Below are positions 1 to 33,541 of a stretch of DNA of 33,541 nt, piece after piece. The notes beneath the pieces were generated by a model that saw nothing but the letters and a program-made list of their open reading frames with translations, was not told where the DNA came from and did not search any database. The DNA lies in NCBI GenBank assembly GCA_043766165.1, contig JAYUIJ010000011.1, forward strand, positions 1-33,541. Direction: 5' to 3'. The position numbers were made by a program, and so were the translations under genes. Source of the DNA: Candidatus Kerfeldbacteria bacterium (GTDB taxonomy: Bacteria > Patescibacteriota > Patescibacteriia > SBBC01 > CAIJZX01). Each line of letters begins with the position of its first letter. The first letter of the stretch is position 1.

Positions 1-114
1 TTTCTCGTTCGTACTGATTCAGAATTTGCATAATGGTGGATAGTATGTCCTCCACCCCAGTATACCCTCCAAGTGTTGCAGGCTGACCTGAATTCAGTCC
101 ATTGTGGTGCGGGG

Positions 115-143
115 TTGACAAATTCCGTCAAATACCCTATACT
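115..143 (+). promoter_or_regulatory. Sigma70-type promoter (TTGACA-N17-TATACT) upstream of the high-GC ORF
   Basis: TTGACA at 115..120, exact 17-nt spacer, TATACT at 138..143. The same TTGACA-N17-TATACT architecture occurs at 9811 and 20484. Confidence 0.6.
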
Positions 144-179
144 GTTACGTTTGTCGTTCCTTATACTATAGCTTATAGG

Positions 180-230
180 CTGTGGCAGTAATAAGCGCAT
201 TTACTAGAAGTGCGTTTATTGCTGCCACGG
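180..230 (+). promoter_or_regulatory. Long stem-loop in the 5' leader of the high-GC ORF
   Basis: GTGGCAGTAATAAGCGCA (182..199) pairs with TGCGTTTATTGCTGCCAC (211..228) around an 11-nt loop. The two non-Watson-Crick positions are G:U only when read as plus-strand RNA. No U-run follows, so it is not a terminator. Confidence 0.55.
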
Positions 231-264
231 ATTGTCCTGGCCGCTCTTGTTAGGAGGGCAACAA

Positions 265-996
265 ATGCAGAACTTGTGGCGTGAAGATAATGGCGTGTTC
301 GACGTCATGTGCGGATCGAACATCACCAGCACCATCGCCGAAGCCATCACTCTGGCGACGGAGCAGAAGCGCCTCATCGCGTTCGAGTTCAACGGCGTGG
401 TCGTGAAGGTAGATTCGGGTTCCGAACCGAAGCTCATCTACCGCGACTGGGACCGCGCGCTCTGCGGATACATCGCAAAGAACGTCGGCCCTCGTCCGAG
501 TCCCGTTCTCACGGACGTGGAGAAGGTCAGCGACGCCAGCATCGAAGCCAAGAACGAGGAACGTCGTCAGAAGCGGCGGGCGGAGTACGACAAGAAAGCG
601 TGCTCTCACCGTGAGCGGGTCGAGGCCAAGCTGGCCAACACCCCCGCCATCGAGCTCGCCGACGAAGCTGGCTGGCAGAAGTTCAAGGACGCGAACACGG
701 ACGGCTACGGCGGTGGAGTCATCACCTACGCCGAGCGGTGGGCCAGGCTGATGCAAGTCGAGATGGCCAATGGGAAGAGTCTCAAAGAAGTGGCGGAAGC
801 TACATCGTCCGAGGCCGATATCGAAGGCATCACCGGCTTCATGTACGGTGCCGCGGTGGCTATGCTTTCGAAGGTGTGGATTCACGGCGATCAGTTCCGT
901 CGCTGGCACAACCTGAAAACCCAGATCGGTCACGAGGGTGAGCAGGCCAACGAGGAAGGCAACGTCCTCAATCCCGCGGTTCTGCGGATTGGCTAG
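265..996 (+). CDS. Hypothetical protein, 243 aa, compositionally foreign (high GC), no family recognised
   Basis: ATG at 265 lies 7 nt after AGGAGG (252..257), so the listed 232 TTG start is probably an over-extension. Third codon positions are GC-rich and the frame stays open to TAG at 994..996. Sampled 60-nt lines are 58-60% GC versus 40-43% in neighbouring genes. Confidence 0.8.
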   Translation: MQNLWREDNGVFDVMCGSNITSTIAEAITLATEQKRLIAFEFNGVVVKVDSGSEPKLIYRDWDRALCGYIAKNVGPRPSPVLTDVEKVSDASIEAKNEERRQKRRAEYDKKACSHRERVEAKLANTPAIELADEAGWQKFKDANTDGYGGGVITYAERWARLMQVEMANGKSLKEVAEATSSEADIEGITGFMYGAAVAMLSKVWIHGDQFRRWHNLKTQIGHEGEQANEEGNVLNPAVLRIG

Positions 997-1015
997 AACC
1001 ACAATATCGCACATC

Positions 1016-1099
1016 GAAACCAGAAATGGTTTCCGTCATCGAGCTTCGGCTCGGTGGACCCCCAATCCCACAAGGATTCGTAAGGGGGTCTATTGTTTT
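1016..1099 (+). terminator. Three consecutive hairpins ending in an intrinsic terminator (structured 3' UTR)
   Basis: GAAACCA-GAAA-TGGTTTC (1016..1033). A 9-bp stem with a TTCG loop (1036..1057). GACCCCC...GGGGGTC (1057..1090) with a nested AATCC/GGATT stem, followed by TATTGTTTT. Confidence 0.6.
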
Positions 1100-1204
1100 A
1101 CATAAAGAAATTCGAAAGTTTTTTACCCGTCCCAATACGGTAGGACAAAAATAAAAGAAATACATCGACTAACAGTGCGTAGATGAAAATCTTTAGTACA
1201 CTCT

Positions 1205-2245
1205 TTATAACTTGTCCACCAAATACAACGTCAATCCAACCAACGACGTAATCCCGCCAATAATCCAAAACCGCATCACAATTTTCGATTCGGCCCAACC
1301 TTTGGCTTCGAGATGATGATGAATCGGCGCGGAAATAAATATTTTTTTGTGACGTGTTTTTTTTGAAATGGTTTGGATGATGACTGACAGCGCCTCAATC
1401 ACAAATGGTAAGCAGATAACCGGAAGTAACAACGCTGAATTGGTTAACATGGCCACCACACCAAGCGTCACTCCAAGACCCATCGCGCCGGTATCGCCCA
1501 TCATAAATCTGGCCGGCGGAATATTGAACCATAAGAAAGCGGCTAACGATCCAACAATGACGGCAATGAAGCCAGCTAATTCTACTTTGCCTTGGGAAAA
1601 CGCGATGACACCAAAGGTCGTAAAGGCAATTAACATCAGTCCACCAGCCAGTCCATCTAGTCCATCGGTAATATCAACCGAGAAACCAGTCGCGACAATC
1701 ACAAAAATAAATAGTGGCGTGTACCACCATCCAATATCAATGTTCCCATTAAATGGAATATGTAGGGTCGTCCAATCAAGTTTCGTTACAAACCACCAGG
1801 CACCAATGGCGGCAATGATGGCGAATAATAATAAGCGCTGCCGCACTCGCAAGCCGCCGCCGTGAGCTCCCCGTTGGCGAATATTGTACATATCATCGAC
1901 TAAGCCAACCACCGCGGCTAAAATCATCAACCCCATCGGTAAGTAGGTTTCCGAACGCGACCAGAAATTCAAGTCATGTAAAATTCCTTGCGGTACCAAT
2001 CGCGCGACAATCCACCAGACTACTGCTGATACGACTGTGGTTCCCCAAATCAGGACACCAGCCATCGTCGGCGTCCCAAGTTTGTGGGCATGCATCGCGC
2101 TGTAGACTGGCGTTTCACTGGCGTCACGGATTTGTTTACCTAGTCGATGTTTAAATAAAAAATTCGTCAGAATTGGGGTGGCCACCAAAGCCATGATGGA
2201 TGAGGCGACCAAGAGAATAAAAATGTCGATGATGTGGGTCAGCAT
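1205..2245 (-). CDS. mraY: Phospho-N-acetylmuramoyl-pentapeptide transferase
   Basis: 346-aa polytopic membrane protein with typical MraY length and motifs (DDxxN-like 'VDDMYNI', 'GLDGLAGG', C-terminal 'APIHHHLE'). Confidence 0.95.
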   Translation of the reverse strand: MLTHIIDIFILLVASSIMALVATPILTNFLFKHRLGKQIRDASETPVYSAMHAHKLGTPTMAGVLIWGTTVVSAVVWWIVARLVPQGILHDLNFWSRSETYLPMGLMILAAVVGLVDDMYNIRQRGAHGGGLRVRQRLLLFAIIAAIGAWWFVTKLDWTTLHIPFNGNIDIGWWYTPLFIFVIVATGFSVDITDGLDGLAGGLMLIAFTTFGVIAFSQGKVELAGFIAVIVGSLAAFLWFNIPPARFMMGDTGAMGLGVTLGVVAMLTNSALLLPVICLPFVIEALSVIIQTISKKTRHKKIFISAPIHHHLEAKGWAESKIVMRFWIIGGITSLVGLTLYLVDKL

Positions 2246-2610
2246 TAGAAGGTGGCAGTCCGGAGGACCAGGATAATTGCGCCGAGGTTAACGGCAATAA
2301 GCAGGTTAAGCATGACCGCCAAGAGCAGCCACAATCGTCGCCAGGTTGGATGTTGAACTCCGCCAGCGATAACGGCATGAGCCAGCAGAACTACTGCGCC
2401 GGCGCCTGGTAACCAGAAAAAGGCCTTCCATGGACCAGTCAAAGCAATCCCGAAGTATATGGTATAGTGTAACGGATTTAACGATTGGCTGGGACGGACA
2501 AATTTCAGAATCGCCGCGCAATCAACAGCCACTAATACAAGACAAGCGATCATATACCAACGCGTCGTTGGGTCTCGGAAAATACTTTTACCAATATCTT
2601 TCACGTTCAT
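2245..2610 (-). CDS. Small multi-pass membrane protein, unknown function
   Basis: 121 aa with about 4 hydrophobic helices. Its TAA overlaps the mraY ATG (TAATG at 2243..2247), which suggests translational coupling. Confidence 0.6.
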   Translation of the reverse strand: MNVKDIGKSIFRDPTTRWYMIACLVLVAVDCAAILKFVRPSQSLNPLHYTIYFGIALTGPWKAFFWLPGAGAVVLLAHAVIAGGVQHPTWRRLWLLLAVMLNLLIAVNLGAIILVLRTATF

Positions 2611-2619
2611 ACAAGAGTG

Positions 2620-4365
2620 ATGAAACCGAATCTAGCTAAACTATACTTAGTACTGATTATTGCTTCAGCGTTTACTTGGCAGTGTATCGGCGCTTGGCAG
2701 GATAGTCAAACGACGGACGAAGCAGTCCACCTAACGGCGGGGCTCAGTTACTGGCAAACGGGCAGTTTTAGGCTCAATCCGGAACATCCGTCATTGTTCA
2801 AATTATGGGCGTCACTACCGTTACACCTGCTTCCCAACACTCAGATAACCAACCTGGATCAAACCCAATGGTTAGTCGGCATCGATTATCTTTACCATAG
2901 CACTGCCCAAGAACAGTATAATTCTAGATTCCTCTTAGTAGCCGGACGCTTTCCTATGATTCTCATTTGGCTAGGATTAATCCTGACGACGATGATTTAT
3001 TCCTGGCGACGATGGGGACCGTGGAGCGCCGTGGCCGTCACAGCAGTGCTGGCGTACGATCCAAATTTTCTGGGGCACGGGCACCTGATCACGAACGATG
3101 TGGCCACCGCCTTTGCCTATCTTGGCGCTTGTTTAACCTTGAACTGGTTCATCGAACACCCATCATGGAAACGACTAGGCATTTTTTCAAGTCTTTTTTC
3201 AGTGGCGCTACTGACAAAGTTTTCTACGATTGTGTTGTGGCTGGTGGTGCCGATTATTGGTTTGATGGCCATTATTTACCAACGACCCAACTTTACCTGG
3301 CGCTGGTGGTGGCGATTAATGCTTGGTTGTTTGGTGGTCACGACCATCATGACGTGGCTAGCCTATGGTGGCAAGTTTACTCGGATTAACGCAGATCCAT
3401 TGATCGATCGGCTGTGGCAAACTCGTTCGTACCTCGTCAACAACCATCTGGAAGCAACGGTACCAACATACACTCGATTGTTCATTCATCTGGCCGATCC
3501 AGATCGACTGAGCGGAAAAGTTTTAACCAATGTTCAGCACTGGTCAATCCCTGCCTATGCCTATTGGTACGGTTTTTTCTCAGCCTTCAGTCACAACGCT
3601 TACGGCCATGCCGCCTATTTGCTCGGCCATGTTTCCGAATTGGGCTGGTGGTACTATTTTCCGGTGGCGATGGGAGTTAAAACGCCAATCTTGACTTTGT
3701 TTCTCCTGCTTGTCTGGCTGATTATCAGCGTCGCCATTCACGGTGAGCAGTGGCGAAAAAAAAGATGGGCCGAACGGGTACCATTTGATTTTTGGATTTT
3801 AGTTTTTCCGCCGTTGTTGTTTTTTTTGTGGAGTATGACGAGTCATATCAATATCGGTTTCCGCCATATTTTTGCGACCTATGTGTTTTTTCCCCTCGCC
3901 GCTGGAAGCGCACTGCACTATCTGCACCGACGTGGCACACGATGGATTCCAGGAATCGCCATGAGCATTGCCATTGTTACAATGACCGTCGGTACCCTTG
4001 CCTGGCCGAACACGATTGGCTACTTTAATGGTTTCGCGGGCGGAGCAAAAAATGGTTGGCACTATGTAACCGACTCAAATCTTGATTGGGGTCAGGATTA
4101 CATTCGCCTTCACAATTTTTTTGATCAACAGAAGTTCTCCGAAGTTCACGTCGCCTTATTTGGTTCAGTGCCATCGAATGTCTACTTTCCCGAAGCCACG
4201 GGCGTGATGAGGGATGATGAAATTACTGCTGGCTTACATCCCTCTGGGATTATTGCTGTCTCATACAACGAATTGTACTTTGGAGATACATCGTTAACTT
4301 GGTTACGATCCCAGGCACCAACGTGGCGAATTGGATCATCAATTCTTGTTTTTGATTTTCGTTGA
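2620..4365 (+). CDS. GT-C fold membrane glycosyltransferase (PMT/ArnT-like, GT39/GT83 type)
   Basis: About 581 aa with many TM helices and an N-terminal loop motif 'DEAVHLTAG' typical of PMT_2/ArnT-like enzymes. Start is ATG 2620 or GTG 2617. Confidence 0.8.
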   Translation: MKPNLAKLYLVLIIASAFTWQCIGAWQDSQTTDEAVHLTAGLSYWQTGSFRLNPEHPSLFKLWASLPLHLLPNTQITNLDQTQWLVGIDYLYHSTAQEQYNSRFLLVAGRFPMILIWLGLILTTMIYSWRRWGPWSAVAVTAVLAYDPNFLGHGHLITNDVATAFAYLGACLTLNWFIEHPSWKRLGIFSSLFSVALLTKFSTIVLWLVVPIIGLMAIIYQRPNFTWRWWWRLMLGCLVVTTIMTWLAYGGKFTRINADPLIDRLWQTRSYLVNNHLEATVPTYTRLFIHLADPDRLSGKVLTNVQHWSIPAYAYWYGFFSAFSHNAYGHAAYLLGHVSELGWWYYFPVAMGVKTPILTLFLLLVWLIISVAIHGEQWRKKRWAERVPFDFWILVFPPLLFFLWSMTSHINIGFRHIFATYVFFPLAAGSALHYLHRRGTRWIPGIAMSIAIVTMTVGTLAWPNTIGYFNGFAGGAKNGWHYVTDSNLDWGQDYIRLHNFFDQQKFSEVHVALFGSVPSNVYFPEATGVMRDDEITAGLHPSGIIAVSYNELYFGDTSLTWLRSQAPTWRIGSSILVFDFR

Positions 4366-4390
4366 CGATTGAGGTCGGTTATGCTATAAT
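4362..4390 (+). promoter_or_regulatory. Sigma70-type promoter for the pilus operon (TTGACG-N17-TATAAT)
   Basis: TTGACG at 4362..4367 overlaps the stop codon of the upstream gene. A 17-nt spacer precedes TATAAT at 4385..4390, with TGC just upstream. Confidence 0.55.
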
Positions 4391-4438
4391 CGAGGCCGTT
4401 CACAAAGAAAAAATAGTGCCGTTTCATTGCATTTTTGA

Positions 4439-6163
4439 ATGGCCAAACAACAACACATTAAAGATATTATCATCAACAGCAAAGTAGCCACCACCGAGCA
4501 GGTTGAGGCGGCTTTTCGGCAAGCGACAGAAAAACATAGCACCTTACCGGAAGAACTGATTGCCACCCATGCGGTAACAGAGCAAGTACTGTATGAAACA
4601 TTGGCGACCAGCTGGAAGCTGCCGTTTATTGACCTTGGTAATCAAAATATCCGGCGCGATGTACTGAACATCATTCCTGAACCAATTGTTCAGGTTCATG
4701 GCATCGTAGCCTACGATACAACCTCAACTGAGATCAAAGTCGCCATGATTGACCCACAAGACGTGGAAATCATCGACTTCGTAGCAAAAAAAAGTGGCCT
4801 GAAGGTGGCCATTGCGCTGACTTCGCCGTCGAGCATCAAAGCAGTTCTAAAACAGTATCATCGCGGACTGAAAGCTGAATTTGAACATATTAATGAGGTT
4901 CCGATTGATACATCCAGCACGCCAGAAGATCTGAAACAACTCGCCACCGATGTGCCCGTTATTCGCGTCGTAGATACTCTACTCGAATACGCAGTCTACG
5001 AAGGCGCATCAGATATCCATATTGAACCAAACGAAAACGATACGATTGTACGCTATCGGGTTGATGGGGTTCTGCGTGAAGTTATGACTTTACCGAAAAA
5101 AGTTCAGTCCGGTGTCGTCGCCCGCATTAAAATTTTAGCCAATTTAAAAATTGATGAGCATCGCCTGCCGCAAGACGGACGGTTTAAAATACAAACTGAT
5201 GAATACGGAGTCGCCTTCCGCGTCAGCATTCTGCCGGTCTACGATGGTGAAAAAATTGTTTTACGTTTACTGAATGAATCGGCCCAAATTCTTACCCTAG
5301 AGCAGCTCGGTTTTCAGCCGTCCGTTTTCGAATTAGTAAAACGCAATATTACAAAACCGCATGGTCAAATTTTTGTCAGCGGCCCGACCGGCTCGGGAAA
5401 AACAACCACGCTGTATACGATTCTCAATATCATCAACACACCAAAGGTAAATGTTTCCACGATTGAGGACCCAATTGAATATCGGATGCCCGGTATTAAC
5501 CAAACACAAGTCAATCCAAAAATTGGCATGACGTTTGCGGCCGGGTTACGGTCGCTGTTACGACAGGATCCGAACATCATCATGGTTGGAGAAATTCGTG
5601 ATGAAGAAACCGCGGAAATTTCCGCGCACGCGGCGCTAACTGGTCACTTAGTCTTATCCACCATCCACACCAATGACGCCGTGACGGTCATTCCCCGTTT
5701 AACCGAAATGAAAGTACCGACGTTTTTGATTGCTAGTACCACAAACTTAATTATTGCTCAACGCTTGGTCCGAAAAATTTGCCCGCACTGTATTGAAAGT
5801 TACGTCTTATCGAAACAAGCTGTAGCCGAATTGGCTAAGCAAATTAATGTTGAGTTCTTACTCGAAACATTAATTAAAGCCAGCGCAATTTTACCAGATC
5901 AAAAAGTGGAAGACTTATTATTCTACCGTGGACGTGGGTGCAAAGCCTGCAATGACGAAGGATATAAAGGTCGGGTAGGGATTTATGAAGCGTTGTCGAT
6001 GACGGAAAAGTTATCAAAAGTTATTTTGGAGAATGGTCATGCCGATGATGTCCGCACGGCGGCTATTGCCGAAGGCATGGTGACGATGACGCAGGATGGA
6101 TTTTTAAAAGCGAAAGCTGGCATAACCACCATTGAAGAACTCTTGCGGGTCACCAAAGACTAA
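4439..6163 (+). CDS. pilB: Type IV pilus / T2SS assembly ATPase (GspE/PilB family)
   Basis: N-terminal T2SSE_N-like domain, Walker A 'GPTGSGKTT', Asp/His boxes, and a tetracysteine motif 'CPHC...CKAC'. Confidence 0.9.
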   Translation: MAKQQHIKDIIINSKVATTEQVEAAFRQATEKHSTLPEELIATHAVTEQVLYETLATSWKLPFIDLGNQNIRRDVLNIIPEPIVQVHGIVAYDTTSTEIKVAMIDPQDVEIIDFVAKKSGLKVAIALTSPSSIKAVLKQYHRGLKAEFEHINEVPIDTSSTPEDLKQLATDVPVIRVVDTLLEYAVYEGASDIHIEPNENDTIVRYRVDGVLREVMTLPKKVQSGVVARIKILANLKIDEHRLPQDGRFKIQTDEYGVAFRVSILPVYDGEKIVLRLLNESAQILTLEQLGFQPSVFELVKRNITKPHGQIFVSGPTGSGKTTTLYTILNIINTPKVNVSTIEDPIEYRMPGINQTQVNPKIGMTFAAGLRSLLRQDPNIIMVGEIRDEETAEISAHAALTGHLVLSTIHTNDAVTVIPRLTEMKVPTFLIASTTNLIIAQRLVRKICPHCIESYVLSKQAVAELAKQINVEFLLETLIKASAILPDQKVEDLLFYRGRGCKACNDEGYKGRVGIYEALSMTEKLSKVILENGHADDVRTAAIAEGMVTMTQDGFLKAKAGITTIEELLRVTKD

Positions 6164-6164
6164 C

Positions 6165-7382
6165 ATGCCCGTTTACACCTACACCGCTAAAAATAGCGCT
6201 AAAAAGACGATAAAGGGTCAGTTCGCCGCCGTCAGCGACAAGGCTTTAGCGACCGCCTTAAAGCAGCAAGGATTGACTGTCACCTCCAGTACTGTTGCCG
6301 GAGCATCGAGCAATGCCGTCAGTAAATTTTTTGAACAACTGCAACGTGTGCCGGTTGTGCAGAAAGTATTCTTCACGCAAAACCTAGGCGTGATGATTCG
6401 TGGTGGTTTTTCTATCAGTCGGGCGATGGGCACTTTGGCCGCCCAAACAAGCAACAAGTATTTCCGGACAATCATCTTGTCACTCCAAAACGACTTAGAG
6501 TCCGGCATGGGATTTGCTGTGGCCTTAAAAAAGTATCCGCGTGTTTTCCCTGAACTCTTTACCAATATGATTGCCGCGGGAGAGGTGAGCGGTAAACTGG
6601 ACGACGTGCTTAAAACGCTAACCATACAAATGAAAAAAGATCATCAATTGATTAGCAAAGTCAAAGGTGCAATGACCTATCCGATTGTGGTGATTGTGGC
6701 CATGATTGGGGCCGGCGTAGCTATGATCACCTTTGTCATCCCGAAACTGCTCGACGTTTTTACGCAGGCCAATGTTCAACTCCCCTTGCCAACCCGGATC
6801 TTGATTGCTATTAGTCACCAACTGACCTCCTATGGGTTGTGGTACGGACTTGGTACGGTTGGATTAGTAGTCGGGATTTCACTGATTGCTCAAACCCAGA
6901 ATGGCAAAAGTTTTTTTGATCGGGTGGCACTGAACACGCCAATTCTTGGACCGATTGTCAAAAAAATAAATCAAGCTCGATTTACGCGTAATCTTAGTTC
7001 AATGTTAGCGACGGACATTCCGATCATTCAAGCCTTCCAAATTATTTCCAATACCCTCAGCAGTCCGCATTATCGTCAATCGATTGATCAGGCCAGCCAA
7101 GCACTTCGCACCGGAACTACGATTGCTAAAGTCTTAGAGCGCTACCCAAAGCTGTATCCCCCGCTGATCCAGCAAATGGTCAATGTGGGTGAAGAAAGCG
7201 GGACACTGGATGAAGTAGCTGGTGAGTTAGCCACCTTTTTAGAAGAAGAGGTTGACCAAACGATGGCGAACCTGTCAACGATCATTGAACCTGTACTTTT
7301 ACTTGTACTTGGGGTGGCCGTGGCTGGCATGGCCGTGGCGATTCTCTTACCGATGTATAATTTATCTAGCGCCATTAATTAA
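6165..7382 (+). CDS. pilC: Type IV pilus platform protein (GspF/PilC family)
   Basis: Two GspF repeats with 3 TM segments. ATG 6165 lies just after the pilB stop, so the listed 6132 start overlaps pilB and is less likely. Confidence 0.9.
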   Translation: MPVYTYTAKNSAKKTIKGQFAAVSDKALATALKQQGLTVTSSTVAGASSNAVSKFFEQLQRVPVVQKVFFTQNLGVMIRGGFSISRAMGTLAAQTSNKYFRTIILSLQNDLESGMGFAVALKKYPRVFPELFTNMIAAGEVSGKLDDVLKTLTIQMKKDHQLISKVKGAMTYPIVVIVAMIGAGVAMITFVIPKLLDVFTQANVQLPLPTRILIAISHQLTSYGLWYGLGTVGLVVGISLIAQTQNGKSFFDRVALNTPILGPIVKKINQARFTRNLSSMLATDIPIIQAFQIISNTLSSPHYRQSIDQASQALRTGTTIAKVLERYPKLYPPLIQQMVNVGEESGTLDEVAGELATFLEEEVDQTMANLSTIIEPVLLLVLGVAVAGMAVAILLPMYNLSSAIN

Positions 7383-7385
7383 TAT

Positions 7386-8414
7386 ATGCACCCAGTCGCC
7401 GTCGATATTAGCGATACCATCATCCGCTTGATCCACCTGGAACACGCGGGGCGGGCGTGGAAACTGCGGACGCGGGCGGAAATTCCCGTTCCGGCTGGTT
7501 TGATTGAGGACGGCGATATTCAGCGTCCAGCCGAAGTTAGTCAGTTACTCAAAGCCTTAGTTAAAGCAGCTGACATCCATACTAAAGATATATTACTAGC
7601 CTTGCCAGAACGACATACATTTGTGAAGCTCATTAGTTTGCCGGCTGATGACAAAAAGGATATTCCTGGCGCAATTAGTAAGGCCCTACCGGAACACATT
7701 CCGTACACCTTGGAAGAAGTGTACTGGGATTGGCATAAACTTGATCGCCTGAACTCGCTGGGTCAGCCCCAAATTCTCATCGGCGCTTCCCCGAAGACAA
7801 CCGTTGATACCTATGTCCATGTCACTGAAGCGGCTGGGTTACACATGGCCGACGCGGAAGTTGAATCGATTGCTATTGCTCGGGCGACACTTGGGCCACA
7901 GCCACCAGATGACGCCCGGATTATTCTGGACTTAGGACGAACTCGATCAACGCTGATTTTAGTTGATCACGGGGTAGTTCAATTTACTAACACCCTGCGT
8001 TATGCCGGTCGTGAATTAAATCGCTACATTGCTGACGAGCTGCACATCACCTTAGAGCAAGCTGAGCGAGCAAAAGCTGTTTTTGGCCTCGACCAAAACC
8101 GTGGCCAAGGATTATTACGTAAAGTGCTCGCTCCACACATAGACGCCATTGCAGTTGCAGTTGATGATGTCGAACATTTTTTTGAAGAACATTTTGTCGA
8201 CCATCGACCAATTACTACCATCCAGCTGAGCGGTAGCGGAGCTCTTCTGCGTGGGATTGATGCTGAATTACGACAACGCTTAGACCAAGACGTGATCCTC
8301 ACTCCATCGTGGATGTTTCAACAACTGCAGCAGCACGAAGATTTGCCGCAAGAACTTGGGTATACGTATTCCACGGTCTTCGGTTTAGCCCTCCGTGAAT
8401 CGTTTACTGAATAA
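7386..8414 (+). CDS. pilM: Type IV pilus assembly protein PilM (actin-like ATPase fold)
   Basis: 342 aa. Position after pilC and the PilM-like N-terminus 'VDISDTIIRLIHLE' fit; it is followed by PilN- and PilO-like genes. Confidence 0.8.
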   Translation: MHPVAVDISDTIIRLIHLEHAGRAWKLRTRAEIPVPAGLIEDGDIQRPAEVSQLLKALVKAADIHTKDILLALPERHTFVKLISLPADDKKDIPGAISKALPEHIPYTLEEVYWDWHKLDRLNSLGQPQILIGASPKTTVDTYVHVTEAAGLHMADAEVESIAIARATLGPQPPDDARIILDLGRTRSTLILVDHGVVQFTNTLRYAGRELNRYIADELHITLEQAERAKAVFGLDQNRGQGLLRKVLAPHIDAIAVAVDDVEHFFEEHFVDHRPITTIQLSGSGALLRGIDAELRQRLDQDVILTPSWMFQQLQQHEDLPQELGYTYSTVFGLALRESFTE

Positions 8415-8416
8415 CT

Positions 8417-8962
8417 ATGCTGAATCTCAATTTACTTCCACCACGCAATAAGCAAGCATTACAACAAGCCAGTGTTTCACGGCAGTGGATGCATGGAATT
8501 ATCGTCTTGCTACTAATGACTTGTATTGGAACCGGCGTTGTCATCGGGACCTGGAGTATTCTCAAACGACATGCACAACACGTTCATGCCACCCTCGAGA
8601 CACTTCGCCAGCAACAAGCCCAGAGCACTGGGACTGATATTGCTAAAACCACCTCCGAACTGAATAGTACTATTAAAACACTTGATGCCACTCTTGGTAC
8701 ACCGCGTTCGTGGGCAGCGGATACGGCCTTATTGTTAGCGACTCTCCCAACTGGCGTAACGTTATCGTCTACGACCATGCAAGCTAATGGCTCATTCCAT
8801 TTGATCGGAATCGCCCAAAGCCGACAAGTTTTTGAAACGCTTGATCAGGCGTTGAAGTCTAGTCCGCACCTATCGAAAGTAAACACTACCTCAACCGCTT
8901 CAAAGCGAACCGCCGTGCCGTTTGATTATACCGGTCAGATCATTTCCGCCGTACAGCCATGA
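8417..8962 (+). CDS. pilN: PilN-like bitopic pilus alignment protein
   Basis: Starts 'MLNLNLLP', the canonical PilN N-terminal motif, followed by a single TM helix. Position after pilM supports the call. Confidence 0.6.
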   Translation: MLNLNLLPPRNKQALQQASVSRQWMHGIIVLLLMTCIGTGVVIGTWSILKRHAQHVHATLETLRQQQAQSTGTDIAKTTSELNSTIKTLDATLGTPRSWAADTALLLATLPTGVTLSSTTMQANGSFHLIGIAQSRQVFETLDQALKSSPHLSKVNTTSTASKRTAVPFDYTGQIISAVQP

Positions 8963-9477
8963 ACACCAAGGTTCAAACATTTGGCCAACTGAGCTTACTA
9001 GTACTTGGCGTACTGCTCTTAGCGGCGGGAAACATTTTTTATTTTATTCCACAAATACATACCTTGCGACAGGCAATTGATGGTGATCGAGCTTCGACCG
9101 CGATTGTTAAACAACAGCAATCTAGTTTGGCGCAACTCAGCCGCGACGTCGAATCAATCAAGACGAAGCAAACGGAAATGAATACACACGTCTGGTTATT
9201 TATCAAGGAAGATGACTTTTTTACATTTATCGCTGAGGTGACAAAAAGTAAAAGCGTGACTATAGCTGATCCAAATATAGCCGACGCAACTCCAACTGGC
9301 GCGATTCTACCGCGGACTGTTAGTTTTACCATTACTGGTTCGCTGACTAACGCTTTAGCCGCGGTCACTGAACTGCAAAAACACACACCCTTGATTGCGC
9401 TACAACAACTCAGCGTCGCCGCTGGAAAAGGAGATCAAGTAAACGTGGTAGTAACTGGGACAACCTTATGGAAATAA
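8959..9477 (+). CDS. pilO: PilO-like bitopic pilus alignment protein
   Basis: ATGA overlap with pilN, an N-terminal TM helix, a coiled-coil segment and a C-terminal globular part. Assignment rests on position and architecture. Confidence 0.5.
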   Translation: MNTKVQTFGQLSLLVLGVLLLAAGNIFYFIPQIHTLRQAIDGDRASTAIVKQQQSSLAQLSRDVESIKTKQTEMNTHVWLFIKEDDFFTFIAEVTKSKSVTIADPNIADATPTGAILPRTVSFTITGSLTNALAAVTELQKHTPLIALQQLSVAAGKGDQVNVVVTGTTLWK

Positions 9478-9767
9478 CGACCACCGCATACCGAAAACAG
9501 TTTGCACCAGTTGGCGCATTCATTCAACGCCACGTTTTGCTGATCGCTTTAATTATTGGCCTACTCTGGAATGCCATAAGTTTATGGGAAAGTTGGACCC
9601 AGTATGCCGATAAAGTGCTCGCGGGAAACAGTATTAGCGCCAAACAGCTTCGGGTGAATGAAAGTCAGCGTTTGCAGCTCATTAAACGATTACAAAGCTA
9701 TCATCAACCAACAGCCGCCACCTCTGTTCCGCCGATCACGTACCAAGGTGATACAACCGGCCAATAA
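9468..9767 (+). CDS. Small single-TM protein at the end of the pilus operon, unknown function
   Basis: 99 aa, overlaps pilO by 10 nt, has one hydrophobic helix and no prepilin leader motif. Confidence 0.4.
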   Translation: MEITTTAYRKQFAPVGAFIQRHVLLIALIIGLLWNAISLWESWTQYADKVLAGNSISAKQLRVNESQRLQLIKRLQSYHQPTAATSVPPITYQGDTTGQ

Positions 9768-9810
9768 TCTATCTTCTAGGTGCTTTATGGGCTGATCCGG
9801 TCGGACCAGG

Positions 9811-9839
9811 TTGACAGTCTTTCTCGTTGTCGGTATACT
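9811..9839 (+). promoter_or_regulatory. Sigma70-type promoter for rpmA (TTGACA-N17-TATACT)
   Basis: TTGACA at 9811..9816, 17-nt spacer, TATACT at 9834..9839. Confidence 0.55.
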
Positions 9840-9883
9840 TATTCCCGCGCTCTTGGCGCATCTTCAAGCATTGTCATTGACCC

Positions 9884-10159
9884 ATGGCTCACACTAAATC
9901 CGGCGGCTCCACAGCATTAGGCCGCGATTCCCACAGCAAACGACTTGGCGTTAAACTTTTCGACGGCCAACGCGCCCGCGCCGGAGCTGTTCTTGTTCGT
10001 CAACGTGGTTCAAAATTCATTCCAGGTGATAATGTGGCTCGCGGCGGTGACGACACCTTGTTTGCTACAGCAACTGGTATTGTGGCCATCAAAACTCGTA
10101 CTAAAATCGGCTTCAACGGCAAGCGAACGCAACGACGGTACGTCCACGTTCAGGCATAA
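9884..10159 (+). CDS. rpmA: 50S ribosomal protein L27
   Basis: '[24 protein letters not shown]...' is the canonical L27 N-terminus; 91 aa. Confidence 0.95.
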
Positions 10160-10171
10160 ATTCTGCTTCAT

Positions 10172-10201
10172 AACAACTGCCCGCTCTGGCGGGTTGTTGT
10201 T
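10172..10201. terminator. Hairpin between convergent rpmA and pyrG (probably a bidirectional terminator)
   Basis: AACAACTGCCCGC-TCTG-GCGGGTTGTTGTT with a 2-nt internal mismatch and T-rich sequence after it. It overlaps the pyrG stop. Confidence 0.5.
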
Positions 10202-11837
10202 ATTTCTTTTTCTTCGATAGACCCGCTTTCAATAAGCCCACAAACAACGGATGTGGACTGAGCGGGCGCGACAGTAATTCCGGATGAAACTGTGTTCCGA
10301 CGAACCAGGGATGATCGTTCAGTTCTAGAATTTCTACTAACTTTCGTTGCGGTTCTTCACCGGCCACAATCATGCCCGCTTTCTCAAAGGCTTCACGATA
10401 GATGTTTTGAAACTCATAGCGGTGACGATGGCGTTCTTCAATTTTTCGTTTTCCATAAGCCCCCGCAGTTTTCGTGTTTGGAATAAGACGGCACGAGTAA
10501 GCACCAAGCCGCATTGAGCCGCCTAAATGTTTCTCTTTGAGTAAGTATTCTTGTTCCGGCAAGATATCAATAATTGGCTTTGGTGTTTTTGGATTAACTT
10601 CAGTCGTGTTCGCTTCACGCCAGCGGAGGACATGGCGAGCAAATTCAACGGCCATTAATTGCATCCCGTAACATAATCCTAAGCAAGGAATTTTTTTAGT
10701 TCGGGCGTACTGCAAAGCCGCAATTTTTCCCTCAACTCCCCGACTCCCAAATCCACCTGGGATGATGACCGCGTCAACCGTGTCAAGCTCGTGGAGTTTT
10801 TTTGGGTCGCGTTCATACTGTTCGGCATTCAACCAAGAAATTTCAACGGGTCGTTTCAATGACCATGCAGCATGCTTAATTGCTTCAATTACAGATACGT
10901 ACGAATCGCTTAATGTAAACGAGCCGGTGGTGAAATATTTACCAATGATGGCGACGCGCAGTGGTTTTACCGACGAAGCTGAATGACTGACCATCCGTTT
11001 CCAGTCTTTTAAATCTTTTTTCTTGGCGGGCAGATCGAATTTAACGAGGATTTTTTCCGCCAGACGTTCACGTTCAAAATTTAAGGGTACGGTATAAATA
11101 TTTTTCACATCAGGCGCGGAAATAATATCGCCCGGGTGCATATTGCAATTAACGGACAATTTTTCTTTGCGCGGTCCATCGAGCGGCTCCGCAGCGCGGC
11201 CAAGAATAAAGTTTGGTTGAATACCGGCCGCATTCAATGTCCGGACGGCGTACTGCGTCGGTTTGGTTTTCATTTCGCCGAGCTGGCCAGGAACCGGTAA
11301 GTAGCTCAGTAAAATAAATTGGACTCGGCCCGGCATCCGGAGATGCATCATCCGGGCTGCTTCCAGGAACAACATATTTTGATATTCACCAACTGTGCCG
11401 CCAATTTCAACTAACTGTATATCCGATTTATTGACGCGGGCCGCCGTGGTAATCCGATGAATGACTTCTTCAGGAACATGTGGCACTACTTCGACGCATT
11501 TTCCACCGTATCCTAGCGCCCGTTCACGTTCAATGACTGATAAATAGACCTGGCCAGTGGTCATGTAATCATGGCGGGTCAATGTGACATCAAGAAAACG
11601 TTCGTAGTTACCGATATCCTGATCGGTTTCTAAACCATCAGCGGTGACAAATACTTCACCATGCTCAGTTGGATTCATGGTTCCGGCGTCAACGTTTATG
11701 TAGGGATCGATTTTCATGGCTGCTACGCGATAGCCGCGACTTTTTAGCAGTAAGCCAATGGAAGAGACAGCAATGCCCTTACCTAAACCTGATAATACAC
11801 CGCCGACAACAAAAATATATCGTGGTTTATTAGCCAT
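10200..11837 (-). CDS. pyrG: CTP synthase
   Basis: 545 aa. N-terminal synthetase domain 'YIFVVGGVLSGLGKGI' and C-terminal glutamine amidotransferase domain 'GLCYGMQ'. Confidence 0.97.
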   Translation of the reverse strand: MANKPRYIFVVGGVLSGLGKGIAVSSIGLLLKSRGYRVAAMKIDPYINVDAGTMNPTEHGEVFVTADGLETDQDIGNYERFLDVTLTRHDYMTTGQVYLSVIERERALGYGGKCVEVVPHVPEEVIHRITTAARVNKSDIQLVEIGGTVGEYQNMLFLEAARMMHLRMPGRVQFILLSYLPVPGQLGEMKTKPTQYAVRTLNAAGIQPNFILGRAAEPLDGPRKEKLSVNCNMHPGDIISAPDVKNIYTVPLNFERERLAEKILVKFDLPAKKKDLKDWKRMVSHSASSVKPLRVAIIGKYFTTGSFTLSDSYVSVIEAIKHAAWSLKRPVEISWLNAEQYERDPKKLHELDTVDAVIIPGGFGSRGVEGKIAALQYARTKKIPCLGLCYGMQLMAVEFARHVLRWREANTTEVNPKTPKPIIDILPEQEYLLKEKHLGGSMRLGAYSCRLIPNTKTAGAYGKRKIEERHRHRYEFQNIYREAFEKAGMIVAGEEPQRKLVEILELNDHPWFVGTQFHPELLSRPLSPHPLFVGLLKAGLSKKKK

Positions 11838-12273
11838 TGGTGATATCGAGAGTTAATGGAAATGGCGGGACATCTTCAATGGTGACATTCAGTTGATGTT
11901 GGCCGACGGTTTTTACATGATCCGGTTGACTTCGAAAACGATTAATCTTGAGATGGAATTGATGCTCAAGTTGTTGACGAATCGCTTCAGCTTTTATTGA
12001 AGCAAAGAGTTTTCCTTGTGGGTTTGCTTTTCCGCTCATAGGTACGGTTTGGCCTTGAAGCTTGACTATCAGCGCCTGAATGTCCGTCTGATGCTGAGCG
12101 ATTGCCTGCTGTGTCTGGGCTTGATGATGTTGATGGTCATGCACAACTTTCGTCGTCGCCGCCACCGCTAACTTTTTTGGCAACAGAAAATTCCGGGCAT
12201 GTGCATCGCCAACCGTAACGATTTCTCCTGCTCGTCCGATTCCCGCAACTGGTTTGAGTAATTGAACTTTCAT
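11830..12273 (-). CDS. rplI: 50S ribosomal protein L9
   Basis: 'MKVQLLKPVAGIGRAGEIVTVGDAHARNFLLPKKLA' is a typical L9 N-domain. Long Q/H-rich linker. Confidence 0.9.
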   Translation of the reverse strand: MKVQLLKPVAGIGRAGEIVTVGDAHARNFLLPKKLAVAATTKVVHDHQHHQAQTQQAIAQHQTDIQALIVKLQGQTVPMSGKANPQGKLFASIKAEAIRQQLEHQFHLKINRFRSQPDHVKTVGQHQLNVTIEDVPPFPLTLDITNG

Positions 12274-13496
12274 GAGGCTGTCGCTGGACTTAAAATATCA
12301 AGTGCTTTGTCGCGTTGTGGATCGAGCGTACTGTCAGCCGTAGCATCCGTTGGCGCGGCTACTACTACGTCTGGAGTAATACCGTGATCAGAAATGGAGC
12401 GACCTTTTGGGGTAAACCATTTAGCAACCGTCAACTTCAAACTTGAACCATCATCCAGCGTTTCGTAATCTTGAACCGAGCCTTTGCCAAAGGTCTGCGT
12501 CCCAACAATTGTGCCGTGACCGGAATCTTGCAGGGCGCCGGCGACGATTTCTGAAGCCGAAGCACTACCGCCATTAACCAGGATTACCACTTTTTTATCA
12601 GCCATGGTCGCATTGCCTAGGGCATCAAAATTTTTGTGTTTTCCATTACGGTCAACTTCTGAAACGATAATGCCGCTTTGAATAAAAATGCTACCGACGT
12701 CAACTGCCTGATCAAGGTATCCACCTGGATTGTTGCGAACATCAATCAGGATACTATCGAGTGAGGTCGCATTGAGACTATTCATTTTGGCTCGTAATTC
12801 ATGACCAGTATCTTTATCGAAACTGTTAACCGTGAATTCGCCAATTTTTTTGCCATTATGCTCAGTTACTTTTCCTTCCACCGACGCCACTATAATTTTT
12901 TCTCGCGTCAGAGTAAAAGACCGGACCGTATCCTCTTTCGCCCGCTGGATAGTCAAGGTCACCGATGTTCCTTGTTTTCCGCGAACAGTATTCACCACAT
13001 CGTCTAGAGTCATAGTCGACACATCTTTTTTGTCCACGGTGATAATAGTATCTCCCGCTAGTAATCCCGCCTTTTCGGCTGGTGATTTTGGGAGCGGCGC
13101 AATGACCACAATTTTTTTGTCTTTATAGCCAAGTTGCATACCCACACCTTCAAAGGTGCCACTCAATTCATCTTCAAACTTTTTGGCCGAATCGGCTGAA
13201 AGATAGGTCGAGTATGGATCACCTAGGCCACTGACTAAGCCCGTTAATGCACCTTCTAAGAGATTATGATCATTAATATTGGCGTTGACATATTGTTGAT
13301 GCAGCCGATCCCAAACATCTTGAAGTTGCTGAAAATCAGCGCCTTTTGGTTGTGGTTTGAGACTGGCAATGGCGGCTGAGAGTGTGGTTGATGAACCAGC
13401 TTGCTGACCAACGGCTGTCACATAGACACCCGTGCCGAAACCCAGCAAGAGCAAAACGATAATACCAAAGACACGAGAGTTAGGTTTTTGGGTCAT
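12270..13496 (-). CDS. Carboxy-terminal processing protease (peptidase S41) with PDZ domain
   Basis: N-terminal TM helix, a PDZ segment and the S41 catalytic region 'LVNGGSASASEIVAGALQD'. ATGA overlap with rplI. Confidence 0.9.
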   Translation of the reverse strand: MTQKPNSRVFGIIVLLLLGFGTGVYVTAVGQQAGSSTTLSAAIASLKPQPKGADFQQLQDVWDRLHQQYVNANINDHNLLEGALTGLVSGLGDPYSTYLSADSAKKFEDELSGTFEGVGMQLGYKDKKIVVIAPLPKSPAEKAGLLAGDTIITVDKKDVSTMTLDDVVNTVRGKQGTSVTLTIQRAKEDTVRSFTLTREKIIVASVEGKVTEHNGKKIGEFTVNSFDKDTGHELRAKMNSLNATSLDSILIDVRNNPGGYLDQAVDVGSIFIQSGIIVSEVDRNGKHKNFDALGNATMADKKVVILVNGGSASASEIVAGALQDSGHGTIVGTQTFGKGSVQDYETLDDGSSLKLTVAKWFTPKGRSISDHGITPDVVVAAPTDATADSTLDPQRDKALDILSPATAS

Positions 13497-14785
13497 GAAT
13501 TTTTTCGAACAATAGTTGCATCAAGCGTTTGTAAGCGAGCGACCAGATCCTGATATCCTCGATCAAGATGTTCAGTGCCGGTCAAGGTTGAGGTGCCGTT
13601 AGCAATCAAGGCGGCAATAAGATGAGCCATGCCGGCGCGGATATCGGGCACGACAATTTCTGCAGCTTGCAATTGGGTTGGGCCGATAACACGACAACTG
13701 TGCATGCATCCTTGACCATGCCAACGACACGGCAATGTTCCAAAGCAGTCGGCACTGACCTCAATGTTCGCACCCATCGCATTCAGCATCTTAATGTACC
13801 CAAATCGATCTTCATAGACAGTTTCGTGCACGGTTGACTCCCCTTCAGCCTGTGTCATAACGGCCACTAATGGTTGCTGCCAATCGGTCATGTAGCCCGG
13901 ATGCGTGTCAGTTTCAACCTGGACACCGTGCAACGTACCGCGGCGCATAAATCGAATGCCCGTTGGTAAAACTTCAAAATCGCCACCCATTCGGCGGATG
14001 GTGGTCAAAAATGTGACGAGGTCTTGTTGGCGCGCATCCTCAACAAAAATATCACCCTTGGTAGCCAAGGCTAAACAGCCGAACGAGGCGGCTTCGATTC
14101 GATCAGGAATAATCCGGTATGTGGTGCCGTGAAGTTTTTCCACGCCATCAATAATGACCGTTCGATTTGTTCCAAGTTCAATAATCGCTCCCATGGTTTG
14201 CAACATTTGCAACAAATCAACGACTTCTGGTTCAGTCGCAGCGTTACGAATGCAGGTTCGGCCTTCAGCTAAGACTGCCGCTAAAACAATCGTCTCAGTC
14301 GCACCCACGCTGGGATACGGCAATGTTATGGTTGTACCGTGTAACCGTTTTGCTTTAGCCCGAAATGAGGAGGGTGTTATTTCAACCTCCGCCCCCATAG
14401 CTTTGAGTGCGTCGAGATGAAAATTTACTGGCCGCGCGCCAATCATATCCCCGCCGACTACCGGAACCTCACCATGGCCCGTACGGTTGACTAAAATTCC
14501 CAAGGCCAAAATCGGTAAACGATTTTTTCGACTCAACTCGGGGACCGTATTCCGCGCAATAGTGCTGGTTGTTACTTTCCAACGATGGCCGTCTCGATCA
14601 ACGCGACCGCCAATGCTTGAAATGAGTTCGGCAGCGATATCGGTTTCCCCAAGCAACGGTACATTATCAATCGTTGAGGGCTCGTCACTGAGCATGGTCG
14701 CTAAAAGAATTTTGTTAGCGGCGTTTTTTGCACCTGAAAGGGTAACAGTACCATGGAGCGGTCGCCCGCCCGTGACAGAGAACAT
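13493..14785 (-). CDS. murA: UDP-N-acetylglucosamine 1-carboxyvinyltransferase
   Basis: 430 aa with the MurA N-terminus 'GTVTLSGAKNAANK'. The active-site loop reads 'GGDMIGARPV', with Asp where E. coli has Cys115. ATGA overlap with the protease gene. Confidence 0.95.
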   Translation of the reverse strand: MFSVTGGRPLHGTVTLSGAKNAANKILLATMLSDEPSTIDNVPLLGETDIAAELISSIGGRVDRDGHRWKVTTSTIARNTVPELSRKNRLPILALGILVNRTGHGEVPVVGGDMIGARPVNFHLDALKAMGAEVEITPSSFRAKAKRLHGTTITLPYPSVGATETIVLAAVLAEGRTCIRNAATEPEVVDLLQMLQTMGAIIELGTNRTVIIDGVEKLHGTTYRIIPDRIEAASFGCLALATKGDIFVEDARQQDLVTFLTTIRRMGGDFEVLPTGIRFMRRGTLHGVQVETDTHPGYMTDWQQPLVAVMTQAEGESTVHETVYEDRFGYIKMLNAMGANIEVSADCFGTLPCRWHGQGCMHSCRVIGPTQLQAAEIVVPDIRAGMAHLIAALIANGTSTLTGTEHLDRGYQDLVARLQTLDATIVRKNS

Positions 14786-14885
14786 AGATGGTGACGTGGG
14801 TTGGTGAACGTGGTAGACTGCGTGAACCTATGGGGCCACGATTCATGTATCGTACCAGTCAAAACTGTCGTCGTCAACGCGCCTT

Positions 14886-16184
14886 ATGACCCACCGCGCT
14901 CGTCGTTTATATTCAACCCTCGCCATTCTGCTGTTCGCTATTAGCGCGCCGGCGATTGTCTTGTGGACGAGTGGCTATCGCTGGTCGGGCTGGCATTCGG
15001 GGTTAACCAAAACGGGTGCTATCTACATATCTAGTGAACCGAAAGCCAACCTCTTTGTGAATGGCGTTCTGCATGGACAAACGCCGCAGCGCCTCATCCA
15101 CCTCACCCCCGGTACTTACACCATTGAACTACAAAAATCCGGTTACGGGGTCTGGCATCGAGATGTTAAAGTTACTCCCGGTGGCGGTCAGACATTAGGA
15201 CCGGTTGTTTTATTTCCAGCTACTTTTAGCGTCACCTATCAAACCACTGATACCGATCAACAATTTATTGCTGCCGCAGATCAACGAGTCATCTACAGTG
15301 TCCAACCTCGAGCCGCGGAGTGGGATGTATATGAAGTCTGGCCAAGCACGAATCAAACGCATACCCTCTTGCCATGGCAACCTACAAGCGTGTTGATTAG
15401 CCCAAACCGCCAGTTGAGTATTTTTACAAGTACTACAGAAATTGCCGTCGTGAATCGCTCCACGGCTGATCATGTCTGGCAAGTGCCGGCGCCTGCATCA
15501 ATGCACTGGGGCGACAATGCGGACACACTGTTTTACGGCTTAGTCGACGGTCACATTGTCCGTTTTGATGCTTTAAAAAATGCGACCGAGCAATTAAGCA
15601 TCGCTGATTCATTCACGGTCAAGGGAGATACGATCTGGTTAACACAGTATAGTAATAATGAAACTCACCTGGCCCGACAAAAAACATTTGGTCAGGCTGT
15701 ACCTGACGCGGTAGTCAGTTGGCCTAGCGAGTGGATACTTCGTTCCGAACCAACCGCCCGAGTTTTTGCAGAAAACACTACGACACATGAAGTAGTTGAA
15801 ATCCAGCCGAACACCTTAGGTACGCAAATTACCACCCATAGTTTAGGCACGGTTGATCAACTATGGGATCAGCAGAATAACCAACCACCGATTTGGTTAC
15901 GAGGCAATGATATTATTACTCGCAATGCTGACGGCAATACCCTGCTCGTTGATCGAACAACACCACCGCTCTTTAGTCAATGGCTGGTCCCGTATCATCT
16001 CCTGATGACTGCTGACGATCATCTTATTCGGATTGCCAGTGTTAGTAGTCGCCAAGGCCGCGGCACGCTGCTTGAACGACGATTTGACGAGAGTATTTCT
16101 GTCTTAGGCGTCGACGTAGAGCAACGAGTCTTGGTTGTACAAACCGACGAAAAAATCCCACGCTTAGTGGCTATACATTGGTAA
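14886..16184 (+). CDS. PEGA domain-containing membrane-anchored protein
   Basis: N-terminal TM helix, then a PEGA-type beta domain ('YISSEPKANLFVNGVLHGQTPQRL..LTPGTYTIELQKSGY'). The C-terminal region is long and uncharacterised. Confidence 0.7.
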   Translation: MTHRARRLYSTLAILLFAISAPAIVLWTSGYRWSGWHSGLTKTGAIYISSEPKANLFVNGVLHGQTPQRLIHLTPGTYTIELQKSGYGVWHRDVKVTPGGGQTLGPVVLFPATFSVTYQTTDTDQQFIAAADQRVIYSVQPRAAEWDVYEVWPSTNQTHTLLPWQPTSVLISPNRQLSIFTSTTEIAVVNRSTADHVWQVPAPASMHWGDNADTLFYGLVDGHIVRFDALKNATEQLSIADSFTVKGDTIWLTQYSNNETHLARQKTFGQAVPDAVVSWPSEWILRSEPTARVFAENTTTHEVVEIQPNTLGTQITTHSLGTVDQLWDQQNNQPPIWLRGNDIITRNADGNTLLVDRTTPPLFSQWLVPYHLLMTADDHLIRIASVSSRQGRGTLLERRFDESISVLGVDVEQRVLVVQTDEKIPRLVAIHW

Positions 16185-16192
16185 GCTAATTG

Positions 16193-16366
16193 TTACTTTG
16201 TTCTGCTGTGCTTGATGACTAATAGGAGTAAGGCAGTACTGACTAGCCAAACGTAACCACTGTTCACCCCGGCTGAAACACTGCCCGGGCGCCAACTTTC
16301 TAGTGCCGCAAGGATAGCTAACCCCCCAATGTTCACGGCTATAGTCATGTCCGTTAGGCGTTTCAT
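16193..16366 (-). CDS. Unlisted 57-aa small membrane protein (two predicted TM helices)
   Basis: Hand translation gives MKRLTDMTIAVNIGGLAILAALESWRPGSVSAGVNSGYVWLVSTALLLLVIKHSRTK. Its ATG overlaps the TGA of the upstream ORF (ATGA at 16363..16366). It falls below the 60-aa cutoff of the ORF track. Confidence 0.4.
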   Translation of the reverse strand: MKRLTDMTIAVNIGGLAILAALESWRPGSVSAGVNSGYVWLVSTALLLLVIKHSRTK

Positions 16367-16827
16367 GGCCGAACAAGCGTTAGAGATATAGTCTGAAGTT
16401 CTATGGCCGCGGTAGCTGCACTCAACCGGACTGAGAATGATCGCGTGGCCACTGCTGTATCTTGCCAGGTAATTGGCACGGTTAATACCTGCCCAGCAGT
16501 CGTGGTCGCCGTTTGCAGAGTTGATGCATTTTTTGTATTCACAACGGCGGTGACGACCCCGTCGCCAGGGGTCGAAGTAATCAGCAACAATGCACGATCA
16601 AAGGCTCGGGGAACGGTAATATTAAACGTCCGTGATTCATTAGCGCCAAGACGAACTGGCCGCGTCTCGGGAGTCTTTGTCCAATGGAAGGTCGTGGTCG
16701 GTTGACTGAGATTATGCCAATGCAATGTGATTGATCTCGTACCAATCATTTGCGTTCGCGCGATCAGAACGACGATAAACATCCAGAAAGTAATGGTTAC
16801 TGTAAGCAGTAGTCGTGATCCGTTCAT
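16363..16827 (-). CDS. Hypothetical membrane-anchored/secreted protein, 154 aa
   Basis: The ATG at 16827 forms an ATGA overlap with the stop of the upstream GT-C gene. An N-terminal hydrophobic helix is followed by a T/A-rich beta-like domain. Confidence 0.55.
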   Translation of the reverse strand: MNGSRLLLTVTITFWMFIVVLIARTQMIGTRSITLHWHNLSQPTTTFHWTKTPETRPVRLGANESRTFNITVPRAFDRALLLITSTPGDGVVTAVVNTKNASTLQTATTTAGQVLTVPITWQDTAVATRSFSVRLSAATAAIELQTISLTLVRP

Positions 16828-18449
16828 AGAGTCGTATTCAATAACCACAGTTGGTCGCCACTGTGCTGTGCCGACAGATCAAGACGGAGATGATGTTGGA
16901 GTGCGGTCGTTTGAACATCGCTGATCTGATATTGTCCGGGCTGAACTAAAAGATACACTGGCCACTGGGCGACTAAAGCCTGTAGCGCCTGCCAATCTGT
17001 CTCCGTTTGCGGTAAGCGGAAAGCAGATACACGCTGGTCTTGGAAATATTTATCGGATGGACCGGCAATGATAATAGCTTGCGGCGGCGTGGCGCCCAAT
17101 ACAAATGCTCGCTGTTGGCTATATTTTTTGTTGGCTTGCAACCTCGATCGTAGTCCGGCCACTGGCTGCGACCAGATGGTGATGATTTGCGATCCGGCGA
17201 GAATAATTTCGACCAGGAGAACTAACCAGCGCCGCTGAATCAGCCGTAGCACAATCACGACACCCGGTGTCATTAAGACGTAGAGCGGTAACCAGTAACG
17301 CACATACGAAGCTAGCGCCCCGTTGACGCTGGCTGGTGTATTTTGATACAAATTCCATGTGCCGTAATAAACCAATGGAAAAATTCCAATTAAACTTAAG
17401 ACGGAAAGTTTTACAGCTTTACTGATGGTAGAATATTTCCGTTGAAAGTATCGACCAAGCGCCACAAACGACATGACCGACCAGGTTGGTAGGAACAAAA
17501 TAAAATACCACCAGACCGATGATAGCCAGTGCCAGGACCAGTGACCGCCAACTGGGGTCAGAACTTTTGCTAGTGGAGTAAAGACACTACTGGGTCCGAT
17601 ACTATCATCAATACTTTCACCGATACTATACCCCGTACTGAGCAACGAACCGTATACGGCTTGGTCAGCTAACAGCCATGGAAGTTGGATAACAATAGTT
17701 GCCGCCCCAAAGATAATTAGTTCACGCCATAACCGTCGCGCAGCTACTAACAGAAGCGCTGCAGGTACAAGCCACAACCCTTCAATTGGCCGAAAAAGTA
17801 TGGCTATACCAAAAACTGCACCAGCCACGATAGCCGAGAAACTTTTTGGTCGTTCAAGTAGTCGCAACATACACCACGCCGCAATCATCAAGGTAAAAAC
17901 AAAGGAGCCGTTGTGCAGATATGGGATGGTAGCGTACGAAAAAAATGCCGGGTGGACCGCTAACAGTGCTACGCCGAGCAGTGACCACCACCGAGTCCAA
18001 AATCTACGAAAAATTCTATACAACGCAAACAGACCAATGAAAGCAAGAATTGGATTTAATCCTCGTTCAGCACCCGCGCCAAAAACACGAATCACCAAGG
18101 CGCCTACTTGTACAAAACCTAGAAAACTGACCGGCGCAAGTGTTTGACCGGTGGTCATCATACTACGTGGATGAATGTACTTGAGGACTGCTACTGAGAC
18201 ATGTGTTGAAATACGATATTGTCCACTCTCAGCTAAGTGCTGCATGAATAGTTCGTTGGCCGCTTCGTCGGGCGATCCGACAATCGTATTCATACTCGAT
18301 AACCACAGCGTCCCGCTTAACCAGAGTACTGACAAGAAGGTAACTGTACCAAAAAATAGGCGCGACGGATGTGTACTATCTTGAACGTTGGAAGCAAACC
18401 AACGCTCGTGTTTAGGTGCTAGTGGCTTGGTTTTCGTCACGGTCAACAT
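16824..18449 (-). CDS. GT-C fold membrane glycosyltransferase (PMT/ArnT-like), second copy in the window
   Basis: 541 aa with more than 10 TM helices and a first-loop 'SPDEAANELF' acidic motif. Exact start is uncertain because it overlaps the upstream ORF by 38 nt. Confidence 0.75.
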   Translation of the reverse strand: MLTVTKTKPLAPKHERWFASNVQDSTHPSRLFFGTVTFLSVLWLSGTLWLSSMNTIVGSPDEAANELFMQHLAESGQYRISTHVSVAVLKYIHPRSMMTTGQTLAPVSFLGFVQVGALVIRVFGAGAERGLNPILAFIGLFALYRIFRRFWTRWWSLLGVALLAVHPAFFSYATIPYLHNGSFVFTLMIAAWCMLRLLERPKSFSAIVAGAVFGIAILFRPIEGLWLVPAALLLVAARRLWRELIIFGAATIVIQLPWLLADQAVYGSLLSTGYSIGESIDDSIGPSSVFTPLAKVLTPVGGHWSWHWLSSVWWYFILFLPTWSVMSFVALGRYFQRKYSTISKAVKLSVLSLIGIFPLVYYGTWNLYQNTPASVNGALASYVRYWLPLYVLMTPGVVIVLRLIQRRWLVLLVEIILAGSQIITIWSQPVAGLRSRLQANKKYSQQRAFVLGATPPQAIIIAGPSDKYFQDQRVSAFRLPQTETDWQALQALVAQWPVYLLVQPGQYQISDVQTTALQHHLRLDLSAQHSGDQLWLLNTTL

Positions 18450-18846
18450 ACACTAAGAAACATAAACCGAAGACCAGCAAGCCACTCAACGGTGCAAACA
18501 GGAGAATTGGCCAACCAATACTATGAGCCCGATACCAGACAGCCAACATGGTCATGATTGCTAGTGCCACCATCCAAATCAGTGACTGCGGACGGATTGG
18601 TTGACGGGTTTTTGTTCGAGCCGCCGGCACAATGGATGGCCAGATAGTCGCCAGTATACCGATGCCAACCGTGATCCATAACAGATGGGGTAAGGCTATA
18701 AAAAGAGTAACAAAACCTGGATTGATACTTTCTAAAACATACAGTCCAACATACATCACTAAAAAAACTTGGAACGCAAACGTAATAATTTCTCGTGTTT
18801 CTTTTGGACTGAGCGGCCAGGGAATAGAAAAAGTTATTTTTTTCAT
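18412..18846 (-). CDS. Small multi-pass membrane protein, unknown function
   Basis: 144 aa with about 4 TM helices, sitting between two longer operon members. Confidence 0.55.
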   Translation of the reverse strand: MKKITFSIPWPLSPKETREIITFAFQVFLVMYVGLYVLESINPGFVTLFIALPHLLWITVGIGILATIWPSIVPAARTKTRQPIRPQSLIWMVALAIMTMLAVWYRAHSIGWPILLFAPLSGLLVFGLCFLVYVDRDENQATST

Positions 18847-18848
18847 GA

Positions 18849-20459
18849 CTATTGTTTTAGGCCGAAGAAGCCAGTTATTTTTCCCCAGACTTTATGCCAG
18901 GGAAATGACCCGCGGATTAAGGTCGCTTCAATTGAATCTAATCCCAGCGTCGCGCCGGTGGCTTGCATATTTGGTGCTTCAATAGAAAAGGTTACATTTT
19001 TTCCGGCTAGACCTAAATCACTGAAGGTATACGTTTGCTCAACGACATCCCGTCCGGTCGATTGTGGTACATATTCAGCGACAATGTAATCAATTGCATT
19101 GAGATTTGGCGAACTGGTGACATCAACCGCTTGAGCGCCATCGGGAATAAGGAAAGCCGGGGCAATAGCAATTAAACCATCCCCTCGAATATCTAGATCA
19201 CCTTTGGGAATTGTTACCGCCGTTTCGCTTGTTAGTCCTGTTTGCTGATGATTTACTTTAACATCTTGAACGGTTACTTTTTTTCCATTAACGAGAATGT
19301 CTTGTTTCCCCAAGTCGTGGTTGGCGATAAAGTTAAGTGTGCTACTCGTCGCTCGTAGATCAATCGCTGAAAAATTGGTCTGACCATAGGCTGGACCATC
19401 AGCGAATGAGACACGGTTAGCAAATGAAAGGAGATGTTGATTACTAACGATGTTACGAAAGACAACATCGTTAGTCGTTGCAATGTCGATGATATACGCA
19501 CCTGGTTGATCATTTGGCAGGGTGAGTGTTGCAGTTTGTATCTTGCCGTGACTACCTAAGACATCAATTATCCCATCATCAGGAATGACTACTGTTTGTA
19601 GCCAATGGTGTGATGTCCCACGAATTTGGTCAGCTCGGGCGATACGCATGACTAATTCATCGCCACCTTTTTGACGGTTGAGGTCAATTTTTTCCAAGGC
19701 AAACCTAATTGTTTCGTGAGCAGCATAGACATAAATTTTATGACTACCACGAAACGCGTGAGCAAAAGTTATAGGCGACGCGCTCGGTTGGTAGGTCGGC
19801 AGATGCGTGACGCTCATATGATCAAGTCCGACCGTGCCGACTGTTCGGATATCTGCCGGCGGATGAGCTAAAAAATCAGCGACACTTGAATATTGGGTGA
19901 TCGGTTGAGCGGGCAGAGTCGGGGCTTGGTTGATATTTTTTGTATTGGTGGTGGGAGTCACAGCCGGCGGATGTGACGCACGCATCCAGAGCGTGACATT
20001 GCCGGTGGTCACATGTTTCCAATCGAGGGCATCTAAGACCGCCGAAGAAGCGATAATTGACAACTCTGAACCTTTATAACCGTTCGCGACCAAAGCGACG
20101 TATGGCTGTGTACCAGGACTGAGTCGCAGACGAAGATGAATTGCGTCAATCAGGCGTGGTATAGTGACCGTAAATGGTAGAGAGTTTGTCGTTAATCGCC
20201 AACGCAAATTTTTATCGGCCGTCTGAATGACCGATGCCGCGGTGGGCAGATAAATGACATTTCCTTTTTGACCGGGCCGATAGCTATACCGCAGTGACGG
20301 CGTAAAGAAAAAGTGGTTGTTGAGCAGATTCAGAAGTACAAAAAAAGGCACCGCCAGCAAAATTGCCTTGCATACCATCACAGCTAAATGCGGACGTTGT
20401 CGAAAGAATGTCAATCGCATGCCTATAAGTATACCGTACTCCGGCCGGAAAGAAAACAT
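18849..20459 (-). CDS. Large hypothetical membrane-anchored extracytoplasmic protein
   Basis: 536 aa with an N-terminal TM helix and then a beta-rich domain. It is the first gene of the minus-strand operon. No family recognised. Confidence 0.65.
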   Translation of the reverse strand: MFSFRPEYGILIGMRLTFFRQRPHLAVMVCKAILLAVPFFVLLNLLNNHFFFTPSLRYSYRPGQKGNVIYLPTAASVIQTADKNLRWRLTTNSLPFTVTIPRLIDAIHLRLRLSPGTQPYVALVANGYKGSELSIIASSAVLDALDWKHVTTGNVTLWMRASHPPAVTPTTNTKNINQAPTLPAQPITQYSSVADFLAHPPADIRTVGTVGLDHMSVTHLPTYQPSASPITFAHAFRGSHKIYVYAAHETIRFALEKIDLNRQKGGDELVMRIARADQIRGTSHHWLQTVVIPDDGIIDVLGSHGKIQTATLTLPNDQPGAYIIDIATTNDVVFRNIVSNQHLLSFANRVSFADGPAYGQTNFSAIDLRATSSTLNFIANHDLGKQDILVNGKKVTVQDVKVNHQQTGLTSETAVTIPKGDLDIRGDGLIAIAPAFLIPDGAQAVDVTSSPNLNAIDYIVAEYVPQSTGRDVVEQTYTFSDLGLAGKNVTFSIEAPNMQATGATLGLDSIEATLIRGSFPWHKVWGKITGFFGLKQ

Positions 20460-20483
20460 TCTATACTTTGTGAGACTTGGATT

Positions 20484-20512
20484 TTGACAGTCCGCTGGGC
20501 AAACAGTATACT
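20484..20512 (+). promoter_or_regulatory. Sigma70-type promoter for the glycan locus (TTGACA-N17-TATACT)
   Basis: TTGACA at 20484..20489, 17-nt spacer, TATACT at 20507..20512. Confidence 0.55.
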
Positions 20513-20561
20513 AAAGGGCGATTTTCGAAACATATTTGAGTGACTTGCCTTGCCGCTGATT

Positions 20562-21596
20562 ATGAAAAAAGCATTTATTACCGGAATTACCGGACAGGAT
20601 GGATCCTATTTGTCAGAATTATTGTTAGCTAAAGGATACGAGGTTCACGGTCTTATCCGCCGATCATCGTCATTTAATACCGGTCGACTTGAGGCCATCT
20701 ACCAAGATCCGCACGTTGCTGACCGGCAGCTCTTTCTCCACTATGGAGATTTAGCCGACTCTTCAAACGTCGCTCGTTTAATCGAACATATTGCTCCAGA
20801 CGAAATTTATAACCTTGGCGCACAAAGTCATGTCCGTGTTAGTTTTGACATGCCAGAGTTTACCGGCGACGTTGACGCACTTGGCGTGACCCGACTTTTA
20901 GAAACTATTCGCGGTACCCGTGGCAAAACAAAATTCTATCAAGCCTCTTCAAGCGAAATGTACGGCAAAGTACTCGAAGTCCCACAAAAAGAAACGACTC
21001 CGTTTTATCCGCGAAGCCCATACGGCGTGGCTAAGGTGTATGGTTACTGGATTACGGTTAACTATCGTGAAAGCTATAACATCTTCGCCTGCAACGGCAT
21101 TTTATTCAACCATGAATCCCCTCGCCGCGGCGAAACATTTGTAACCCGTAAAATTACCCGTGGGTTAGCTCGAATTAAAGCCGGTAAAGAAAAAACGTTG
21201 TACCTCGGTAATCTTGATGCCAAACGCGACTGGGGTTATGCCAAAGACTACGTCGAAGCGATGTGGTTGATGATGCAGCAACCAACTGCTGATGACTATG
21301 TGATTGCAACTGGCGAAACCCATTCCGTTCGTGAATTTGTTGAAGAAGCTGGAAAATTACTCGACATGACGATTGAATGGCGCGGATCCGGTGTCCAAGA
21401 AGAAGGAGTTGATTCAAAAACGGGCAATGTGGTTATTAAAATTGATTCGGAATATTTCCGTCCGACGGAAGTTGATTTACTGATCGGCGATGCGACGAAA
21501 GCGAAACAAGCCTTCGGCTGGGTTCCACCGACAACCTTCAAAGAATTGGTCAAGATTATGGTTGAGGCCGACGTAATTAAAGAAGCTGCCAAATAA
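20562..21596 (+). CDS. gmd: GDP-mannose 4,6-dehydratase
   Basis: '[40 protein letters not shown]' is the canonical Gmd N-terminus. ATG 20562 is preferred over the listed TTG at 20550. Confidence 0.95.
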
Positions 21597-21599
21597 CCC

Positions 21600-22535
21600 A
21601 TGATGAATCCCCAAGATAAAATTTACGTCGCCGGCCATCGTGGACTGGTCGGTTCGGCAATTATGCGAGCTTTACAGACAGCTGGTTACACTAACCTTAT
21701 TTTCCGTACACGAGAAGAATTAGATCTGATGGATTATCCAGCGGTTCAGAAATTTTTCCAGGCGGAAAAACCAGATTACGTATTTCTGGCAGCAGCTAAG
21801 GTTGGCGGTGTCCATGCTAACAACATTGCTGGTGCCGATTTTATTTACGAAAATTTAACCATCCAAAATAATATCGTAAAAAGCGCGCATGATGCACAGG
21901 TGAAAAAATTGCTTTTTCTCGGCAGCAGCTGCATTTACCCGCGCGATTGTCCGCAACCCATCAAAGAAGAATATTTTCTAGATGGAAAATTAGAGGAGAC
22001 GAATAAACCATATGCGGCGGCAAAAATTTCGGGCATCCTCTTGTGCCAAGCATTTCACAAACAATACGGCGATAATTTCATTTCGGTCATGCCGACCAAT
22101 TTGTATGGTCCAAATGACAACTTCGATTTAGAAACATCGCACGTCTTTCCGGCTCTACTCAGAAAATTCTACGATGCTCAGCAGAATAACGAACCAACTG
22201 TTACTGTCTGGGGCAGCGGTTCACCAAAAAGAGAGTTCCTGCATGTAGATGATTTAGCCTCCGCCTGTCTACATTTTATGAATACGTACGATGATCCCGA
22301 AATTGTTAATATCGGTACCGGCGAAGATATTAGCATTAAGGATTATGCCGAATTAGTGAAAGAGGTGGTTGGCTATCAAGGCGAAATTGTCTGGGACAGC
22401 AGCAAACCGGACGGCACGCCGCGTAAACTCTTAGATGTTTCGAAGGCCACTAGTCTAGGTTGGAAAGCCAAAGTTAATATTCGTGACGGCGTGACCTCAA
22501 CCTTGGCGTGGTTTATCGATCATCAAGCGAAGTAG
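21600..22535 (+). CDS. fcl: GDP-L-fucose synthase (GDP-4-keto-6-deoxymannose 3,5-epimerase/4-reductase)
   Basis: 'IYVAGHRGLVGSAI', 'AAAKVGG', 'SSCIYP' and 'YAAAK' are typical of Fcl/WcaG. It lies directly downstream of gmd. Confidence 0.9.
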   Translation: MMNPQDKIYVAGHRGLVGSAIMRALQTAGYTNLIFRTREELDLMDYPAVQKFFQAEKPDYVFLAAAKVGGVHANNIAGADFIYENLTIQNNIVKSAHDAQVKKLLFLGSSCIYPRDCPQPIKEEYFLDGKLEETNKPYAAAKISGILLCQAFHKQYGDNFISVMPTNLYGPNDNFDLETSHVFPALLRKFYDAQQNNEPTVTVWGSGSPKREFLHVDDLASACLHFMNTYDDPEIVNIGTGEDISIKDYAELVKEVVGYQGEIVWDSSKPDGTPRKLLDVSKATSLGWKAKVNIRDGVTSTLAWFIDHQAK

Positions 22536-22580
22536 TTGTCAGCCAACAACCTATCCTTAGGTTTACGATCATAGCCATCT

Positions 22581-24113
22581 ATGGATAGCAATATAGTATC
22601 AGGCCCACAAAAAAGTTACTTAACCACAACGGTTTTTGGGAGCGTTTGGACTGTACTCCAATTTGTCGTTACTTTTATCAGCGCGATCGCGATTTCAGTT
22701 ATCCTGTCGCGTTATTTAGGTCCATCAAAATATGGTCTGCTCGCCTATTTGTCGTGGTTTTCGACCTCGGCTTTATTAGTTATAAATTTCGGTATTTTAA
22801 CTACTATCCAAACATGGGTACCGAAATTGTATTTTACTGACCAACAATCGCAGGCTGCTTGGATTACTAGACAACTAGCCGTGGCCCAATTGGTGATTGT
22901 TGGCGTCGGCGCGATCGTGCTTATTCCCCTCGCCTGGCAATGGCACCGCTTTGTCTCGTTTTCGCCAAGTACATTCACGACCCTGTTACTACTGAACATC
23001 GTGCCGTTACTGTTGAACGTCGTGAACGCCTTTTGTTCGACTCTCTTGGTTTCCATCCAACGTTTCAAAACCGCCACGATTATTATTATTCTCGGTCAAG
23101 GGTTAGCCTTGATCGGAGCAGTGGCGACTGCCCTGATGCATTGGCAACTGTTTGGTTTGTTAATCATGCTCAGCATTGCCAACGGATTACTGTTCGTCGT
23201 ATATCTCTGGACCGCACGCGACATTTTGTTCCAGCTAACCCGATCGTGGTCCGGACTGGCCGCCTGGTCAACATTGTTAAAATTTTCGGGTTGGGCCTAC
23301 GCCAATATTCTATTAACGGTTGTTATTTGGGATAAGTCTATTTTCTTTTTTCTGGGAAAGTTCCAACATGGCCATGATTTGGCGATTTATGGTATCGCCT
23401 ATACATTGTCTATAACTATTACCGGAGCGCTTGATCCACTGTTAACGGTATTTTCAACTATACTGGCCGAACTAGTGGCCAAAAATGACTGGCCGCGAGT
23501 TCAATTGATTGTTCGACTATGTGCTAAATATGTTGCCCTGCTGTTATTGCCGCTGGTCATTCTTAGTTACGTTATCAGTCCATACATTGTGCGGTTAGCG
23601 TATGGTACATCCTTCATCCAAGTTGCGGCTCTCGTCCCGATATTATTGTTAGCCTCGACCACGAACAAAATATTTGTTACAGCTTGGACCATACCTCAAT
23701 ACAAGCAAGATTTGCAGGCGGTTGTACCACGGAACGCTTTGGTTGCGCTCTGTACTATTGTTTTAGCGCTAGTACTGATTCCGCGTTTTGGTGTATGGGG
23801 CGCGGCGGCAGCCAGTCTCACCACACAAGTTTTAGCCACGCTCATGTTATCCCTTTTCGTCCGACGATATAAGTTGTACGTGTGGACGAAGGAACTGGGC
23901 GGCGTCATAATCCTCAACGTAGTGGGAGGCATTCTGGTGTTGCTACCAATACTAGTACACACACCAAAGTCTGCCACCCAAACTTCAGCGTTAGTGTTCT
24001 TCCTTGGGTACATCATTATTGTTTGGCGGTATATGATTGGCCCGGTTGATCGGCAGTTGGTACAGCAAGCGCTCGCCACCCTTCGTCAACGTCCAAGTAC
24101 AAGCAAAACGTGA
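22581..24113 (+). CDS. MOP-family polysaccharide flippase (Wzx-like)
   Basis: 510 aa with about 12-14 TM helices, located in a glycan locus. Confidence 0.75.
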   Translation: MDSNIVSGPQKSYLTTTVFGSVWTVLQFVVTFISAIAISVILSRYLGPSKYGLLAYLSWFSTSALLVINFGILTTIQTWVPKLYFTDQQSQAAWITRQLAVAQLVIVGVGAIVLIPLAWQWHRFVSFSPSTFTTLLLLNIVPLLLNVVNAFCSTLLVSIQRFKTATIIIILGQGLALIGAVATALMHWQLFGLLIMLSIANGLLFVVYLWTARDILFQLTRSWSGLAAWSTLLKFSGWAYANILLTVVIWDKSIFFFLGKFQHGHDLAIYGIAYTLSITITGALDPLLTVFSTILAELVAKNDWPRVQLIVRLCAKYVALLLLPLVILSYVISPYIVRLAYGTSFIQVAALVPILLLASTTNKIFVTAWTIPQYKQDLQAVVPRNALVALCTIVLALVLIPRFGVWGAAAASLTTQVLATLMLSLFVRRYKLYVWTKELGGVIILNVVGGILVLLPILVHTPKSATQTSALVFFLGYIIIVWRYMIGPVDRQLVQQALATLRQRPSTSKT

Positions 24114-24179
24114 CATTTTATGCTAAATGTTGTAGACTACATTTCTTGTCAGTCCTCATTCTAGCCTGACATTATCTTC

Positions 24180-25010
24180 ATGTCCGACCAATCATTTACC
24201 CTCACCATCAAGCCCAAAAAAGGGTGGTCCGCGATTAATCTCAAAGAGCTGTGGCTCTATCGCGAACTCTTTTATATTTTCGCTTGGCGGGATATTAAAG
24301 TTCGGTATAAACAAACGGCCATCGGGGTCGTCTGGGCGATTTTACAGCCGTTTTTGTCGATGATTATTTTTTCGGTCTTTTTCGGCGGGCTGGCCAAGAT
24401 TCCGTCAAACGGCGTCCCGTACCCAATTTTCGTTTATTCCGGCTTATTGTTTTGGAATTATTTTTCTATTTCCTTAACCGGGGCCAGTAACTCGCTGTTG
24501 TCCAACGAAGGTATTATCAAAAAAATTTATTTCCCGCGTTTACTCTTACCGCTCTCGGCAACGATTACGCCATTAATTGATTTTGGGTTAGCCTTCGTGG
24601 TCTTAATTGGCTTAATGGTCTACTACCACTTCGCCCCGACCATCGGCATTTTGTTACTCCCCGTTTTAGTCTTCCTAGCTTTTTTATCAGCCTCAGGTTT
24701 TGGCTCATTACTAGCTGCTATTAACATTCGCTATCGTGACGTTCGCGAAGCACTACCGTTTTTTATTCAGACATTATTCTTCGTCACGCCCGTTATTTAT
24801 CCGACGACGTTGGTACCGGCAAAATTCCAATGGTTACTTGGTCTAAACCCAATGGCTGGCGTGATCGAGGCGGCCCGAGCAGTCATAGTTGGTGACAAAC
24901 CGGTAAATGTCCCTCTGCTGTTATTATCGGCGGCGATTGGCATTAGTCTCTTTACCTTTGGCATTTTCTACTTCAAGAAAACCGAGCGTATTTTCGCTGA
25001 TATCGCGTAA
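24180..25010 (+). CDS. wzm: ABC-2 type polysaccharide export permease (Wzm/TagG-like)
   Basis: 276 aa with 6 TM helices and an N-terminal 'ELWLYRELFYIFAWRDIKVRYKQT' motif typical of Wzm/TagG. Confidence 0.85.
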   Translation: MSDQSFTLTIKPKKGWSAINLKELWLYRELFYIFAWRDIKVRYKQTAIGVVWAILQPFLSMIIFSVFFGGLAKIPSNGVPYPIFVYSGLLFWNYFSISLTGASNSLLSNEGIIKKIYFPRLLLPLSATITPLIDFGLAFVVLIGLMVYYHFAPTIGILLLPVLVFLAFLSASGFGSLLAAINIRYRDVREALPFFIQTLFFVTPVIYPTTLVPAKFQWLLGLNPMAGVIEAARAVIVGDKPVNVPLLLLSAAIGISLFTFGIFYFKKTERIFADIA

Positions 25011-25016
25011 TTTCCT

Positions 25017-26270
25017 ATGAAGCAGCCAATCATTGAAGTTAAAGATATTTCCAAAAAATATATTTTGTCGCATCGTCCGCCGTATGAAACATTGCGCGAT
25101 ATTGTGACTGAGTTTGCTAAGAAACCTTTTCGCAACTTGCGACGAGGCGCCAAGGAAACAAAAGAAGATTTTTGGGCATTGAAAGATGTATCTTTTAACG
25201 TTCAACAAGGCGAAGCGATTGGCTTGATTGGAGCGAATGGTTCAGGTAAATCGACCCTCCTGAAAATTCTTTCACAAATTACGGATCCAACCGAAGGTGA
25301 AATCAAGATTCGTGGCCGGGTTGCGTCATTACTTGAAGTCGGCACTGGTTTTCATCCTGAACTGACCGGCCGAGAAAATATTTTCTTGAATGGCGCTATT
25401 CTCGGAATGAAAAATAAAGAAATTAACGAGAAGTTTGATGACATTGTAAAATTCTCCGGAGTAGAGAAGTTTCTTGACACGCCAATTAAGCGGTACTCGT
25501 CTGGCATGTACGTTCGCTTGGCTTTTGCCGTTGCCGCCCACATGGATCCTGATATTCTTATTGTTGATGAAGTCTTAGCCGTCGGCGACGCGGAATTTCA
25601 GAAGAAATGTATTGAAAAAATGGAAAATATCACTAAAACTGGCGGCCGAACAGTCATCTTTGTTAGTCACAACCTGATTGCCATCCAAAATTTGTGCACC
25701 AAAACGATCGCCCTGGAACATGGACAGATTAAACACATGGGCGACACAAAAGAGGTTATTGATCAGTACATGGCCGACAAAACCCGCCCGTCAATCAACC
25801 CGGAACTTAGCGAACGCGGCGACGTGGGCGAAATCCGATTTACCGATATCCAAGTCACTAATACCAACGACTCAACTAAAATTAAAAGCGGTGATGCGCT
25901 ACGATTTAAAGTTTCTTACAGTAGTGATTTTGCTAAACCGATCGCTAAAGCCCAAGTGATTGTATCGGTGCTCAGCAGTACCTCAAAAGTCTTGGTAGCC
26001 CGTTTAGATAGCACAGTGACTGCCGATACCTTTACCGCCCCACTCACCACCACCGGCGACGTCATTTGTGAAACCGGCCCGATGAACTTTGTCGAGGGTT
26101 TGTATACAGTGAATTTGGATTTTCTCATCGACGGCGAAAACCGCGACCATATGGAACGCACGACCTCGTTCAACATCGAAACGGATAATAAGAAGTATAA
26201 TTTCCGCGCTGATCCTGACGCAAATGCGACGGACTACGTCGTGGATTTCAAGTTTTCCCAAGTAGAATAG
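25017..26270 (+). CDS. wzt: Polysaccharide ABC transporter ATP-binding protein (Wzt/TagH-like) with a C-terminal beta-sandwich extension
   Basis: Walker A 'GANGSGKST', signature 'YSSGM' and Walker B 'ILIVDE'. A further roughly 170 aa lies beyond the NBD and resembles the Wzt C-terminal glycan-binding domain. Confidence 0.9.
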   Translation: MKQPIIEVKDISKKYILSHRPPYETLRDIVTEFAKKPFRNLRRGAKETKEDFWALKDVSFNVQQGEAIGLIGANGSGKSTLLKILSQITDPTEGEIKIRGRVASLLEVGTGFHPELTGRENIFLNGAILGMKNKEINEKFDDIVKFSGVEKFLDTPIKRYSSGMYVRLAFAVAAHMDPDILIVDEVLAVGDAEFQKKCIEKMENITKTGGRTVIFVSHNLIAIQNLCTKTIALEHGQIKHMGDTKEVIDQYMADKTRPSINPELSERGDVGEIRFTDIQVTNTNDSTKIKSGDALRFKVSYSSDFAKPIAKAQVIVSVLSSTSKVLVARLDSTVTADTFTAPLTTTGDVICETGPMNFVEGLYTVNLDFLIDGENRDHMERTTSFNIETDNKKYNFRADPDANATDYVVDFKFSQVE

Positions 26271-26284
26271 TTTCGTTGAAATAC

Positions 26285-26304
26285 ATCCAGCACCACTTTC
26301 AATG
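26285..26304 (+). repeat. Repeat copy R1 (ATCCAGCACCACTTTCAATG)
   Basis: Identical 20-mer to R2, 105 bp upstream of it. It starts 15 nt after the wzt stop. Confidence 0.85.
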
Positions 26305-26389
26305 AAGTGTTTGTTCTTATAAGACGAGTGCTAGTTTTCTTTACAGTATCTTAATAACCTAGGTAATCGTTGAGGGTGAGACGGGATAA

Positions 26390-26409
26390 ATCCAGCACCA
26401 CTTTCAATG
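26390..26409 (+). repeat. Repeat copy R2 (ATCCAGCACCACTTTCAATG)
   Basis: Identical to R1 and forms an inverted pair with R3. Confidence 0.85.
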
Positions 26410-26471
26410 GTTGCTTACTACATGAACACACAATGAACCAAATGGTACTCTTGGGACTGCAACAAGAGTAT

Positions 26472-26491
26472 CTTTGAAAGTGGTGCTGGAT
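26472..26491 (-). repeat. Repeat copy R3, inverted (19 of 20 match to R1/R2)
   Basis: CTTTGAAAGTGGTGCTGGAT is the reverse complement of the R1/R2 20-mer with one mismatch. It abuts the A/T run of the adjacent terminator. Confidence 0.85.
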
Positions 26492-26498
26492 AAAAAAG

Positions 26499-26537
26499 AG
26501 TCCCACGACGATTGCATCGTGGGACTTGTGTTTTGTG
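26499..26537. terminator. Bidirectional intrinsic terminator between wzt and the high-GC minus-strand gene
   Basis: AGTCCCACGA-loop-TCGTGGGACT (26499..26526). It is flanked by AAAAAA on the left (a U-run for the minus strand) and TGTGTTTTGTG on the right (a U-rich tail for the plus strand). Confidence 0.7.
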
Positions 26538-26545
26538 CGATTCGA

Positions 26546-27301
26546 CTACATCTTCGCCCGACGGTCGAGGTACTCGAACATCTCCTGGAAGTTGGCGTTA
26601 CGGGTGTACTTCGGCCCACCATCGACCAGCGGCTGAGCGTACATGACGATCCGCTCCATCTCGGCCGCGATGTGATCAGGCAACGTGCCCATCACATCTT
26701 CGGTCATGGCCGTACCACCCGCCATGACCGGCTTCGTCATGGGGTAGTTCCAGGCGATCGGCGGCGGCGGCGCGTTGTAGACGGCCGGGTAGTAGTCGAC
26801 TTCTGACATCAGGGCCACGATCTGCAAGAAACAGCGGAGCTGATGATGCGGCTGGGAAGCGATGGCCAGCTTGGTCCATCCCCTTTCCTTGGCCAGCAAC
26901 AGCAGGTTCCGCGATTCGGCGCCGGTGTGGGACGAAGGAGGCAGGATGATGATGCTCTTCTCCGAAACACCCCGCTTCACCAGAGTCTCCTGCCACGCTT
27001 CGAAGCCGTTGTAGGCCAGGTTCTTCGCCCGGCAGGCTTCCCGAGTCAGGCCGTTGAGAATCACGTAGTCGGCGTAGCGATCGTAGGGAACATCGAGCAT
27101 CTCGCCGCGAGGCATGTTACTGAATCCCGCCACATACTTCAGGATGACCTCGTCCCGGTGATCGTCACGGATGGGCGAGCCGTGAATGAAGACTGCGTTG
27201 ACCGATCTCGGCAGGGCATCAGACAGGACAGCCGTCGTCGCCATGAGCGTTTCCAGGGCAGTCGGTGTCCACTTCTGAACATCCTTTTCAGCAGTGTCCA
27301 T
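26546..27301 (-). CDS. YdcF/DUF218-like protein, 251 aa, compositionally foreign (high GC)
   Basis: 'IIILPPSSHTGAESRNLLLLAKERGWTKLAIASQPHHQLRCF' matches, from memory, the DUF218 core pattern (S-x-N/H-T-x-x-E ... VTS-x-x-H-x-x-R). GTGAGG lies 8 nt upstream of the ATG. A sampled line is 65% GC. Confidence 0.75.
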   Translation of the reverse strand: MDTAEKDVQKWTPTALETLMATTAVLSDALPRSVNAVFIHGSPIRDDHRDEVILKYVAGFSNMPRGEMLDVPYDRYADYVILNGLTREACRAKNLAYNGFEAWQETLVKRGVSEKSIIILPPSSHTGAESRNLLLLAKERGWTKLAIASQPHHQLRCFLQIVALMSEVDYYPAVYNAPPPPIAWNYPMTKPVMAGGTAMTEDVMGTLPDHIAAEMERIVMYAQPLVDGGPKYTRNANFQEMFEYLDRRAKM

Positions 27302-27380
27302 TTCTTAAACCTCACTGATTTGGGAAGGAACGAACTTCTCGGGAACGAAACAGCGTCACCGAAAACACAAGTGACCACGT

Positions 27381-27409
27381 AAAATAACATAGTTACATCT
27401 ATTTGTCAA
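27381..27409 (-). promoter_or_regulatory. Sigma70-type promoter for the high-GC DUF218-like gene (TTGACA-N17-TATTTT)
   Basis: On the minus strand, TTGACA at 27409..27404, a 17-nt spacer and TATTTT at 27386..27381. Confidence 0.5.
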
Positions 27410-27427
27410 GGCCAAAACCGACCTTAG

Positions 27428-27456
27428 ATGACGAAAAAAGCCAATTATGGTATCAT
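27428..27456 (+). promoter_or_regulatory. Candidate extended -10 promoter for the CDP-dideoxyhexose operon
   Basis: ATGACG at 27428..27433, 17-nt spacer, TG-n-TATCAT at 27448..27456. It sits back to back with the minus-strand promoter at 27381..27409. Confidence 0.45.
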
Positions 27457-27521
27457 TTGATCGTTATATTTGTATTGTTTCTTGTTATTTTTGCACAATT
27501 ATCCATCTGTCCGTCAACGAT

Positions 27522-28745
27522 ATGCCTACACCAGCCACCCCGAATATCCGCGTGCCATACGGTTTTTCCGTTCATGGACAAGAGGAAATAGATGCCGTGG
27601 TCGATATTCTCAAAGGTAACACTGCACTAGGCGATAAGACGAAGGAATTCGAAGGAAAAATTGCGGCCATGTTTGGCAAAAAGTATGGGGTAATGGTTAA
27701 CTCCGGTTCTTCGGCGAACTTGTTAGCTTTTGAAATATTGCAATTACCGGCCGGCAGCGAAGTTATAACCCCCCTGTTAACATTTGCCACGACGGTTGCG
27801 CCGATTGTTCAGAAAGGTTTGGTACCAGTATTCGTCGACATTGACCCGAATACATTCATCGTCAACCTCGACCAAGTCAAAGCATCCATTACTGATAAAA
27901 CGAAGGCCTTAATGATTCCGTCGTTGATGGGTAATATCCCGAACTTGGAAGCGCTGTGGAACTTAGCTGAAGAAAAGAAAATTTGGTTAATTGAAGATTC
28001 TTGCGACACCCTTGGTGGAACTTACGATGGAAAACCAACCGGCACATTTTCACACATTACGACCACCAGTTTTTATGGCTCGCATATCATCAACGGCGCG
28101 GGCGGCGGCGGCATTATCTGCGTTAATGACCCGGCCTGGGTTGATCGACTCGTCGTGCTTCGCGGTTGGGGCCGTCAGTCGTCATTGTTCGGCGAAAAAG
28201 CGAATTCAGAATTATTAGAAAATCGTTTTAAGACAGAGCTGGCTGGAATTCCTTATGATAATAAGTTTATTTTCAGTGAAATTGGCTATAACTTTCTACC
28301 GCTGGAAATTTCTTCAGCCTTCGCCTTGGAACAACTAAAAAAGTTCCCCGTGTTCGCTGAAGCGCGGAAGAAAAACTTTAAAAAACTGTTTGACTTCTTC
28401 CAGAAATACAAAAACTTCTTCGATCTGGCTGAACAAACACCAAAAACGGAAACAATATGGTTAGCATTTCCATTGATCATCAAAGCCGGCGCGCCGTTTA
28501 CACGTTTGGATATTGTTACCTTCTTGGAAAATAATAACGTCCAGACTCGGCCAGTATTCACTGGTAATGTCTTGAAACAACCAGGTTATACTCACATTCC
28601 ACACCGTTTAGCGCAGGATAGTTATCCAAATACTGAGCATATTATGCGGAACGCGTTCGTGGTCGCTTCGCATCATGGGTTGAAAGACGAACAAATGGAC
28701 TATCTCTGCCTGAAGTTCGATGAATTCTTAAGCCAGCACGCCTAA
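27522..28745 (+). CDS. PLP/PMP-dependent sugar 3-dehydratase of the RfbH/DdhC (E1) - ColD type
   Basis: DegT/DnrJ/EryC1 fold with 'SFYGSH': His (codon 28083..28085) replaces the Schiff-base Lys, the hallmark of E1/ColD dehydratases. ATG 27522 (MPTPATPNIRVPYG) is preferred over the listed 27447 start. Confidence 0.8.
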   Translation: MPTPATPNIRVPYGFSVHGQEEIDAVVDILKGNTALGDKTKEFEGKIAAMFGKKYGVMVNSGSSANLLAFEILQLPAGSEVITPLLTFATTVAPIVQKGLVPVFVDIDPNTFIVNLDQVKASITDKTKALMIPSLMGNIPNLEALWNLAEEKKIWLIEDSCDTLGGTYDGKPTGTFSHITTTSFYGSHIINGAGGGGIICVNDPAWVDRLVVLRGWGRQSSLFGEKANSELLENRFKTELAGIPYDNKFIFSEIGYNFLPLEISSAFALEQLKKFPVFAEARKKNFKKLFDFFQKYKNFFDLAEQTPKTETIWLAFPLIIKAGAPFTRLDIVTFLENNNVQTRPVFTGNVLKQPGYTHIPHRLAQDSYPNTEHIMRNAFVVASHHGLKDEQMDYLCLKFDEFLSQHA

Positions 28746-28749
28746 GCTT

Positions 28750-29526
28750 ATGAAGGTTATTATTCTGGCCGGCGGATTTGGAACTCGGTTAGGAAACATT
28801 ACCGAGTCCATTCCGAAACCGATGGTGCCGATTGGCGAACAGCCGATTATTTGGCATATTATGAAAATGTATTCACATTACGGATACAAAGACTTTGTGT
28901 TGAGCTTGGGATATAAGCAAGAAGTTGTCAAAGAATATTTTCACAACTACGATGTCCGAGCTAGCGACTTCACGATTAATCTTGGTTCAAAAAAAATTCG
29001 ACCACTTAACGCTCACGATGAACAGGATTGGAATGTGACTTTGGTTGATACCGGACTGCACGCGTTAAAAGGATCACGGGTTAAGAAGTTAGAGAAGTTT
29101 ATGGATGATGATTTGAACATGTTAACCTACGGTGACGGTGTAGCCGACATTGATATTGAGGATTTAGTGAAATTCCACAAATCTCACGGAAAAATTTTAA
29201 CTATTACCGGCGTACATCCACCATCACGTTTTGGTGAAATTATGGAAGAAAATGGCAAGTTAGTGAACTTCAAGGAAAAACCACAGTCCTCGGTGGGCTT
29301 AATAAACGGTGGCTTCTTCGTCTTTGATAAACGGTTATTCGATTACCTGTCAGAAGACGAGCTGTGCGATTTAGAATACGAGACGTTTGAAAAACTAGTC
29401 CCACTCGGCGAAGTTATGGTCTACAAGCACCTACATAATTGGGAATGTATTGATACTGAGCGCGACTTGAAGCATCTCAATACGCTGTGGGGCGAAAATC
29501 AAGCGTTTTGGAAGAAGTGGAAGTAG
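28750..29526 (+). CDS. rfbF: Glucose-1-phosphate cytidylyltransferase
   Basis: 'MKVIILAGGFGTRLGNITESIPKPMVPIGEQPIIWHIMK' is a typical RfbF/DdhA sequence; 258 aa. Confidence 0.9.
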   Translation: MKVIILAGGFGTRLGNITESIPKPMVPIGEQPIIWHIMKMYSHYGYKDFVLSLGYKQEVVKEYFHNYDVRASDFTINLGSKKIRPLNAHDEQDWNVTLVDTGLHALKGSRVKKLEKFMDDDLNMLTYGDGVADIDIEDLVKFHKSHGKILTITGVHPPSRFGEIMEENGKLVNFKEKPQSSVGLINGGFFVFDKRLFDYLSEDELCDLEYETFEKLVPLGEVMVYKHLHNWECIDTERDLKHLNTLWGENQAFWKKWK

Positions 29527-29533
29527 CGCCAAC

Positions 29534-30634
29534 ATGGATTCTACTTTCGGCGGCATCTACAAAGGTAAACGAGTTCTCCTAACGGGCCACACCGGTTTTA
29601 AAGGTTCGTGGCTGACTTTGTGGTTACAAGAGTTGGGCGCCGAAGTTATCGGGTATTCCATTGGCGTACCAACACACCCAAGTCACGCTGAATTGTTGAA
29701 CTTACAGATGGTAGAAGTGATTGGCGATATTTTAGATGAAGAAAAAATATTTACTTCGATCAAACAGTATCAACCAGACATAGTTTTTCATCTTGCCGCT
29801 CAAGCTATTGTTCGAACCTCCTACCGAGATCCAGTTCGTACATTTGCCACCAACGTCATGGGCACGGCCAACGTACTCGAAGCCTGCCGTAAAACGGAAG
29901 ATGTTAAAGCGATTGTTAATATTACGAGTGACAAATGTTATCAGAACCGTGAACTTCCACGCGGTTATACGGAAGAGGATCCGATGGGTGGCGACGATCC
30001 ATATAGTGCATCCAAAGGTGCAGCCGAAGTTATATCACAATCCTTCCGTAAATCGTTCTTCAACCTTGATGATTACGGACAGCGACATCATACCCTGTTA
30101 GCGAATGTTCGCGCAGGTAACGTCGTTGGTGGTGGCGACTGGGCCCAGGACCGATTGATTCCCGATATTATGCGAGCCGCTAGCCAAAGTCAAACTGTGA
30201 CGGTACGTAACCCGCAAGCAGTCCGGCCATGGCAACATGTTTTAGAACCGCTGAGTGGCTATCTGCATCTTGGTTGGCGGTTACTCGAAGGCAAAAAAGA
30301 ATTTGCCGATAACTGGAATTTTGGTCCGCTCGATGGAACATCGTTGTCGGTTGAGGAGGTGCTGAATATTGCCAAGCAACACTGGGATAAGATTACTCAT
30401 ACCGTCGAAGCGCCGGAAGCACACATGCGTGAAACGAGCATGTTGATGCTCGACTCAACTAAAGCCCGAAAGGATTTACACTGGCAAAGTATTTGGGATA
30501 CGACGAAGACGTTTGCCGAAACCATTGAATGGTACAAATCATTTTACACTAATAACAAAGTACTGAGCCTTGACGACTTACAAACATATGTTACCGACGC
30601 TAAGGCGGCGAAGGTGGAATGGGCCATCACATGA
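29534..30634 (+). CDS. rfbG: CDP-glucose 4,6-dehydratase
   Basis: 'KRVLLTGHTGFKGSWLTLWL', 'YSASKGAAE', 366 aa. Typical RfbG/DdhB. Confidence 0.9.
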   Translation: MDSTFGGIYKGKRVLLTGHTGFKGSWLTLWLQELGAEVIGYSIGVPTHPSHAELLNLQMVEVIGDILDEEKIFTSIKQYQPDIVFHLAAQAIVRTSYRDPVRTFATNVMGTANVLEACRKTEDVKAIVNITSDKCYQNRELPRGYTEEDPMGGDDPYSASKGAAEVISQSFRKSFFNLDDYGQRHHTLLANVRAGNVVGGGDWAQDRLIPDIMRAASQSQTVTVRNPQAVRPWQHVLEPLSGYLHLGWRLLEGKKEFADNWNFGPLDGTSLSVEEVLNIAKQHWDKITHTVEAPEAHMRETSMLMLDSTKARKDLHWQSIWDTTKTFAETIEWYKSFYTNNKVLSLDDLQTYVTDAKAAKVEWAIT

Positions 30635-31179
30635 ACTTTACTCCAACCAAACTTTCTGGAGTTTTCTTGATTGAAAATATTATCCGTGGTGACGAACGCG
30701 GTGACTTCATTAAAGTTTTCAACCATGACACATTCCTGAAAGCTGGTTTTGATTTAAAGCTGCAAGAAAGTTATTATTCGACCTCTAAAAAAGATGTCAT
30801 TCGTGGTATGCATTTCCAGTTACCGCCCATGGAGCACACGAAGCTTGTATATGTGACTCAGGGATCGATGACCGACGTGATTGTTGATATCCGAAAAGAC
30901 TCCCCGACGTTTGGTCAATATATTACCCTTGAATTGAATGATCAAAATCGCCACGCGGTCATTATCCCGCCTGGATTCGCGCATGGTTTTCATTCGCACG
31001 TTGACGGAACATCGGTTACCTATTTGCAAACAACGATGTACTCCCCTGACCATGATGCCGGAATCAAGTTTGATTCGTTCGGATATGATTGGAAAGTCGC
31101 CAAACCAATCATGTCGCAGCGCGACCAGATATTCCCGACATTAGTTGAGTTCGCTACACCGTTTACTTACCAGGCCTAA
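30631..31179 (+). CDS. RmlC-like cupin sugar-nucleotide epimerase (4-keto-6-deoxyhexose 3,5- or 5-epimerase family)
   Basis: 'KLSGVFLIE', 'RGMHFQ' and 'IPPGFAHGF' motifs of the dTDP-4-dehydrorhamnose 3,5-epimerase family. The ATG at 30631 forms an ATGA overlap with the rfbG stop. Confidence 0.8.
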   Translation: MNFTPTKLSGVFLIENIIRGDERGDFIKVFNHDTFLKAGFDLKLQESYYSTSKKDVIRGMHFQLPPMEHTKLVYVTQGSMTDVIVDIRKDSPTFGQYITLELNDQNRHAVIIPPGFAHGFHSHVDGTSVTYLQTTMYSPDHDAGIKFDSFGYDWKVAKPIMSQRDQIFPTLVEFATPFTYQA

Positions 31180-31183
31180 CCGC

Positions 31184-32077
31184 ATGAAATTACTCATTAC
31201 AGGTGCCAGCGGATTCATTGGTCAACACCTGACTTCTCGCCTACAGGATGAAGGTCACTCCGTGACCGCGATTGTCCGCCCAGCCACCGATGTTTCAGCC
31301 TTGAAGCAAAAAAATATTACCGTTTTTGAATATGCGGGTTCGGTTACTGCATTGACGGAATTCATGGCCGCCGAAAAATTCGATGGTGTTTTTCATTTAG
31401 CTTCATTGTTTTTAGCCCAGCATAAGCCAGAAGATATTGCCGGATTAGTAGAGAGCAACGTTACATTTTCCACCCAGGTTCTGGAAGCTGCTGTAACTAG
31501 CAAGACACCGTGGTTTATTAATACAGGTACATTCTGGCAACATTATCAGAACGCCACCTACTCTCCAATAAACTTGTATGCAGCCACCAAAGAGGCATTT
31601 ATCAATATTGCCCAGTACTACATTGAAACATCAAGTATCCATTTCACTACGCTGAAACTGAGCGATACCTTTGGCCCGAATGATCCGCGACCGAAAGTCA
31701 TGAACTTAATGGCCAAAATAGGTGCTTCCAAAGAACATTTGGATATGTCACCCGGCGAACAATTGATAGATATCAGTTATATCGATAACGTGATCGACGC
31801 GTTTGTCCAACTGATGACCTTGGTCAGTACCGACACCGAACGGAAAATGTCAGGTCATTCGTACGGCGTCAGTTCTGGCCATGCCCTATCCTTAAAAGAT
31901 TTGGCTAAGGTTTTTGAACAAGCTACCGGCATGACATTGGATATTGGTTGGGGCGGACGTGAGTACCGGCCGCGAGAAGTGATGATTCCCTGGGAAACAT
32001 ACGAACTCGTCCCCGGCTGGCTTCCCAAAGTTTCGCTCGAAGAAGGCATCAAGAAAACTTTTTCTAAAACAGACTAA
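31184..32077 (+). CDS. NAD(P)-dependent SDR sugar 4-ketoreductase/epimerase
   Basis: 'MKLLITGASGFIGQHL' Rossmann motif and 'YAATK' catalytic YxxxK. ATG 31184 lies 5 nt after the upstream stop. Confidence 0.8.
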   Translation: MKLLITGASGFIGQHLTSRLQDEGHSVTAIVRPATDVSALKQKNITVFEYAGSVTALTEFMAAEKFDGVFHLASLFLAQHKPEDIAGLVESNVTFSTQVLEAAVTSKTPWFINTGTFWQHYQNATYSPINLYAATKEAFINIAQYYIETSSIHFTTLKLSDTFGPNDPRPKVMNLMAKIGASKEHLDMSPGEQLIDISYIDNVIDAFVQLMTLVSTDTERKMSGHSYGVSSGHALSLKDLAKVFEQATGMTLDIGWGGREYRPREVMIPWETYELVPGWLPKVSLEEGIKKTFSKTD

Positions 32078-32079
32078 CT

Positions 32080-32814
32080 ATGGCCCGTCTGCAATTACCT
32101 AACGTCACCGCGGTCTCTGTCTCCGGCATCAGCACCGTCGGCGCCGTCAAATCATTGGAATTATCCATGCGCGGTATTGATTTTCATCAGGCCCTGGTAA
32201 TATCACACAAGCCACCGGAAACATCTAATCCGCGCATTACATTCAAACAATGTTTGCCTACAGATTTGCAATCACAAGACCGTACAAATACTGATGACTA
32301 CAGTAAATTTTTACTCTTCCGGTTAGCGGATTTTATCGAGACTGATTACGCTTTGATTGTACACAACGATGCGTATGTTATCCGTCCGCACCGTTGGACG
32401 AATGAGTTTCTGAAGTACGATTACATCGGCCCACCCTGGGCGCCAAACGTTCATTTCACTCCGAGTGGCAAAAATGTCCGGGTAGGAAACGGTGGATTTT
32501 CCTTGCGCAGTAAAAAAATGTTAAACGCCTTGAACGACCTCCATCTCCCCTTCACTGATGGAGGGACTGGTTTCTTTCATGAAGACGGCATACTTTGCGT
32601 GTATCATCGCGATGCGCTTGAAACGGCTGGCCTCAAATTTGCGCCAGTGGAATTGGCGTCGTTGTTTGGCTTAGAACAAGATTGTCCCGATTCCCATCCA
32701 ACACCGTTCGGATTTCACAATAACCGCAATGCGTTGCCGACTCTAGCTAGGTGGAAACAACATGTGATCGACTATAAACGATTACGCAAACAAATCCAAG
32801 CTCAAAAAAAGTAA
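32080..32814 (+). CDS. DUF5672-family protein (putative glycan-modifying enzyme)
   Basis: 'YDYIGPPW' and 'GNGGFSLRS' match, from memory, the hallmark motifs of DUF5672. Confidence 0.65.
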   Translation: MARLQLPNVTAVSVSGISTVGAVKSLELSMRGIDFHQALVISHKPPETSNPRITFKQCLPTDLQSQDRTNTDDYSKFLLFRLADFIETDYALIVHNDAYVIRPHRWTNEFLKYDYIGPPWAPNVHFTPSGKNVRVGNGGFSLRSKKMLNALNDLHLPFTDGGTGFFHEDGILCVYHRDALETAGLKFAPVELASLFGLEQDCPDSHPTPFGFHNNRNALPTLARWKQHVIDYKRLRKQIQAQKK

Positions 32815-32846
32815 TAGATACTTATTAACCGACTAACGCACCCGCT

Positions 32847-33539
32847 ATGATCCTCTTCGACAACAGCAAGTATAGCCGCTTACGACACAAATTTCCTGGC
32901 GCAGAAAAAATTGCTAAAAATTTCTCGCAGTCATACCAAGATATGTTCGCTTTAACGATGACCAACGGTAAACGGGGCGGCACGTACGTAGAGATTGGTG
33001 CCATGGACGGACAGTTCATTAGCAATACATATTTGTTAGAGAAAGAGTTTGATTGGAAAGGCATTTCGGTCGATATTGACGAAGCTACCAAGAAGTCATT
33101 TAAGAAAACGAAACGAAAAAATACCGTCATCATTCAAGACGCGCTGGCTATAGATTATCCGGCGGCGTTTGCCAAAGCAGGTTTTGGGACACAGATTGAC
33201 TATCTTCAACTTGACATCGAACCCCAAGCACAAACCTTTGAGTGTTTAAAGAAGTTACCGATGGACAAATACCGATTCAGTGTTATCACCTACGAAACTG
33301 ATTACTATGATCCAAGCGTAAGCCGCGAAGAATCATTAAAAAATCGTGATGCTTCACGCATGTTTTTACAGGATCTGGGATATGAATTGGTCGTTGGTAA
33401 CGTCTGCAATACAAGCACTGAAGATCCGTTTGAGGATTGGTATATTGATCCAAAAGTAGTGGATCCGAAAATTGTAGCCGCCTTGAAAGGATTACCTGAA
33501 TATAACAATACGGCTGAATCATTCATGCTGGGCGCATAA
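32847..33539 (+). CDS. FkbM-like class I SAM-dependent methyltransferase (putative)
   Basis: 'SQSYQDMF...GTYVEIGAMDGQFISNTYLLE...WKGISVDID' resembles the FkbM/Methyltransf_21 SAM-binding region. TAA at 33537..33539. Confidence 0.5.
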   Translation: MILFDNSKYSRLRHKFPGAEKIAKNFSQSYQDMFALTMTNGKRGGTYVEIGAMDGQFISNTYLLEKEFDWKGISVDIDEATKKSFKKTKRKNTVIIQDALAIDYPAAFAKAGFGTQIDYLQLDIEPQAQTFECLKKLPMDKYRFSVITYETDYYDPSVSREESLKNRDASRMFLQDLGYELVVGNVCNTSTEDPFEDWYIDPKVVDPKIVAALKGLPEYNNTAESFMLGA

Positions 33540-33541
33540 TT

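Follow-up and report, generated by a model that had tools for sequence, protein, structure and literature searches.

The gene at the left end of the 33,541-nucleotide stretch of Candidatus Kerfeldbacteria DNA analysed here (hereafter, the window) encodes, as judged from its sequence, a two-module protein related to Tad4 of phages. Comparison with related genomes showed that the region from ~103 to 1197 is a ~1.1-kb cassette inserted directly after mraY, where murD normally stands. The explanation we favor, with a probability of about 0.6, is that of a self-expressed mobile cassette carrying a Tad4-like gene most likely devoted to anti-TIR (anti-Thoeris) counter-defence. We infer TIR binding by the long form of the protein, the role of its N-terminal module and the route of insertion.

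Domain composition of the encoded protein

The initial annotation had described the product as an orphan that could be assigned to no family. Residues 131–231 matched Pfam PF25186, "Type I Thoeris inhibitor Tad4", with 102 bits (cut-off 25 bits) and E = 3.1e-29, the match spanning profile positions 3–106 of 113; phrog_9822 was matched with E = 3e-32. Residues 129–242 are 41–48% identical to ~110-aa stand-alone proteins of Bacillus Herelleviridae phages, and over their full length the C-terminal 115 aa can be aligned with stand-alone members of Bacillus phages and Firmicutes prophages. All motifs conserved in the family, YAE(R/K)WA.LM, EGITGFMYG, W.HG, WHN and V.NPA, are present. Seventeen alignment columns are invariant, including I61, F64 and Y66 of EGITGFMYG, W86-H87-N88 (WHN) and N108-P109 of NPA. 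The C-terminal stretch GITGFMYGAAV...WHN, pointed out earlier without a family name, turned out to be the core of PF25186 (E = 3e-29). We conclude that Tad4 family membership of the C-terminal ~115 aa is genuine. Searches of NCBIfam and PADLOC with the protein returned sub-threshold Cas6f noise only. In one of the Bacillus phages the homologue gene adjoins a metallo-beta-lactamase gene.

The N-terminal module of about 90 aa had likewise been left without a family and was found to match a phage one: residues 1–82 form a small α/β domain related to phrog_10085. In the AlphaFold2 model (pLDDT 94), residues 1–66 fold as a ββαββα domain (profile 1–82), residues 84–124 are a 41-residue charged helix linking both modules, and residues 131–231 are the helical Tad4 domain, followed by a conserved C-terminal tail, VLNPA, modeled with lower confidence. 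The best structural match was gp10 of Mycobacterium phage Kumao (E = 4e-9). Small phage proteins of 60–75 aa also matched the model, probably over its N-terminal domain. Neither a sequence search of the PDB nor Foldseek against the PDB gave a meaningful match for the protein.

Tad4 is described as a phage-encoded protein that inhibits type I Thoeris (Yirmiya et al., Cell 2025, via PMC13402655 and bioRxiv 10.64898/2026.01.28.702374). According to papers citing that study, its flexible loop plugs the NAD+-processing active site of the TIR enzyme (ThsB), so that the alarm signal 3′cADPR is not made and the NADase effector ThsA stays off. The characterized members are ~110-aa single-domain phage proteins, whereas the window protein is twice as long and adds the phrog_10085-like domain, the helix and an 8-residue insertion near the C-terminus, before the conserved V.NPA tail. 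Mobile elements and viruses both carry the family gene; the window gene, however, resides in the chromosome of a member of the Patescibacteria, without phage genes in its vicinity, and has its own promoter and terminator. By analogy, the window protein may also share a presumed mode of action, binding of a defence enzyme with a loop blocking its NAD+ site, with Tad3, Tad5, Tad6, Tad7 and aRad1, which are unrelated to it in sequence and fold and to which no similarity was detected.

The long form could have kept the fold and changed the target, its Tad4-like domain inhibiting other TIR systems, or SIR2 or RES-type NADases, rather than ThsB. Such a change would fit the just 41–48% identity to the stand-alone phage proteins, the insertion before the tail and the additional N-terminal module. 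It would also fit two points made in the literature, namely that Tad4 is reported to act on TIR proteins far beyond bacteria and that plugging of NAD+ active sites by a loop recurs in the unrelated inhibitors Tad3-7 and aRad1. Since the protein preserves the motifs that are best conserved across the family and its HMM score amounts to four times the cut-off, we consider a different target doubtful and retain an anti-Thoeris function as the preferred reading.

Expression signals and layout of the cassette

The features of the cassette are collected in Table 1.

Table 1. Coordinates of the cassette features and of the adjoining mraY gene in the window
Feature	Position	Strand	Remarks
ORF start MQILNQYEREKIEFSLRLHRSLRD..., running off the contig end	1..31	-	read with 41 additional bases of L001
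17-nt patch differing between the window and ENA/Logan contigs of the same locus	98..114		just 5′ of the −35 box
Near-consensus σ70-type promoter, TTGACA-N17-TATACT	115..143	+	matches 11/12 positions; conserved in L004
5′ leader hairpin, 23-bp stem with 4 G-U pairs, 5-nt loop	180..230	+	z = −5.65; conserved in L004
Ribosome-binding site AGGAGG	252..257	+	7 nt 5′ of ATG 265
CDS, 243-aa long-form Tad4-like protein	265..996	+	Pfam PF25186, phrog_9822, phrog_10085, AlphaFold2
Three 3′ hairpins	1016..1099	+	1016–1033, 1037–1056 and 1057–1090; z = −3.9
Right-hand repeat arm, ending in box GACTAAC (1167–1173)	1100..1173	+	homologous to the 71-nt L004 terminal inverted repeat
Half attC-like palindrome: L″-type arm GTGCGTAGATGAAAATC + TTTAGT	1175..1197	+	L′/R′ half missing
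Host gene mraY, 346 aa, intact	1205..2245	-	marks the insertion point; murD directly after mraY in relatives

The initial annotation had proposed a self-contained expression cassette with a promoter, a ribosome-binding site, a 20-bp leader hairpin and a triple-hairpin 3′ end. All of these elements are present, with the leader stem being 23 bp rather than 20 bp long, and promoter, leader and terminator accompany the gene both here and in other types of cassette. A promoter site of this quality is expected by chance once per 1.4 kb; the one at 115–143 is conserved in the closest relative of the cassette, L004. Near-consensus promoters with a TTGACA or TTGACT −35 box were also found upstream of the gene in other cassette types.

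In the leader hairpin, positions 180–202 pair with 208–230 around the loop at 203–207, the z-score in Table 1 being relative to shuffled sequences. Because four of its pairs are G-U, the hairpin works best as sense-strand RNA and is probably an element of stability or processing at the RNA level. An Rfam search of the leader RNA returned a single match, sub-threshold and of hairpin type. Translation starts at ATG 265: TTG 232 was considered as a start codon and ruled out, since all homologues begin with M-x-N-L-W. At the 3′ end, the hairpin at 1057–1090 is followed by a T-rich run and differs from its L004 counterpart by a compensatory change, C-G to T-A; it is the probable intrinsic terminator. 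A simple terminator scan did not flag the 3′ hairpins of the cassette.

The minus-strand ORF at the left edge was recognizable neither as MurD nor as the recombinase of L004 (BLASTP against the L004 integrase was not significant), and its peptide had no significant match in the 80 mraY loci searched, murD genes of the relatives included. To the left, homology with the L004 cassette reaches as far as the 17-nt patch at 98–114. To the right, it stops at the half attC-like site, the L″ arm of which occupies 1175–1191, 7 nt short of the mraY stop codon. No left-hand partner of the right-hand repeat arm (1100–1173) was detectable in the window.

Insertion after mraY and composition of the gene

None of 80 syntenic mraY loci carries the gene, and in the close relatives that were read the genes behind mraY are murD, ftsW and murG. 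It follows that the cassette has been inserted into the dcw cluster. The earlier suggestion of a foreign gene thus held up, as did the convergent orientation of the gene toward mraY. No tRNA gene is present anywhere in the 33.5-kb window, and Pfam scans of most of its proteins revealed no Thoeris, TIR or phage gene.

The elevated GC content reported for the CDS was also borne out: GC is 0.604 and GC3 0.79, compared to a GC of 0.467 in the remainder of the window. The mraY gene, for which 40–43% GC had been given, measured 0.47 with a GC3 of 0.51. The equally long antisense ORF at 250–1014 (254 aa), previously called spurious, is present. It stayed open in 200 of 200 synonymous-codon shuffles, and it is interrupted in several homologues, among them most of those with lower GC; it is, therefore, a spurious by-product of codon composition.

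In cellular genomes the GC-rich part is the CDS alone and the flanks are AT-rich; viral contigs lack such enrichment. The AT-rich flanks co-diverge around the GC-rich CDS, a pattern for which simple recent transfer does not account.

An abrupt change of GC content at the CDS borders and the position of the gene at a contig end are what one would expect from a high-GC fragment erroneously joined to a low-GC contig during assembly. All contigs with the gene end 164–305 nt 5′ of its start codon; exact matches to MraY led to the same contig ends as exact matches to the Tad4-like protein. The mraY junction is, however, identical in independently assembled contigs of three samples, which makes a chimera unlikely. 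Moreover, GC content changes within the cassette itself, where the AT-rich flanks belonging to it meet the CDS, and the same step at CDS borders recurs in dozens of unrelated loci. An assembly artefact is accordingly extremely improbable, and an inserted cassette accounts for the junction.

The closest relative and cassette mobility

Promoter, leader, terminator and right arm are common to the window cassette and L004. The latter bears 71-nt terminal inverted repeats and opens, as its first cassette, an integron-like array that adjoins a divergent IntI/XerA-like tyrosine recombinase. The likeness of this locus to integrons and CALINs extends to a GTTAGTC box located 78 nt from the recombinase start and to two cassettes in the same orientation, each followed by an R″-L″...L′-R′ palindrome (171 and 59 nt) with equal spacers and a bottom-strand hairpin. 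The identical geometry of these two attC-like sites was met only ~7 times in 3.75 Mb scanned. The best NCBIfam match of the recombinase was TIGR02249, "integron integrase", with 211 bits in two stretches, below the cut-off of 265 bits and below NCBIfam cut-offs in general.

Several features set the array apart from integrons. The L004 recombinase lacks the extra length of IntI: it has 281 aa, compared to 315 in the TIGR02249 profile, and is ~35–55 aa shorter than IntI. The cassettes of the array carry their own promoters and 71-nt terminal inverted repeats. In classical integrons, the cassettes are promoterless ORFs that depend on the platform promoter Pc for expression. Of an attC-like site the window copy retains one half, GACTAAC at 1167–1173 plus the L″ arm, and no recombinase is visible, the contig ending before any such gene. 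Anti-defence genes are known from integrons.

As suggested earlier, the window cassette may be the right end of a larger element. The recombinase of L004 occupies the position that lies to the left of the gene. The first ~100 nt of the window have no significant similarity to L004, with a marginal similarity of positions 1–60 to the region between recombinase and first cassette (18 of 500 shuffles). Positions 41–114 were considered as a decayed left inverted repeat of the L004 kind and as a complement of the window's own right arm; both were rejected by local alignment, as 492 and 354 of 500 shuffles, respectively, scored at least as well. The attC-like site detector found sites next to the gene in L004 only, and the repeat of the L004 type was absent from all other loci compared. 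The 143-aa ORFs located downstream of the gene in L004 and in another locus, L007, were examined as a shared neighbor and are unrelated.

Other relatives resemble tRNA-targeting islets. In L007 and L026 the gene lies directly behind a tRNA gene with duplication of the tRNA 3′ end: L007 has tRNA-Gln with 260-nt direct repeats, and L026 has a 13-nt duplication. A tRNA gene is found at most 900 nt upstream of the gene in five lineages. The window insertion differs in being located at the mraY stop codon, in a window free of tRNA genes. Judging from the L004 sequence, a single relative, the window cassette probably arrived by site-specific recombination. One repeat arm and one half of the attC-like site are all that remain, and the window copy may for this reason no longer be mobile.

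The cassette might be an immobilized remnant without a present function. The missing left repeat and missing half of the attC-like site, together with the lack of a visible target system in the window, would be expected of such a decaying passenger. It would not be expected to retain an intact ORF, promoter, ribosome-binding site and terminator, or an identical protein in contigs from three samples. Nor would relaxed constraint agree with the dN/dS values: of the five comparisons that could be measured, one gave 0.08 and the other four 0.24–0.28; against L004, all three modules fell in the 0.24–0.28 range. The gene is under purifying selection, and loss of function is very improbable.

Family size and distribution

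More than 600 clusters of homologues were found, most of them two-module, and the gene can no longer be regarded as an orphan. Homologues occur, at different loci, in related low-GC genomes, in many classes of Patescibacteria, in other MAGs and, in full length, in at least 13 viral contigs of IMG/VR. A match to plasmids was obtained once and concerned the short form. One 56.7-kb phage contig with a full-length homologue also encodes NADAR and YAcAr.

A word-indexed search with the N-terminal 127 aa gave two hits only, and an exhaustive profile search was used instead. With the N-domain profile, 785 representative clusters were recovered; of the 65 with a length of 191–260 aa, 60 bear Tad4. The two-module architecture prevails in more than 60 representative clusters. 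N-domains matched phrog_10085 in 20 of 28 cases. The N-domain was also sought as a separate gene upstream of stand-alone Tad4 in phages: the upstream ORF of Bobb and the 171-aa partner in L007 proved unrelated.

The position of the gene differs in every lineage, and no TIR gene adjoins it in any locus examined. The other loci include sites among housekeeping genes, such as holB-frr in L211 and rplJ/L in L011. Location in cellular chromosomes amid such genes, mraY among them, raises the question of whether the gene has been domesticated, the carrier using it to restrain an endogenous TIR/NADase or to target the TIR immunity of the bacterium that hosts the episymbiont. A strong promoter that is always present, purifying selection and the spread across Patescibacteria classes agree with such a role. 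There is a precedent in Apyc1, an anti-defence protein that is mainly cellular, and a gene taken from a high-GC host or from phages of such a host would be expected to have a GC-rich CDS. A stable cellular gene should not, however, change position from lineage to lineage and be absent from 80 syntenic relatives, and integrases, tRNA attachment sites or repeats lie beside many copies. In addition, no TIR gene is found next to it at the loci examined, and neither a secretion signal nor a delivery system is associated with the gene. On balance, domestication appears unlikely, and we prefer a mobile cassette.

Discussion

The following scheme would account for the data. The cassette encodes a two-module protein composed of phage-type parts and would be transcribed from its own near-consensus promoter, through the structured leader, to its own terminator. 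The Tad4-like protein would block a TIR enzyme, allowing the mobile element or incoming DNA to survive in new hosts. The N-terminal domain with the 41-residue helix is an add-on that may serve oligomerization or avidity or may provide a second binding surface. Delivery would be by site-specific recombination, as suggested by the integron-like array of L004; other family members lie at tRNA 3′ ends or between long direct repeats.

A much broader and highly speculative proposal, which we consider quite unlikely as a whole, is that ultra-small episymbiotic Patescibacteria retain a TIR inhibitor of phage origin, expressed constitutively, as a cellular weapon against the TIR/Thoeris immunity of their host bacterium, or against their own system during DNA uptake. 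The gene would be traded on an undescribed integron-like platform with promoter-bearing cassettes, the GC-rich CDS having been left by recurrent capture from high-GC hosts or from the phages of those hosts. Two side issues arise from the analysis: integron-like arrays with promoter-bearing cassettes in Patescibacteria, and the reproducible occurrence, in cellular and not in viral contexts, of a GC-rich CDS within AT-rich co-evolving flanks.

An apparent orphan is now placed in an experimentally characterized anti-immunity family, of which the two-module protein is the dominant environmental form. Probable counter-defence genes on tiny self-expressed cassettes are carried, and kept under selection, even in symbiont genomes of ~1 Mb. 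Their retention suggests that immunity based on TIR proteins poses a real obstacle in these communities.

A two-module Tad4-like protein

The initial annotation described the 243-aa product of the GC-rich gene at the left edge of the window as an orphan without a recognisable family. This was refuted: residues 131–231 hit almost the whole profile of Pfam PF25186, "Type I Thoeris inhibitor Tad4" (102 bits where the cut-off is 25; E = 3.1e-29), and a search with the full-length protein returned 616 clusters at E <= 1e-3. The Tad4 region also matches phrog_9822. A tblastn search of cultured phages matched 33 records (29 of them Bacillus phages), whose proteins are stand-alone, ~110 aa long and 41–48% identical to residues 129–242; in phage Hobo the gene adjoins a metallo-beta-lactamase gene. 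Alignment revealed intact family motifs and an 8-residue insertion ahead of the C-terminal V.NPA motif.

The AlphaFold2 model is confident (pLDDT 94). Sequence and structure searches of the PDB revealed no resemblance to any entry. Among predicted viral structures, the top match was Mycobacterium phage Kumao gp10 (E = 4e-9), and a set of 60–75-aa phage proteins matched a sub-domain, probably the N-terminal one. In agreement with the latter, phrog_10085, a 75-position family of unassigned function, matches 20 of 28 N-terminal modules (N-domains).

Features of the two cassettes in the window and of the Tad4-like protein
Feature	Position	Strand	Remarks
Promoter TTGACA-N17-TATACT	115–143	+	
Leader hairpin	180–202 pairing with 208–230	+	23-bp stem, z = -5.65
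Ribosome-binding site AGGAGG	252–257	+	
Tad4-like CDS	265–996	+	GC 0.604, GC3 0.79
Three 3' hairpins	between 1016 and 1090	+	z = -3.9
Right repeat arm kept in window copy	1100–1173		GACTAAC box 1167–1173
L'' arm kept in window copy	1175–1191		
ATCCAGCACCACTTTCAA, three copies by second cassette	26285–26305, 26390–26407; 26471–26491		first two direct, third inverted
Second-cassette terminator hairpin	26492–26533		T run after
Second-cassette CDS	26546–27301	-	251 aa, GC ~0.60 vs ~0.45 around
Second-cassette promoter TTGACA-N17-TATTTT	about 27411–27383	-	
Beta-beta-alpha-beta-beta-alpha domain	residues 1–66		AlphaFold2 model
41-residue helix	residues 84–124		AlphaFold2 model
Tad4 domain, all-helical	residues 134–231		AlphaFold2 model
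C-terminal tail			conserved; lower confidence in AlphaFold2 model

Distribution and selection

The best 120 of the 616 clusters are nearly all full-length (~222–312 aa, 52–77% identity); the few with a source name are from Patescibacteria MAGs. In a scan of species-representative genomes, this long form was found in Parcubacteria, Saccharibacteria, Buchananbacteria, Komeilibacteria, Moraniibacteriota, Nomurabacteria, Gracilibacteria, Paceibacterota, Vogelbacteria and Roizmanbacteria, in Clostridia MAGs and in some proteobacterial MAGs, and the stand-alone short form in Firmicutes isolates. In IMG/VR the long form is present in at least 13 viral contigs. A 56.7-kb phage contig (L012) with a full-length homologue codes for NADAR and YAcAr domain proteins as well (5715–6152 and 12904–13323); they belong to NAD/ADP-ribose-related families, a hint of a set of counter-defence genes.

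When only the N-domain was used, an exhaustive profile search returned 785 representative clusters. Among those listed, 60 of 65 proteins of 191–260 aa contain Tad4; the shorter proteins seem for the most part to be truncated, and a few carry a different C-terminus or N-domains in tandem. Four stretches of the 1913-aa protein P0227 match the profile and tandem N-domains occur in P0131 and P0137, so the domain is also used outside the Tad4 fusion.

Compared with five homologues, dN/dS was 0.24–0.28 in four and 0.08 in one, with similar values across all three modules in the comparison with the nearest relative (locus L004), which argues that the gene is kept by selection yet evolves fast. That it is a decaying remnant is improbable.

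Expression signals and the junction with mraY

The compositionally distinct ORF proved real (GC of the rest of the window 0.467; mraY GC 0.47, GC3 0.51). The antisense ORF at 250–1014, rightly considered spurious, is a codon-composition artefact: none of 200 synonymous shuffles closed it, and it is broken in several homologues, most of the lower-GC ones among them. Promoter, AGGAGG and 3' hairpins were confirmed as annotated, and the leader stem was corrected from 20 to 23 bp. Four G-U pairs in this stem argue for a sense-strand RNA structure. After the third 3' hairpin comes a T-rich run, and this hairpin differs from that of a homologous cassette by a compensatory change.

Every contig with the window's gene ends 164–305 nt upstream of it. 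The junction with mraY is common to contigs from three samples, which makes an assembly chimera, the artefact the initial annotation wished excluded, very improbable. A 17-nt patch directly upstream of the -35 box (98–114) reads TCCATTGTGGTGCGGGG in the window and TTCTAAGAGGTAGGTC in ENA and Logan contigs of the same locus; the surrounding sequence is identical, and the ENA/Logan variant resembles L004.

Insertion into a Patescibacteria chromosome

The backbone of the window is of Patescibacteria: its CTP synthase shares 76% identity with a protein of Kerfeldbacteria, and other named matches are mostly Patescibacteria. Its genes include mraY, those for type IV pili, murA, and others for the cell envelope and for sugar nucleotides; Pfam scans of most proteins found no TIR, defence or phage genes. 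The Tad4-like protein was absent from all 80 metagenomic loci with MraY 52–76% identical, many with pilB-p582-mraY synteny (the closest alone also with p121). The close relatives that were read have murD after mraY, on its strand, and then ftsW and murG. The cassette has therefore split the dcw cluster at the mraY-murD boundary, in support of its supposed foreign origin. In locus L131 (MraY 76% identical) the mraY-murD spacer contains a 192-aa ORF (3276–3854, GC 0.36 vs 0.50). Insertions may recur at this junction.

The window has a second GC-rich cassette, likewise self-contained and with a single gene, at 26281–27411. Searches of Pfam, NCBIfam, PDB sequences, cultured phages and IMG/VR with its protein gave no match.

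The nearest relative lies in an integron-like array

Non-coding flanks are common only to one lineage, P0002 (77% identical; L004, GCA_040960175.1). Homology to the window begins a little ahead of the -35 box and stops at ~1197, which is 7 nt short of the mraY stop codon; similarity of window positions 1 to ~100 to L004 was not significant. In L004 a divergent tyrosine recombinase lies 300 nt from the Tad4-like gene. Its top NCBIfam match is "integron integrase" TIGR02249 (211 bits; cut-off 265), with an equal score on a XerA/integron-integrase model. Terminal inverted repeats of 71 nt (82% complementary, a score reached by 0 of 500 shuffles) bound the L004 cassette, with GTTAGTC at the start and GACTAAC at the end; beyond it lies a 171-nt palindrome, GACTAAC-A-L''...L'-AAAC-GTTAGCT. 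The array's second cassette (11083–11816), encoding a 143-aa protein without a family match, has the same kind of ends and then a 59-nt palindrome with identical spacers, an attC-like site that stops 10 nt short of the stop codon of polA, a convergent gene. Single-stranded folding is strong in both palindromes (z = -9.5 and -4.5), and a simple detector found only about seven attC-like sites in 3.75 Mb of fetched loci. The layout is integron-like, but the recombinase fails the cut-offs for IntI and, unlike in classical integrons, each cassette carries a promoter of its own. In the window copy only the right arm, the GACTAAC box and the L'' arm are left.

Other members travel by routes unlike L004. 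In L007 (a Saccharibacteria MAG) the gene shares a 1.72-kb unit with that of a 171-aa partner, and ~260-nt direct repeats containing the tRNA-Gln 3' end flank this unit; in L026 the gene is bracketed by a 13-nt duplication of the tRNA-Ala 3' end; in L011, L019 and L038 a tRNA gene lies 128–334 nt upstream; in L215 it is flanked by 130-nt direct repeats; and in L211 it is a lone insertion between holB and frr. After tRNA-Gln, L007 (7070–11603) contains an array of small same-strand ORFs, each preceded by a repeated element, present in four copies, with a hairpin (…TTCTAACGTCGTC…) and a promoter CAGCAAACTTGAC-N17-TGGTAT; a 143-aa ORF there has six 21-nt tandem repeats (9306–9494).

Each of several flank types has a near-consensus promoter (-35 TTGACA or TTGACT), leader hairpin, strong ribosome-binding site and terminator co-occurring with the gene, so the self-contained cassette proposed for the window is a family trait. 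A 3' UTR common to many otherwise different cassettes (L009, L011, L019, L023, L211, L216–L220) has, in its first ~70 nt, a small hairpin GCGAACGAAGTTCGC directly after the stop codon and then a GGGCTCC...GGAGCCC-Tn terminator.

In cellular loci, GC content is raised only in the coding sequence

Median CDS GC minus far-flank GC was +0.13 in Patescibacteria MAG loci (17 of 20 above +0.05), +0.15 in other cellular MAG loci (13 of 16; Clostridia reach about 0.48 vs about 0.27) and -0.002 in IMG/VR viral contigs (1 of 13). The 150 nt on either side of the CDS are at host level. Viral copies 59% identical to the window protein occur in 0.68-GC phages, making high-GC viruses a plausible reservoir. 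Between the window and L004, dS is ~0.48; GC3 is still ~0.8 and the AT-rich flanks have co-diverged, so a simple recent import is no explanation. Cellular domestication of the long-form gene we consider unlikely.

Proposed function

Tad3–Tad6 bind ThsB, and a flexible loop of the inhibitor enters the active site of the TIR enzyme (Yirmiya et al., Cell 2025, as relayed in PMC13402655, bioRxiv 10.64898/2026.01.28.702374); papers citing that work report action of Tad4 on TIR immunity beyond bacteria. By analogy, the C-terminal domain of the long form would bind ThsB and plug the TIR active site, with the invariant EGITGF loop between helices (185–190) and the conserved floppy VLNPA tail as candidate plugs. 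The probable role of the N-domain and helix is in oligomerisation, avidity or a second interaction. It is doubtful that the Tad4-like domain has a different NADase target.

As a rule, anti-defence genes occur one at a time on prophages, plasmids, satellites, integrons and ICEs, and intense phage pressure is reported for CPR genomes. What is new here is that a Tad4 with two modules is carried, in a Patescibacteria chromosome, by a mobile cassette with a promoter of its own; the finding also raises the matters of integron-like platforms in CPR bacteria and of a GC anomaly confined to the CDS.

Follow-up and report, generated by a model that had tools for sequence, protein, structure and literature searches.

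The window analysed here, a stretch of 33,541 nucleotides on contig JAYUIJ010000011.1 of a Candidatus Kerfeldbacteria bacterium, holds a glycan locus in which one gene of high GC content is read against the direction of its neighbours. A preliminary description took this gene for a YdcF/DUF218-like gene recently imported into the locus, perhaps from a high-GC actinobacterial host. The locus thus raises two questions, namely what the gene encodes and how a gene of such base composition came to stand between wzt and a sugar operon.

The antisense gene and its signals

The open reading frame listing of the window gives a coding sequence of 251 amino acids with an ATG start. The interval first reported ran to 27409 and comprises the coding sequence together with the 5' UTR and the promoter; the coding sequence itself ends at 27301. 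Counting open reading frames of at least 120 amino acids that we judged to be genes, every other gene between 20550 and 33539 lies on the plus strand, confirming that this is the lone antisense gene of the glycan locus. Its GC content is 0.602 and its GC3 0.794, compared with a GC content of 0.467 for the rest of the window, and its GC3 ranks first among the 33 open reading frames of the window (mean 0.47, z = 5.0), so the anomalous composition first reported is borne out. The shift in GC3 extends to GC1, GC2 and the amino-acid composition, and the correlation of codon usage (RSCU) with the backbone is 0.12-0.19. Profiles in 60-bp bins showed that GC rises and falls at the ends of the coding sequence, the spacers on either side having 0.37 and 0.41, and that single bins within it reach 0.65, in agreement with the line of 65% GC counted earlier. 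The contrast with the surroundings stands as well, while the backbone, put at 40-45% before, was measured slightly higher, at ~0.41-0.49.

A promoter private to the gene, a Shine-Dalgarno site and a bidirectional terminator had been proposed, and all three are present as sequence patterns (Table 1). The hairpin lies 19 nucleotides past the stop codon of the DUF218-like gene and also faces the wzt side. A further promoter-like site would serve the divergent rfbH operon, the -35 hexamers of the two promoters being 18 bp apart; this second site is plausible solely with an rfbH start at M26 (27522). Over 1.5 kb the scans found 2 promoter-like sites with 1.4 expected and 3 terminator-like sites with 1.5 expected; these counts are neither significant alone nor above the shuffle expectation, and the positions of the sites are well placed.

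The spacer between wzt and the gene contains three exact copies of an 18-mer, TTGAAAGTGGTGCTGGAT, with 0.05 expected (repeat families D1, I1 and I2). The 18-mer is private to the contig of the window and absent from all other loci compared. We rejected the reading of these repeats as insertion scars, since they lie on one side of the gene only and are absent from the other loci.

Table 1. Positions of the DUF218-like gene, its signals and adjoining features in the window
Feature	Position	Strand	Basis
wzt, ABC transporter ATPase, convergent with the DUF218-like gene	25017..26270	+	Pfam and comparison of loci
18-mer, first copy	26285-26302	-	exact match in the wzt-to-target spacer (26285..26491)
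18-mer, second copy	26390-26407	-	exact match in the same spacer
18-mer, third copy	26474-26491	+	exact match in the same spacer
Terminator-like G+C-rich hairpin (inverted repeat I4), T-runs on both strands	26498..26527	.	scan and direct reading
DUF218-like coding sequence	26546..27301	-	open reading frame, 27-member family, DUF218 matches, AF2 model, YdcF fold match, hhalign to SanA
Shine-Dalgarno-like GAGG, 8 nt 5' of ATG	27310..27313	-	direct sequence reading
Sigma-70-like promoter, TTGACA-17-TATTTT, extended -10 TG, private to the gene	27381..27409	-	consensus scan, 10/12 matches, pattern match only
Promoter-like site for the divergent rfbH operon	27428..27456	+	scan, 9/12 matches
rfbH-type (E1/ColD-like) CDP-4-keto-6-deoxyglucose 3-dehydrase	27447..28745	+	Pfam DegT; NCBIfam RfbH; PDB 3BCX

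Association with the rfbH-type dehydrase gene

Upstream of the gene are gmd, fcl, a gene for a Polysacc_synt-type (flippase-like) membrane protein, wzm and wzt. On the downstream side five genes follow, for an rfbH-type dehydrase, a glucose-1-phosphate cytidylyltransferase, a CDP-glucose 4,6-dehydratase, an RmlC-like epimerase and an SDR reductase, which as judged from their sequences make up a predicted CDP-3,6-dideoxyhexose pathway. The dehydrase scores 345 bits with the NCBIfam RfbH model, below the cut-off of 423, and its best match in the PDB is the E1 dehydrase 3BCX (1e-77). It keeps the active-site histidine and lacks the cysteine-rich Fe-S motif of E1. Because this motif is absent and no gene for an E3 reductase was found in any locus compared, the dehydrase looks ColD-like, with no need of an E3. 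We had also considered the DUF218-like protein as the missing E3 partner (DdhD/AscD) of an E1 enzyme, and dropped this candidate since the RfbH of the window is without the Fe-S motif and ColD-like.

Comparison of loci (denoted here by L numbers) showed that the DUF218-like gene stands directly beside rfbH in nine of them, in three arrangements. The two genes diverge in the window, L006, L008, L011 and L012; the DUF218-like gene lies upstream of rfbH and co-directional with it in L003 and L014, and downstream and co-directional in L016 and L028. Within the divergent group it is convergent with wzt in every locus except L008, in which a TylF-like methyltransferase stands where wzt would be; the homologue of L006 adjoins an rfbH remnant. 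Most other members of the family adjoin SDR-type NDP-sugar dehydratases or epimerases, or gmd (L009, L017, L018, L019, L020 and L046), and only L015 and L045 are clearly outside glycan loci. That the gene has stayed next to rfbH through three rearrangements speaks for a functional link with NDP-4-keto-6-deoxyhexose chemistry. The role in envelope or glycan biology that had been called conceivable is therefore strongly backed by the conserved gene neighbourhood, and the rfbH-type dehydrase is the presumed functional partner.

These arrangements do not agree with the earlier picture of a unique insertion separating wzt from the ddh operon. The homologue of L011 and L012 occupies the interval between wzt and rfbH in the same slot and orientation as in the window, in L003, L014, L016 and L028 it adjoins rfbH in co-directional order, and none of the relatives sampled has wzt immediately next to rfbH. 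The DUF218-like proteins of the syntenic loci are 46-53% identical to the copy of the window, and the flanking proteins show identities of 74-80% (DegT), 62-79% (NTP-transferase) and 53-58% (Wzt). The pairwise distances between the DUF218-like proteins are star-like, with no pair unusually close, and their congruence with the distances of the flanks is uninformative (Spearman -0.09). Orthologues beside the same sugar genes in many Patescibacteria indicate that the gene has long been established in the locus and did not come in as an insertion from a host.

Protein family, fold and candidate active site

Searched alone, the protein of the window gave no match in Pfam, NCBIfam, PHROGs, PADLOC or the PDB sequences, and the DUF218 profile PF02698 (gathering threshold 27.6 bits) did not match it even at E<=1. 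A search of 5.8 billion proteins yielded 27 relatives, none with a function name, the best of them 62% identical; the few organism labels among them read "Patescibacteria group bacterium" or "bacterium". With an exhaustive profile search the family grew to 62 clusters when the limit was E<=1e-30 and to 791 when it was E<=1e-3, and the family profile found no chain among the PDB sequences. The link to DUF218 was obtained through the family. Fourteen of the 27 members touch PF02698 at E<=1, and two, P0017 (30.0 bits) and P0022 (27.7), pass its gathering cut-off and connect the protein of the window to DUF218 by transitive homology, P0017 being related to it at E 4e-51.

The family alignment has 16 invariant positions, including N83, G99, T126, E129, H153 and R156, and carries, in order, the motifs HGSP, NGLT, HTxAES and SQPHHQLRCFLQ. 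An AF2 model built from this alignment has a pLDDT of 91.5 and a pTM of 0.89; the part modelled at low confidence is an inserted loop, at about residues 62-79, that only the copy of the window has. The only fold matches in the PDB at E<=1e-3 are chains A and B of E. coli YdcF, 3CA8 (E 1.9e-4, probability 1.00), at a modest TM-score of 0.45-0.47, and the next-ranked matches are other nucleotide-binding Rossmann-like folds. The model thus points to an alpha/beta nucleotide-binding fold of the YdcF type.

By hhalign the family aligns with E. coli SanA (E 1.7e-4), T126, H153 and R156 pairing with T125, H149 and R152 of SanA. Replacing either T125 or H149 by alanine abolishes the function of SanA, as does the same change at E182, the third residue of this Thr/His/Glu centre (PMC12176290). 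The alignment with SanA stops at residue 173, short of E182, and the candidates for the glutamate in the family are the invariant E129 and E214. The corresponding alignment with the YdcF sequence is insignificant.

E. coli YdcF binds SAM, and SanA and ElyC are membrane-anchored periplasmic DUF218 proteins that affect peptidoglycan and the flux of ECA. With YdcF the protein shares a predicted cytosolic location, a similar size and the alpha/beta nucleotide-binding fold; a weak hhalign alignment places the last two family motifs (HTxAES and SQPHHQLRC) in the YdcF sequence, and some members match positions 1-101 of the 133 of PF02698. It differs from YdcF in genomic context and in showing no significant sequence or profile match, with an identity of about 10-12% and a TM-score of about 0.46; in the weak alignment YdcF has no histidine opposite H153, and the C-terminal third of the family (about 170-251) lies past the PF02698 match, which ends at about 150-160. 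With SanA and ElyC the family has in common an association with envelope glycan biogenesis, and with SanA the DUF218 core. In contrast to both, no transmembrane or hydrophobic segment was found in the protein of the window, which is without a membrane anchor or signal peptide; it should therefore be cytosolic, like YdcF, with its action expected in the cytoplasm. It also differs in being tied to nucleotide-sugar genes, whereas SanA and ElyC are tied to periplasmic steps linked to Und-P. The likeness to DUF218 is real at the level of family and fold only, so that the resemblance first reported from the letters of the window was right in kind and becomes visible through the relatives and the model. 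From sequence comparison and modelling we conclude that the protein represents a remote, very divergent and previously unrecognised subfamily of the DUF218 superfamily. So far the subfamily is known from Patescibacteria only.

Taking family, fold and neighbourhood together, we consider it reasonably probable that the gene encodes a soluble, divergent enzyme of DUF218/YdcF fold, that it is an old companion of rfbH-type genes, and that it gained its GC content through gene-sized exchange among Patescibacteria. The protein, of about 230-250 residues, would be the product of a separately transcribed gene that has long accompanied those for NDP-4-keto-6-deoxyhexoses, most of all the rfbH-type 3-dehydrase gene, and its substrates would belong to a nucleotide-sugar pathway. 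Transcription would start from its own sigma-70-like promoter, back-to-back with that of the rfbH operon, and would stop at the bidirectional hairpin, whose other side faces wzt. The enzyme may bind a nucleotide or nucleotide-sugar in a Rossmann-like pocket and use Thr126 and His153 with a glutamate, the centre common to SanA, as catalytic residues, thereby processing an intermediate of the CDP-3,6-dideoxyhexose glycan pathway or controlling its flux. The proposed chemistry is guilt by association; to our knowledge no biochemical activity has been established for any DUF218 protein (YdcF, SanA, ElyC).

Origin of the GC-rich state

The GC excess of the gene recurs among its orthologues. In all seven loci compared first the gene is richer in GC than its own locus, and in the AT-rich loci (the window, L003, L006, L011 and L022) the excess is +0.14 to +0.24, with z-scores of GC3 up to 9.7. 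The gene has GC 0.61-0.62 in L003 (flanks 0.376, z = 9.7), 0.56 in L011 (0.389, z = 8.0) and 0.59 in L022 (0.40). Within the clade nearest the window its GC is 0.52-0.63 and its GC3 0.57-0.82 irrespective of the flanks, which range over 0.376-0.547. Where the contig is GC-rich (flanks 0.58-0.64) it has 0.53-0.55 and is thus 0.05-0.11 poorer than its host, and in L012, L014, L015, L016, L017, L019, L020, L028, L045 and L046 it matches the host or shows a small excess, with L045, L046, L014 and L020 as intermediate cases. In each of the six loci profiled the GC step falls at the ends of the coding sequence. The correlation of codon usage is as high for GC-rich backbones unrelated to the family (r up to 0.85) as for orthologues. 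Since this usage is that of generic GC-rich backbones, we rejected both a codon preference peculiar to the family and the signature of a common donor. Codons and amino acids together bear the mark of a long stay in a background of GC ~0.6.

Exchange between Patescibacteria, gene by gene, is the most likely cause of the high GC. The GC-rich state is a property of this clade of the gene family and not the mark of a one-off import; under exchange the resident copy would have been replaced in place by exchange among Patescibacteria of different base composition, and the carriers would be seen at differing stages of amelioration. L003 and L014 are instructive here, having the closest pair of DegT (rfbH) proteins, 84% identical, and DUF218-like proteins of merely 48% identity with gene GC of 0.61 and 0.40, which suggests replacement in one lineage. 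Against exchange, no donor was found, the best match being 62% identical. The GC step at the ends of the coding sequence and the slot and orientation that recur in five loci are, in addition, awkward for independent replacement by homologous recombination in the flanks. An attempt to polarise substitutions between near-identical contigs gave no result, the contigs being identical or having too few differences.

Three observations, namely that no donor is known, that the gene keeps its slot and orientation, and that the GC steps stop at the ends of the coding sequence, make it a serious rival to exchange that an old resident gene has been actively maintained in place at GC ~0.6 against the AT-biased mutation pressure of its host, by selection on the nucleotide composition of the coding sequence or by gene-specific biased repair or conversion, with the same force acting on a Tad4-like gene of the window. 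The five deeply diverged loci that share the slot and orientation have flanks as diverged as the gene itself. At a protein identity of 46-59% synonymous sites must be saturated, and GC3 is still 0.72-0.80, compared with 0.34-0.47 for the other genes of the hosts. Within the clade the GC3 of the gene does not track that of the host, and in GC-rich contigs the gene falls below its host as if its optimum were ~0.55-0.6. The orthologues of the Tad4-like gene likewise have GC 0.60-0.62, in hosts of 0.45-0.55 and at non-syntenic sites. However, the shift extends to GC1, GC2 and amino-acid usage, as in a GC-rich genome, and codon usage is generic without any special preference. A codon bias linked to expression level was rejected, as the ribosomal protein genes L10 and L12 in L003 have a GC3 of ~0.4. 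The mRNA shows no excess of structure (z = -0.12) and there is no significant overlapping reading frame, and six orthologues (L012, L015, L016, L017, L019 and L028) have a host-like GC. We also know of no mechanism that holds gene-specific GC at such a scale, and on this evidence we regard maintenance as unlikely, though far from negligible.

A general form of the same reading is that a few families of Patescibacteria, the DUF218-like companion of rfbH and the Tad4-like one among them, have held GC ~0.6 and GC3 ~0.8 for very long in genomes whose other genes have GC3 0.34-0.47, with no horizontal transfer. We hold this to be distinctly doubtful. If true, it would imply a gene-specific force such as selection on codon or mRNA properties, repair with a local bias, or evasion of an AT-directed nuclease or silencer.

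The import first proposed, recent and specific to this lineage, from a high-GC actinobacterial host into the interval between wzt and the ddh operon, accounts for the strongly deviant composition, for the self-contained promoter and terminator, and for a second gene of the window with the same composition. The latter is the Tad4-like open reading frame 265..996, which encodes 243 amino acids unrelated to the DUF218-like protein, with GC1, GC2 and GC3 of 0.61, 0.41 and 0.79. The comparison of codon usage suggested earlier for these two genes showed a near-identical composition; as both are generic GC-rich, a common donor is neither proved nor excluded by it. The gene is, however, not absent from the same position in relatives, being found there in L006, L008, L011 and L012, and its orthologues, many of which share the high GC, are diverged at least as much as the flanks. 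Nor is there a close homologue in a distant donor: the nearest homologue is just 62% identical, and the named homologues are all from Patescibacteria. A motif scan of 185,579 species genomes recovered nine loci, in metagenome-assembled genomes of Patescibacteria and in one bin labelled Rhodoplanes, and none was actinobacterial. Orthologues at the same position with a similarly high GC, and nearest homologues from low-GC relatives, are outcomes which the preliminary description had itself named beforehand as refuting an import, and both are observed, so that by its own terms this origin is largely refuted. Its premise of a Saccharibacteria-like episymbiont is not established either, as the named sequences nearest to the MraY of the window are from Candidatus Kerfeldbacteria (67-69%), followed by Uhrbacteria and Falkowbacteria. 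We therefore consider import from an actinobacterial host very improbable.

A phage or mobile-element origin was also rejected. The DUF218-like protein has no viral relatives in IMG/VR or among GenBank phages, no integrase or mobility gene is found among the genes named in or beside the locus, and there are no att-like flanking repeats, the 18-mers lying on one side only. As a single gene with its own promoter and terminator and a GC content sharply unlike that of its neighbours, it resembles the 'morons' of phages and genomic islets. It differs from these in lying outside a prophage, without mobility genes or two-sided flanking repeats, in recurring at the same position in many diverged genomes and in having no viral relatives.

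A second function of the DNA, as an overlapping coding frame or a structured RNA on either strand, is scarcely credible as the cause of the high GC: the long open reading frames noted earlier in other frames (26474..26806, 26676..26996 and 26843..27382) are present and the +3 frame is somewhat more open than in synonymous shuffles in 5 of 7 orthologues (p 0.03-0.12 each), but the lengths of these frames, including the long antisense (-1) ones, are those expected from codon composition in synonymous shuffles, the weak +3 excess could stem from avoidance of TpA at codon junctions, the fold of the mRNA is not stronger than that of dinucleotide shuffles, and no Rfam family matched better than E = 0.7.

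Gene-by-gene exchange, our preferred reading, and maintenance in place can be set against each other in this family, as orthologues in conserved positions with GC3 ~0.8 in genomes of ~0.35 offer a clean test case for repeated replacement versus maintenance. The recurrent GC-rich state is a possibly interesting side result, and it carries the warning that a GC island alone is no proof of recent import. What is new at this locus is a divergent member of the DUF218 superfamily whose gene is conserved beside rfbH-type nucleotide-sugar genes among Patescibacteria. This soluble subfamily is tied to the rfbH-type 3-dehydrase in at least nine diverged loci and keeps the threonine and histidine that are essential in SanA, which narrows the candidate substrates to nucleotide-sugar intermediates. 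The subfamily may thus provide a simple in-vitro system for the chemistry of DUF218 proteins, a lead of moderate value.

The rfbH homologue divergent from the DUF218/YdcF-like gene

The reading frame divergent from the GC-rich DUF218/YdcF-like gene carries QSSLFGEKANSE at the site occupied by DCYCAPGCDNTC in E1, the Fe-S dehydrase to which its product is closest, and a gene for E3, the reductase partner of E1, was found in none of the loci. With the E1 motif replaced and no E3 gene in these loci, the product appears to be a CDP-sugar 3-dehydrase of the ColD-like, cluster-less kind. We also examined the rfbH start. The orthologues are 405-408 amino acids long, and the alignment of the rfbH product with E1 starts at residue 32. 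The true start is probably Met26 (27522), rather than 27447; a start at 27522 would make the divergent control region 220 bp long, with a GC content of 0.37.

Features of the window and of two loci compared with it (L016 and L045)
Feature	Position	Strand	Remarks
Tad4-like ORF, 243 aa	232/265-996	+	second GC island of the window; GC 0.60, GC3 0.79
TTGAAAGTGGTGCTGGAT, three exact copies	26285-26302, 26390-26407, 26474-26491	-, -, +	wzt-to-target spacer
rfbH homologue	27447-28745	+	closest to Fe-S-containing E1 dehydrase (3BCX)
Local GC island	L016:1-1000		GC 0.53 vs 0.38; overlaps a 180-aa ORF (12-554) of unknown family
Inverted duplication of Metallophos, VanW and HSP20 genes	L045:1-2133 and 9479-12008		brackets the segment holding the homologue of the target

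Repeats in the wzt-to-target spacer

The 18-mer TTGAAAGTGGTGCTGGAT is present in the spacer in 3 exact copies, where 0.05 would be expected. Together, copies 2 and 3 make up an inverted repeat, perfect over its 18 bp and with a loop of 66 nucleotides; this inverted repeat adjoins the terminator hairpin located 3' of the target. The repeats were detected in none of the other loci retrieved. They could represent an operator, an RNA hairpin or the remnant of a MITE.

Reading frames, gene calls and GC content of the target family

Compared with synonymous shuffles, the +3 frame of the target (26546-27301) is somewhat more open in 5 of 7 orthologues (window, L003, L006, L008 and L022; p 0.03-0.12 each), for which avoidance of TpA at codon junctions may account. 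A shorter version of the target protein (P0002), 144 aa in length, is also present in the protein collection; it is 99% identical to the query and covers 57% of it, at the C-terminal end. This version is listed as a product of the window's own contigs, indicating that the target was called short in one assembly. On the contigs L018 and L030-L036, whose GC content is 0.58-0.64, members of the family have a GC content of 0.53-0.55, below that of their own flanks. The bin label of one such contig reads 'Rhodoplanes'.

The Tad4-like ORF at the start of the window

The C-terminal half of this ORF matches Pfam Tad4, the family of type I Thoeris inhibitors (E 3e-29), as well as phrog_9822, and shares 45-48% identity with hypothetical proteins of large Bacillus phages. 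Among phage records there is no match to the N-terminal ~128 residues. Full-length homologues abound in Patescibacteria, including Parcubacteria and Wolfebacteria (616 matches, 53-77% identity), and their GC content is high relative to that of their own hosts. The homologues are not syntenic; one of them, in locus L042, adjoins an integrase. An anti-defence domain of phages that is fixed in bacteria of the episymbiont type merits separate study.
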